DNA of 64,000 nt from Carcharhinus longimanus (lineage: Eukaryota). Under the pieces are notes generated by a model. It worked only from the letters and a program-made list of their open reading frames with translations. It had not been told where the DNA came from and did no database searches. The translations under genes and the position numbers were made by a program. This document shows, in pieces, positions 1 through 64,000 of this stretch. Where the stretch lies: contig JASCQW010000128.1 in the NCBI GenBank assembly GCA_030264375.1, forward strand, positions 7,579,875-7,643,874. The letters run 5' to 3'. Positions within the stretch are counted from its first letter, which is position 1. Every line of letters starts with the position of its first letter.

Positions 1-79
1 ACACACATTATACAAAGCTTAAAATTTTACAACAACTTAAGCTTACAGGAAAGCTGAAATGGCAGCATTTAACATATGG

Positions 80-375
80 GTGTGGCAGGGTGACAGTGGT
101 TAGCACTGCTACCTCACAGTGCCGGGGCATGGGTTTGATTCCTAGCTTGGGTCACTGTCTGTGTGGAGTCTGCAAGTTCTGTGTGGGTTTCCTCCGGGTG
201 CTCCGGTTTCCTCCTACAGTCCAAAGATGTGCGGGTAGGTCGATTGGCCATGCTAAAAATTGCCCTTAGTGTCAGAGGGATGAGCAGAGTAAATATGAGG
301 GGATAGGGCCTGTGTGGGATTGTCGGTGCAGGCTTGATGGGCCAAATGGCCTCCTGCACTGTAGGGATTTTCTGT
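80..375 (+). mobile_element. HE1 V-SINE, CR1-type tail
   Basis: tRNA-like head (CAGTGGTTAGCACTGCT..CTCACAG, GGGTTTGATTCC B-box), V-domain GGGTTTCCTCCGGGTGCTCCGGTTTCCTCC, tail GATGGGCCAAATGGCCTCCTGCACTGTAGGGATT. Confidence 0.9.
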
Positions 376-589
376 ATGTAGCAAACTTAAATTTAATATA
401 AAGAATTTATCATTTGTGCGCCAAAATTTGAATTTTAATAAAATCATACAATGTTTCTAAGAGAGCAGGATGAGTAAAAAATACACTGATGGGCAGGGGT
501 GGGGAGGAAAAATTCTGATAACTTGATAACTGAGCCCCATTTGTCATATCTTTAAATATTTATACATCCGATTGATCCTGGAAATGGTG

Positions 590-830
590 GGCTGCCACAG
601 CGTGTTAGAACAGTACCCTCTCACCCCTGAAATATGGGATCGCGTCCATGCTAGACAGATGGGATGAAGGCTTTGTGGTCATTAGTGTGGCCTGAGTGAA
701 ATGAATTCTGACAGACTGAAATCTAAATCCAGTCTCTCGCAGACAAGAGTTTACAGTGCAGCATTTGGCTGTCAATTCAGCAAGGACCTCAAATGATAGG
801 GAAGTGTGATCAGTGGAATGTCACACTGGG
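590..830 (+). mobile_element. Ancient SINE remnant, possibly LF-SINE-related
   Basis: CCCTCTCACCCCTG and GTGGCCTGAGTGAAATGAATT resemble recalled LF-SINE segments (CCTTTCACCTCTAG; GTGGCCTATGTGAAATGAGTT); highly diverged. Confidence 0.35.
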
Positions 831-1149
831 ATCTTTTAAGGTACTCCTGGCTAAAAAGAAAATCTTAAAGCATTGAAGGGAGTCTGGCATTTGAATTTAT
901 GAGTCTAAGTTGGAAGTGCTCAGTGCTACTACCATGGGTCATTATTCAATTACCATCGTTGGCTCATTTAATGAACAAGGTGGGGGTGGGGGGGGGGGCA
1001 GAAAGAGGGTTTTAAATATCCTTTTCAACCTTCAGTATTTTCATTTTNNNNNNNNNNNNNNNNNNNNNNNNNNNNNNNNNNNNNNNNNNNNNNNNNNNNN
1101 NNNNNNNNNNNNNNNNNNNNNNNNNNNNNNNNNNNNNNNNNNNNNNNAG

Positions 1150-1300
1150 AAGTCCAACAAGTTGAAATTAGGGAGTTAAGTATTAAACGAAAAAGGACCA
1201 CAAAGGTGGTATCTCAGGATTGCTACCAGTGCCATGTGCTACTTAGAGTAGGAATGTCAGGATAGCAAAGATGAATTGGCTTGAGAGATGGTGCAAGATT
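1150..1300 (+). mobile_element. CR1 LINE ORF1 (SGNH esterase-like) fragment
   Basis: Frameshifted translation resembling RTxKVV-SGLLPVP..S..RN.RI..MN.WLERWC, typical of CR1 ORF1. Confidence 0.6.
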
Positions 1301-1884
1301 TTAAAAATGATCTAGCTGGAGAAGGTCACTGTCTAAACTCGGTGAACTCAAATGTTGAGCCCCAAAGACTGATGTGCCTAATCGGAAGATACTTGATCGA
1401 TAACCAATCCTGGTCCCCACCTGTAAGTTAAGATTGAGACAAAACAGGATGGCAATGAGATCAGAAGGAGTTAGTGACTGGTCTCAGTTTAACTGTGGCT
1501 GGCTGCCTACCCCCAATCACTGGGATCCATAGGACGCAATAAACAATTTTGTCAAAATCCATTGGTTTAGTTAGTTCTGAGTTACTGCTACGTTGATGAT
1601 AGCCGCACCTGAATCAGAAAGCCAGGGATTTCAATACAATGTGACAAGATTGGTACAGACAGTAAAGGTTTTAGCATGAATCAGAAATCTTGACATTGTA
1701 GGAAATTTAAGTTTTGTTCTCAAAGCTAATACAAATTAATAAAGAAAGCGTGAATTTGTCATTTGGGATTTCCCCTCAATGTCAATATAATTTGCATTTA
1801 TAGTCATCTTCATATTGCTACTTCATTAATCTTCAACTGAAGTACTCCTGGAGACTGGACCTGTCAAACAGTGCTTAGTAAGAG

Positions 1885-1970
1885 AACATCTTGCATTTAT
1901 ATTGCATCTTTCATGACCTCAAACCAACCCAAAGTGTTTCACAGCCAATGGCGTACTTTTGCAATGAAAG
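1885..1970 (-). mobile_element. 3' tail of Deu-domain SINE (L2-type tail)
   Basis: CTTGCATTTATATTGCATCTTTCATGACCTC..CCCAAAGTGTTTCACAGCCAATG is the reverse complement of the tail seen at 31450-31560. Confidence 0.6.
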
Positions 1971-2226
1971 CTTACAATGAAATATTTATTGCAATAGATT
2001 AAAGGCTGGCCATATATTATTATCTGCTCAGTATAGTTAATCTCTTAACAGCATTTTTGATTAATTACTGTAAGCAGCTGATTCGCAATTTTTAAACTGT
2101 GGTCAGAAAAAATCTAAATGGAATTGGCCTATTTATGAAGTAAGTAATACCTTTTTCCAATTTGCAGACTTGGGGTTTGGTTTTCTGCAGCTCAGATTGT
2201 TGAGATACAAGGGCCAAGAATAGCAT

Positions 2227-2685
2227 ATCAGAGTCCATACAGTGTAGAAGATGCCATTCGGCCCATCGAGTTTGCACCAACCACAATCCCATCCAGGCCC
2301 AGTCCCTGTAACCCTACTTATTTACCTACTAACCTCCTGATACTAAGGCAATTTACCATGGCCAATCAACCTAACACACACACACACCTTTGGACAGTGG
2401 GAGGAAACTAGAACACCAGGAGGAAACCCGTGCGGCCATAGGGAGAATGTGCAAACTCCACACACAGTTACCTGAGGCCAGCAATTGAACACAGGCCCCT
2501 GGCACTAATGGCTAATCCATCTAACTTACATATTTTGGGACACAAAGAGACAATTTACCATTGCCAATCCACCCAACCTGCACATATTTGGACTGTGGCA
2601 AGAAAGAAACCAAAGCACGCAGAGGAAACCCATGCAGACACTGGGAGCACCCGGATCCCTAGTGCCGTGAAGCAGCAGCACAGTA
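2227..2685 (-). mobile_element. HE1 V-SINE plus adjacent partial second copy
   Basis: Reverse-complement HE1 motifs (GGCCCATCGAGTTTGCACC, GAGGAAACCC, GTGCAAACTCCACAC); a second partial body at 2505-2685. Confidence 0.85.
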
Positions 2686-2949
2686 TTTATCACTTTTGGG
2701 GCAAGAATTAGCAAGTGAAGCTGCTTAGATAACCAATCGGAATGACACTAATAGCATTCTATTGAACACGGGTTCAATTCGGGTCCTGGCCGAGGTAGAC
2801 CTGAGAATTGTTTGCCTTCCACTCTCAGGGCACAGGCAAGCAATGTCAAACCCTCAGGATGAAGCACCAACGGACAGAGAGCCAAGAACATGTCTTAGTG
2901 GTCAGAGCACAATTGGCGCGTTACCAGGTATAACCTGAATCATTGTAAC

Positions 2950-3048
2950 ATTAACCGAGCCTACAATCAAATCAGCCATGATCTTATTGAATGACAGAGC
3001 AGGCTCGAGGGGCTGAATGGCCCACTCACGATCCTAATTCCTATGTTA
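2950..3048 (+). mobile_element. CR1 LINE 3' end
   Basis: ATCAGCCATGATCTTATTGAATG..GCAGGCTCGAGGGGCTGAATGGCC..CCTAATTCCTATGTT, same terminus as 16190-16280. Confidence 0.8.
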
Positions 3049-3689
3049 ACACATTCCTTCTATCCTCTTAACCATAATTTGAAAATCAATATCCTTATGC
3101 GTCTGCACTTCCAGACTCATGCAGGCTTTTGCCGTTTCAATAAGTTTGTCCTCAATCCACATCGTAAATTCAGACTCTCTTCCAGATTGTGACACAGATG
3201 TATTACTATTACATAACAGCTCTTCACCAGTATCTAAAGGATCAGTACAAGTACTGGAAAGCAAATAACAACCCTCTTCATGCCATTATCAACACAAAGC
3301 AATGGGATTCCGAGCCCCATAAGAAATAGTGCAATGTCAATAAACCTAGATAATTTTATTGAAGTGATGCATATCAATGAGGGACCTGGGCTATTTACAG
3401 ATGATTTCCTTCAGCTAATTGCTTCTCATTTTTTATGGATGTTTAGCTAATGTACGGGTCAGATATAGGGTAAAATTACATTTTCACATTGTAGTGGAGC
3501 TCGCCTCACTCTGGCTGGTTGCATTTTCAGTCTGTAAAGGCCACCAGAGAACCGTAGAAAACTTATGGCACAGAAAGAGGCCATTTGCCACATCTTGCCT
3601 GCACCAGCCAGGGGAAAAACTAGCCGCCCATTCTAATCTCAGCTTCCAGCACCCGATCAATAGCCTTGCCGGTTACAGCATATTAGAGC

Positions 3690-3870
3690 ATAGAACACAG
3701 TGCAGAAACAGGCCCTTCGGCCCATCAAGTCTGCACCAACCACAATCCCACCAAGATCCTATCCCCGTATCCCTACACATTTACCCGCTAATCCCTCTAA
3801 CCTACACATCTCAGGACACTAAGGGGCAATTTTAGCATGGCCAATCAACCTAACGCGCACATCTTTGGAC
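3690..3870 (-). mobile_element. HE1 V-SINE, 3' half
   Basis: GGCCCATCAAGTCTGCACCAACCACAATCCC..CTAAGGGGCAATTTTAGCATGGCCAATCAACCTAAC..CATCTTTGGACT. Confidence 0.85.
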
Positions 3871-4534
3871 TTCACTTTTGTTTTAATGTCAAAATATCGA
3901 ACAGCTTGTACGGCCTGTGAAAACTGGGCGGGGAGAGGGTGGTGTTTGGGGTGTGGGAGGGTCTGACGATATCAATTCCCGTGCTAATCGGGATAAAGAG
4001 GTTCCTTCTCTGAGACATCTGCAAATCAAAGAAAAAACCTCAAGTGTTTTCTATAAATCCCCTACTAGTTCTGGGTCCAAAACTATCGACTGCACTACTC
4101 TTTCTTTGTGCAACAGATGAGGTTTGTCTGCTAATTGTAAATCAACTGTGATTAAGTATATGCAAGTGGAAGCCATCAATTATATTGTTACTTGAGTACA
4201 TATAATGTGAGACTGACACTGTGATGCAGTTGAGTTGGAGGCATTTACTTGTAATGTCTCACTTTAAACTGAGTAAAGGTTTCCTCCAGTTCTGTTCGTC
4301 GTGAACTGACTTTCAGAAGTATAACAGTCTTCAGATTCTCTGACAGATGCAGTGACTATTGTGTGCCATCTGCTACAAGTCCAACTAAAGACCTCTCTAG
4401 CTTTTCACGTTGCTGTGAAGGTCACAACAGGTTTAGGCTCTAGAATCCTTCCTAACTATCACAAGATAAATCTGTCAGATAAGCCAGTGTGAAGTTCATT
4501 CTGCATTAAAGAATTACCAAGGACATCATTGTAT

Positions 4535-4853
4535 GACAGAATTTCTCCGGGGCAGAAGGAGACCATTTGGCCCATCGAGTCTGCACTGACTCTTAGCTAG
4601 GCTTACCCCGTAACCCCACTAATATCCCTAACCTGCACATCTTGGGACCCCAAGGGGTAATTTAGCATGGCCAATCTACCAAACCTACACACCTTCCGGA
4701 CTGTGGGAGAAAACCGGAGCACTCAGAGAACCCGCGCAAACATGGGGAGAATGTGCAAACTCTGCACAGGCAGTCACCAAAGACCGGAATTGAACCTATG
4801 TCCCTGGAGCTGTGAGGCAGCAGTGCTAACCACTGTGCCACCATACCACCCAC
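4535..4853 (-). mobile_element. HE1 V-SINE, CR1-type tail
   Basis: Full-length reverse copy ending GCTGTGAGGCAGCAGTGCTAACCACTGTGCCACC. Confidence 0.9.
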
Positions 4854-5041
4854 GCCTTGAAGCTAAAGAAACAACATTTTAGTGGAATGATGTCCAGAAC
4901 GGGAGAGGACACGAACCTTTACCAACTGACAGCAATCCACATAAACATCAAGACTTTTCATCATAACTTGATGCATGATCAGAAAGGATTTCCACTCCAT
5001 TAATAAAGAGGCGATTTCTGATGCAATTCTTTTTGATATCA

Positions 5042-5180
5042 AGGCTGCAATCCTTCAGCCTCGCACGCCCTGTTCCTGCTGCCGGTGATAACGGAGAATT
5101 TGGCACTTAGCCAAATCTCTCTTCACTGCAGTGGAACCAGATAATCCCAGCCACGGGTGAAGTCGATAAGTTCAGGCGAG
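5042..5180. mobile_element. MITE, related to 40911-41048
   Basis: Shares internal palindrome GGAGAATTTGGCACTTAGCCAAATCTC with the TIR-bounded copy at 40911 (opposite orientation). Confidence 0.55.
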
Positions 5181-5204
5181 ATAGTACGGTCAATCTTCGA
5201 TCAC

Positions 5205-5930
5205 CCGGTAACACTCTTGCCTTTCAAATAGAATATTGCGATCCAAGAATCACTTCAAAGACAAAATCTAGATCTGCACTTCAATGCAATACTGAGGGAG
5301 TGCTGCACTATCAGAGGTGCTTTTTCAGAGGAGATATCAAACCAAAGCCAAAGGCTGTCCCTGTCCCCTGGCACGGTGTGTCGATAGCAAAGGAGTTCTC
5401 CCCACTGTCCTCGGTTAATTGCTTGATAAACATTATACTCACGTATCTTAGTCGACCCTGATCGTTTGGCAGCAAGGTGGCACAGCGATTAGCACTGCTG
5501 CCTCACAGGTCTAAGCAGCTAAGTTAGATTCTCAGCTTGAGTCACTGTCTGTGCAAAGTCTGCACATTCTCCCCCTGTCTGTGTGGGTTTCCTCCCACAT
5601 CCAAAAGACATGTTGGTTAGATGCATTGGCCATGCTAAATTCTCCCTCAGTGTACCCAAACAGGCGCCAGAGTGTGGCAACTTGGGGATTTTCACAGTAA
5701 CTTCATTGCAGTATTAATGTAAGCCCACTTGTGACAACTAAGTAAAATAAATAAACTTTCAGCAGGCATCTAAAACAAATGATAATCATCTATTTGTGTG
5801 GGGCTTTCTGTCTGCAAACTGCTTATATTTCTTACATTACAATAATGATGGCACTTCCAAAGCTTTTTATTGCTTGTATAGTGGTTTGGGAGGTTTTGGG
5901 GCCTTGAAAGGTACTATGCAAATATAACTG
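5205..5930 (+). mobile_element. Deu-domain SINE (SacSINE1-like) interrupted by an HE1 insertion
   Basis: TACTGAGGGAGTGCTGCACTATCAGAGGTGC and GGAGTTCTCCCC match recalled Deu-SINE body; L2-type tail TACATTACAA..CACTTCCAAAG..TGAAAGGTACTAT resumes after 5760. Confidence 0.7.
5467..5760 (+). mobile_element. HE1 V-SINE, alternative (Rex1/Babar-like) tail
   Basis: HE1 head and V-domain followed by CTCCCTCAGTGTACCC..GGGGATTTTCACAGTAACTTCATTGCAG..CTTGTGACA..AATAAATAAAC. Confidence 0.9.
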
Positions 5931-7103
5931 TCCAGGAAGCATTCACAATGCTATCTCCTTCAGCAGTCCACAAGACTGGCAATGTTTGAAGGTGGTGGCA
6001 GCTATTTAGATAGTGTCATAATTGTAGACTCCTCTGACCACAAGTGAATTGAAACACTTCCGGGAAGTCAAAGAAAGTTTCAACATTTTATTTGAACGAC
6101 GCAAACCTGACCTTATTCATCTTCTATGTGTACAATTCCTGTAAGTGGTTGTGTAAGCTGAGCTCAATCTAGTGCTTATCTTTGATCAGTGAGAAAGTGC
6201 TCCTCAAATGGAAGAAGCAACTACAGTGGTAGAAAGCGACGGGGTACTTTGAGATGCTTAGATGAGTTATGACCATCACATCCGAGTGTGGTGGATTCAG
6301 TTGGCTCTGAAGGTGGACTGTAATGCCCTTTCCCTGCTGGGTTTAGTAGCAGGGGAGATGGTGGTTAATTGGGGTGGGAGACCGGCAAGGGGAGACCCAT
6401 TTAAGTCGATGTCAGGAAGGCTCATTGATGGCCTTACAGTCTCATCACCAATTAAGACCCTTAGGTGGGCAATTCATGCCCTCTTAAGGGCCTCACCCCA
6501 CCGCAGCTGGTATTGACTCAGCATTGGGCAGAAAGCTGAAATGCAAACTCTTTCAGGGTGTTAGCTTTGCACAATCAACACTTGAATTCAACATCCATTT
6601 GGAAAAGCAAATGAGGTTTCTCCCTCAGAGAGGAAACAAAGTTCACATAATTCTGGCTTGTACCTTTCAGTGATATTTGGGAATTTCTACTAATGTGCAT
6701 GTGTGTCCACGTGCATCACTGAATCCCTGAGAACATTAAATAATTGGTTTTAAAATTTGTTTCAGTCTACAAAATATAAAATATTGAAGTCTGGCAGGCC
6801 CCTAGCTATTTATAAAGTACTTGAAAGTGTGAAAGACTTCAAGTTCCAACAGATGAATTTGTATTTGAGTAGCGAAGTGGCAGATACAGACAGCTACTAT
6901 TGATAGGATGCCACAACAGAGGCAGCAATTGAGTGAAGTTACATATCTCTGCAGTGGAGAGTTGATAGTGTGGAAAGCATGTACTTTATATACCTAAGGG
7001 TGAAGAGATATAATGGATGTTAGACTCACGGGGAGCAATCTTATCAGCCACATGAAGGCACTTTTGAAGGCAATACCTTCGGAAAGATGAGCATCGCACT
7101 GGC

Positions 7104-7312
7104 TCATTACATGATCATGGTTAAAAAGTCTGACAACACCAGGTTTGAGTCCAACCGATTTATTTGATAGTAAACTCATGTCACACTACTGTGACATTGT
7201 GAGAGTTTACTATCAAATAAATCGGTTAGACTTAAACCTGGTGTTGTCAGGTTTTTTACTCTGTTTACCCAGTCCAACACCGGCATATCCACATCATCAT
7301 TACATGATCATG
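7104..7312 (+). mobile_element. Penelope-like terminal-repeat fragment (family A) with 5' inverted copy and 16-bp TSD
   Basis: Direct repeat TCATTACATGATCATG at 7104-7119 and 7297-7312; inverted arms 7122-7185 and 7190-7258; 3' end CCAGTCCAACACCGGCATATCCACATCA. Confidence 0.8.
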
Positions 7313-7317
7313 CCCAG

Positions 7318-7612
7318 TGGGGAGGCATGGTGGCGTAGTGGTGAGCGCTGCTGTTTCACAGCACTAGGGACCCATGTTCAATTCCAGCCTTAGGCCACTG
7401 TCTGTGGAGTTTGCATTTCTCCTTAAGTCTGCATGGGTTTCCTCCGAGTGCACCGGTTTCCTCCCACAGTCCAAACGATGTGAAGGTTAGGTGGATTGGT
7501 CAGGTTAAATTGTCCTTTAGTATCCTAAGATGTGTAGGTTAGGGAAATTAGCAAGGTAAATATGTGGGGTTACGGAGATAGGACCTGGGTAAGGTACTCT
7601 GTCAAAGACTAT
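7318..7612 (+). mobile_element. HE1 V-SINE, 3' end truncated
   Basis: GGCATGGTGGCGTAGTGGT head, CCGGTTTCCTCCCACAGTCCAAA V-domain. Confidence 0.85.
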
Positions 7613-7614
7613 GG

Positions 7615-7805
7615 ACTGCCTCTTTATCATTTCCCCTGGTTTCTGTGGCTATGACTCATCTTTCGTTCTCTCACCCTGCAGTATAAATATTTCTCACTTT
7701 CTATACCTTTTTAGCTTTGACAAAGGGTTATCTGGACTTGAAACATCAGCTCTTACAGATGCTGCCAGGCCTGCTGAGATTTTCCAGCATTTTCTCTTTT
7801 TGCTC
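7615..7805 (+). mobile_element. Penelope-like terminal repeat (family B) with degenerate hammerhead
   Basis: AGCT-TTGACAA-AGGGTTATCTGGACTT-GAAA-CA-TC-AGCT at 7713-7751, followed by ACAGATGCTGCCAGGCCTGCTGAGATTTTCCAGCATTTT shared with 16488, 26620 and 56893. Confidence 0.65.
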
Positions 7806-8229
7806 CCCACAGCGAACTCCCCGGGGCATGGCCAGCGAGGAACACATTGACTTTGGTCAGACTGGCACCAATGGTGACCCATCTCTGCCAGCAGAAAACC
7901 TGCCGGGGGAGGGGGGGGGCGGTGTGGTTTGGGCAGCGGGGGCGTTGAAAATCCCTGGCATAGCTCTATTCTCTGAGGAGATAGGAATGTCCCTGAGGAA
8001 AGCCAGTGCAGCCAGGGTTCGGCTCTTTCCTTCTGCTTCGATCACTTCTCCACAGGAGAGTTTAATTCCATTACACTGTGTTGAATGAAGCATCACCACA
8101 TGGCACTGTTTCCAGAAAGTTCCTCCCAAGCACCAATGTCAATTTGTGGTCTCTTCACTTCCATCGGAATGTCCTTAAAATGTTTTCTCTGTCGTCCTTG
8201 AGACTGCCATCCTTCAGCTTTGAAAAGAG

Positions 8230-8341
8230 GGTTTGGTTTGATTTATTATTGTCACATGTATTAACATACAGTGAAAAATATTGTTTCTTGCGCGCTATGC
8301 AGACAAAGCATACTCTTCATAGGAAACGAGAGAGTGCAGAA
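8230..8341 (-). mobile_element. Rex1/Babar LINE 3' UTR
   Basis: TTTGATTTATTATTGTCACATGTATT..GTGAAAAATATTGTTTCTTG, same as the coding-linked copy at 61325; runs into an N gap. Confidence 0.8.
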
Positions 8342-8441
8342 NNNNNNNNNNNNNNNNNNNNNNNNNNNNNNNNNNNNNNNNNNNNNNNNNNNNNNNNNNN
8401 NNNNNNNNNNNNNNNNNNNNNNNNNNNNNNNNNNNNNNNNN

Positions 8442-8500
8442 GTGATTCCAAATAAACTTATTGGACTTTAACTTGGTATTGTGAGACTGCTTATTGTTTC
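8442..8500 (+). mobile_element. Penelope-like family A fragment
   Basis: CCAAATAAACTTATTGGACTTTAACTTGGTATTGTGAGAC matches 45806-45850. Confidence 0.65.
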
Positions 8501-9649
8501 CTTCACACGGACTGCACTATGTTGTCAACAACACAACTGCAAAACCAATGAAATGCAAAGAAACCAAAACGCTGGAGAATTATTTTTCATTTTGTATTGT
8601 CAATTCCTAATTAATTCACAAAAAAATGGATTTGCTTCTTCTTGAAAGTTTGTTTCCATGTAATTATATTCTGCTATCGTGGCAGTTATAAACACATATT
8701 TGCTCTGCAATGTACAGCTTCAGTCTCCTGAGCCTGTCTGTTTGCAGCTCACATTAGAATGATTAATTGGGCTTTGAAACTCAGATCTTCAGCAGGTTTC
8801 TTGATGATTTTCTGATGGCAATTTCTCTCCATCTGCAGGTTTCTCCTAGTGTGGGGAGGATGAGGGCTCCTTGCAAGGATAGGGCCATTATATCTAGAGT
8901 GTCTCCGGCGTCAGGGTTATTTTTACGAAATTTGAAGGCAGAAGCTATGAAGCAACACGTTTACTGTACAATCCGTGAGGGAGCAGATTACTCTTTTTTT
9001 CCTACAAGACAAAGTGACTGTCTAGTTATGCAGCAAGCTGATCTCACCTCACTTTTTTCGCCCTGAGGTATAATTTCAACTTTAACCTAAAGAAACATCT
9101 TTTATTAATTATCATTTCCAATAATAGTTCTTAAGAGTAGTAAGTATTAACAAGCTGATGGTAATTTACTTTTCAAGCTCACATTAGCTCAGGTTTCAGC
9201 CTCCCTTTTGTGGGCCACGCCTGCAACATGTATTATTCAAAAGTAGCATCAGTTTGGAGCAAGGAGTTCCTAGAATGCTGGGTTTCTCTCCATTCCCCCT
9301 TTCCAGAAGGTACCTGGGCTCCACATATCATGCTACCCACTCTCCTTGGTGTACACCTAAGCTTGTTCAACCTGGAAAGGAGAGAAGCTGATGTTTGTTA
9401 TGTCTCTGCCCATTGAACCCATTCTTCAGTTTCTTTGGCACTGTAATATAGTACTAGCTTCGACAGATGGACAGCGCCACTCCTGTGCCAATCTTCCCAC
9501 AAGGGAAATGCTGAATAAATATTTGTAAAATGAAAGGCATTGTAAATTGGAGCGCTTCGAATGTTGTTATTGCTTTTAATTTGATATACGAAGTGAGAAG
9601 TTGTACGTTGTTCAGGTGACTCTTTACTATCAGGCATATGGGCATATCA

Positions 9650-10255
9650 GGTGGCATGGTGGCACACAGTGGTTAGCACAGCTGCTTCACAGTGCCACGG
9701 ACTCAGGTTTGATTCTGGCCTTGGGTCTAGTTTAACGGCATGGGAGAGGTGGGGAGAGAGAGCAGAGGGAGAAGTGGAAAGAAATGCTCGTGAGGGAATA
9801 TAACTCAAATAATGAAATGTGCAGTAAGGATAATAGACTAAAAAATAATTTCTGAATTTTCATACATTTTTATTTTAAGGCTTTAATCATTATAAAATCA
9901 TACAACATACCTCTACAGATCTTGAGAGGTAGATCACATTGAAAGAAGTGGCTAGTGAGCTAGTGGTTGGTTAGTACTGCTGCCTCACAGCTCCAGGGAG
10001 CTGGGGTTCAATACTGGCCTTGGGTCACTGTCTGTGTGGAGTTTGCACATTCTCCCCTTGCCTGCGTGGGTTTCCCCTGGGTGCTCCAGTTTCCTCCCAC
10101 AGTCAAAAGATGTGAGGGTTAGTTAGGCCATGCTAAATTGCCCCTTAGCACCGGGAGATTAGCTGGGTAAATACGTAGGGTTACGGAGATAGGACCTGGG
10201 TGGGATTGCTGCTGGTGTAGACTCGATGGGCCGAATGGCCTACTTGTGCACTATA
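9650..10255 (+). mobile_element. HE1 V-SINE split by a ~290-bp segment duplicated at 14703-15060
   Basis: HE1 head 9650-9727 stops at TTGGGTC, foreign sequence follows, and a second head plus full body runs 9965-10255. Confidence 0.8.
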
Positions 10256-10256
10256 T

Positions 10257-11020
10257 TAGAACATAGAACAATACAGCACAGTACAGACCCTTCTGCCATC
10301 GATGTTGTGCTGAGCTATGTCCGAACCCAAGATCAAACTATCCCACTCCCTTTCATTTTGCTGCGCTCCATGTGCCTATCCAATAGCTTGAAGGTTCCTA
10401 AAGTGTTCGATGAGTCTATCACAGCAGGCAGTGCATTCCACACCCCAACCACTCTGAGTAAAGAATCTACCTCGGACATCCCTCCTATATCTCCCACCAN
10501 NNNNNNNNNNNNNNNNNNNNNNNNNNNNNNNNNNNNNNNNNNNNNNNNNNNNNNNNNNNNNNNNNNNNNNNNNNNNNNNNNNNNNNNNNNNNNNNNNNNN
10601 NNNNNNNNNNNNNNNNNNNNNNNNNNNNNNNNNNNNNNNNNNNNNNNNNNNNNNNNNNNNNNNNNNNNNNNNNNNNNNNNNNNNNNNNNNNNNNNNNNNN
10701 NNNNNNNNNNNNNNNNNNNNNNNNNNNNNNNNNNNNNNNNNNNNNNNNNNNNNNNNNNNNNNNNNNNNNNNNNNNNNNNNNNNNNNNNNNNNNNNNNNNN
10801 NNNNNNNNNNNNNNNNNNNNNNNNNNNNNNNNNNNNNNNNNNNNNNNNNNNNNNNNNNNNNNNNNNNNNNNNNNNNNNNNNNNNNNTGAGTGGCAACCTT
10901 CAGAGATCTGTGGATATGAACCTCAAGATCTCTCTGTTCCTCCACATTCCTCAGAACCCTGCCATTGATCCTGTAATCCATATTCAAGTTTGTCCTACCA
11001 AAATGAATCACCTCACACTA
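10257..11020 (-). mobile_element. CR1 LINE ORF2 C-terminus and 3' end (gapped)
   Basis: Minus-strand peptides IHFGRTN..YRINGRVLRNVEEQRDL and RVVGVWNALP..FKLLDRHM; TAGAACATAGAAC tail. Confidence 0.9.
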
Positions 11021-11993
11021 ATATGAATTTTATGATTATAATTTTTTGTCTTACAGTGAATGATAATGATCATGAACTGTTTCCCCCTTTGCTTGGAGAT
11101 CATCAAGTTAAAATGATGTAGTGGTCTGTTTTACCACAAAATAACCAGTGTAAAGACTGGCTAATCACAGATTTCATAGATTAGGGAAAAAACATCGCCG
11201 GTTGTGTTGTTCGGAAGGGTTCAAATCCACGAAGGCCTTTCAACTCCATGAACAATGTAACCATTTCCCTCATTGGGCTGTGTCTAAATGAGTTCCAGAC
11301 AAAACACTGTGCAGATAATGCCTGCTCAATTAGAGGATTTTAGAGATCAAACCAAGAGGGAAAAAAAGGTCTCTTCACATAAGAGACAAAACTGACTCTC
11401 TTCCCTGCTCACACAGAACTCTTCCTCTCCCGACCCACAAGCGGCTGGCTTTGAAGGGGGAGGATAGGCGCACCCAAAGCACATTTCTATAAAGGATTGC
11501 TTTTGTTTACAAGGACCGATCCAGGAGACTGGTTAATATAACAGTCTACATCTGGTTGATTACTGATAGAATCATTATACATTGCAGGGTTAGTCGCATG
11601 TAAAGCTTTTAATACTCTGACTGTAGTTAAACGATTTTCCATATCATTGTCTGATGATTAATATCAGACTTCCCCGAAAAAAAAATGCAGCCATTTAGTT
11701 TGTGTTTTTAGGAGATGGGTTTTGACAGGAGCTGCCAGCGGAAAGCACCTGATGATTTTCTATAGGTCAGATGTTATCTATTTCTCTCTTTCTCTTTTCC
11801 TCAAAGGTTGGAAAATTAGGCCTGGAGCAAGTCTTTGAGTTAATATGTATCTTGTTTCCCTGAGGACTGGAAAATTGTATGAGTCATAACTCACTTCCCG
11901 TCAGAGTCCCTTTGACTTGTAAAGCAGTCTATGATGCACCACTGGTAGTGGCAATTTGATTTGATTTTCCACACTATTTCTTCCAATTGATTT

Positions 11994-12312
11994 GGGGCGG
12001 TGGGGTGACACAGTGGCTAGCACTGCTGCCTCACAGCACCAGTGACCCGGGTTCAATTCCCAGCTTGGGTCACTGTCTGTGTCGAGTCTGCACATTCNNN
12101 NNNNNNNNNNNNNNNNNNNNNNNNNNNNNNNNNNNNNNNNNNNNNNNNNNNNNNNNNNNNNNNNNNNNNNNNNNNNNNNNNNNNNTTGACCCCTAGTGTC
12201 AATGGAATTAGCAGGGTATATACATGCAGTTACGGTGATAGGGCCTGGGCGGGATTGTTGTTGGTGCAGACTTGATGGGTCGAATGGCCTCTTTCTGCAC
12301 TGTAGGGATTTT
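11994..12312 (+). mobile_element. HE1 V-SINE (gapped), CR1-type tail
   Basis: Head CACAGTGGCTAGCACTGCTGCCTCACAG; tail GGTGCAGACTTGATGGGTCGAATGGCC..GTAGGGATT. Confidence 0.9.
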
Positions 12313-12589
12313 TATATTGGCACATACCTATATTTCTTCTACATGTTTTGCCTGCTTGAATAACTATTTTCTGCCCTTTTACATATAATAGATCTGTTAC
12401 CAAAGTGTAGCTCATCTTGGTGTTTATGTATTTCAAATGTTCAAAGAAAGAAAATTTGAGCTTATTCCATTCTTCTGTTTCCAAAATACTCTGGTGCCAC
12501 TTCTCTCCTCAGTCCAGCAATTTAACAAAGTTGTTTAAAAACTTTGAGGCTAACTAAATGTCAGATGTGCACTCTTCCAAAGGATTCCA

Positions 12590-14100
12590 AGAAAAAGATT
12601 TCCAAGGATGTTACAGGGACTGGAAGGTTTGAATTATAAGGAGAGGCTGGATAGGCTGGGACTTTCCTCCCTGGAGCGTAGGAGGATCAGAGGTGACATT
12701 ATAGAGGTCTATAAAATCATGAGGATCATAAATAAGTTGAATAGCCAAGAGGTGGAATTCTCCCACAAAAGTTCTAACTGTCGAATTTGCAGGAAAGCTT
12801 GAGTAAATCACACTTTTTTTCGGTGGGAATTCACACTAGAATCTCCTACACTCCTGTGCAATGCTGAGGCCACCAGCGTGATTATCATTAGATTTCAGGG
12901 AAGGGCCTATTCCTGCTCGGGAGGCTGAAACCAGAGAGTCTCTGCACATGCACTGTGGCCCCCAATTGTCAGCGTCCCTGTTTGCTCCGCGATCCCCACA
13001 GTGCTGCCTCCTCCCAACCCCCAGTGGCCTGNNNNNNNNNNNNNNNNNNNNNNNNNNNNNNNNNNNNNNNNNNNNNNNNNNNNNNNNNNNNNNNNNNNNN
13101 NNNNNNNNNNNNNNNNNNNNNNNNNNNNNNNCCACCACCACCCATTCCCGGGCCAGCCCCGTCCCGGCCAGCCCTGAACCTGAACTGATCTCCAGTCCCC
13201 ACCGAAGCAGATTCAAACTTCCCAGCAGTCCTCCCCCAGCCCACCTCAATCGCTGGCCTCCCTCCTCCCCACATTGATTTTCATGCAGAGTGGCAGCAGG
13301 ACACCCATCCCCTTGGCACTGCCGGTGGACAGTCCCCAGGCATGGGCACTTTCACTTTTGGGCAGTGCCAGGGACACGAGCAGCACTGCCAGGGTGCCTA
13401 TGCCTAGGAGGCACCACCCCCTCCTGCCATCCGACCCCCTGGGGTCCCCCGATTGCCCCTGTTCACTTCAGTGGGGTCAGGGCACTAGTTCCCCAAAAGC
13501 AGGGAGCAGGTCTGAACCCAGCTGGAGTCAAATACTCCTGGCGGGATGGGGGATGTGAGCGACCCAGAGAATGCAATCCTGGGCCCACTGATCACATTCA
13601 AATGACATGTAAAATACCTACCTAGTGTTCCTGCGGATTCCAGCATGAATGAGATGGCACCGGATATCCAGCGCTGGGAGATGCGCGCAGGGGAAACGTA
13701 AGCACGAATCCTGTGTGTGCCCAGAAGCGAGATTCTCCCATTGCACCACGCTGGAAAATTAGCACAGCGGGTGGGAGAATCATCTCTTCCCCAGGGTAGG
13801 GGAGCCTAAAACTAGAGGGCATATGGTTAAGGTGAGAGGGAAAAAGTTTAAAAGGGACCTGAGGAATAACTTCTTCACACACAAGGTGGTGTGCGTAGGG
13901 AATGAGCTGTTACAGGAGGTGGTAGAGGCAGGTACAATTACAACATTTAAAAAAAACATTTGGACAGGTACATGGATGGGAAAGGCTTAGAACGATCTGG
14001 GCCAAACGCAGACAAATGGGACTAGTTCAATTTAGGAAACCTGCTTGGCGTGGACAAGTTGGGCTGAAGGGCCTTTTTCTATGCTGTATATCTCTATGAA
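12590..14100 (+). mobile_element. CR1 LINE 3' fragment interrupted at 12749-13786
   Basis: MLQGLEGLNYKERLDRLGL.SLERRR.RGDIIEVYKIM, resuming after the insert with TTCCCCAGGGTAGGGGAG..ACTAGAGGGCAT and ending CTATGCTGTATATCTCTATG. Confidence 0.9.
12749..13786. mobile_element. Non-autonomous DNA transposon, probably PIF/Harbinger
   Basis: Clean insertion into CR1; imperfect TIRs with core ATTCTCCCAC / GTGGGAGAAT; interior shared with 18915, 35325, 43588, 48770 and 52085. Confidence 0.7.
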
Positions 14101-14102
14101 GG

Positions 14103-14312
14103 CTTTTAGATAGCACCTTTCTTGACCCCAGGATGACCCAAAGTGCTGCAGACGATGAAATATTGCTGTAATATAAGAAATGCAGTAACCAGCACTCCCT
14201 CAGCCCTGCACTGGGGCATTGGTCTTGATCTTTGTCCTCAAATACTGACTTGAAACCAAAACCTTCTGACTTGCAGGTAAGAGTGTGACCAATCTAGTCA
14301 CAGCTGACACTT
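14103..14312 (-). mobile_element. Deu-domain SINE, internally deleted
   Basis: CAGCACTCCCTCAG and AACCTTCTGACT are reverse complements of motifs in the 5205 and 37905 copies. Confidence 0.65.
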
Positions 14313-14439
14313 AATGCCCTTCCAAAGAGTAGGAAATTAAAACAACCACAGTCTCTTCTCTATAATCTACTGAACTCCTCCTGAGTTCTGCTTAAAAAAA
14401 ATAGGATTTGGTATTAATGATATCTTCAAGCCATGATTT

Positions 14440-14790
14440 TTGCATTTTATAACAAGCCCATACCTGGGGTCAAGGAGGAGGAAGAGGGAGCAGGGCAGGA
14501 AGTTGGAAGAGGAGAGGGGATAGAGATGCAAAGCGAAGGAAGAAGATGAAAATGAGGGGTGAGGAGGTGGAGAGAGATAGTCTGGATGGTTGGCAGAGTT
14601 TGTGAAGATGAGGGGTGCGGATTCTTGGAAGTTATGGGGGGAAAGGATGGGTGACAATGTGTTGGAGTTGATGATTTTAAGAGAGATGGATGAAAACATC
14701 AAGGGTCTAGTTTAATGGTGTGGGAGAGTTTAAGGATGGAATATGGGAAGAGAGAACAAAGGGAGAAGTGGAGAGAAATGCTTAGAGGGG
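14440..14790 (-). mobile_element. L2 LINE ORF2 fragment, old
   Basis: Purine-rich plus strand; minus peptide ISLKIINSNTLSPILSPH resembles the L2 endonuclease/linker region. Confidence 0.45.
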
Positions 14791-15001
14791 AAGCAAATTT
14801 ATGAATGAAACTCAGAAATAATAAAACATGCAGTAAGGATAATAGATAATAAATAAAATTTTATTTTAAGGCTTTCAGTTTACATTGGTGTTTTTATTTA
14901 ATCACTACAAGATTATACAACGTAGATGTACAGGTTAACATCTATAGATCTTGAGAGGTAGATCACATTGAAGGATGTGGCCAGTGAGCTAGTGGATCCA
15001 T

Positions 15002-15402
15002 TGGCATGGTGGTACAGTGGTTCGCAGTGCTGCCTCACAGCTCCAGGGAACTGGGTTCAATTCCGGCCTTGGGTGACTCTGTGGAGTTTTCACGTTCTCC
15101 TCGTGTCTGCATGGGTTTCCTCGGGTGATCCAATTTCCTCCCACACTCCAAAGGTGTGCTGGTTAGGTGGATTGGCCATGCTAAATTGCCCTTTAATGTC
15201 CAAAAATATGTACGATGTGGAGATGCTGGTGTTGGAACGAGGTGGGCAGAGTGAGAAGTCTCACTTCAAAGATATGTAAATATATATAATAAATGTGTGG
15301 AGTCATGGGGATAGGGAGGGGGCCTGGATAAGATACTCTGTCAGAGTGTACACAGAGACTCGATGGGTCAAATGGCCTCTTCTGCACTGTAGGGATTCTT
15401 TG
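15002..15402 (+). mobile_element. HE1 V-SINE nested in CR1
   Basis: Full head, V-domain and CR1-type tail. Confidence 0.9.
15213..15266 (-). mobile_element. Penelope-like family A terminal fragment with ~12-bp TSD
   Basis: GATGTGGAGATGCTGGTGTTGGA is the reverse complement of the family A 3' end; flanks CAAAAATATGTA (15201-15212) and CAAAGATATGTA (15267-15278). Confidence 0.7.
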
Positions 15403-16487
15403 ATATTCAGAGGAGACCAAAGGACATAGATGGGTTAAGCGAATGGGCAAAAATCTGGAAGAAGGAGTCTAATGTGGGAAAATGCAAAGTTGCCCATTTG
15501 GACAAGAAGATTTAAAAAAACATATTATCCAAATGGTGTGCAATTGCAAAGCCCTGAGGTGCAGAGAGATCTGGGTGTCCTCGTGCATGAATCACAAAAG
15601 GCTTCTGTGCAGATACAGCAAATGATTAGCACAGCTAGTAGGAAGTTATTATTTATTGTGAGGGGTATTGATTACAAGAGTAGGGAAATTATATTTCAGT
15701 TGTACAGGGCATTGGTGAGACCACATCTGGCATATTGTACTGTACTGATCTCCATATTTAAGGAAAGATGCATGAGCAATAGTTCAGAGAAGGTTTACTA
15801 GACTAATACCAGGAATGAACGGGTTGACTTATGAGGAAAGGTTAGAGAGGTTATCCACTAGAGTTTAGAAAAATAAACGGCAACTTAAGTAAAAGTAAGA
15901 GGCAAAACTTTTAAGATCTTGAGGGGTATTGACAGGGTGGCGATGGAGAGGATGTTTCCTCTTGTCAGAATCTGGGACCAAGGGCCACCTATTAAAAATA
16001 AAGGGTCGCTCATTTAAGGCAGTGGTTAGGAGAATTTTTTTTTTCTTTCGGAGTTGAGAGTCTCTGGAACTTTCTTCCTCAAAAGGCAGTAGAAGAGTCT
16101 TTGAATATTTTTAAAGCAGAGCTAGAAAGATTCTTGATTAACGAGGGGCTGGAAGTTCTTGGAGGTAGACAGGAGTGTGGGGTTGAGGTTACAAGTAGAT
16201 TAGCCATGACCTTATTGACTGGCAGGGCAGGCTCGAGGGGCTGAGTGGCCTACTCCTGCTCCTAATTCATATGTTCCTATTCAATGGAACGATTTGCTTA
16301 GCCATTGAATTTTGACCCATTGTTGAATGTTGGTGGTTCTTCACACTAAAATGTATTAAGTGTTATTTCTGTGCTGATGACAGACACAAAATATGCAGCA
16401 CAATATTTAAAGCATGGGAAAATTCAACACAAATTGTAACCAACCGTGTACTGTGTCACCACTGTCCAGTCACATTCATTCTACTCT

Positions 16488-16592
16488 CTTGGGCTCTATT
16501 CTCTCCTCACAGATATTGTCAGACCTGCTGAGATTTTCCATCATTCTGTTTTTGTTTCAGATTCCAGCATCCACAGTATTTTGCTGTTTTCT
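16488..16592 (+). mobile_element. Penelope-like family B fragment
   Basis: GGCTCTATTCTCTC..ACAGAT..GTCAGACCTGCTGAGATTTTCCA..CAGATTCCAGCATCC. Confidence 0.65.
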
Positions 16593-16681
16593 TTGGGTTT
16601 CGCTTTTTAGATTATTTTTTTTGTCCTCTTTTTGTGAAGCACAAGCCTGTCTTTGTCATCCTAGTTGAGAGGTTTTACATT

Positions 16682-16973
16682 AATCAAAGGAGGCTATTCA
16701 GCCCATCAAGTTACACTGACTCTCTGACAGAGTATTTTACCCACAGCTGATCCCATAACCCCACATATTTACTTCGCTAATCACCTTAACCTACTCATCT
16801 TGGGGCAATTTAGCATGGTCAATCTACCTAACCTGCACATCTTTGGAGTCTTAGGAAACGGTGGCACCCAGAGGAAACCCACGCAGACACAGGGAGAATG
16901 TGCAGACAGTGACCCAAGGCTGGAAGTGAATCTGGGTCCCTGCAGCAGTGCTAACCACTGTGCCACCGTGCCC
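16682..16973 (-). mobile_element. HE1 V-SINE
   Basis: GGGGCAATTTAGCATGG..GAGGAAACCCACGCAGACAC..GCAGCAGTGCTAACCACTGTGCCACCGTG. Confidence 0.9.
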
Positions 16974-17609
16974 TCCTAAAGCTGATCACTAATTGAGAAA
17001 CGGCCAATGACCAAGAACCTTTCAAAATTCTAATCGGTTATCCTTTTTGGGTGGGATTCTCTGAATTAAGTGATGCAACCCAGCATCACCAAGTAACGAA
17101 TTCAAACCCAATCTGGCAAAGATTTGTCTTTATTACATTTACTGCTTTTTTTTTTGAATACTATAGAAAAAAGAAGTTAAAATTTATAGAAATCATAGGC
17201 ACTTTTTGTGTAAGTGATCTTGTCATTCCAGAACAGTTTGCTGAATTTGATATTTTCAGTTGCTATACAGGCTACTCGTGTGCCTTTTTGATTTATATTA
17301 ATATTATTTTATATTAATTATTTAAAATTAATAATTACTAACACTTACTAACATTTACTAATACTTTCTAAATTTCATAAGTTTACAATCTAAAGCAGAT
17401 TTTGGATTACACACATTTGGTTAAAAAATGTGTTTGCATTCCCAAGGAAGATGTTATACCAGGCCCCAGATTCTGTTCAGCATACCTAATGCTGACATAT
17501 TAGAGGTAATAGTCACTTATAAAAGTTGGATTGGAGCTGTGCTGCTCCTTAGGGATAAACTGCATTTTGTATGTCATTTTCTTCCCCACACTCCAATAGC
17601 TCTCCGTTT

Positions 17610-17716
17610 GAGTGGGAATTTTAACACACCACCCACCATGGGGAAACGGAATGCGTGGGAAAGACCGTTGACTTCCGATGGGATTTTATGGCTTCAGGAC
17701 AGTAAAATCCCGCCCT
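17610..17716. mobile_element. MITE, Harbinger-like
   Basis: Imperfect TIRs GAGTGGGAATTTTA / TAAAATCCCGCCC. Confidence 0.45.
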
Positions 17717-18299
17717 TGAACTGAGTAGCAATATATAATAAAATTAGGGCCCTGTGCTGCATGTTGCGCAGCATGCCAGTGTTAGTACAAACTTTCATTA
17801 CTTCTCCCAAAAAGTTATGACTTTGCCCTTGGAACTTTTATAGATAATTTTTGTGATTTTTTTTATTGGAGGTATCCCCAATTATTTTGAGAGGTTGGCT
17901 GGTGTTCACCAGAAACTCAGTGATATCACTGACATTATTAAATCACAAAGGTACAACATGATTATGCAGCTCTGCAAAAACAGTCACCGTATTGAGACCA
18001 ACATAATTAGATTTGGTTGCTTGTGTTTTTTAAAATTAATAGTTCGAGAAATGCTTTTACTGTGAATGATGAAGTTTTAAATGAAGAAGAGACATTGAAA
18101 CATTTATTGGCAAAAAAGAGTGCTTGGAATTTAATAAGCTCCAGAGGAAAGGTAGTGGTAGGTCAGTACAGATCGATAATATTGCTGCTGGCGGGTACAG
18201 TGACTGCATTAACTCTGCACCGATCTGACATAACTCCATTCCAGATTAGTCTCAAAATTCACATTATCATGAAATAGAAGCAAGGGACTGTTGCAGGTA

Positions 18300-18598
18300 C
18301 ATGGGGATGGCATTAGCACAGCTGCCTCACAGTACCAGGGACCTGGGTTCAATTCCCGGCTTGGGTGACTGTCAGTGTGGAGTCTGCAAATTCTCCCCGT
18401 GTCTACGTGGGTTTCCTTCGGCTGCTCCAGTTCCCTCCCACAATCCAAAAGACATGCTGGTTAGGTACATCGGCCACGCTAAATTCTCCTTCAGTGTACC
18501 CGATCAGGCATTGGAGTGCGGCGACTCGGGGATTTTTCACAGTAACTTCATTGCAGTGTTAATGTAAGCCTACTTGTGACACAAATGGATAAACTTAA
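18300..18598 (+). mobile_element. HE1 V-SINE, alternative tail
   Basis: Ends CACAGTAACTTCATTGCAGTGTTAATGTAAGCCTACTTGTGACAC. Confidence 0.9.
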
Positions 18599-18914
18599 AT
18601 CCTAAACGCATCCTCTGTAAGTATTGAATTAACTTTGCTCTCATATGACCAGTCACTGGTAATATTATGGCAAATGTAGGGCCTGTGATCCTATCCATGG
18701 TCCATGGAACTTTGGTCAGTCCTGTCTGCTATGATCACCATGGCAGGCGGGATAGGAGAGTTCCCCACAGAATGTCGGATAGTGCATCTTAATTTCAATC
18801 TGAAATCGATGGCACTGCAAAAATTAGTTCTTGTCTTCCATATATTTAGCTTTTTCTTATTTCATAATAATCTAGATGACTGATATTCTGGTCACTTATC
18901 TCTGACACTACAGA

Positions 18915-19525
18915 GAGTTGGGCAGGGGGCAATTGTCCCAGTCCGCAGTGCTGTTTTAGCAGACTGGGAGACTCGAGCGACGGCCGTTTAGCAAGCTCCC
19001 TGCTGGGATCCATGTCCTCGCAAATCTGCAGCTGCCAGATTTCCAGTACCGTCAGCTCCACACCAGAAATCGGTGCGAAGCTGTATAAATTATTTAAATT
19101 AGAATTAGCATATAATTAGCGGGTCCGGGACTGAAGTCTCTGGGCCCACGAGAGTCTCCCCCCAACACTTATCCTCTGCTAGGAGTGTTTCACACCAGTG
19201 GGGTTTACAATAACTCCCCACTTGCTAGGAGCTGGTGGCCCCACCCTGCTGCAGTGAAGAGAGGGCCATGGAGGCCCCTCAGGAGATTGGCTCCCTTATC
19301 CCCAATGCTGGTGAGGGGGGAGGTGGGGGGAGATCGAGGTGGGCTGGAGGGAGAGTTGAGGCTGGCCTGGACATGTCTGGGAGGCCAGCAAAAAGGGAGT
19401 GGAGGGGGGGAGGGCCTCCTGTGGCCAGTAATGTGGGCTATCAGGATTGGCCAGCAATTGAGCCCCCTCGGGGGGGGTGGGTGGGTGGGGGGTGGTAATT
19501 GAAAGTTTGAAGTTGGGGCTTCACT
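18915..19525. mobile_element. Non-autonomous DNA transposon fragment (Harbinger-like family)
   Basis: GGGACTGAAGTCTCTGGGCCC..GAGTGTTTCAC.CCAGTGGGGTTTACAA..CTCCCCAC shared with 48970-49110 and 52290-52450. Confidence 0.65.
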
Positions 19526-19534
19526 AATGTCCTT

Positions 19535-19720
19535 TTGGAAGGAATTTTGTCACACTTGCCTGGTCTGGTCTTGATGTGACACCAAAGTGGTTGGCTCTTA
19601 ACTGCAACCTGAAGTGGCCCAGAAAGCCAGCCAGTTGTATCATGAGCTTCCTGGGGCTGTTGGTGATGAACACTAAATGCTAGACTTTCCAGCAGTACGC
19701 ACGTGCTGAGAATGAATAAT
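19535..19720 (+). mobile_element. 3' part of second tRNA-derived SINE family (see 39095)
   Basis: GAAGGAA..TGCCTGGTCTGG..GTGGTTGGCTCTTAACTGC..TGAAGTGGCC..AATGAATAA. Confidence 0.55.
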
Positions 19721-20614
19721 AAAGGAAGTAATTTTCTTCGCAGTCACCCACTATTAACTCCCTTTTGTATCTGTTCTTGGTGATCCCATTTGTCTGCAGC
19801 ATTTCAGGTAGGGTTAACCACTTTGTCTACAGTGAGGAAGGGAAATTAGTGTCTAAATCACCCAAAGGCAATCCTATATATGTATTTCCCAGCAACTCAA
19901 CGCAAATGTTTAAAAAGCAGTAGTTTTGGAAAATATACACTTCACATAAATACATATTTTCTCAGGGAATGAAATCCAAAAATTGGTCCAACAGATGGAA
20001 GCCCTCTTCAAATTTGACATTTGAGGAATTGGAGGCTTGTGCTTGCAGTGTAGTTAATGCCTCAAGACACGGGTTGTGTTAAAACACATGTTTAGATACA
20101 GCAGATAATGTAACTGTGAGTGCTCTCCCCTTTTTCTCCCTCAGTCCAGAGATCACAGAATAAAATCCCTCAGCTGCCATACCATTCACCTGGTAATTGT
20201 GTGATGACTTTTTATCGGAACCTACCTGCTCGATAGGCCCAACGATACATTTTTTCGGAGGAAGAAAGCTCGAAAGGATTGCTTGTCATTGATATTAACA
20301 TTAATCGTGTACAAACCTTGATTGTCTCTACATATGAAGTGCTCTGCGTTGTAAGGATTTAAAGAGAAAACACGCACATATTTGAAAAAGGCACTGAGGT
20401 AAAGTTAGTTTAGTATTATTTGTAACAACAGACGATCATTACTTCAAAACTGACCACGTGTTGTATTTTACATGTCCCACCAAGTGTGTTTCAGGTTGGG
20501 GAAGCATGTAAAATAGGACAGGTGCTTAGCCCACCAGCTCCTGCGCTCACTCCCATAATATGAGGGGGGTATGGTTGTGGGGGGCGGGGGCAGAAGGTGG
20601 GCAGATTTTTTTAA

Positions 20615-21020
20615 ATTAATTTTTTATTCATGGGCATTGCTGACTAACCAGCATTTATTGTCCATCCCTCGTTGCCCTTGAGAAGGTGGTGGTGAGCTGC
20701 CTTCTTGAATCGCTGCCGTTGATGTGCTGTGGGTTGACCCACAATGCCGTTAAGGAGGGAATTCCAGGATTTTGATTGAGCAATTGCAAAGGGACGGTGG
20801 TATATTTCCATGTCGGGATGGTGAGTGGTTTGGAGGGGAACTTGCAGGTAGTGGTGTTCCCCTGTATCTGCTGCCCTTGTCCTTCTAGATGGAAGTGGTC
20901 ATGGGTTTGGAAGGTGCTGTCTCAGGATCTTTGGTGAATGCATCTTGTAGATAGTAAACATCGCTGCTACTGAACGTCGGTGGTGAAAGGAATGAATGTT
21001 CGTAGATGTGGTGCCAAACT
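20615..21020 (-). mobile_element. CR1-group LINE 3' end (second family)
   Basis: CATTTATTGTCCATCCCTCGTTGCCCTTGAGAAGGTGGTGGTGAGCTGCCTTCTTGAA..GGGAATTCCAGGATTTTGA; minus strand encodes SKSWNSL.N; tail shared with SINEs at 28160 and 39095. Confidence 0.75.
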
Positions 21021-21257
21021 TGGCAGCCTGCCCACTACATTCAAATCATTGATCAAGGTCAATCAGACTGGTTATCAAGCTGATTGACCCAGATAATACA
21101 CTGCCAATGTCCTAACACCTTGGCATGGGCAGCCATGCTAGAGTGGGCCGTTGATTTNNNNNNNNNNNNNNNNNNNNNNNNNNNNNNNNNNNNNNNNNNN
21201 NNNNNNNNNNNNNNNNNNNNNNNNNNNNNNNNNNNNNNNNNNNNNNNNNNNNNNNNN

Positions 21258-21420
21258 CAATCCAAAGATGTGTGGGGTAAGTTGATTAGCCATGGTAAAT
21301 CGCCCTGTAATGTCAGGGTAACTACGTGGGGTTAGAAGACCTGGGTGAAATAATCTGTCAGAGCCAGTGCAGGCTCGATGGGCCAAATTGCCTCTTCTGC
21401 ACTGTAGGGTTTCTATGATT
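21258..21420 (+). mobile_element. HE1 V-SINE 3' half after gap
   Basis: TCCAAAGATGTG..GGCTCGATGGGCCAAATTGCCTCTTCTGCACTGTAGGGTTTCTATGATT. Confidence 0.85.
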
Positions 21421-21734
21421 CGAAGAAATGGATATTGATTCATGGAGTGTTGGCATCAGTTTTGGGGAAGTGGGAGTTGGAATGGTCATCTCCAGAACAG
21501 TGTGGGGGTGAGTGTTCTGGTAAGGGGTGGGACCATATGAAGTGGTAAATTAAAGAGAGGATGAGACAATAGAGCTGGATAGGAAAATGAATAATAATCA
21601 AAATGTGGCTGAAAGGGACATAAGTGCATAAGCTTAAGATTCTGAAAGAACAATAAAAAGACAATATTTAAAGACTCTGGCATTTTATGATGGGCATGTT
21701 TACAGCACTGCTATATTTAAAAAGCTAATCAAAG

Positions 21735-22240
21735 GTCAATTAGGCTTGCCACCCAGCCAATTTATCCTGATAATACATTCCTCACACCATAACATGTTTG
21801 GTGTGGGCAGTCGAGAAGGAGCGGGCAGCCCAAAGCAAAGCAATGGACGGGGAAGAAAAGGGCATTCCATCTTCCTGGGCTGTCCTTTGCTGATCAGAGT
21901 TGCCATCCCCTCCACCCCCTCAGATAGAACACCCCCTTTCTTCCTACCCACTCACAACCTTAAACCCAACCACGCACCCCATGCCCCCCGGCTCCCCCCC
22001 AGTAAAGACATACTTGTCCCCGGGACATATGGGCCGCCTTCCTCCTTCATCTGCAACTCCGGCAGCTGCTAATGCCCCACTCCTGGCACTGCCAGGACAG
22101 CCAATCCAATTGGCTGGCTGCTCCAGAGGGTAGGACCTCGCCCCAGTGAGGGGCTGAAGCCCAACTTGGCCCTCGTTTAGCCGCCCCACAGCACTTTATG
22201 GTTCCGTGCTGACTTTGACTTTGGGGCGAGCGCCACAAAC
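21735..22240. mobile_element. GC-rich putative non-autonomous DNA transposon remnant
   Basis: GC-rich island with CAGCCAATCCAATTGGCTG palindrome; similar in character to 6360-6540 and 53560-53900; no clear TIRs. Confidence 0.3.
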
Positions 22241-22974
22241 TAGATTCTGGTTTCAGATTTTTTCCATTACGTGGCAACTTTGCCATTGTTTTTGGAATAC
22301 TTGTGTTTAGCTGCTTCAAGCTACACTTTTGTAATGTCCGGGTGAGTAAAGTCAAGGACATCAAAGCAGATTTCAATGTGTTAGTTAGGTTAGGAAATGA
22401 GTTGCCATTTCTAACTTGTAAAGGGCCTCAAGTAAACGTACACTTGGTCTAATTTTGACAATTGCTGGCACACAAGCCAAACATGAATAGTCGTTTTGCC
22501 TTCTGCCACTTGGGCTGGGATGTAATAGATTTACAAGAGTAGCCATGAAACCATCAAGAAAATGCTTTGGTCTGCCACAAGTGGTTTATTTTTGACTTGT
22601 TTTCCTTTGTTTACTTGGTTGGCTTGTTAGACAGTTTTCGCATGTTTTTTAAATTCACTTGAGAGCGTATGGATTCAATAACTGCAAAAGCAGCTGGGCC
22701 ATAAGTAACTTGAGGTCTCTGTACCCTGCCCATTCACATACTCTTGGGAAAGCGAAAGAAAGGGATATTTTCTCAAATAAAGATCATTGAAGAGCAGACT
22801 GGCGCAGAAAGAAAAGTCCCTTCAGATCCTTTGGTTTCAGACATTAATTCTTCATATGGATTTGGGCTTCATCTCCAAGCAATTCTTAATGGAAACTTCC
22901 ATTTCATTTCAATGATAATCCATACAAAAGGTTTACTGTGCGGCATTGCAGCCAGGGTTTAGTATCATCACAAA

Positions 22975-23222
22975 TGCTGTAGCACAGTGGTTAGCGCTGC
23001 TGCTTCACAGCACCAGGGACCTGGGTTCAATCCAGCCTTTGGTCGCTGTCTGTTCTGCGTGGGTTTCCTCCGGGTGCTCTGTGCTCGTTAGATGCATTGG
23101 CCATGCTAAATTCTCCCTCAGTGCCCGAACAGGTGCCTGTGTGTGGTGACTGGGGAATTTTCACAAGAACATCGTTGCAGTGTTAATGTAAGCCTACTTG
23201 TGACACTAATAAATAAACTTCA
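22975..23222 (+). mobile_element. HE1 V-SINE, alternative tail
   Basis: Ends GTGTTAATGTAAGCCTACTTGTGACACTAATAAATAAACTT. Confidence 0.9.
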
Positions 23223-24099
23223 AATGTTTTTCTTTCTGTTAAAGACAGAATTTTTTTTTTGTTGTGGTTAAAGAGAAAGATATTAGAATCAGGCATCAAA
23301 TATTCCAAGCTCAGATATAACCTTTAAGCTAGCAGTATACTATCCCTAATTTGGGAAGGGCTGTCGAAACTGTGCCAATGTGACCTTTTTATACTAACCC
23401 TTCTGTAGTTTTTTTATTGAAATTTCTCACCAAGTGTGGATCAGTGTTGAATCAAGAGCAAATTTGTGCTTAGACCCTTCTGCAGCTGATTTTTAGAATT
23501 GTATTAAGTCTGCCCAGATCCATTTCATATCGAACCTTCACAAGCAGAAAAATGAGATTTCCATCCCAATTATCCATTTTAGGCTACCACGAAACATGAA
23601 TTTCATCCTCAGCAACTCCCTATATAATTAGATACAAATGTTACGAGCAGAATTGAATGGAGACGCTGAGCGTCTTGCCCACTGTCTGGAGAGCCAGGGA
23701 GAACACTGTGTCACCTCTTTTTGGGAACTGCCAGTCAGGCACTTAACTGGGTAGCATCAGGCCTTCCCCAGGATCAAGGACCCCAGAGGCAGAAGGCCTG
23801 CAGCCCTTCATTACTCAGCAGCACCAGTAGGATAAGCTGAGCAACCCAGGCCGGAGGGGGATGATGGCGGGAAGTGGATGGCTCTCTTGATGCTCTTCCC
23901 CAACCTTCCTGATGCCAATTCCCTTGAAAAACATTGAAGGGCTTTCATTCTCAGGATCCCTGCACTGGGTGAATACTAGTGTGTGATGGTAAGTTAAGAT
24001 GTTAGAGTAAAGTGCTGACTGAATAAAGATTGGTGGTGGATGACTGATGGTGTGCAGTGAATAGAGCAGTGGGTGAGGCCAGTGATGATATTTTAAGAT

Positions 24100-24420
24100 G
24101 AACTCACTGACATTGACAACTGATACGAGATTAAGTTTCTTCCTACGCAGCATTCACGTACTTGGAGCAATCTATTGGGCATTGACTTTCATTTCTATTT
24201 GTTCCCACTGCCTCGTGAATATTTGCCTGGAGGGTTTCCTACCTGTGGATGTGGAACATTTCTCTCCTTTTCACCACCACATTTTCAAAGGATTCCCACC
24301 ACTTTTGCAGTCAGAGTGAACCTTCCTTTGCAAAGCTGCCTTTAACTGCCACAGGCCACTCATGCCATCAGGCATGCCAGTCTGACATATGCAGCCAATG
24401 AGTTGCGCAGACAGTAACAT
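24100..24420 (-). mobile_element. Harbinger Myb/SANT-like ORF remnant (exon 1 and upstream region)
   Basis: Minus translation RKPSRQIFTRQWEQIEMKVNAQ*IAPST*MLRRKKLNL-SVVN then GTCAGTGA, parallel to the + copy at 26210-26450. Confidence 0.6.
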
Positions 24421-24440
24421 TGTTGCACATGGTAATCATT

Positions 24441-24955
24441 ATAGAACATAGAAAAACTACAGCACAAACAGGCCCTTTGGCTCACAAGTTGCGCCGAACA
24501 TATCCCTACCGACTAGGCTTACCTATAACCCTCTATCTTACTAAGTGCCATGTACTTATCCAAAAGTCTCTTAAAAGACCCTATCGAATCTGCCTCCACC
24601 ACCATTGCCGGCAGCCGATTCCACTCATCCACCACCCTCTGAGTGAAAAACTTACTCCTGACATCTCCTCTGTACCTACTCCCCAGCACCCTAAACCTGT
24701 GTCCTCTTGTGACAGCCATTTCAGCTCTGGGAGAATCCACTTGATCAATACCTCTCAACATCTTATACACTTCTGTCAGGTCCCCTCTTGTCCTTCATCT
24801 CTCTAAGGAGAAAAGACCTAGCTCTCTCAACCTATCCTCATAAGGCATGCTCCCCAATCCATGCAACATCCTTGTAAATCTCCTCTGCACCCTTTCTATG
24901 GCTTCCACGTCCTTCCTGTAATGAGTCAACCAGAACTGAGCACAGTACTCCAAGT
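24441..24955 (-). mobile_element. CR1 LINE 3' end
   Basis: YLEYCAQFWLTHYRKDVEAIERVQRRFTRML..YEDRLRELGLFSLE; KFFTQRVVDEWNRLP; ATAGAACATAGAA tail. Confidence 0.92.
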
Positions 24956-25324
24956 AAACCAGCAAGCAGCTTGAATTTACCACACTGCTTACAGCTCAAT
25001 GAATGGGTACAGGTTATTTGGGCACTGTGATTCCCATACTCATTTTCAGCGCTAACCCACTTCTCCTCTGCTCCCTCACAGGAAAGGGACAGTAACTTAT
25101 TAAAGTGGCGCACTGGGCGGAAGAGTATTGATTTTTGAGATGCATGATTTTCTCTCCAATGCGTTACTTTCCCAATATTTTTTCCACAGAAGGCATCAGA
25201 CATTTTGTTGCACGCTGTAGCAGGTAGAGTTTGGAACCAATGTCATTCCAGTTATATTCTGGTAGACAGCAAAGAATTTGTACCACCTGTAGGATTCATT
25301 TCCACCACTCTCTCCAGGGTAGAA

Positions 25325-25640
25325 TTATAAAATCCCTACAGTGCAGAAGGAGGCCATTGAGCCCACTGAGCCTGCATTGGCAACAATCCCACCCAGGCTC
25401 TATCTCCGCAACGCCACGTATTTACCTGCTAATCCCCCAGATACTAAGGGGCAATTTAGCATGGCCGTTCCACCTAACCCGCACATCTTTAGACTGTGGG
25501 AGGAAATTGGAGCACCCAAAAAAAAACACATGCAGACACAGAGAGAACATGCAAACTCCACACAGAGTCACCCCAAGGCCAGAATTGAACCCGAGTCTCT
25601 GGCCCTGTGATGCAACAGTGCTAACCACTATGCCACCCCC
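25325..25640 (-). mobile_element. HE1 V-SINE
   Basis: Full reverse copy AATCCCTACAGTGCAGAAGGAGGCCATT..GTGCTAACCACTATGCCACC. Confidence 0.9.
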
Positions 25641-26619
25641 ATAAGTTACTGTTTGCTAGTTGTGTGATGCTAAGAAGGCAGTGAGCAAAGGCTTGACTTT
25701 GAGAGAAAGGGAAACAGACAAGTCATTGCTCGTCCAATGGTTATTCTGAGGCTGGTTTTCACTTAGAGGCTTTTGAATGGGTTCTTTTACTACCCAGCTG
25801 AAGATAGAATATAGCACAAGAATGTCAATATGTGAAAATAGAATAAAACACCCCTAATTGGTCTTCCCTCCAGCACATTTTCTTGGGGATTGCTTTATAA
25901 TGTAGATGTAGAGGGAGATAAATTATACTGTGTCTCTGGAACTGAGCACAGGGATTACAATGTACGATTGACCTGCACCTGTTAACTGTAATACTGACAG
26001 CACACTAACTTTGTGCAGCTATATACAATCGCAGTGTCCAGCCAGTGGGAACTGCACTGTTAATTAGCTGGGCTCCAGAGGGCCCGCATTGAGTGCTTAG
26101 CCAATATTGCTTAAAGCTCGCCTGCCTCACTGAAAGAGGAGGTGCAAAGNNNGCTGGGGCAGGCACTGGGGGGCCTTTGTGAGCTGAATCTGACCCAGGA
26201 AGAACTGACTAATAGCTAAAGATGGGATAGAGCAGACTCCAAGCTTATCAGATGCTGCTCTGGAGGTCTCACTGGAAGGGTTGGAAAGGAGAGGAGATGT
26301 CTGTATCCGAAGGGGCTCCGGAGACCCTCCTGACACACTCAACGGCAGCAGAACCAGAGAATCATGCAGATAATGGCTGGAGTCAGACCTGAGTACCTGG
26401 TTACAGGGCTGCAAGAAATTCAGTGATCTTACAAGAGTGATCAAGATTACTGAATGCATCATCAAATGTTGTATCTACAAATGACACAGTAACTTCCGGC
26501 AATGCTCAAATCACCACAGCCGCAGCACTCCTTGTGAACAACGTCTGAGTCAGGACATTCATATACTCTACCATACTCCCACTCAATGTTGCTACAGACC
26601 CATATCCATATCTTTCTAT

Positions 26620-26745
26620 AATCAAGGCAGATTACCGCGGGTGCTGGAATCGGAAACAAAAGGAGAAAATGCTGGAAAATCTCAACGGGTCTGACTGTAT
26701 CTGTGGAGAGAGAATAGAGCCAACGTTGAGTCTGGATGACCCTGA
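26620..26745 (-). mobile_element. Penelope-like family B fragment with partial hammerhead
   Basis: Reverse complement reads AGGGTCATCCAGACTC-AACGTT-GGCTCTATTCTCTCTCCACAGAT..GAGATTTTCCAGCATTTT. Confidence 0.65.
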
Positions 26746-27089
26746 AACATTGGTACATATCTTTCTGCCTGCATGCAGAGCCAAACAGATTGTGTTGCAC
26801 TCACTAACACGCTCTCTGCTCTCTCGCAACCGAAGCTGGCTATATTGGGATGGTCATTGCTGAGGCTGTGACTATCAAAGACATTATCCTCACACCTAAC
26901 CCTTTTTCTCACATCTCACTTCACATTCTCTTCTGATTCACAAGCCTCAGATTGAATGAACATTAACCTCTTCATTTCTGACCCCTCCTTTTATCACAGC
27001 CTTACCCTTGGATTTTGGACATCTCTTGTTTCAGATTCCAGAGGTACAGCCTAGAAAGGCGGTGGAGGCACAACAAGAAGGCAGTGATG

Positions 27090-27402
27090 GGGCAGCACAG
27101 TGGGTTATCACTGCTGCCTCACAGCGCTAGGGACCCAGGTTCGGTTCCCAGCTTGGGTCACTGTCTGTGTGGAGTTTGCACATTCTCCCCATGTCTGCGA
27201 GGGTTTCCTTCGGGTGCTCCGGTTTCCTTCCACATTCCAAAGATGCGCAGGTTAGGTAGGTTAGCCGTGCTAAATTAACCCTAGTGTCAGGGGACTAGCT
27301 AGGGTAAGTGCATGGGGTTGTGGGGAAAGGCCCTGGGTGGGACAGTGGTCGGTGCAGACTTGACGGGCCAAATGGCCCCCTTCACTGGAGGATTCTCTGA
27401 TG
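27090..27402 (+). mobile_element. HE1 V-SINE inserted in the Harbinger remnant
   Basis: Full-length copy; flanking TGATG at 27085-27089 and 27398-27402. Confidence 0.9.
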
Positions 27403-28159
27403 AAAACACAATATTGTTAATTGATTTCACATTCACAGCCAGCAGCTCAGATACTGGTGCTACACATTAGAGGAAAACAGAGATAGGATGGGCACACAGT
27501 GAGACACCAGGATTGGCGCATGGTGAGAGCCCAGGTATGAACGGTCTGCAGTCATGTCAGGGGCAAGGATTGCTCAGGTGCTAGCTTGCTGCAGGGATAG
27601 CACACTGGTCCCATTGCAGGTAACTCAGTTGTGCACTTTGATGGGGCAGCCTATGTAAGAGTGCAAATGGGTATAGGCATTGGGACAGCCTGTGATCAAT
27701 GACGAGGAGCATAGGGAGTCCAGCATTAACATGGCACAGAGCTTTATACAGAACTTGGAGCCTATTCTTTCCAACGTAGAACTGGTGACTAACTCCGTCA
27801 GTGGGCCCAACCATCATTCCAATCACATTTCAACTTCCTTCACAGAACAAGCAACTTCCAGCCTGAAGTCATGCAAAGGCAGCCTAAACGCCTGGAGAAA
27901 CCAGAAGGGCAGTTTGGCTTTCCTCGAATGTATCTGAGCTGCTGGCTGAGTGTGAAATCAATTAACAAAGTTGTGTTTTCATCGTAGAATCTTACAGTGA
28001 AGGGGACCATTCGGCCCATCCAGTCTGCGCTGACCACAGTCCCACCCAGGGCCTTCCTGTTACCTTAGGCAAAAGATAAGGAAAAGAAGCTGCAGAGGCA
28101 GCTGAGTGGCTGTTTTTAAACCTTGGTGACAAACAAACTTCTCAGCTCCTCACACCTGT

Positions 28160-28480
28160 TTCTGGGACATGGGCATCACTGGCTGGCCAGCAATATTTAT
28201 TGCCCATCCCTAGGGGGGCAATTGAGAATCAACTACATCGTTGTGACTCTGGAGTCACATGTAAGCCAGACCAAGAAAGGATGGCAGATTTCTTTCCCTA
28301 AATGATATTAATGAACCAGACGGGCTTTTCCTGACAATCATAGTCAGCAATAGATTCTTAATTCCAGATTTGTTTTACTGAATTCCAATTCCACCATTTA
28401 CCGTGGGCTTTGAACCCAGAACATTAGCCGAGTTTCTGGATTAATAACCTAGCAATAATACCTCTCGGCCACCACCTCCC
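28160..28480 (-). mobile_element. Second tRNA-derived SINE family (CR1-group tail)
   Basis: TTTATTGCCCATCCCT..CTGGAGTCACATGTAAGCCAGACC..GGCAGATTTC..TTTGAACCC; homologous to 39540-39908. Confidence 0.7.
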
Positions 28481-29689
28481 CTTGTTGGAGGTGAGAGTGG
28501 TGGGGACACGAAGAGGAGTTTAAAGAGACAGTTGGTAGTGGAGGAAAAGAGCCATGGGTGCTTTTTTCTCTCCAGAATGATATTAAAATAGAAGATTTAT
28601 GTTTGTACCTGTGATCCCACACTATTGTGAAAATTGTGCTAAAACATTTCTGTAAATTTACTGCTATCTTTCTCATGTTTCTTTTCTGTCCCACTCAAAC
28701 ATGAGAGCTAGGTTTGTAAAAGCAAAGTTGATGATTTAAAATGCTAACAGGAACCCTGTTTTCAAAATGTCCTTTACCGAGATGCAGTGCTTACCTGGTC
28801 ACATTCAGAAGAGGTCAACAAAAGACCTGTGTTGTGTGAAATGGATGCAGATCTTCCACAATAGCATTAATCTGTACCATCCCTCACAAAACAGTGCTTA
28901 ACGCTGACAGTGGACACAAAGCAAAGCAGAATACAATTCCACACTCTACCATTCTCATCCATCATATTAATGAGACTGAAAACAGATCATTTTGCAGAAG
29001 TGTTCCAGCTGTGCGCATTCTACTGCAAAGATATTTTCATTAGCAAGAACACAATTTTAAAAAGACTCAATTAACCCTTAGTGTTGCACAAGATCATTCC
29101 TTAGAAAAGTACAAAATATATGGCTTAATTATTGAGAGAATATGTTAACACTGAATTGTTCCGTGATTCTATTCGTTCTATTATATCCTGTTGAGTCATA
29201 ATTCTGCAAGTGAAAAATACACATGCTTTCATTTTAATGTATACTTTGAAAGCAGTCATATCCCAGTTAGTTTACTGACTAAAAAAAAATCTCAATCGCT
29301 CATTGCATTTCATTTAATGCCATATATCTGCAGCATGCATATATCTACTCAGTATTGCTGTCGCTTGTAAATCATGCTGTCCCATGTACGTACTGAGATT
29401 TATTGATATATTTTAAAACTGTAAGAAAATGTTGTAAAAGATGAAACTTGCAAAGTATCTCCAAAGTAGAATCAGTGAGTAAAGAAATCTGTGCAAATAC
29501 TTGACATGGGTTTTCAGGTCCAGATTATTTGATGTTAAGGTTTTAATGAACCATCCTTTCATGGTCCAGAAGATGGACAACTTTAATTCTAAAATTCTGT
29601 GCAAATAGGTATGGCATATGATAGAGATGTGCCGAATGACTCTGAATAAGACAGCGATTTTTCACTGCTGTAGTATTGCCTGTTAGCCC

Positions 29690-30345
29690 CAACTCAGGTC
29701 ATCTACTGCTGAAATCCTTGCCTTTGTTACCTCTAGACTTGACTACTCAAGTACGTTCCTGGCTGGCGCCCCAGAACCAAGCTTCCGTAAAGTTTAACGT
29801 TTATTTATTAGTGTTGCAAGTAGGCTTACATTAACACTGCAATGAAGTTACTGTAAAATTCCCCTAGTCGCCACACTCCGGTACACTAAGGGCAATTTGG
29901 CATGGCCAGTGCACCTAACCAGCACATATTTGGAGTGTGGGAGGAAACCCACACGGGGAGAATGTCTATGTGAATTCTGCAGTGACCCGAGTTGCAAACA
30001 AACCCAAGCCCCTGGAGTTGAGAGGCAATAGTGCAACAACAATATCTAAAATTCTGCTGCCTGCTTCCGAATTTGTATCGAGTCCCATTCACCCCATCAT
30101 CCCTTGCTTGCTGGCGTGCGCTGGCTGCCAGTTCAGCAGGCTTCAATTTTAAAACTCTCATCCTGGTTTTCAAATCCCTCCGCAACTTTCTTTCCTCCCT
30201 ATCTATCCAATCTCCCTCAGCCCTACAAGCTTCTGAGATATCTGCACTCCTCCACTTCTGAGTAGCCCTGAGTTTTATTGCCCAACTTGGCTACATTTTG
30301 CCTTCAGCTGCCAAGGCCCCAAGGTCTGGAATTCCCTCCTTAACC
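29690..30345 (+). mobile_element. L2 LINE RT C-terminal fragment split by HE1
   Basis: ILAFVTSRLDYSSTFLAG before the SINE; NSAA..HSPIIP..WLPV..FKTLILVFKSL after it. Confidence 0.8.
29790..30040 (-). mobile_element. HE1 V-SINE, alternative tail
   Basis: GTTTATTTATTAGTGTTGCAAGTAGGCTTACATTAACACTGCAATGAAGTTACTG is the reverse complement of the alternative tail. Confidence 0.88.
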
Positions 30346-30359
30346 ATCTCTCATCATTT

Positions 30360-30558
30360 TTTTTTTTTTAATTCATTCGTGGGACATGGACATCACTGGC
30401 TGTCCATTCCAAGTTGCCCTTGGAGGGCAGTTGAGAGTCAACCACATTGTTGTGGCTCTGGAGTCACATGTAGGCCAGACCGGATAAGGACAGACAGTCT
30501 CCTGAGGTCAGGAATTGGTCATAAGGCAGCAATGCTAACCACTGTGCCACCATGCCAC
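30360..30558 (-). mobile_element. SINE fragments (second-family tail plus HE1 head)
   Basis: GCAGTTGAGAGTCAACCACATTG..CTGGAGTCACATGTAGGCCAGAC then GCTAACCACTGTGCCACCATGCC. Confidence 0.65.
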
Positions 30559-31449
30559 CTGTGCCAAATGAGAAACATTCTGGTAGTTCGAAAGTGGAAT
30601 GATTGACAGCAAGAATCTGGTTATTGTACCATATTAAGTGAATTAACTCCTTTCTTATGTTTTTATGATCACAACCTTCAAATACAATAATAAATAGAGA
30701 AGAAAAGTCTGCCAGTGTGAAAGAGGACTGTATGGCATGAATTCAAGTCATAAACCATGACTGCTATATAATTAATAAACAAATAATGGAGAATAAACTT
30801 TGAAAGCCAGTGAAGTTTACCACTTGTCTTATTGCCAGATCTCCCAGATTTTGTTCTTCACCATTATCTTAAACTCCTTTCAACTTAGTCCATGTGCAAC
30901 AAAGTAATGGAGCACTAATAATGGCATAATGCCCAGCTTCATTGCTGTGGCACAAATTCTCACACAAATGTGGCTCAAAAGATGAGGAGTCCAGTAGGCA
31001 AAGATGAGATTCGGAGTTGTTGGTGGCTGCTATTGGGGATCCGAGTGCCCACTGGCAAGGTAAGCATCGAGTGGCAATTAGAGATGGGAGTTTGCAAATG
31101 ACGACAAAATCTATGCACGAGACAAGATGGTTAAGGCGTACGATCAAACCCAACTCAGCTATCACTGTTAGGGTGCAATGTTGTGCGTGTTGTCAGGCCC
31201 AATACAGAGGGGGGATTTTCATGAGGGAAGTGTGGAATTCCTAGCAAATTTACGTGCATTGAGGCAGCCTTAGAAAAAATATTTTAAGGAGTGCCATTCT
31301 TAATGTTCCCAACAGTATGATAGAAAAAGGTTGGAGGTTTCAACGCTGTTTTGCCACCCACTGTTACACTCCACTGAATACAGGTAAAATCCCAAATATC
31401 TGACACATCCCTCAACCTCTTCCAATATGTGAGAGGATGTAACAGACTT

Positions 31450-31560
31450 GCTGCTACATTACAACAGCAAGTACACTTCAGAAATTACTTCATTGGCTGT
31501 GAAGTGCTTTTAGACATTCAATGGTCGTGTAAAGTGTCATATGAATACAAGCCTTTCTTT
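31450..31560 (+). mobile_element. Deu-domain SINE / L2-type 3' tail
   Basis: CTACATTACAACAG..TACACTTCAGAAATTACTTCATTGGCTGTGAAGTGCTTT..TACAAGCCTTTCTTT. Confidence 0.7.
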
Positions 31561-32369
31561 GATTCAATTCCACAAAATGTGCACAGCACAAGTTAGAAGT
31601 TGCTACAGTTCACTTCAACCCATTCACACCACTTTAAAAATATTGGACATTGACATGAATGGGGCTGCAGAGATTCCATTCCTCCTATCAATCTCTTTAA
31701 CTACCCGAACGCCTTTCAGTGAAATTGTCTCCTTGTCTTTTTCTTGCTGGACACAAATCTGCAACACGCGATTGTAGCATTTTGCAAATGGTATGTAAAA
31801 AAAAAAGCAGCCATTATTAATGATCTGGGATTCTATTTATTCCTCACAGCATGCTTACATATTAGAAGTATGCTTTTAACTTTAAAGCAAAACTGCTAAA
31901 GTTATGTGAATTATGTTATATATTTTTATCTCATTAGTATAACTCATTGCTATCAGGCCTAAGGGAAAGATCTGTTATTAAGTGCCAATATTTACACTTT
32001 TAATAAATGTGGGCTCAGGAAAAATGACGGGAGACGAAAATTATTCTCTTTTGACTACTGGAATTTATTGTACGGCTAAATGTATTTCAGCAATTGTAGA
32101 GATTTGTTTTCAGTTCCTATTCACTGAACTGAAATAATAGCTACTGACTATTTCTTTAACCCTTACGAGACAGCAATCAATTATATTTATTCACAGTAGC
32201 CTGCTGTAGTGAAGTTTATTTGGGTTACTTGAGCAAATGTACATATTTCATTGATGTGATTCTGGGAAATCAAGGCATATCAAGAGGGGGTTTTTTTTTT
32301 TGGAAGCTCAGGCTAGTAGGTCTATGGTATCAGAAAATTTGACCCTGTAATTCCTACGGCAACTGTTTG

Positions 32370-32406
32370 CCAAATTTGCCAACTGTTTTCCAGTTGGCAA
32401 ATTTGG
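32370..32406. repeat. Perfect 16-bp inverted repeat with 5-nt loop
   Basis: CCAAATTTGCCAACTG-TTTTC-CAGTTGGCAAATTTGG. Confidence 0.9.
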
Positions 32407-32764
32407 TGGAACCCATAGGGAAACAGCATTTCAGCTAATAGTGGCCGTTATTGGCCATTGATAGTAGAGGCTTAATTTTCGAATCAGAGAACACCCCGAT
32501 AACTTCCAGGTCCTGACCTCACTTCTCAAAGCATCGCTTGGTCAATGCAATCTTAATCAGTAAATGTTCTAAGCAAGATGGAAGCAAGCTTGGTATCCAA
32601 TTAGCGGCACAGAACATTACCAGGAGGTAGAGTGTGAGTGACATCATGCAGCCTGCCACGCTTTATAGAAGAGAACAGGCAGCTATGAAGCTTCACCAAG
32701 CACAAAAGTGGCCTAAGGACAAATGGAAGGTAAAACACACAATCCGGTGCAAGACCCCACCAGC

Positions 32765-33570
32765 TTCTGAAATTTTTAAACTTTATAAAACTTTGGTTCA
32801 ACCGCATTTAGAGCATTGCGTTCAATTCTGGTCTCCACATTACAGGATAGATGTGGAGGTTTTGGAGAGGGTGCAAGAAGAGGTTTACCAGGATGCTGCT
32901 TGGATTAGAGGCTATGAACTATAAGGAGAGGATGGACAAACTGGGATAGTTTTCTCTGGAGCGGCTGAGGAGAGACCTGATAGAAATTTATAAAACAATG
33001 AGAGGCATAGAGAGAATTGACAGAATCATTTTCTCAGTTGAAATATCTAATACAAGGCAGCATGCACTTAAGGTGAGAGGGGGATAGTTCAAAGGAGATG
33101 TGAGGGACATGTTTTTTTACACAGAGTGGTAAGTGTCTGGAACACGCTGTCAGTGGGGTGGTACAGGCAGATACAATAGGGGCATTTAAGGGGTTTTCAG
33201 ATAAGCACATGAATATGCAAGTAATAGAGGGATATAGACCAAAGGCAGGCAGAAGAGATTAGTTTAATTTGATGTCATGTTCAGCACAACATCATAGAAT
33301 CCACAACGCAGAAGGAGGCCATTTGGCCCATCAAATCTGCATGGACAATAGTCTCACCCTGGTCCTATCCCTGTAACCCTACATATTTACCCTCCTAATT
33401 TCCTGACACTAAGGGACAATTTATCATGGCCAATCAACCTAGCGCACATATCTAGTCTGCGGAAGGAAACCGGAGCACCCGGAGGAAACCTACACAGACA
33501 AGGGGAAAAAAATCATCAAAATCATTGGCCGAAGGGCCTGTTCTGGTGCTATACTGCTCTATGTTCCACA
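32765..33570 (+). mobile_element. CR1 LINE 3' end with nested HE1
   Basis: KLYKTLVQPHLEHCVQFWSPHYRIDVEVLERVQ; terminus GGCCGAAGGGCCTGTTCTGGTGCTATACTGCTCTATGTTC resumes after the SINE. Confidence 0.9.
33293..33510 (-). mobile_element. HE1 V-SINE, 5'-truncated
   Basis: CATAGAATCC..GCAGAAGGAGGCCATTTGGCCCATC..GGAAACCGGAGCACCCGGAGGAAACC. Confidence 0.88.
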
Positions 33571-33792
33571 TTTTCTATGTTTTAGAAACAGCTTTGACTT
33601 TTGCCCATTTTGAAACCAACACACTATTTTGATTTGATGATTTCAGTTTTTTTCAAATTGCATTCCCACCTTCCCTGGCCCGTTAACAATCTCCTCAAAG
33701 AGCTTTGTGGACCGTTTTGAAGATGAACGAGCTCCCACTGTCCTTTTGAAAATTGTGTTGTGTTCAGGAGGCAGCAGATCCAGCGCCGCCCT

Positions 33793-33858
33793 CTGGGATT
33801 TCAACATTCAAACCGTGTCCAAACCCTGGGACCTCAAGATTCAAACCATGTCCAAATC
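33793..33858. repeat. Two-copy 33-bp tandem duplication
   Basis: CTGGGATTTCAACATTCAAACCGTGTCCAAACC / CTGGGACCTCAAGATTCAAACCATGTCCAAATC. Confidence 0.8.
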
Positions 33859-34629
33859 CATTCCCCCATCACACTGGCAACTGGATTTCCTGGCCCATAT
33901 CTCCAGGGCTGGGCTCTATCAAACTCCCATCAACTGGTGATTGAAGAACACCCACTGAACTTCAAAGCTTTATTTTCAAAAAAATGAAAGCCTCCAGGAT
34001 GCAATTTCCTAGTATTTCTTTCCAATAATGTGATGTTATTTTTGGAAGCCTATTTTGAACAAACTTGAGCAAAACACCAAGGAGTTATTCTGGTTTGAAG
34101 TTAATGGAAATGAAAATGAAGAGAGATGTATAATGGCTGAATCAATATTGACCATTGAAACTCTGCACGGTTTAGAGTGCATGCTTCATGCAAATGCAAT
34201 TTTCCCGCTCTGTATGGCTGGCATACATTTGTATGGTTCCTCAGTATATCAATCAAATCTTATCTCTCTGAAAATACATTATGAAAGCTGGTTTTAGTGC
34301 TCTTGCCTCACAGTTCATTACTGTAAGGGTTCTGTTAAGCCTTACACAAACAGGTACTCCTCCTGCCTCAGAGCCTACCATTTTGTTAACCTCTACATCA
34401 CAAACAATCCAACCATCAGAAGCCACAATGCCTTTCACCTTGGAGGAATTTTTAAAAAATTTTTTTTAATTCCATCCTTGAAGTTAGAAAGCCAATGCTC
34501 AGAGTGGACCGGGCAAACCCAAATCCATTTCTCGCTTACTCCAAAAACCAAATTCAAAATCCAATTGAATCCAATTCATGGTTCCCACAAGAGAGACAAA
34601 CAAGGTCCAAGCTGACAAGAAAAGGCACT

Positions 34630-35210
34630 GCACTCCATCTTGGGCTTGATCCCTTTTGCCCCAAGAGCTAGATCTAATTTCTTCTTGAAATCGGGTAATG
34701 TTTTGGCCTCAACTGCTTTCTGTGATAGTGAATTTCCTTTTCATCATTAGCAGTGGAAAATCCTGTCTCCTGTCCACTGTCTGTCCAAATTCTCTTGAAA
34801 CTGCTTTGCATCTTTCTCACAACACAAATTCCCATATAGCTTTGTGATATCTACGAACTTGCAAATGTTACATTTGGTCCCCACATTTAATTCATTGATA
34901 CATATTGTGAACAGCTGGAGCTTGAATACTGATCCCCGTGGTATCCCACTAGTCACAGCCTGCCAATGGGAGAATGTGCCATTTATTTCTACTCTCTGTT
35001 TTCTGCCTGTTAGCCAATCCTTAAACCATGCTGGCATTTTACCTCCAATCCCATGTGCTTTTAACTTTTCTCACCAACCTCCTTGACTTTCTCAAAAGCC
35101 TTCTGAAAATCCAAGCATACTACATCAACCGATTTTCCCCTTTATAATTCTGTTAGCAATATCCTCTAAAACAGCTTCATCAAACATGATTTCTCATTCA
35201 TAAATCCTAT
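34630..35210 (-). mobile_element. CR1 LINE reverse transcriptase fragment
   Basis: WFKDWLTGRKQRVEINGTFSHWQAVTSGIPRGSV..LFTICINEL..ICKFVDITKL (decayed FADD motif). Confidence 0.9.
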
Positions 35211-35324
35211 TCAGGCCTATATCCATTGGAAATGAATAAAATAAGAGCTGGTTGTAGGAGATTTGATAGGGTGGATACTAGGAGGATTTTCCCTCTTCTG
35301 GGGGAGACTTAAATGTCACACTTT

Positions 35325-35645
35325 TAAGACAGACGGAAATATTTGTGGAAAAACTGGAGTAAATAACACTCTCTTTTTTTCAGTGGGATTCACATAAGAA
35401 TCTCCCACACTCTGCAATGTAGTGGCCACCAGCATAAATATCATTAAATTTCAGGGGCGGGGCCTATTCCTACCTGGAAGGCTGACAGTTCAGGGTCTCT
35501 GCACATGCGTAGTGGCTCTGAATTTTCAGCCTACAGTTTGCTGGCCAGCTTGATCACAGCCATCCGCAGTGCTGACTCCCTGATTTTCCCCCCCCCCCCA
35601 CAGCCCGATCACAGTCCCCTGTCCATTCACGAGCCAGCCCCAAAT
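35325..35645. mobile_element. Non-autonomous DNA transposon, same family as 12749
   Basis: GAGTAAAT..GTGGG.ATTCAC..AGAATCTCC.ACACT..GGCCACCAGC..GGGCCTATTCCT collinear with 12790-12960; runs into an 835-N gap. Confidence 0.75.
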
Positions 35646-37319
35646 NNNNNNNNNNNNNNNNNNNNNNNNNNNNNNNNNNNNNNNNNNNNNNNNNNNNNNN
35701 NNNNNNNNNNNNNNNNNNNNNNNNNNNNNNNNNNNNNNNNNNNNNNNNNNNNNNNNNNNNNNNNNNNNNNNNNNNNNNNNNNNNNNNNNNNNNNNNNNNN
35801 NNNNNNNNNNNNNNNNNNNNNNNNNNNNNNNNNNNNNNNNNNNNNNNNNNNNNNNNNNNNNNNNNNNNNNNNNNNNNNNNNNNNNNNNNNNNNNNNNNNN
35901 NNNNNNNNNNNNNNNNNNNNNNNNNNNNNNNNNNNNNNNNNNNNNNNNNNNNNNNNNNNNNNNNNNNNNNNNNNNNNNNNNNNNNNNNNNNNNNNNNNNN
36001 NNNNNNNNNNNNNNNNNNNNNNNNNNNNNNNNNNNNNNNNNNNNNNNNNNNNNNNNNNNNNNNNNNNNNNNNNNNNNNNNNNNNNNNNNNNNNNNNNNNN
36101 NNNNNNNNNNNNNNNNNNNNNNNNNNNNNNNNNNNNNNNNNNNNNNNNNNNNNNNNNNNNNNNNNNNNNNNNNNNNNNNNNNNNNNNNNNNNNNNNNNNN
36201 NNNNNNNNNNNNNNNNNNNNNNNNNNNNNNNNNNNNNNNNNNNNNNNNNNNNNNNNNNNNNNNNNNNNNNNNNNNNNNNNNNNNNNNNNNNNNNNNNNNN
36301 NNNNNNNNNNNNNNNNNNNNNNNNNNNNNNNNNNNNNNNNNNNNNNNNNNNNNNNNNNNNNNNNNNNNNNNNNNNNNNNNNNNNNNNNNNNNNNNNNNNN
36401 NNNNNNNNNNNNNNNNNNNNNNNNNNNNNNNNNNNNNNNNNNNNNNNNNNNNNNNNNNNNNNNNNNNNNNNNNNNNNNNNGGACAATGATCGTGTCCATA
36501 CCATGCCGCAAAATGACTGACAATTGACATTTTACTACATCCTTAAAAATAATAATCTATAGCTGGTGACCAATCAATTATAATTTTAGAAGGGAGATAT
36601 CACTTAACAAACTTCACCAATTAAGTGGATATTCAACATGTTTTGAAAAGCGCGTAATTTTGAATTTAAACAGAAGCAGAGTGTATTTCAAATTATAAGT
36701 GTCCTTCAGTCCCAAAGGGTACAATCAACTGTCCACAGAATATTAACTGACTGTTTATGACACATGTGTCATTACTCCCAATTGAAAGGTACCTCGTCTT
36801 TTGTGTTTCATGTAAATTCAGTCTCAGTTCAAAGACAGCATCCCACAGCATGAGCTATGCTAACTCCATTGTGTGCTTGCAATTTAAAATACCTTACAAC
36901 GCAGGCAAGTGACAATCTAACACATTAATGTAACAGTACTGTATACTATTGGAGATTGCTTCCCCAGCGATATTCAAACTTTCAACAACAACACAATATA
37001 CAAGCGTTTGAATTAAATAATGCCTGGCACCATTTTAACACAGTTCAAACTGCTCTTTTTGTTTAGTTTTTTTGTGGCTATTAAAGCAGAAACTGATATT
37101 TGGTGCTGGGGCCACAAATCTCACTGGAATTGCATGAAGTATGTTGTGTAATAATTCAATTTGAATGTGTCAGAAAGACTTTTTTTTAAATTTTCCTTCT
37201 ATATAATAAAGTACAATATTTTGTGTGTTGAATAGTCAAAATATAAATCAATAAATAAAATTAAAAGTAAATAGGAACTGACTGATCAGAGGAATAAGCC
37301 ACATTCTATGTTATTTCAA

Positions 37320-37622
37320 AGTGGCATGGCGGCACAGTGGTCAGCACTGCTGCCTCACAGTGCTAGGGACCCGGGTTTGATTCCCACCTTGGGTCTGTGC
37401 GGAGTTTGCACGTTCTCCCCTTGTCTGTGTGAGTTTCCTTCAGGTGCTCCGTTTTCCTCCCACAGTCCAAAAGAGGCGTTGGTTAGGTGCATTGGCCATG
37501 GTAAATCCTCCCTTAGTATACCCGAACAGGCACTGAAGTGTGGTGACTAGGGGATTTTCATAGTAACTTCAATACAGTGTTAATGTCAGCCTACTTATGA
37601 TACTAATAAATAAACTTTGAAC
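37320..37622 (+). mobile_element. HE1 V-SINE, alternative tail
   Basis: Full copy ending GCCTACTTATGATACTAATAAATAAACTT. Confidence 0.9.
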
Positions 37623-37904
37623 TTAAACGTGGGCTTGTTTTAGGATTATTTCACTAGACTTAAACTTTTCTATATTCATTAAGTGATTACACACAATCTG
37701 TTTTATCTACAGTCACATTCACAGTTATTTTTAAAGTATTTTAATAGATTGCAGTGTATTTCTAGTTAGAGAAGTCGAGCTATGGAATAATGAGTGCATG
37801 GACTAGGCTTTCAGTGAAGAGGTCGAAACTGAATTCTGAGACGTGAAGATCGAGTACAGCTGTCTTAGTAACAGAATGGATGTGGGGAGGACACTTAATG
37901 ACAT

Positions 37905-38320
37905 GCGTCCACTGCGCTTGCCCTTGGCTCTGGGTCAGAAGGTTGTTGATTCAATCCTTTTTTCAGGTTTTAAGCATATAATTCAGGCTGACATTTCAGT
38001 TGATCAGTGCTGAGAGTGTGTTAGGTTATCAGAACTGCCATCATTTGAAGAGAATATTGAACTCAGGCCCTTCTATCTTTTCCAGTGGGTCAAATACTAA
38101 AGACTCCAAAATGCTATTCCAAAAAGAGCAGGAAAATCTCTGAGTCCTAGTCAACATTCTTCCTTCAGCCAGCACAACCAGGAGCAGATTCATTTCATTG
38201 CTGTGTGCAAAATTACCACATTGTCCACCGCCTACACAATAGTGGTGTCTAGAGCTCACATAAATCTGTTGTATGTTAAGTAAGACAAGGTCCCACATAA
38301 ATGAAAGTTCTTTCTTATGC
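37905..38320 (+). mobile_element. Deu-domain SINE (SacSINE1-like), old
   Basis: CTCTGGGTCAGAAGGTTG..CAGGCTGACA..AAGAGCAGGAA..GTCCTAGTCAACATTCTTCCTTCA..TTGCTGTGTGCAAA. Confidence 0.7.
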
Positions 38321-38549
38321 GTGACCTCAACTGTCTAGGCCTTAAACTCTGGAATTCCCACCCTTAACCTCACCAACTCTGCACCTCCTTCTCCTCTAAG
38401 TCACTCTTTGAAATCTACTGGCTTGATTAAACTTTTGGTCATTTGTCCTATTAACTCTTCGCACAGGATTGTCCCGAAACCATAAACTCCCACCCGAGCC
38501 AACAGACCTTTCCATTGTCTACCCCTTGCCTGCTTCAGGTGACAAAATA

Positions 38550-38845
38550 TCTCAGTGGTTAGCAATGCTGCCTCACAGTGCCAGGGACCTGGGTTCAATT
38601 CCTGGCTTGGGTCACTATCAGTGCAGAATCTGCACGTCCTCCATGTGTCTGCATGAGTTTCCTTTGGGTGCTCCGATTTCCTCCAAAAGACATGCTGGTT
38701 AGGTGCATTGATCATGCTAAATTCTCCCTCAGTGTACCCGAACAGGTGCCAGAGTATGGCAACGAGGGGATTTTCACAGTAACTTCATTGCAGTCTTAAT
38801 GTAAGCCTACCCGTGACACTAATAAATAAATCAACTTTGAAACTT
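38550..38845 (+). mobile_element. HE1 V-SINE, alternative tail
   Basis: Ends TAAGCCTACCCGTGACACTAATAAATAAATC. Confidence 0.9.
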
Positions 38846-39094
38846 TGATTCCTGTGGTGGGTTGAGCAGTAAAATTCCAGTATTTTTGTGGCTTAATGTA
38901 GAGAAATGAGAAGAGAGAGATTTTGGGGGCAATAATAAGAAGAGGACATGCATATTAAATGGTAAACGTTGAAAGGATTGCAGGAGCAACGGAACTGACC
39001 AATCTTAAAAAAGAAACATTGATTCTTAATTCTGGTAAATAGGACCATAGTGTACAACAACAAAAATTAAATGCTGAACCTGTAAAAATAGGTG

Positions 39095-39440
39095 AGGAGG
39101 TGGTGGAGTAGTCCTATTGTCACTAATAATCCAGGGACTCAGTAATGGTCCAGGGCAGTGGGTTTGAATCCCACCATGCCAGGCAGTGAAATTCAAATTC
39201 AATATAAATCTGAAATTAAAAGCCTAATTATTGATTGTTGTAAAAACCCAGCTGGTTCATTAATGTCCTTTCAGCAGGGAAATCTGTTGTCCTTACCTGG
39301 TCTGACTACATTTGACTCCAGAGCCACAACAATCTGGTTGACCTGAAATGAACTAGTAAGTCATTTCAAGGCAATTGGGGATGGGCAATAAATACTGGCC
39401 TCGCTAGCAATGAATGCAACACATGGATGAATAAAAAATA
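39095..39440 (+). mobile_element. Second tRNA-derived SINE family
   Basis: B-box-like GGGTTTGAATCCC; GGAAATCTG..CCTTACCTGGTCTG..TGACTCCAGA; tail GGGATGGGCAATAAAT. Confidence 0.75.
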
Positions 39441-39539
39441 CCTTTTTTGCACAAAGTTATAATGTCACGTCCACTTTTGAACAATTTATTTTGGGCTATG
39501 GAGGTTATGAAAGAGAGTCACACGGACAACATTTTTAAA

Positions 39540-39908
39540 ATTTTGTTCTTTTGTGGGATGTGGGAATTATTGTCCATCCCTAACTGCTTTTGACTGATCA
39601 GATCGGTAGGCCATTTAAGAGGGCAATTAAGAGTCAACCACATTGCTGTGCATCTGGAGTCACATATAGACCAGGTCAGGTAAGAATGGCAGATTTCCTT
39701 CCCCAAAAGACGTTAGTGAACCAGATGAGTTTTTACAACAATTGATGATATTTTTCTTGTTTGCCATCACTGAGACTAGCTTTTGTCTCTAAATTCTATT
39801 ACTTGGATTTAAATTCTACCAACTGCTATGGTGGGATTTGAACCTATGCCCCCTCAGGACTCTCGGTTATTAATCTTGTGACACTATCATTATGCCATCA
39901 TTTCTCCA
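39540..39908 (-). mobile_element. Second tRNA-derived SINE family, inverted relative to 39095
   Basis: TCTGGAGTCACAT..GGTAAGAATGGCAGATTTCC..ATGGTGGGATTTGAACC. Confidence 0.75.
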
Positions 39909-40910
39909 CTAAAAATAGGAATGAGATATTTCAATTGTGCTGAGAAAAAAGAGGGAGATTAGAGCAAATATCAGTCAAAAGGGACCTGATGGAGATATTC
40001 AAAGTTATGAAGAGTTCCAATAGTATAAAGTGGGAAGAATTATTTCCATTGGTGAGTTGTTAAATAATTATAACATAAATGTAAGATTAGAATGAAAGAA
40101 TTCAAAAGTTTCTTTTACAGAGAAGATTCTGAAATGAAAAATCCTTTTAGAAGAAACGGTGAAAGCTGAATTCTTAACAGCTTTTGAAATGAAAGAAAGC
40201 AAGTTCTTTAAAAGTCAATAACTTGTAATTTGACATTTTATTCATTCCATTTAACAGAATATTTTTACCATTTCATTTCTTCATTTGTATTTCCAGTATA
40301 AATTTAAGTTCTCTCATTTCTATGTCGGTTCTTTTCTTTTGCACTTGGAATTAAGGTCACCACATTAAACACCGATAATTCCCTTCAGTATAAAACAAGT
40401 ATAAAATGAATATGCAAACATGAGGTACATATTTTCACCACAATTCAAAATGTGCTAGGAATGTTGCAGAACAGTACACAAACTTTTTTTTTAAATGGCA
40501 TGGGAGATTTAATTTGTCCTGTTAAGAAAATAATTGTAAGCTGATTACATAATTAAAATACATCCAATTTATAATGAAACCATTAGTCCTCATGAATTGC
40601 TTCCATGATGTGATTTAAGTAATTAATTTATACAAGTTACAGTGACCTCTAGTGCTTGTGTACGAGGGGTAAAGAACCGCTAAAGTAGCACGAACTTTAT
40701 CCTTTAGTAAGTGATTTGGTGGGATTAGCATTCCCTTTTAATAGTATTGTATGGAAGGAGATTGTACATCAAAATCCTATACAGCAATTAGAAATATGTT
40801 TAGTTCTTTAGTCTGAAATTTGATGTCTGTGAGGTTCTATACGGGTATCTCGCCGCTTCATTTGCCACTACCTTGAAAGTTATAAAATTCTATACACATC
40901 TCGTAAATAT

Positions 40911-41048
40911 GGGCTAGAATTCTCCAGCTGTTCAGTCCAATGGGATTCTTCTGTTCTGCTGCAGTGAATGGATATTTGGCTGAGCGCCAAATTCTCCATT
41001 CTCACTTGCAGTGACAGCGGGACACAAACGGTTGGAGAATTCCAGCTC
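40911..41048. mobile_element. MITE, 138 bp, Harbinger-like
   Basis: TIRs GGGCTAGAATTCTCCA / TGGAGAATTCCAGCTC (14 of 16 complementary). Confidence 0.75.
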
Positions 41049-43587
41049 TGAATTAAACACTACAGAAATAAATAAGGCTTGCTTGCTCCAATGTAAACAT
41101 CTTGTTAGTATTGTAGTGAGCATTAATTGTTGCCAAATAATCTCTCTGAAACTTAAAATTTGTTTTTGCAAGTGTGGAGTTTCATTCCTGCATGCGTTAA
41201 TTACTATTGGATTTTGTTTTAAATGTTGAACTCTACCTTTCAGTCTGTTTTCTATCACACTCCCTCCTAATCTAATTTTTGCCTTCGTTTTCTTTTCCAT
41301 ATCTGATCTGACATTGAATTAAATATTCTAAGTCACCCATCCTTGCTCAAACTCTCTCCAATAAAGGAGACACACAGCTATTTGCCCTGTTCACAGATTC
41401 CAGATAATCTGAAGAGGGTGCTGCACTTTTTTAGATGCTTGGGTAACAGTAAATTCCAATGCAAAAGCTCATGGAAAGCCTGTGAGCAAGTGCAATTTTC
41501 ATTTATCAGTGACTCCAGCTATCTAAACAACGATTTCCGCCATCCTTTTATGGTTTTTACTGATCCTTAAGATAGGCGATGAAATGTCTTGAATGTATTC
41601 ATGTAAATTACACTGAAGGTTAGACTTTTGCAAAGCTATGGTATGCAATTTTATTTTAAAATTCCAATGAAATGCTATTCCCTTGTGTAAAGTTATTCGT
41701 GCACCGTGAGTACCTAACCAAGATTCTGTGCAAGTGAACTGACTCAGGGCGCGATCTTACCTGCCGTTCACGCCATGTTCTTGCTGCACCAAAGTGGGAA
41801 AATTCGGTGCCTATCTCCATTCGTTATGGCGGGAAAATCTTTTGTCCATGCCACTTTAGTATCTACTACAAAGACTTGCTGCTCATTTTTGGCTGTTTAA
41901 TTGCCTCATTCCCACTCTTGGGTGTCTCATCATAGCATGGATGTAATTGAGGTTTAGCGTGTACTCAGATTGTTGGATGGACAATTACACAGCATTTCAG
42001 TATGTTGTATTAATGTTATTTTAATGCTGTGAAGAATTTCCAGAACATTGTGACCAATGTTCGAATCTTCAGAAAGTACAACATAGAAATATAAATCCTT
42101 GATGTGAATTTTTTGAATTCTGGTGGTGGGTTGTTTGACCCTAAATATATGTTGCTTTGTGAAAAACATAACTGCAATAATACAAGTCTATATCTTGTCT
42201 TAAATAAAAAGCTTTCTGGGCAGCAGTAACCCGCATTTCTGTCTGTATCTCCACTTCTTTTTACGCAAATGATAATATTAGGCATTTGTGTGGCATCTGA
42301 AGTGTTCACGAAACAGATGGATTTCATTGAAATTTCTGCAAAACCTTGAGATAAACAAGAGAAAAATAACAGGCAACAATCTGTGACAGCAAAGGACATT
42401 TGGGGCTTACTAGAGGCAAGTGAAAGGGTCTAGGCGATATGAAGCTAAGATCTGTATTAGATAAAGAGATGAGGTTACCCAGACTCCACGCCCTGCCTGC
42501 TGTATTATTATTTCAAGCTGAGCTTTAAGATGACATTCTGTTTAAAAAAAAAATGTACATTTATGAGGTCACTGCCGAGCAGACCTGAACCAAGCATGTG
42601 GCATCTGGCTTGCAACCTTTGAAGGCTAATTGGTCATGAAGCTTGTTTGGCTAAACGGATGACAACACGACTGTTTACCAGCAGGAGTTCATTATCACCC
42701 TGGATGATGTATGTGGAAAAAGTTAAAAAGAAAACAGCAAAAGTCGTCAACACCAGAATTGATGAGGCACACTCAGAGGGATTCTTTGTGAGAAGTTACA
42801 TATTTGGGTGGAAATATTAATAATAGTGAAGAATTAGAGTCTTTGGAAAATAACTGATTATCAAAGGTTCCTTCAGTTTTTTTTATATGTGCATTTTTGC
42901 AGAACATCTACAAACACACTCCCAATCACAAATATTATAATTATTAGAATTCGAATGAGCAGGATTTATGGAGGAAATTCCCCTCACAAGGGCCAGGCAG
43001 CAGGCCGTGCCTGACTGGAAATTAATCCCATCGGGGTTCCTGAAAATGGTTGCAGTTGCCACTGGTTTTCCAGCCGTGACCATTAAATCCCACCCATTAT
43101 CTAGGTTGGCACAACTGCTCATTAACAAGGGGCCGCTACATTGTGTCTTTTCATTGAGAGGATAGAAATTGGTCATTGTTATGCTGTTCCCAGGTTAAAA
43201 TCAAGATTAAGAAGTACCAATTTTTGAAGAGCTACGCCCTGCATTCCAAAGGTGCTTAAAAAATATTCGGAGCACTATTGGCCTTGGATCACTACTTTAA
43301 AAATTGAGTGCAATGGCCTAAAGCAGATATTAGCACAGCATGGTGATAAGGCAGGTATGAGGGAGCAGAGTGTTTCGCCTATTGTGGGCGGTCCTAGGGG
43401 CGATCGGGTGGCGGGGGGTGGTCCAGCCTCTCAGCACCAGGGATCTGGGTTAGGTTCTCGAGTTGGACCACTGTCTGTGTGGAGTTTGCACATTCTCCCC
43501 GTGTCTGAGTGGGTTACCTCCGGGTGCTCTGGTTTCCTCCCACATTCCAAAGATGTGCAAGTTAGGTGGATGCTAAATTGACCCTTA

Positions 43588-44763
43588 GGCCACAATTCTC
43601 CCATTGTGACCCGCAACTTTTCCGTCGGGTCGCAGTGGGAGATGTGTGTTGCCAGCCTTGAACAGGGATCTGTGCATCGCCGGGAACGCGTGCACATATC
43701 GTAGAACCGGCGAATAATCGCCTGTCAGACAACACTGGGAACTGACGGGAGGGCAGGTAAGTAATTTAAATATTCTTTTAATATATTTTAAATATGTTTA
43801 ATAGTTCATTATCGGGGCCGTTCAGGTCCTGATCAAATCTCCCACCCCGCTAGGAGTATTTCATTCCAGAGGGGTTCAGAGTAGCTCCCCACATTCGGGG
43901 AACTGGTGAAAGATCCCGCTGGAATGAAAGGTGGGGGGTCAATTGCCCCCCCCCCAAGAGGGTCGGGCAGCAGGAGAGGTGGTGCCCCCTGGGCTTGAAC
44001 ACCTTGACAGTGCAGCCTGTGCCCCCGGCACTGCCCAAGGGGCAAATTGCCCATGCCCTGNNNNNNNNNNNNNNNNNNNNNNNNNNNNNNNNNNNNNNNN
44101 NNNNNNNNNNNNNNNNNNNNNNNNNNNNNNNNNNNNNNNNNNNNNNNNNNNNNNNNNNNNNNNNNNNNNNNNNNNNNNNNNNNNNNNNNNNNNNNNNNNN
44201 NNNNNNNNNNNNNNNNNNNNNNNNNNNNNNNNNNNNNNNNNNNNNNNNNNNNNNNNNNNNNNNNNNNNNNNNNNNNNNNNNNNNNNNNNNNNNNNNNNNN
44301 NNNNNNNNNNNNNNNNNNNNNNNNNNNNNNNNNNNNNNNNNNNNNNNNNNNNNNNNNNNNNNNNNNNNNNNNNNNNNNNNNNNNNNNNNNNNNNNNNNCA
44401 GGGCTGGCCCGGGAATTGCTGTGGGGGCAGCGTTCGGGCCGGGGGGCATTGGAGGGCCTGCACTGCAGTGGTCCCAGGCTGGCCAGCAAATGGGGAGACC
44501 GGGACCACTGCTCATGAGCAGAGTTCTCGAACTGTCAGACTCTGGTGCAGATAGCCCTGTGTCCCCGGATTTTTAATGAGATTCGCGACTGGGACCTCTG
44601 CAGTAAGAAGTCTCTCAACACCAGTGCTTACTGTGCTTACCCCAGTACAACGCTGGCATCTCCACATCTCCTCTGCAGTGCAGAGATTCAGGTGAGAAGA
44701 TTAATGGACAGAACAGTCAGGATTTAGAACAGTTTTCCCACCAATTTTTTGGGAGAATTGCCC
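43588..44763. mobile_element. Non-autonomous DNA transposon, probably PIF/Harbinger
   Basis: TIR core CAATTCTCCCA / TGGGAGAATTG; inserted after TTA; interior homologous (reverse) to 13300-13600. Confidence 0.75.
44595..44679 (+). mobile_element. Penelope-like family A fragment with 5' inversion and 10-bp TSD
   Basis: CCTCTGCAGT at 44595-44604 and 44670-44679; inverted AGTAAGAAGTCTCTCAACACCAG then CTTACTGTGCTTACCCCAGT..GGCATCTCCACATC. Confidence 0.75.
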
Positions 44764-45480
44764 TCTTTGTGCGAGGGGAAACTAGCTAGAGTAAATGCAT
44801 GAGGTTATGAAGATAGAGCTTGGTTGGGATTGTGGTCAGTGCAGACTTGAGGGGCTGAATGGCTTCCTTCTGCAGTGTAGGATTCTATGATCAGGCCCCA
44901 TACATGGTAATAAGGAGCTCAGAACCTATTTTGGGGCCAAGTGGGGTCTCTGCCAACTTGTGATTCACCCACTGTCTTCTCTGTCACTTCATACCCCTCC
45001 CAGACTTACCCAAAGACTGCGGCCAATGTGGCAACTGGCTCAAATTCAGCTGTTGAAAGGGACAAGCTGCCATGGGATTCCCCACAAAGACATTGGCAGT
45101 TTACCCAAATTGTCAAGCCTGAAGGTGGGGAATAACTGCCAGCGATGCTTAATTCTGGACCCAAATGAATTTCTATATCAAAACATGGATCTCAATCTCA
45201 TGTTCATGTGGACACAAGATTCCAAGCTTTATATGCAGGTGAGTTTGGACCTTTGGTCCCCAAAACTTTCCACAAGGTGGATTTTCCTCAATATGCCTGT
45301 GTCTGTTTTAAACTCTTTGCTGGAGATTGATAGAGATATAAGCTGGCATATTACTGGCATATCCATCCCGGAATCAGGATGGGCGCAGCTCGCAGAACAG
45401 AATTATCCATTGTCCTGGGGCAGGATTTTACGAACCTCGCCCTAGCGAGGTTGTTGATGCACAGTCAGGAAATTTCACTG

Positions 45481-45552
45481 TTCCCTATTGGGGAATTGAA
45501 CCCTGGTCTTCCACATGACAGGTGGGGATACGGACCACTATACTAACGAGGA
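45481..45552 (-). tRNA. tRNA-Asp(GTC)-derived sequence, probable pseudogene
   Basis: Reverse complement TCCTCGTTAGTATAGTGGTCCGTATCCCCACCTGTCATGTGGAAGACCAGGGTTCAATTCCCCAATAGGGAA is 72 nt and collinear with vertebrate tRNA-Asp; most changes are CpG transitions; no oligo-T terminator downstream. Confidence 0.88.
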
Positions 45553-45768
45553 AGTGCAAATATAGTAAACTTTAGTGTTAAATTTGTCGGAGGGTGAGGT
45601 GTTCCAAGAAGCATTGATGCATGTTTATCAGGTCTGGTGGGGGGGCAATTTTTCACATGTACAGTTTGCTGGGTGAGTCATTCCCTCAGGTGTACACTTG
45701 CTATTGCAATGAAAGGGTGTTGAAATTGGAGGTTTGTTTTGGGATCCCCAATGCATTTTGCAATTTAA

Positions 45769-45805
45769 TTCACCTGATGAAGGGGTAGCGCTCCGCAAGC
45801 TTGTG
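45769..45805 (+). ncRNA. Minimal type I hammerhead ribozyme motif, degenerate (GAAA->GCAA)
   Basis: CAC-CTGATGA-A-GGGG TAGCG CTCC-GCAA-GC-TT-GTG; sister copy at 49484 retains CCGAAAGCTTGTG. Confidence 0.65.
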
Positions 45806-45860
45806 CTACCAAATAAACTGTTGAACTTTAACCTGGTGTTGTGGGACTTCTCGCTGCTCT
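45769..45860 (+). mobile_element. Penelope-like terminal repeat, family A
   Basis: Hammerhead followed by CTACCAAATAAACTGTTGAACTTTAACCTGGTGTTGTGGGACTTCT. Confidence 0.7.
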
Positions 45861-46335
45861 GCAACTTAAATGAAAGGGATGAGCTCATGTGGACATCAAT
45901 AGAAGATGAGGCTCATTCCCATTGGTACCCCATTACCCACAGATATATATCCCAACAGTTCAGCTTCAACATGTCAGAAGAGATTTGACTCCATTCCCAA
46001 GTTATTTTTCATATGTTAACATAGAGCTATACTACCTATGTGAGGGAGAACTGCTGAAAATGTCAATCAAGGCTGAGAAATTTACCATAGCGCTTAGGTT
46101 GTTCTGCTGTTGGAATCTTCCATGCACCCAGAGGAGACATCTGCCAAATCAACTCATCATCATCCAAGTAGCCACATTTGCAGGAAACAGCACCTTTTCC
46201 ATGGAAAGCAGGCTCCAGTCAGACAGCTGGAGGTAACTTTGGATGGCACAAATACAAAGATTTCAGAAAGTAGATGGTAATCAAGTGGGCACGAGGATTC
46301 CTCGCGTAAACTCCATTAGCTACAAACAGTTCTGG

Positions 46336-46645
46336 AATCATAGAATCCTACAGTGCAGCAGGAGAACATTCAGCTATCAAGACAATCCCATCCAGCCTCT
46401 ATCCCTGTAACCCAACATATTTTACCCTGTTAATCTCCCTAACACTAAGGGCGAATTTAACATGGCCATCAACCTAACCTGCACATTTTTGGACTGAGAG
46501 GAAACTACAGCACCCAGAGGAAACCCATGCAGACACAGGGAGAATGTGTAAACTCCACACAGACAGTGACCTGAGATCAGAATTGAACCCGAATCCCTGG
46601 CGCTGTAAGGCAGCGGTGCTAACTAATCTGCCACCATGCCATCCA
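46336..46645 (-). mobile_element. HE1 V-SINE
   Basis: AATCATAGAATCCTACAGTGCAG..GAGGAAACCCATGCAGACAC..GGCAGCGGTGCTAAC. Confidence 0.9.
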
Positions 46646-48039
46646 GGTGTCTTCAAACAATAAGATTGACCATCTGGCATCATATCTGAAACACATATCT
46701 GAGGTGATTGACAAGTCAGAAAATTATGATGATGTGCACAATGTGATGAAGAATGGTGAGCACTTGTGTCACATCATTAATCTCATGGAAAATATAAACT
46801 TCACACTTTTATTGATTTTGCTGAGGAGAATATAAAATTGATGATATCTTCTCAAAAAGAATTAATTACAGAAAGGCTGTATTTTTATTGTGTAATCTTT
46901 ATTGAGATTTTGCTGACAGTTTGCAGTCTTTATACACCCCATGCTTGAACTTAACCTGACAAGTTATTTTCATTGTTTGGCCACATTTTGTATGAATAAT
47001 ATATAAATAAAAGAATTATTCATTAAAATTTTATAAGATTTCCTAAACCAGAGATCTCAGGATAGTATTTACACAAATGTCAACCTTTGTTTAAAAACAT
47101 GTCAGTCAAGTGTTTAAACAGTAGGGATTGTATCAACTGTATAATAAGACAGGGAGAAATAAGAAATAAGACAGGGGGTGTATATAACTAAAAGTACGAC
47201 ATGGGATGCCAGCTAGTTATGCCCTCCGCGTGCAGAACCAGGTGCAGAATTCCACTATTCTTAATCAGTTACAAACTAATGCAACTCATTGGGAAAACTA
47301 TGAGACAGAAGCTCAAGGAATGCAGGCTGGGCACCTGGGATTCTCGAGAACATGCTGACTACAGGTTTGTGTGAGGTCCCAAGATGAAAAGTTGTGGTTG
47401 ACAGAACGGAACATCGTCAAGGTTGAACAGAGCAGGAGAGAAGATTAAATGAATTGAAACTGGTGGTTAGGTTAGAATTAATTCAATCATTAAGATCTAG
47501 GTATTCTATTTCAAACACATAGGGATGCTTTGCTTTAATATTTTGAGGTGAAAAAACAATTTTTTGTGGCATGGAAGGAAAGCATGCAACTGGCAGGAGA
47601 TAGCCTGCTGCCTCTGTGATATCAGGTGAGATCTCTCAGTAGCATTTGGTGTCTTTGCTGTCAAAACGGATCAAAAGAAAATAGAAGAGAACAATAAGGC
47701 TGTAATATAGACAGCTAAGTGAGAATGTCAACAGTAGATAATTTAAAATTAATTCCATCAGTTTTAAAATTTAAGAATTGAAATCAGTTATTGAAAAGTA
47801 GATTTTTTATGAGACTTATTCAAAGAACAAAGGGCAATTATTATGTCATGACTGAGGAAGGAATGAGCACAAGAAAGCAAATGAAGGGAATCAAAATGAA
47901 GTGGCTATTTTGACGTTCATGACAAATTCCCATTAAACCCATTAATTTTCCCCATGAACATATTTTAAACTTGGGGCAGCATGCTGACTGCTTGGATTGG
48001 GGGAGCTCAAAGCTCAGACTGGTTGAAAGGTAAAGGGCA

Positions 48040-48245
48040 AGAGTCTGTGGCCTCCACACGGTATGTTTCTCGGCAGGAGAAGGTGGGGCCCGCTGTTGGC
48101 AGATCTTCTGGTCCTGCTGCTGTCAATGGGATTCCCTATTGAATTCACCGGGAAACCTGCGGCAGGCGGTGAGGGGTGGGGGGGAGGGTGGAGGGTGGAG
48201 TGCCATCGGTAACAGGCGTGAGCAGCGGAAGATGTGGTCCAAAGA
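48040..48245. mobile_element. MITE-like remnant
   Basis: GC-rich island; GTCAATGGG..ATTGA core and GAAACCTGC.G shared with 7810-7960. Confidence 0.4.
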
Positions 48246-48769
48246 GTCTTAAAAAATACAGTGCTAGGTTTCAATGAATGGGAAGACCATTTGGTTGAAG
48301 TATCCTGCTCCATTGGTTATCTTCATAACTCTTACTTCTGGGGCAGTCACTTAGCTGATATAGGACTACACCCGCACTGACAGGAGATACAGATCCCACT
48401 GATGCTTGCAGCAGCAATTGGGATGATCTGCCTCGGGAATGTCTCAAGAGAGTTCAACCAATGTAATTCAGATGGGTAAAAGCCTGCCCCCTTTCCGGCA
48501 CAAGTTAAGAGGGTGCCAATCATGTGTTCAGAAAAACACAGTGAAACATTTTAATGGAAATTAGTTACCCCTGACCTTGATGATATTTCAGTAACATTGA
48601 TATAACTCTTTTCGCAGGGTGAAAACCTTTAGTGGAAATTACATTTTACAGCTCATATTTCATATAAAACCATTTTCTCTGGATTATCATAATTCTTGCA
48701 CCGTCAAGAACCCCACTAATGTTAAACGTGAGGGTATCCCGAAACCCAGTAGGGTGACTTGGAACACTG

Positions 48770-49379
48770 GGGTCGGGGGAGAATTCACCCAGCCCGCCGC
48801 ATTGCTAGAGCAGCACAGTGGGCTGGGAAACTTAAGCGCAGGCCATGTAACAGGCTTCCCATTGGGCTCCATGACTTTGTGCATCTCTGGCCTCCAGAAA
48901 CCAGTGTGTAGCTGAATAAATTATTCAAATACTGATTTAAATCTCATTAGTATGCCCGGACNNNNNNNNNNCCGGACTGAAGTCTCTGGGCCCGCTAGCG
49001 TGTCCCCTCCCCTCCTCCCCCCTGCCAAGAGTGTTTCACTCCAGCAGTGTTTACAACAGCTCCCCAGCAGTGGAAAGGAGCCAGGAAGTGAAGGTGGGGG
49101 GACCATGGAGGCTCCCTGGAGGTCAGGGGTAAGGTGGGGTGCCCTCAGAGCCAGACTGCCCAAGGGAAAATGTTGCAGTGCCAAGGGAGCACCTTGGCAC
49201 TGCCCACCCGGCATTGGTAGTGCCAAGGGGGCAGGGTCAAAAGGGATGGGGCCTCTGTGGGGAGGAGATTGATGGGAGTGCGGGCTCCTGCTGTCAATTT
49301 GTATTTGTGACAGAGGGCGAGAGGCCAGTTATCAGGGTTGGCCATCAGGGTACTGGTGTGGTGGGGAGGGGGGATGTTT
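48770..49379. mobile_element. Non-autonomous DNA transposon fragment (Harbinger-like family)
   Basis: GGACTGAAGTCTCTGGGCCC..GAGTGTTTCACTCCAGCAG..CCATGGAGGC shared with 18915 and 52085. Confidence 0.65.
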
Positions 49380-49479
49380 NNNNNNNNNNNNNNNNNNNNN
49401 NNNNNNNNNNNNNNNNNNNNNNNNNNNNNNNNNNNNNNNNNNNNNNNNNNNNNNNNNNNNNNNNNNNNNNNNNNNNNNN

Positions 49480-49555
49480 TAACCCGAAAGCTTGTGAGTA
49501 TATTATCAAATAAATAGGTTGGACTAAAACCTGGTGTTGTCAGACTTTTTACTGT
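49480..49555 (+). mobile_element. Penelope-like family A fragment with 3' half of the hammerhead
   Basis: CCGAAAGCTTGTGAG..ATCAAATAAATAGGTTGGACTAAAACCTGGTGTTGTCAGACTTTTTAC; 5' half lost in the N gap. Confidence 0.7.
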
Positions 49556-50044
49556 AGCAGTGCTAACCATTGTGCCCCGAAAAAAGCTTGCATTCAATTA
49601 CTATTCACATGGAAGTAGAATGTCCATGGAGTATGTAATACTAAAGCAAGAATTCAGTGTTGGACCATTTAAGCAGTTGATGATTTACAACCCAGCACCA
49701 AAATAATCACAGGCTGCTGCATAATCATGCAATATAGTTAGATTGTAGTCAGATAAAAATGAGGCCCATGAACAGCTACAGCAACAGAAATGGAAGAAAC
49801 AGAGGTGTAGCTGTTGGTGCAAAAGATATTCATTGATAATGATTTACTGCTTCTTCCAGCAGCTCCACTGATATTTCAGTAATCAAAATCTTACGCTGTG
49901 GATAGGTTTTCTGGATTAGCATTTTTAATACGTTACTATGTCTACCAGTAATGCATTTGGGAATTTCTGTTGAATCACTGGGAATATCGAAGCCACAATT
50001 ACTCTGGCCTTTCCATAAATAACTTCCTAAATACTTCCTTGACT

Positions 50045-50300
50045 GTTGCTGAAAAAATAACAGGCTGTCAAAGCTTTTCATCATGCTCTCACTAGGATGG
50101 ATTTGCAAGAATACAAATTGTTAAGGAAACAACAATTTATGTATTGTATGAGAAGAGAGTGCTGAATGGTTGGCATGGTGGACTTTGATTGTTACGAACA
50201 TTACCATGGAGAATGCATCGGGGAATAATGAACTGAATGCATCAGGGAACAGATGACCACCAAATTTGGGTTTAAATTCAAAGTAGGCGGGTTTGCTCTG
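50045..50300 (-). mobile_element. Penelope-like terminal repeat, family C, degenerate hammerhead
   Basis: Reverse complement ATC-CTAGTGA-GAGCATGAT-GAAA-AGCT-TT-GACA; body collinear with 51520-51750. Confidence 0.5.
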
Positions 50301-51519
50301 GTCCTTTTTTACACACATCCATGCCTACTTTTAACAATTCCAAAGGGGACCTCACCTCTCCCAAAGGTCCCTGGGCAATATCGAAAAGAGTAACATGCTC
50401 TCCAAAAGCTACCCTACCTCTCTCAAGAACTCTACTAAATTTAGAAATTCACTTTCCAGGTCACAAGTTGAGTTTTGGACATCCCATTAGTAAAAATCAG
50501 ATCTGGTTGAAGATGCTGTACTTGTGTGGTTGCTTCCATGAACAATGGATGTGCTATTTAGAACCTGTCCCGTTCTCGCCCTGTGGAAGTTGTGGGACTA
50601 GGTTCGGGGCAAGGCTTCCAGATTCATGCCAATGCAACCATTTTTCGCTAAGGCTCTCTATGCAACAATTCAGGCCAAGGGATTAATGTTAGCAAAAAAG
50701 ATTCTGATGAAAATTCACCCATTTCAAGCATAATCATTCCTCTTCATTCAACTGTCCATTGTAACTACAGAAACAGGGTGGGGACCTGGCATGTCTTTTA
50801 CCACGTCCTGATACCCCAAACATGTCGTGCGTGAATTTGGATTTGTCGTATTAAGTGTTTGCCAATTTGCAGGGGAGCTCCAGAGAGACCGGACTCGTAT
50901 ATGATTTCATCAGCATTGTAGTGAGTCTGTGGAAATATTAGGCTGGAATTTATGGGGGTCGATGACTTCAGTATTTGACATGTTTACATTGGCTGCTCAG
51001 TTTCACTCCATGATTTGCTTTAATGCAGATCACTTGGCATTCTGGAGGTCTACCCTGCATCTGGGGCGAGGCAAGAGAAGGGAAATGTGAAGTAGTTCCC
51101 TTTGAGGGTGTTTTAGCATCCCTCCAAACCAGCTTGCCATTTCAATGATTAAAGAAGACCATGTTTGTGGACAGCAACTAGCTGTCATTATCTTTGTGGA
51201 TGTGACTGCAGCTGTCACAGAACTATCTTACGATCCATAGTTATTGTTAAATCCCTCCCTCAGAGCCTGCACTGAACAAAAACAATATTTGTTCCTCCTA
51301 CTCGTGGAGCACTTGGATGCATTAGGCAATAGGAGGTGTACACTTTAAAAGAAGGTACAGTGGTAGATTTCAGACAACCTTCAACTATATGTATCATATG
51401 GTACTTTTGAGAACTCTACTTCACTTTGGCTTAAACATCTTTTGATAGGCAGGGCCATGTTAAAGTCAGGTTGATGGCAAAATGATGCAATTAAGGAAGT
51501 TGTTGTTTAGTCATACACA

Positions 51520-51750
51520 ACTTGAGTTTTGCTGAGAAAAGACACGTGCTGTTGAAGCTTTTCATCTTGCAGTTATCAGGACAAATTACCAATTTTAAAA
51601 GAATACGACTAATCCTGTGTGAGAAGAGAGTGCTGATTGGTTGATGAGTGCAGTCTAAATGGTAGTCCGATTGCCATTGAGGATGCACCAGGGAACAATT
51701 AACTGCCAAGCGTTTGTTTAAATTCAAACACTGCACTGCCCACTGGTAAT
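51520..51750 (-). mobile_element. Penelope-like terminal repeat, family C, degenerate hammerhead
   Basis: Reverse complement TGTC-CTGATAA-CTGCAAGAT-GAAA-AGCT-TC-AACA at 51550-51584; GAGAAGAGAGTGCTGA.TGGTTG shared with 50150. Confidence 0.55.
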
Positions 51751-51843
51751 CTTAATTTTGTTGTCAATGTAATTCTTATCACAATTCTTAGTAGTTTGGC
51801 AAGTGCTGTCCAATCACAGAGTCATACCTAATGATGACACTGT

Positions 51844-51969
51844 GGCTGGAATTTTACCGGCAGGCCTGCCCAAGGCTCGTATGATCGCGCCCAAGGCCAA
51901 TGGAGAATGCCGTTTTGCAAGCCTTGCGCACCCTGAAATTGGGGTAAGCGTGCTGGTAAAATCAGGGCC
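51844..51969. mobile_element. MITE, Harbinger-like
   Basis: Imperfect TIRs GGCTGGAATTTTACC / GGTAAAATCAGGGCC. Confidence 0.55.
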
Positions 51970-52084
51970 ATGTTTTGGGTTTTGCAGGCATGGGCTGATT
52001 CAGCATGATCAGCCTGTTGTGAACAGCTGATAAAACAGTTTGATACAATCCAGCAGTTATTAGGACATACTGCCTGCATAGCTG

Positions 52085-52615
52085 GTGGGGGCAATTCACT
52101 CAGCCCGCTGCACTGCTCTAGCATCAGCTGGAAACATCAGCCGAGGTCATTTAGCGGGCTCCCTGCTGGGCACCAAGGCCACCGTGTGTCTCCCAGATGA
52201 AGATTTTTCGAGTAATCAGCTCTGCGCCGATTTCTGGCGCACAGCTAATTTCCATATTAAAATTTGAATTTGAATGTGATTAGCAGGCCTGGGACTGAAG
52301 TCTCCCAATGTGCTATTATCTCTCAGTATCTCCCCACAACCCCCAGCAGGACTGGTTACCTCCAGTGGGGTTTACAACAGCTCCCCACTAACAGGGAACT
52401 GGCAGCCTGATTCCACTGGAGGGAACAGGGGCCATGGCAGCCTCCCCAGGAGTTGAGGATAAGAGGGTGGGTGCCCTCTGGGCAGTGGCAGCCTGGCAAT
52501 GCCAGCCTGGCTCCCTGGCACTGCCCAGTGGGAAAGCTGGCAATGCCTAAAGGGCTCATTGTTACTGCCCACCAGGCATCAGGCAGTGTCAAGGGGTGGG
52601 GCCAGAGGGTCCCAT
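52085..52615. mobile_element. Non-autonomous DNA transposon fragment (Harbinger-like family)
   Basis: GGGACTGAAGTCTC..CCAGTGGGGTTTACAACAGCTCCCCAC..GGCACTGCCC. Confidence 0.65.
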
Positions 52616-52669
52616 ATTAACCCTGCAGTACTTTACAACCACACTGTTCAGCGTACCTAAAACATTTCA

Positions 52670-52865
52670 TTACCACAGGAAGTCGTTGATGCCAAAAGAT
52701 TGAATATATTCAAGAGACGGCTGGATGTAGTCCTTGGGACAAATGGGATCAAAGGTTGTGTGGAAAAAGCAGGACTAGGCTATTGAGTTGGATGATCAGC
52801 CATGGCAGAGAAGGCTAGAAGGGCCAAATGGCCTCCTGCTCCTATCTTCTATGTTTCTATGTTAA
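52670..52865 (+). mobile_element. CR1 LINE 3' end
   Basis: TGAATATATTCAAGA..GGGATCAAAGG..GATCAGCCATG..GGGCCAAATGGCCTCCTGCTCCTATCTTCTATGTTTCTATG. Confidence 0.85.
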
Positions 52866-55101
52866 TCCAAATAAAAGACTCATTGACACCATCAATTTAA
52901 AAAAGAAAGACAGGACACTTTTCAGGACTGGAAGTGGTGTTCTTATGTCATTCATGAGTTTTTGCAAAATGCAGCAAACAATGATCTAATCAGGATAGCC
53001 ATTATCCTGCAGGATGGCTTTGATGTGCTCTATTCGGCATCAAGCTTGAATGGTGAGCAAGTGGCTCATACCCTACTTATGAGGTTGCCAATAAGGCAGT
53101 TTTGCAGCACGTTGAACTGTAGGAATCCCAATGCATATATTGACCAATGAAGGTAGTCTTGCAATAGACAATAGCAGAGAACACATTGGCAGATTTCTCA
53201 ACTAGCACATTGAGGAAAGGGAGCTCATTTGACTGCTCCATTGCAAAGGTGAATTTAAGTGCAGGATAGAACCCTTTAAGATGTGTAAAGAAATTCTTAC
53301 ATGCAGCTGCAGATTAAAATATAGCAAACACATCATCTACCTATTGGAAATCTGCAAGGATTATCTGGTGCTGTCAGACTTCTTAATGGCTCACGGCAAT
53401 TTACAGCTCCTCCCCACTGTGATTGAGGAATACAATTCTGCCCATAGAACTTTATTTGTTTTATTTCATCTCCACAAGGGTCCCGAGGTCTGCCCATGGT
53501 GGATACTAAGTGAGTTTTTATGGTAGGTGTAAGAACCTGGATTGGCATGAGTTAGCACAACTTGGCATAACGGCTTAAAGGGCCACGGGGATTAGCATAG
53601 AGCATGTGGAGTATGCGGGGGGGGCGCTGAGGGATAGAGGATTTTTTGTGTTTTATTCATTTTTCAAAATTTGGACACATTGTTGGAGCCCTAAGGCAGG
53701 CCGTCCACCCAACTCACCTCTCCACCTGGTATCCCCCTCACTATTTCTGAGGTTCTCTCCCCAACTTTTAATATAACCCGACGCCTCCATGGACTGAAAA
53801 TATGTCCTCCAGGCAGCCATTTCTAAAAAAAAACAAATTGGCAGAGCCAAGAATTACCCAACTCTGTACACCTTGCCTGCAGATAAAAATCCAGGCCAGT
53901 GAATTCAGCGATAGACACTTAAATTTATTTACTTCAACGTGGGTCCTGTGAGCTGCCCATGATGGATACCGGGTGAATTGGCGTAGGTAAGGTAAGGGCA
54001 AAGGGTGTGGGTGGGTGAGCATTAGTTGGCAATGCTGGGAGCAAAAATTCAGACTCATGTCTACAGCAATTGAATATAATGCTTAGTATAACTGGGTGCT
54101 CAATGATATGACGTTGAATGGAACAAAAAGAAGAGTGTTTTTGATGTCTTAAGGCCAATTTAAACTCATGTTTGTACTGTTGTGCTGTTTTCCCCCTCCC
54201 CGTCCCCAATTCTGGCATTGGTCTATATCTAATCTCTGGCTAATGGCAGAAATGAGCTGGAAATTTGAGAGCTATTTGCACATTGCCACTCAGGCAGAAT
54301 TAGAATTAGGTTTAACCTTTTGGGTATAACTTGCATCATTAGAGAAAATTCAACACTCATTGTCCTTTGAAGAGATACTTAATGTCAACATTTCGCCCAT
54401 TTTCGTCTTTTTGCTACTTTGACCTTTGGAGTTAATCACAAACCACCCTGAGTCGAATATTGCTTTCTTTGAGCCTTCTCTACTTAAACTTAGTTAATTT
54501 ATTCTAATGGATGCCAGACTAAAGAAGAGAGAGTTTTACTTTTATGTGGAATTAACAATAGCTGATCAGGGCCTGAGGAGGGGCTGGTGAGATCAAGTAT
54601 CTCACTGTTCATATAGCATCTGTTTCATCAAATCAGCACCTAAATATTCACCATCAAATGTGAGGTTCTCATTCAATTCCATTCACTTCACAAATAGATC
54701 AGATAACATTCCTGTCTATAAAAAGTGAATATATTCAATCACTACTGCAATTTTGCAGTCAGAATGTTCAATTAGAGAGAATGATAGACATTAGACAATG
54801 GCTGAATCTATCATTAAGGTCTCAATAATTGATAAAGCATGAAATGATCTTACTGGGTTGATAGCAGCCATGTATTTCAAAGACAGGGCTCCTGTAATAC
54901 TGCACTATAGTAATAATAACCTTTGTGATATCCTTGTGAAAAATAAAATAGCTAAAGCATCAATCAGAGTAATGATCATAGTCTGTTAGATTTTTCAAAA
55001 TGAACAACAATCCTGGAATATACCAGAAAAGGCAACATTTTAAAATACTTATAATTTTGTTTATTTGTCAATAATGGAAAAGGCACTATTTTCATAACGT
55101 T

Positions 55102-55410
55102 CATAGAATCTACAGTACAGAAGGAGGCCACTCGGCCCATTTGAGCCTATACTGGCAACAATCGCACCTAGGTCCTATCCCTGTAACCCACATATTTATC
55201 CCCTAATCCCCCGCCTCTAAGGGGCAATTTATTATGGCCAATCAGCCTAACCCGCACATCTTTGGACTGTGGGAGGAAACCAGAGCACCTGGAGGAAACC
55301 CACACAGACATGGGGAGAACGTGCAAACTCCACACACACAATCACCCAAGGCCAGAATTGAACCTGGGTCCCTGGCAGCTGCGAGGCAGCAGTGTTAACG
55401 TGCCACCCCA
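55102..55410 (-). mobile_element. HE1 V-SINE
   Basis: CATAGAATCTACAGTACAGAAGGAGGCC..CACATCTTTGGACTGTGGGAGGAAACC..GAGGCAGCAGTG. Confidence 0.9.
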
Positions 55411-55479
55411 ATATTCATTTTCTTGACTCCTTTTCCCTTGCTGAAGAGATGAACTCTTTGCTGGTGTACAATTCCAACC

Positions 55480-55735
55480 TGATTTGATTTGGTTTATTAT
55501 TGCCACGTGTATTGGCCTCTTTTAGGTTGTCACTTGTATTGGGATACAGTGAAAAATATTGTTTCTTATGCACTATACAGACAAAGCATACCATTCATAG
55601 GGAAGGAAAGGAGACAGTGCAGAATGTAGTGTTACTGTTATAGCTAGGGTGTAGAGAAAGATCGACTTGATGCGAGGTAGGTCCATTCAAAAGTCTAATG
55701 GCAACAGGGAAAAAGCTGTTCTTGAGTCGATTATT
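55480..55735 (-). mobile_element. Rex1/Babar LINE 3' end
   Basis: NRLKNSFFPVAIRLLN C-terminal motif; GATTT microsatellite tail. Confidence 0.85.
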
Positions 55736-56714
55736 CAAGTGATCGCTGTACAAGTTGAAGAAGGTGAGTTGCGACAGGTTATTTGATTGCAAATCAAATC
55801 AAATCCTGCCCTTGCACACGTTTTTAGAAAGGGATTGCTGAAAAACAGTTAGAAGCAGGAACCCCTCAATATTCTGTTTTCTAACTCAAGCCCACTGACG
55901 CTAATTGGAGTAGCCAAATACCAGTCTGGCTGGGATTAACTAATTTAACACAGATTGAAGGACCTTTTTGATCTGTAGGGCTTTACTCATTGTGTAGACT
56001 TGCTGAGTTATTTGAATTTTTGAAAAAAAAAGAAATCCACTAGACTAGTTCTGTGTCTCCAGCTTATTTTATGTCCTTTTATTAATAGTTTTTAGGATTT
56101 TAATAGAAAATATATGTGCACATGGTACACATTTACTACCAAAGACATTTGGCATAATGTTCACTGAAGTTACTACAAAGGTTGCACAATTATTCAGTAA
56201 CACAGAGTGGCTGTGGCAAGTGACATCATTGAGGCAGGGACGAGTAAATGGATTCAAGTTTGTTTTAAAGAAGTTAAACATGGCCTGACTGATGGTATCA
56301 CACACAAAGAGACAGAGGCAAAGAAGTTCAGGGTGGCAGTGCACCAGACAATGCAATATGTTGATTATATAGCAACCTTCTTGCAGGATGCATGTAAGAA
56401 GTAGCACCAAGCATACCTGTAATAAGGTGCTAACCTAATAAAGCCAGTAACACAGGGTTACGTGCATAGCAAAAGGCAGAAGCAGCATGTTGGAGACAGA
56501 GCTCCCATAATCAACAGATCACCTCACAGCTCTGCAGATCTCCCCCATCCAGTTGTGAATGATGATGGATGAGGTTCCATGAACGTACCCTGCAAGAGAT
56601 AAGGTTAAAGCATTTGCCCAGTGTGGATGCTGCACTTTGGCCTACTCCTGAGGACCACACCATTACAGTGGTCATTCTTCAGTTAATTCCATTCACTCCA
56701 CATAAATTTAAACT

Positions 56715-56955
56715 GTTTAAAGATGTGTGGGTTAGGTGCATTGGCCATGCTAAGTTGCCCCTTAGTGTCCCGGGATGCACAAATTGGAGGGATTAGTGGG
56801 GTAAATAGTTGACATTAAGGGGTAGGGCCTAGGTGGGATTGTTGTCAGTGCAGACTCAATGGGCTGAATGGCCTCCTTCTGCACTGTAGGAATTCTGTTT
56901 CTCTCCACAGAGGCTGCCAGACCTGCTGCATTTATCCAGCCTGTTCTGTTTTTTA
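56715..56955 (+). mobile_element. HE1 3' half fused to a Penelope-like family B fragment
   Basis: HE1 tail GCACTGTAGGAATTCT runs directly into TCTGTTTCTCTCCACAGAGGCTGCCAGACCTGCTG. Confidence 0.75.
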
Positions 56956-58005
56956 TAATTACACTATAATGTTTACATCTCTCGATAATTTCTCTGCAGA
57001 TTTGTTCCTCTACATCCTTCCCACAAGTTGGTGGTCTACAGACTACACCAAGCAGTGTACTTGCACCCTTCTTGTTTCTTAAATCTAGCCAAATTGATTC
57101 TGTCCTTTTTCTAATGCCTTCCTTGACCAATACCACCATCACACCTTTTCTTCCATTCCTATCTTTTCTGAACACCTTATCGGTGCAGGCTTGGAGGGCC
57201 AAATGGCCTGTTCCTGTGCTGTATTGTTCTTTGCACATTGTTTCTTGTTCTTATACCCAGGAATATTTAACACCAAGTCTTGCCTTCCTTTAGCCAGGTC
57301 TCTGTTATTGTCACAATATCTTTCCACATGGCAATCTAAGTCTGTAACTCCCCAATCTTATTCACTATGCTCCGTGCATTCACATACATGCACAGTAACA
57401 CTGATTTAGATGTCATTATTTCTCCCTGATGCCAACTCCACCTCAACTTACTCTTCTCTGTACTAGTGCTATCTATGTCTCCTTTGTGCACCTGAGTATT
57501 CCACTCTAATATCCTTTTTTGGTTCCCACACTCCTGCCAAGTTAATTTAAAGCCTTCCCAACAGCAAAATTCTTCCCCCTCAATGCCCCCCCACCCCCCC
57601 CGCCCCCAAGGAACTCAGTTCCAGCTCTGTTCAGATGCAACCCGTCAGATTTATACAGGTGCCACCTTCCACAGACCCAGTCTCATTGTCCCAGGAATTG
57701 AAAGCCTTCCCTTCTGCATCATCTTTCCATTCATCTGTCTTATCCTCCTATTTCTGTGCTCAATTGCATGTGGCACAGTATAATCTGGAGATTCCTACAT
57801 TGGTCACTTTCTACCTAGTTCTCTTATTCGGATTGCGAGAACACGTCCCCCTTCCTGGCTAAATCATTTGTAACAATGTGGACTTCTGGCTCTTCTTCCT
57901 CCCCAAGAAGAATGTCATGCGCCCACTCGGTGACATCCTTGACCCTGACACCCGGGAGGCAACATATCATCCTGGAGTTACATCCATGGCCACAGGAACA
58001 GCTGT
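56955..58005 (-). mobile_element. CR1 LINE ORF1 esterase and ORF2 AP-endonuclease fragments
   Basis: SRMICCLPGVRVKDV..EPEVHIVTND (ORF1); LNIPGY..FRKDR..ESIWLDLRNKKGASTLLGVVCRPP (endonuclease). Confidence 0.88.
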
Positions 58006-58097
58006 GCAAACAGATATGTCTTTACATGTAGAAAAGGACAATTATCCAGCACTAATGGATCAAACATAGTTAGAAAAGATTCAACTAATCAACCAAT

Positions 58098-58405
58098 TGG
58101 GGCAGCCCAGTGGCACAGTGGTTAGCGTTGCTGCCTCGCAGCGCCAGGGACCCAAGTTCAAATCTCGGCTTGGGTCACTGTCGGTGTGGAGTTTGCACAT
58201 TCGCCCTGTGTCTGTGCAGATTTCCTCCCACAGTCTAAAGATGTGCGGGTTAGGTTGATTGGCCATGCTAAATTGCCTCTTAGTGTCTGGGGGACTATCA
58301 GGGTAAATGTGTGGGCTTACGGGGATAGAGGCTTGAACGGGTTGTGTTTGGTGCAGACTTGATGGGCCAAATGGCCTCTTTCTGCACTGTAGGGATTCTA
58401 CAATA
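58098..58405 (+). mobile_element. HE1 V-SINE, CR1-type tail
   Basis: GGGGCAGCCCAGTGGCACAGTGGTTAGC..CTGTAGGGATTCTA. Confidence 0.9.
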
Positions 58406-58484
58406 ATTCCATGATAAAATTAGGCTGAAGTCAACCTGCTGATTAATACAGAATCAGGCTTTACAAAAATTCTCAAAAACAAGA

Positions 58485-59835
58485 CTGAGTATTTGATGAA
58501 GAACTGGGTGGGAAGTATGAAAGATACCACACTGAAACTGAAGATTAGTAAAGGGAGCCAAATAAAACGCTTGAAGGCAAGGTTAGTACATTATGCCACG
58601 AGGCCTAAAATAGAGGTTGACTGAGAATGACAGGTGAAGACAGGAGTCTTGGAAGCTGTCAACATTAGTGAATGGGCTACACCATTAAGAAGGATGGATC
58701 CATACAGATTTGCAGAGACTTCAAAGGTCTGTCTAAATCCAATAGTGTGTGCAGAACAATACCCATTACCCCATCACAATGACCTGTTCGCAGGATTGGC
58801 AGGAGGCCAACATTTTAGCCAACGTTTTATTTAACTAGGCATATCTATTAATGAATGTAGACCAGAAGTAGCAAGAACTTCTGACAATTGTGACACACAA
58901 ATGTCTGTTTCGGTACCGAAGATTACCAGCTGATATCCCCTCAGCTCCATGATTGTTCCAAACAGCAATGGATCAAATCCTGAGTTGGTTAAGCAGAGTC
59001 CAGTGTTACTTGGATGACATTGTGGTTACCAGTAAAGACAAGAAGAACATCTTTGGAATATGGATGCCACTCATCAAAGACTAGAGGATTATGAGCTAAG
59101 CAAGAACAAGTGCAAATTCTTCCAATCTTCATTCAAGTATTTGTGACATGTGATAGATGCCACAAGCCTTCACAAACCTCAAGGCTATTAAAGAGATGCC
59201 CGCACCTCAGTACGTAAACCAGTTGCAATCCTTCCTAGAATTGTTGAACTACTATGGAAGATTTGTTCTAAATTTGGTGACTGTTCTAAAACCGTTGCGT
59301 AATCTGTTATGCCAAAACAAATGGAAGTGGTCAGATCAATGCAATACGCTTTTGTGCAAGCCAAGAAGGTGTTGCTCATGTCTATAGTTCTGAAATATTT
59401 TGATCCAAACCTACCTCTACAGTTAGTGTGTGACGTCTTTTCCTATGGTGTTGGAGCATTGATATCTTGCATCATGCCTCCAGGTGAAGAGAAACCCATT
59501 GTTGTTGAGTCTATTAAGCTTTGAGCAAAGCTGAAAGTAACCATGTAGGAATTGAAAAAGAAGCCTTAGGAATTATCTTTAGAGTAAAGAGATTCCACCA
59601 ATTCTTGTATGGAAGGAAGTTCACACTGTTGACGAACAATTGTCCATTAAATGACAATTTGTCACAGGAATTCCGTCACTTGCAGTAAGTAGAATGCATT
59701 GCTTTTACCTGCACTACTTATACTATGAAGTATTGACAGTCAAGTCTTCATTGCAATACAGGTGGGCTTTCTTGATTACCACTATCAAGTTGTACGGCAA
59801 AAATAGTTCAAAAGGAAGCATCAGCTACTTTGAAC
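58485..59835 (+). mobile_element. Ty3/Gypsy LTR retrotransposon pol remnant (RT + RNase H), pseudogenised
   Basis: SEWATP, EQYPLP..DLFAGLAGG..FS, QCYLDDIVVT at about 59001-59030, [56 protein letters not shown]; many stops and frameshifts; no LTRs seen. Confidence 0.92.
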
Positions 59836-60039
59836 AGGTAGACATTTTCAAGTTGAAAAAATATGTATTTTTTGTTACATTGTGCAAGATTATTTTCTGT
59901 TTTAATATCATAATCTGATTCTAACAAAGTAATAGTCATGCAAAAAATGTCTCAGTTCACCGAATCTACTCAGTAAATTAAAGAATTGTGAGTTCCATTT
60001 TGGCTGCGGTTATATTCTGGTGTAATCTTCAAATTGATC

Positions 60040-60375
60040 TGGGGCAGCACGGTGGCACAGTGGTTAGCACTGCTGCCTCACAGCACCGGGGGCTCACGTT
60101 CAATTCCAGCTTCGGGTCACTGTCTGTGTGGAATTTGCACATTTTCCCCATGTCTGCGTGGGTTTCCTTCAGGTTCTTATGTTGTTATGTTTCCTCCCAC
60201 AGTCCAAAGATGTGCAGGTTAAGTGGGTTGGGCATGCTAAATTGCCCCTTAGTGTCAGGGCACTTAGCAGGGTAAATACGTGGGGTTATGGGGATAGGAT
60301 GTGGGTGGGATTGTTGTCAGTACAGACTTGATGGGCCAGATGGCCTCCTTCTGTACTGTAGGGTTTCTATGATCC
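60040..60375 (+). mobile_element. HE1 V-SINE, CR1-type tail
   Basis: GGGGCAGCACGGTGGCACAGTGGTTAGCACTGCTGCCTCACAGC..GTAGGGTTTCTATGA. Confidence 0.92.
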
Positions 60376-61324
60376 AATCTTGTTACTATGGCCTCTGGAT
60401 TCCATATGCATTCCTGCTTTTGATCGTGATGTGATGCAAATCACAGATTTAATATAAACAAGGTTTAAATGACAGCAGTAAAGTTCAGACCAAAGGTACT
60501 AATGTTCCTGGTTACCAGACCATCAAACAAATGACACAAGCTATGGTGACAACAGTGCTTTTGTTGTTCTGTTTGGTGTTAGTTCATGACTTGTGCCCTT
60601 GAGGAGAGGTAAAATGAAATGAGATTCAGATTACAGCTAAGAATTAGCCAAGAGTGAGAAAAGGTGATTAAAACCTAAATAGAGACAAAGGCTCCTGGTA
60701 ACTTTACCTGCAACAGATGTTCAAGTTTGAATGGGAATTTCGTAATGCTGAGGATGCAGTAGGAATTATGGCCATGAATGTCTGATGGATAGAATCAAGT
60801 CATCAAATTTACTCGTTTCCTTTCAGATGCATAATTATGGAGTGGAACAATACATAGGCCCCTATTCAGTGTTATATTTGTTTCCATAAAACTTCATAAC
60901 AAATCAGGTAGAGCAACCACAAAGTAGTCAGTTACACAAAGTTGGAAACAGTAATAGGAGAAGCATTTGAGAGCTCTGCAGAGATGGCCTGATTCTGAAG
61001 GAAGGTCAGGGCAAAGTTTAATTCCTTTGGGGCTTTATTCAGCAACACTTTTTTAATCAGAGATTTTTAAATTCCCAAACCTTCATGGTGGCATCCATGG
61101 AAGCCTGCTTTTCACTTTCCTGAATCATTTCATTCCAGCTGTGATCCAGAAGAGATTAGACATGGTTCGTATCTGATGCCCCCTTAAGAAGGGTTTTGGA
61201 ATTATTTCATTTTGGATTCTAACATACCTTAAAGAATTGCTGTTTATCTACTATCCCTACTGTCCAAGAATGCTAACGACAACACGAAGAAGCAAGCTTC
61301 TAATGTCAGATTCCAGTTGTCATT

Positions 61325-61850
61325 GATATGATTTGATATAATTTGATTTGATTTATTATTGTCACATGTATTAGTATACAATGAAAAGTATTGTTTCTTG
61401 CATACTATGCAGACAAAGCATACTGTTCATAGAAAAGGAAAGGATGCAGAGTGTAATGTTACAGTCATAACTAGGGTGTAGAGAAAGATCAACTTAGTGT
61501 GAGGTACGTCCATTCAAAAATCTGATGGCAGCAGGGAAGAAGCTGTTCTTGAATTGGTTGGTACAGGTGGAAGTGAGTATGTCCAGGGTGCGTGAGGTCC
61601 TTAATTCTGCTGGCTGCTTTTTCAAGAAGCGAGAAGTATGGACAGGGTCAATGGATGGGAGCTTGGTTTGAGTGATGGACTGGGCTTCATTCATGACACT
61701 TTGTAGTTTCTTGCGGCCTTGGACAGAACAGGAGCCATTCCAAGGTGCGATATTTCCAGAAAGAATGCTTTCTATGGTGCATCTGTGAAAGAGTCATAGC
61801 TGACATGTCAAATTTCCTTAGCCTCCTGAGAAAGTAGAGGCATTGTACAC
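61325..61850 (-). mobile_element. Rex1/Babar LINE ORF C-terminus and 3' UTR
   Basis: LYFLRRLRKF, AQSITQTKLPSID, FKNSFFPAAIRFLN; (GATTT)n tail. Confidence 0.88.
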
Positions 61851-63429
61851 GTAATAGATGGTCAGACAAGAGACAGAATTCTGCCTTCCCAAATCCAATT
61901 TGAACATGAGATGCTGAGTGAAATGTAACCATATATTAAAAATATCCTGTTAGTTACATTATAAAACATATTGTTGATTAAAAAGTTTAATGACAAAAGT
62001 CATTGCGGGAGAAATTGACTTTTGTGAGGAACCAGCTTGGAATAGGCAATGTGTTCAAAACTCATACTTCATGAAACTGGGTCTTTGGCCTCACCTCCAT
62101 AATTCTGACAAGGTGTTAATGCCAATTGAGTATCTCTTGGAATTCACTACTCTGACATGTCCAGATATCTGTCAGCTCAAATACCAAGTAACATCAACCT
62201 CATCCCACTTACTATCTGTTGTGGGGAAGTTATTGCCAACACCGAGGGTGAAGGGAGGGGGAGAGGGCAGCTTTGAAGCTTCTCACCCCCACAATGGTTG
62301 GGAGAGGATCAGGCATTAAATTCATGAAAACACAAACATAACCCAAGATAAAAGCATCTCCTTTTTATTTAGCTGTAGATGAAAGTAACTTCTTTAGAGA
62401 GAATGATTCTAATACTTAGATTAGGATCCTTTAATGGATTTGAATTTAATGCCTCCTGTACAAGTTCAAAAAATTCATTAAACTGGAGGGCAAACATTTC
62501 ACCATAGGTAAACCATGATAGTGGATGTGCAGTGGTATGCCCGCTGGCCTCCCCAATGCATACTGCCTCCCAATCTCCCCTCCCCGCCCCGCCCCACAAC
62601 TTGGTGTGTGTGTACAGGGCCCATCACTTAATGCACGGCCCTTGGTTCTTACCCCTAGGGAATCCTGAGGGCCACTAGATGTCTCCAATATTGTTAAATC
62701 AAGGACTTTCAACCGTTGACAGCTCCCAAATCCATTCATTCACTGTTTCCCACAATGCTCTCCGACTCCCGTGATCCTACCCTTTCTTGAGCACTGTGGA
62801 TCTCCAGGCAGTCTGTGTTGAAGGTTCCTGTCTCTCAGTTTACAAGCCATCGAACATGCCAACCTTCATTGCTCGTATTAAATCGCTGAGTACTGAGGTG
62901 TCTTCTCAGTAACTACTTCACAGTCAGGAGTCAGAAAACACAGATCTTTATTCAATCTACTCAGTCCAGACTCCAAACATAGATTGCCCACCCTGGGCAG
63001 ATCCCGACAACCCACTCCACAACACAACACATAAAGAGGCTATGTCCCAGCATTCTTAACCAATGTTGATACCCATCTGTCACACGGAGTTGGGAGAGGC
63101 TCATATGGGGTCTTGGCCATTGTGGGTGAGAGTAAGGGAGTTCAGCTCAGTGAGAAGGCGCTCACAACTGTGATGACCATCAGTGATATGTTCCAAGTCT
63201 TGAATGGGCAATGGATCAGGGCATTGACTGGACTCCTTAGTGTTAATATTCTGTTTCCTCCTATTTAGTATTGCATTTATATAATCATGGAGCCCTTGGA
63301 GTTGGGAGCAATCCTGTTAGCAGTGGCAGGAGAGACAATGCCAGTGTCATTGTGTAGCTGTATGGAGGCAGGAGCAGCACCCTGAGGAGGAAGGGGTGGC
63401 AGGACTTGCTTAGCTGCTAGAGTCAACAG

Positions 63430-63920
63430 GGGTGTTGCTTGGAGGCAACAATACTGGGCCAGAGTCTCCCAATGGCAGATGACTGAGACCCAGTACAGGC
63501 AGAGACTGCCTATGTTCTGAGGGATGGCCAACCACCAGATTATGCAGGAGTTGACGCCACATAGGCTGGGAAGTCATCCACTGCCTGTCACCCAGAAGGT
63601 GACAACGGCCCTGAAACTCTACGCTATTAGCTCCTTTCAGAGCTACACAAGTGGCTACTGCAGAATCTCCCAGTCCACTGCACGTAAATGCATTAGGGAG
63701 ATGACCGATGTGCTCTTTGCAAGGGCACATCGCTACTTTGACTTTGACTAGGACCATGTTAGCTAAGATGTCAGAATTGTGGCGTTCACACACATTGCTG
63801 GATTCCTCCGGGCGCAAAGAGTAATTGACTGCATGCATGTGACTCTATGGTCCCCATGGTGTCATGGTGCCTCACTCATGAACCGCATGGATTACCAGGA
63901 TCACACCAGCATCGCTGCAT
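63430..63920 (+). mobile_element. PIF/Harbinger DDE transposase remnant (HARBI1-like)
   Basis: QMTETQYRQRL..HPLPVTQKVTTALKLYAISSFQ..ISQSTARKCIREMTDVLF..IAGF...RVIDCMHV (first catalytic Asp)..MNR; contains stops. Confidence 0.85.
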
Positions 63921-64000
63921 CATGATAATGTGAGGGAAGCTCAACCATTCAGCTGAAATCCTTGAAGAAAGGAGATGGAGGAGGTACCATCAGAGGCCAT

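Follow-up and report, generated by a model that had tools for sequence, protein, structure and literature searches.

Decayed minimal hammerhead motifs of three Penelope-like element families in a shark genome and the ends of their short copies

In Penelope-like elements (PLEs), the role of the ribozyme as well as the choice and cutting of the target are treated as open questions by Craig et al. 2021 (PMC8557442) and Frangieh et al. 2024 (PMC11167929). A stretch of 64,000 nt from the shark Carcharhinus longimanus (the window, i.e. the whole stretch of DNA analysed) carries six hammerhead-like motifs, which an earlier note had assigned to three families (A, B and C) of ribozyme-processed retroelements. 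The locus raises the question whether hammerhead cleavage defines the RNA that is copied into such insertions. Hammerheads at PLE ends are a known arrangement. Cervera and De la Pena 2014 (PMC4209133) reported minimal hammerhead ribozymes (min-HHRs) in the pseudo-LTRs (pLTRs) of metazoan PLEs, Xena, Poseidon and Neptune elements from fish among them; the available part of that text makes no mention of sharks. A preprint (bioRxiv 10.64898/2026.07.22.740005), as far as its text is available, records retrozymes from a single chondrichthyan as well as, over five classes of vertebrates, Neptune and Poseidon PLEs, and families A, B and C may already be among those described there. We are fairly confident that the six motifs are decayed min-HHRs of three PLE families and that the short copies likely arose as dead-end reverse transcripts of uncut RNA.

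Decayed motifs in the window and intact cores in the genome

Positions within the elements are numbered relative to the core nucleotide C3; the predicted cleavage sites are +29 (A) and +31 (B). The following PLE-derived features were found in the window (class labels from one linker motif, see below):

45768..45859, plus strand: family A (Neptune/Nematis-type PLE) pLTR stub, 92 bp, hammerhead at 45771-45805
49480..49555, plus strand: family A stub retaining GAAA-GC-TT-GTG, the hammerhead's 5' half being lost to an assembly gap
7672..7802, plus strand: pLTR piece of family B (Neptune/Nematis-type), containing a TATA box and, at 7713-7751, a decayed hammerhead
26619..26743, minus strand: family B stub with long tail, start within the ribozyme (+7), GA of GAAA deleted
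51503..51729, minus strand: family C (Penelope/Poseidon-type) pLTR, decayed hammerhead 51550-51584
50038..50235, minus strand: family C pLTR piece, decayed hammerhead 50063-50100
51728..52070, minus strand: remnant of the family C 3' UTR and endonuclease end, broken by other DNA and 70-80% identical to further C loci
52908..53363, minus strand: family C reverse-transcriptase (RT) remnant, VDD motif region with stop codons
7122..7297, no strand assigned: family A fold-back insertion of an inverted short arm and a long-tail arm, without ribozyme core, 16-bp duplication
44601..44668, no strand assigned: minimal family A fold-back insertion, 10-bp duplication
16492..16588, plus strand: family B stub, 5' end at the predicted cleavage site (+31)
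56894..56953, plus strand: family B stub, tail only
8442..8497, plus strand: family A tail piece adjoining an assembly gap
15211..15264, minus strand: family A stub, tail only

The stub 16492..16588 is a single case; the sample as a whole showed no enrichment at the cleavage site.

All six motif sequences were found where the earlier note had placed them. In family A, the hammerhead 45771-45805 (CAC CTGATGA A GGGGT AGC GCTCC GCAA GC TT GTG) has A13 changed to C, and the copy at 49484 comprises the GAAA half only, the remainder falling into the N gap 49380-49479. The family B copy 7713-7751 retains GAAA CA TC and has a core with two changes (TTGACAA), while 26715-26745 (minus strand) is devoid of the 5' core and of the GA of GAAA. 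Both family C copies (50063-50100 and 51550-51584, both on the minus strand) exhibit an altered CUGAUGA box. The window copies are decayed, as had been supposed, and none of the six singly possesses the complete min-HHR features.

The window taken alone is weak evidence for hammerheads. A minimal-hammerhead descriptor gave no perfect match in it, one match with one core mismatch allowed (0 in each of 8 shuffles) and two matches with two mismatches, compared to 0-3 in the shuffles. Rfam covariance models applied to the window gave 9 matches at E<=10, none of them to a hammerhead; the matches to mir-39 and mir-542 stem from the family A fold-back 7122..7297. Folding energies of five window motifs and three intact natural motifs were unremarkable, the predicted folds of the latter showing no unusual stability (z -0.8 to +1.1).

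Although the descriptor with one core mismatch passes just one of the six window motifs and Rfam none, it is extremely improbable that the motifs are chance look-alikes. Genome-wide searches yielded hundreds of matches (512 exact for A, 90 with at most one mismatch for B and 85 exact for C) compared to 0 for the reversed-pattern controls. Furthermore, the majority cores were perfect even among long copies picked by their ORF end regardless of the motif (17 A, 19 B and 22 C), and the motif takes a fixed position behind PLE ORFs.

The majority sequences of the ORF-anchored copies comprise CUGANGA and GAAA boxes, a NUH site, stems I and II and a palindrome replacing stem III. Two details had to be amended. 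Stem I of family B is AGCT/GGCT in the majority sequence, the AGCT/AGCT pairing given before being true for the 7713 copy only. The palindromic AAGCTT, attributed to stem III of both A and C, is a real 6-mer in C. In A, pairing is possible for the 4-mer AGCU only; since the cleavage nucleotide of this family varies (U, C and A in 23, 23 and 20 of 73 copies, G in 3 of 73), the 6-mer is not one of its features.

Double changes were detected in stem II of family A in 8 of 73 copies (shuffle mean 2.5, p 0.004) and at a second stem II pair in 5 of 73 (shuffle mean 2.0, p 0.02), both values ignoring kinship among the copies. Within-family covariation was found neither in B (50 copies) nor in C (25 copies). 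The perfect majority cores, together with the compensatory stem II changes and the non-G cleavage nucleotide in A, suggest that the ribozyme was probably functional in the parent elements. Most likely it would cut slowly, as a dimer or with the help of a protein, at a step other than that setting the template's 5' end.

Like the min-HHRs described in PMC4209133, the motifs show a type I fold with a short helix I and a palindromic 15.2-16.2 replacing helix III, and they occur mainly as solo copies of truncated PLEs. The extra nucleotide before stem II is shared by A and B, whereas family C differs by a 2-bp stem II, the lack of the extra nucleotide and a 6-nt palindrome.

Three Penelope-like families and their ORFs

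The evidence supports three separate PLE families; in each, the pLTR carries a minimal type I hammerhead, with linked RT and GIY-YIG ORFs. For every family 30 loci were picked by their ORF end, and the hammerhead region was located 3' of it in 20 A, 22 B and 23 C loci (query locus included, one A locus in an N gap). Full-length RT+GIY-YIG proteins match 30/30 A, 21/30 B and 26/30 C loci. The layout is that of endonuclease-positive PLEs, a single ORF with a PLE-type RT followed by GIY-YIG upstream of the pLTR. The C-terminal GIY-YIG is shared with the Neptune/Nematis and Penelope/Poseidon clades of Craig et al. (PMC8557442).

By one linker motif, and not by a tree with named references, we class A and B as Neptune/Nematis type and C as Penelope/Poseidon type. 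A CX2-5CxxC linker before GIY-YIG serves as clade criterion in PMC8557442, where it characterizes Neptune/Nematis. A CX4CxxC linker is found in the translations of A (CHSNLCKTC) and B (CNRRRCKTC), but is missing from the full-length relatives closest to C, P0185 and P0202. These two proteins possess an RT and a GIY-YIG-like C terminus (judged by eye; Pfam called RVT_1 alone) and match 26 and 23 of 30 C loci, respectively. The RT of family A is 76-79% identical to shark proteins.

The relatives of C were obtained in a full HMMER library search; word-index protein searches with B and C fragments gave no match. Pfam detected one weak RVT_1 match and one chance-level match in eight natural ORF fragments and nothing else, the structure bank search found no relative, and named PLE reference proteins were absent from the protein and structure search results. 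A C fragment matched RT/HTH_animal clusters of the Atlas at 0.94, which is a lead only. A GIY-YIG family search of the genome returned 8 matches; at DNA level, none of them corresponded to A, B or C.

Every one of 20 long copies is broken by stops or frameshifts, and an intact ORF was absent among them. One of the 20, the family C locus L491 (inverted pLTR, pLTR, ORF, pLTR), has pLTRs in direct arrangement around the ORF; none of the A or B copies does. Genomic copies are roughly in the order of 100,000 each for A and B, and about 150,000 for B with inverted partners counted twice.

The earlier note had regarded the elements as present only as short non-coding copies. This does not apply to the 51550 copy, which is linked to endonuclease-end and RT remnants (51728-52070 and 52908-53363). 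The RT remnant lies on the same strand as the hammerhead and upstream of it (46% to P0185, E 1e-20; 70-83% to other C loci).

Ends of the copies and a probably uncut template

The term "ribozyme-processed" found no support in the copy ends, as 5' ends were not enriched at the cut site but ten-fold just 5' of the ribozyme. Per position at risk, 46/505 (A) and 41/355 (B) 5' ends fell at -8..-3, compared to 37/4669 and 60/5232 across +4..+40, an approximately ten-fold excess at the first stem I bases in both families. The cut site showed no excess (A 6/667, B 6/761). Inverted 5' partners are frequent among the copies; after their removal the peak still exceeded +4..+40 (A 15/239 vs 8/1841, B 26/252 vs 27/3227), and the cut site had 0/255 (A) and 4/460 (B). 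Family C exhibited no 5' pile-up (2/137, 25 copies). Long copies, compared by leave-one-out, continue past the pile-up point in 17/17 cases for A and 19/19 for B. Since the 5' ends gather at the edge of stem I rather than at the cut site, the copied RNA was likely uncut.

The stub 45768..45859 runs from the 5'-end peak (-6) to the short-tail end and is flanked by a 9-bp duplication with one mismatch (45759-45767 / 45860-45868). In public runs, evaluated as assembled contigs only, the commonest 5' loose end on a B copy was exactly -4 in four runs (514, 610, 461 and 26 contigs), and most inversion joints on an A copy, among those listed, were at -8..-4. TATA-like boxes are located at -35 (A) and -34 (B), and the peaks lie 29-30 nt from the box. 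The start of RNA polymerase II may lie at the 5' edge of stem I, some 30 nt past the TATA box of the pLTR. Reverse transcription would then be primed by the element's protein at internal tail sites; where those near the RNA 5' end are used, about 90-140 nt would be copied before run-off, and a stub of ribozyme and tail would result. The 3' ends are bimodal in A and B, at two points 35-40 nt apart (the PLE tail), and less clear in C.

Similar features are known from other PLEs. An inverted 5'-truncated partner and a 30-40 bp tail are described for the clades of PMC8557442. For PAc, the Poseidon element of Anolis carolinensis (PMC11167929), two internal RT start sites yield the tail, uncut RNA is the main substrate, insertion is independent of the hammerhead and RNA ends are absent at the cut site. 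A difference is that the ORF of PAc starts inside the ribozyme. In vitro data for Neptune-type proteins were not found in the available parts of the literature examined.

According to another explanation, the short copies are retrozyme-like non-autonomous elements, in which hammerhead cleavage, possibly with circularisation, defines a small RNA copied by PLE enzymes. The ribozyme of family A appears to be selected, the window copy 16492 starts at the B cut site, and retrozymes are reported from one chondrichthyan (bioRxiv 10.64898/2026.07.22.740005). The animal non-LTR retrozymes of that preprint are likewise PLE-derived, with a type I hammerhead and monomers dispersed on chromosomes. However, tandem units that each contain an intact ribozyme are their defining feature, and no true tandem array was seen among the sampled shark copies; the two apparent B tandems inspected were near-identical overlaps flanking an assembly gap. 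Unit boundaries here do not appear to be set by ribozyme cleavage, the cut site lacks a 5'-end excess with or without inverted copies, and the 5' ends of stubs grade smoothly into those of ORF-bearing copies. We therefore consider this explanation very doubtful. Cleavage-processed precursors are also proposed in PMC4209133, whereas the insertion ends described here bear no such record.

As to the start itself, an extra G, expected from a cap, precedes it in 11/31 B and 3/12 A copies, and among non-C bases G accounts for 11/20 in B (p 0.007) and 3/5 in A. In public runs, C is the majority letter ahead of the B start. This signal, only suggestive and partly produced by inverted partners, was dropped. 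The B pile-up coincides with a pyrimidine tract and AG resembling a splice acceptor.

Instead of an RNA start, the pile-up might mark the place where RT stalls or switches template on meeting the folded ribozyme, or a splice acceptor used where stem I begins. The peak coincides with the edge of structured RNA, B has the acceptor-like sequence at its peak, the cap-G signal is weak, and an intron ends at helix I in D. virilis Penelope (PMC4209133). Stalling, however, would be expected 3' of the helices, which RT meets first, and rates within the ribozyme are flat; the family A peak has no AG; and both peaks keep the distance of 29-30 nt to a TATA-like box. Duplications of 12-13 bp occur in most fully resolved A insertions, whereas most short non-inverted stubs have no clear duplication (present in 4/20 A and 3/49 B). 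In the few stubs with one, it extends to 0-3 nt from the stub start and leaves no space for an upstream exon. Stalling or splicing is thus an unlikely source of the pile-up, and a start of uncut RNA at stem I is preferred.

Target sites of family A

A palindrome, CTG-N2-[12-13 bp duplication]-N2-CAG, is over-represented at the insertion sites of family A. CTG half-sites were found in 25/62 cases (40%) compared to 17/372 background windows, in a motif window picked after inspecting the same sites. Held-out flanks gave 38/101 vs 76/505 and 17/65 vs 39/325. The fold-back 44601..44668, with CTG on its left and CAG on its right flank, matches this motif. Family B sites lacked the A-type motif (1/22), and no target motif of B's own was established from 11 sites.

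The symmetry of the A insertion site suggests an enzyme cutting as a pair, and a protein dimer likely nicks both strands symmetrically. In PAc both DNA strands are cut and extended and a dimer is predicted, but PAc prefers AT-rich ATT sites (PMC11167929), not a palindrome in which CTG...CAG encloses a stagger of 12-13 bp, as preferred by family A. The linker-associated insertion bias in PMC8557442 concerns microsatellites, and the available text does not mention a spaced palindrome. In the literature searched we found no prior report of a palindromic target preference as in family A.

The junctions predict an RNA start at the 5' edge of stem I, an inserted template that is uncut, and a preference of the family A endonuclease for CTG-N16/17-CAG with a 12-13 bp stagger. 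Combining these, we would give about even chances to a model in which a Neptune-type PLE cuts DNA as a symmetric dimer with a stagger of 12-13 bp, recognises CTG...CAG half-sites lying two bases outside this cut, and copies capped, uncut RNA starting at stem I, while the ribozyme acts at a step that does not generate the 5' end of this template. If true, the shark stubs are a fossil map of target code and transcription start. A symmetric target code would agree with the predicted dimer of a PLE protein and would separate PLE integration from the single-nick mechanism of LINEs.

Family A also inserts repeatedly into the pLTR of B (27 junctions vs 0 at a control site), 26 of the 27 at one nucleotide just after the B ribozyme. 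The sequence there, TTG-GC-13 bp-CA-CAG, is a palindrome-type site, which explains the hot spot. Among the junctions inspected, 15/25 had a duplication and the inserts comprised 102-663 bp; a single amplified composite was ruled out, as insert lengths and host truncations all differ.

Specific recognition of the B pLTR, or one spread composite, in place of a general palindrome preference has a rather low probability in our judgement. It would account for the use of a single nucleotide and for nesting of A into B only (11 loci for 331 A ends, compared to 0 for 318 B ends and 0 for 91 C ends), and PLEs are said to insert in or beside existing PLE copies (PMC6765202). But it was from sites outside B that the motif was derived, and the site in B fits it. 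Moreover, at 0.89 motif sites per kb and an estimated 150,000 or so copies of B, a few percent of all sites would be contributed by B, and the observed 3/91 tail-anchored A copies in B are near this expectation.

Hammerhead motifs of three Penelope-like element families

All six hammerhead-like sequences that an earlier note had assigned to three Penelope-like element (PLE) families are present in the window as described, at 45771-45805 and 49484 (family A), 7713-7751 and 26715-26745 (B) and 51550-51584 and 50063-50100 (C). The core is damaged in all five fully readable copies, as that note had stated, and the sixth (49484) is broken by an assembly gap. A minimal-hammerhead descriptor matched the window once at one core mismatch, with no match in any of 8 shuffles, and twice when two mismatches were allowed, compared to 0-3 matches in shuffles, and a hammerhead was absent from the 9 matches of an Rfam scan of the window at E<=10. 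The window by itself is a thin case for hammerheads. In the 2.68-Gb genome, intact-core patterns matched 512 times for A, 90 times for B (<=1 mismatch) and 85 times for C, with 0 matches in reversed controls, and the short tail motifs 14,737 (A), 2,488 (B) and 222 times (C). From bystander density, copy numbers of A and B are roughly 100,000-150,000 each, inverted partners being counted twice.

DNA upstream of the motifs served as query to collect 30 loci per family, the ribozyme not being a selection criterion. Of the 30 loci per family, 20 for A, 22 for B and 23 for C have a hammerhead region after the query, usually 280-700 nt beyond the start of the query (the query locus is included in each count, and one A region falls in a gap), which links the motifs to reverse transcriptase (RT) and GIY-YIG ORFs. 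RT and GIY-YIG remnants are visible in translations of these loci, and full-length RT-endonuclease proteins match 30/30 A, 21/30 B and 26/30 C loci. The family A RT shows 76-79% identity to proteins of three shark species; its 72 protein matches mostly carry RVT_1 and some GIY-YIG. In A and B, the 3' ends cluster at two points separated by about 35-40 nt, which corresponds to the PLE tail. A CX4CxxC linker is present in A and B and absent from the closest full-length relatives of C. By this linker, which separates Neptune/Nematis from Penelope/Poseidon elements in PMC8557442, A and B would be of the Neptune/Nematis type and C of the Penelope/Poseidon type.

The description of the window copies as exclusively non-coding does not hold, since the C copy at 51550 is joined in the window, on the same strand, to remnants of the endonuclease end (51728-52070) and the RT (52908-53363). 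Twenty long copies were extended to 8 kb, and none contains an intact ORF, the longest open stretch being 258 aa; one of them, the C locus L491, has the order inverted pseudo-LTR (pLTR), pLTR, ORF, pLTR. PLE ORFs with open frames of 199-903 aa and no DNA-level kinship to A, B or C were observed on small contigs of the same genome (L081, L082, L083, L084, L088) and could be young elements or contamination. L081 and L082 have hammerhead-like motifs of their own downstream of the ORFs, and in L088 GIY-YIG precedes the RT (Naiad-like order).

The majority sequences of 17 A, 19 B and 22 C ORF-anchored copies have perfect cores, and much of the hammerhead decay is located at CpG sites.

Majority hammerheads of the three families
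A: stem I CAC/GTG, stem II of 5 bp, palindrome AGCU
B: stem I AGCT/GGCT, stem II of 5 bp, palindrome ACGU
C: stem I CTGTC/GACAG, stem II of 2 bp, palindrome AAGCUU

The stem III palindrome AAGCTT, previously attributed to both A and C, is found in the majority sequence of C; in A only AGCU remains, the six-letter form being incidental because the cleavage nucleotide varies (U 23, C 23, A 20 and G 3 in 73 copies). Stem covariation was detected for two stem II pairs of A, with 8 double changes compared to 2.5 in shuffles (p 0.004) and 5 compared to 2.0 (p 0.02) when the 73 copies are taken as independent, and for none in B (50 copies) or C (25 copies). The stability of the predicted folds is not unusual, as expected of motifs needing a dimer.

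Minimal hammerheads are a known feature of PLE pLTRs, among them those of Poseidon and Neptune elements in fish (PMC4209133). The A, B and C motifs are new members of this class, not a new system. Retrozymes were described in one chondrichthyan (bioRxiv 2026.07.22.740005), and the supplements of that study may already name the three families. A shark-specific paper on PLE hammerheads was not found in our literature search, most subscription journals being outside its scope.

5' ends of the copies and the RNA template

The 5' ends were mapped in copies located by their tail or as bystanders (160 A, 176 B, 25 C), leaving out copies ending at gaps as well as ribozyme-anchored and ORF-anchored ones, with positions numbered from core C3 of the hammerhead. 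Per position at risk, 46/505 (A) and 41/355 (B) 5' ends were found at -8 to -3 compared to 37/4669 and 60/5232 across +4 to +40. Processing of the elements by the ribozyme, as proposed earlier, is not evident from these values, with only 6/667 (A) and 6/761 (B) 5' ends around the cut site. After removal of copies with an inverted partner, the values at -8 to -3 and +4 to +40 were 15/239 vs 8/1841 for A and 26/252 vs 27/3227 for B, and those at the cut site 0/255 and 4/460. Applied to long copies, the end estimator passed the peak without stopping in 17/17 A and 19/19 B. In family C the 5' peak was absent (2/137).

In contigs of four public runs, the most frequent 5' loose end on a B copy coincides with the first base of stem I (514, 610, 461 and 26 contigs), other 5' places reaching at most 233 among the best six rows per run; short fragments derived from the cut site are perhaps under-represented. 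Among 15 listed joints on an A copy, 10 are inversions at -8 to -4. TATA-like boxes are located at -35 (A) and -34 (B), and polymerase II starts about 30 nt past a TATA box. We infer that the 5' ends record run-off reverse transcripts of uncut RNA. The stubs, short pLTR copies ending at the PLE tail, would be run-off copies of the 5' leader of this RNA, copying being primed at tail sites with uncut RNA as template. This agrees, for A and B, with the element of PMC11167929, which inserts without need for cleavage. A pLTR with TATA and initiator has been described (PMC3846280), and the Penelope element of D. virilis has a TATA-less internal promoter (PMC2377424). An extra G at the 5' start in 11/31 B and 3/12 A copies is only suggestive of a cap-derived nucleotide. 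The majority sequence of the C pLTR (22 copies) has two CCAAT boxes, at -94 and -72, as well as a TATAAA at -46 from the ribozyme core, which together look like a textbook polymerase II promoter.

Target sites of family A and its insertion into family B

From fold-back insertions of A, i.e. those with an inverted arm partner, 46 empty sites were rebuilt (39 at a stricter cut-off), of which 31 were retained after exclusion of B targets and of duplications outside 10-15 bp. Of these 31, 23 had a duplication of 12 or 13 bp. On either strand considered, 25/62 half-sites had CTG some 11 bp to the left of the centre, compared to 17/372 background windows, a position picked after inspection of the same sites. 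At held-out A ends from loci unused earlier, CAG was present at +13 to +18 in 38/101 compared to 76/505 (p 7e-7), and in a second flank set in 17/65 compared to 39/325 (p 0.004). The simplest reading of such a two-fold symmetric site with its fixed stagger is that a dimer nicks both strands. For the element of PMC11167929 a dimer was predicted and cutting of both strands shown.

Interruption by A was seen in some copies of B. A genome-wide pattern yielded 27 A-to-B junctions (L449-L473 and two more), 26 of them at one nucleotide, and none at a control position placed 30 nt beyond it. The shared nucleotide lies in the B pLTR directly after the predicted cut site; the insertions duplicate about 12-14 bp of target, and the site (TTG-GC-13 bp-CA-CAG) fits the A target motif. 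Fifteen of 25 inspected loci have a left junction with duplicated target (inserts 102-663 bp), and in 14 of these 15 the long tail of the inverted A arm is joined at the site. A lengths and host truncations differ among the 25 which, together with the duplicated targets, indicates independent insertions. A-type sites occur at 0.89 per kb, B's share being a few percent; 3/91 tail-anchored A copies sit in B, close to this share. The only nesting observed was of A in B, at 11 loci for 331 A ends; the 318 B ends and the 91 C ends gave none.

Dimer cleavage and PLE insertion into existing PLE copies have been reviewed (PMC6765202). Neither a palindromic target preference nor the A-in-B site was found described in the literature searched (including PMC12910113), Repbase, Dfam and most subscription journals being outside the scope. 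Together with the RNA start, the symmetric target makes two open points of the PLE mechanism testable. The A-type motif was present in 1/22 half-sites of B insertions. Visual inspection of 11 B sites suggests that several have CAA directly to the left of the duplication or TTG directly to its right, which may reflect a palindromic preference other than that of A.

Fold-backs, gap artefacts and tRNA-like repeats

Rfam matches to mir-39 (E 1e-5) and mir-542 at 7122-7297 of the window correspond to a family A fold-back, and such fold-backs are a source of false microRNA calls. The apparent tandem B copies at L299 and L307 are artefacts, namely near-identical overlaps flanking assembly gaps, and artefacts of this kind could make retrozymes in this assembly seem more numerous than they are. 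A tRNA-like sequence on the minus strand (45481-45552, RF00005, 32 bits), about 220 bp from a family A stub, is probably a tRNA-derived repeat or pseudogene. An abundant SINE-like repeat with a tRNA head (families D1-D20), which may resemble the shark HE1 type, is also present across the window in more than 20 copies.
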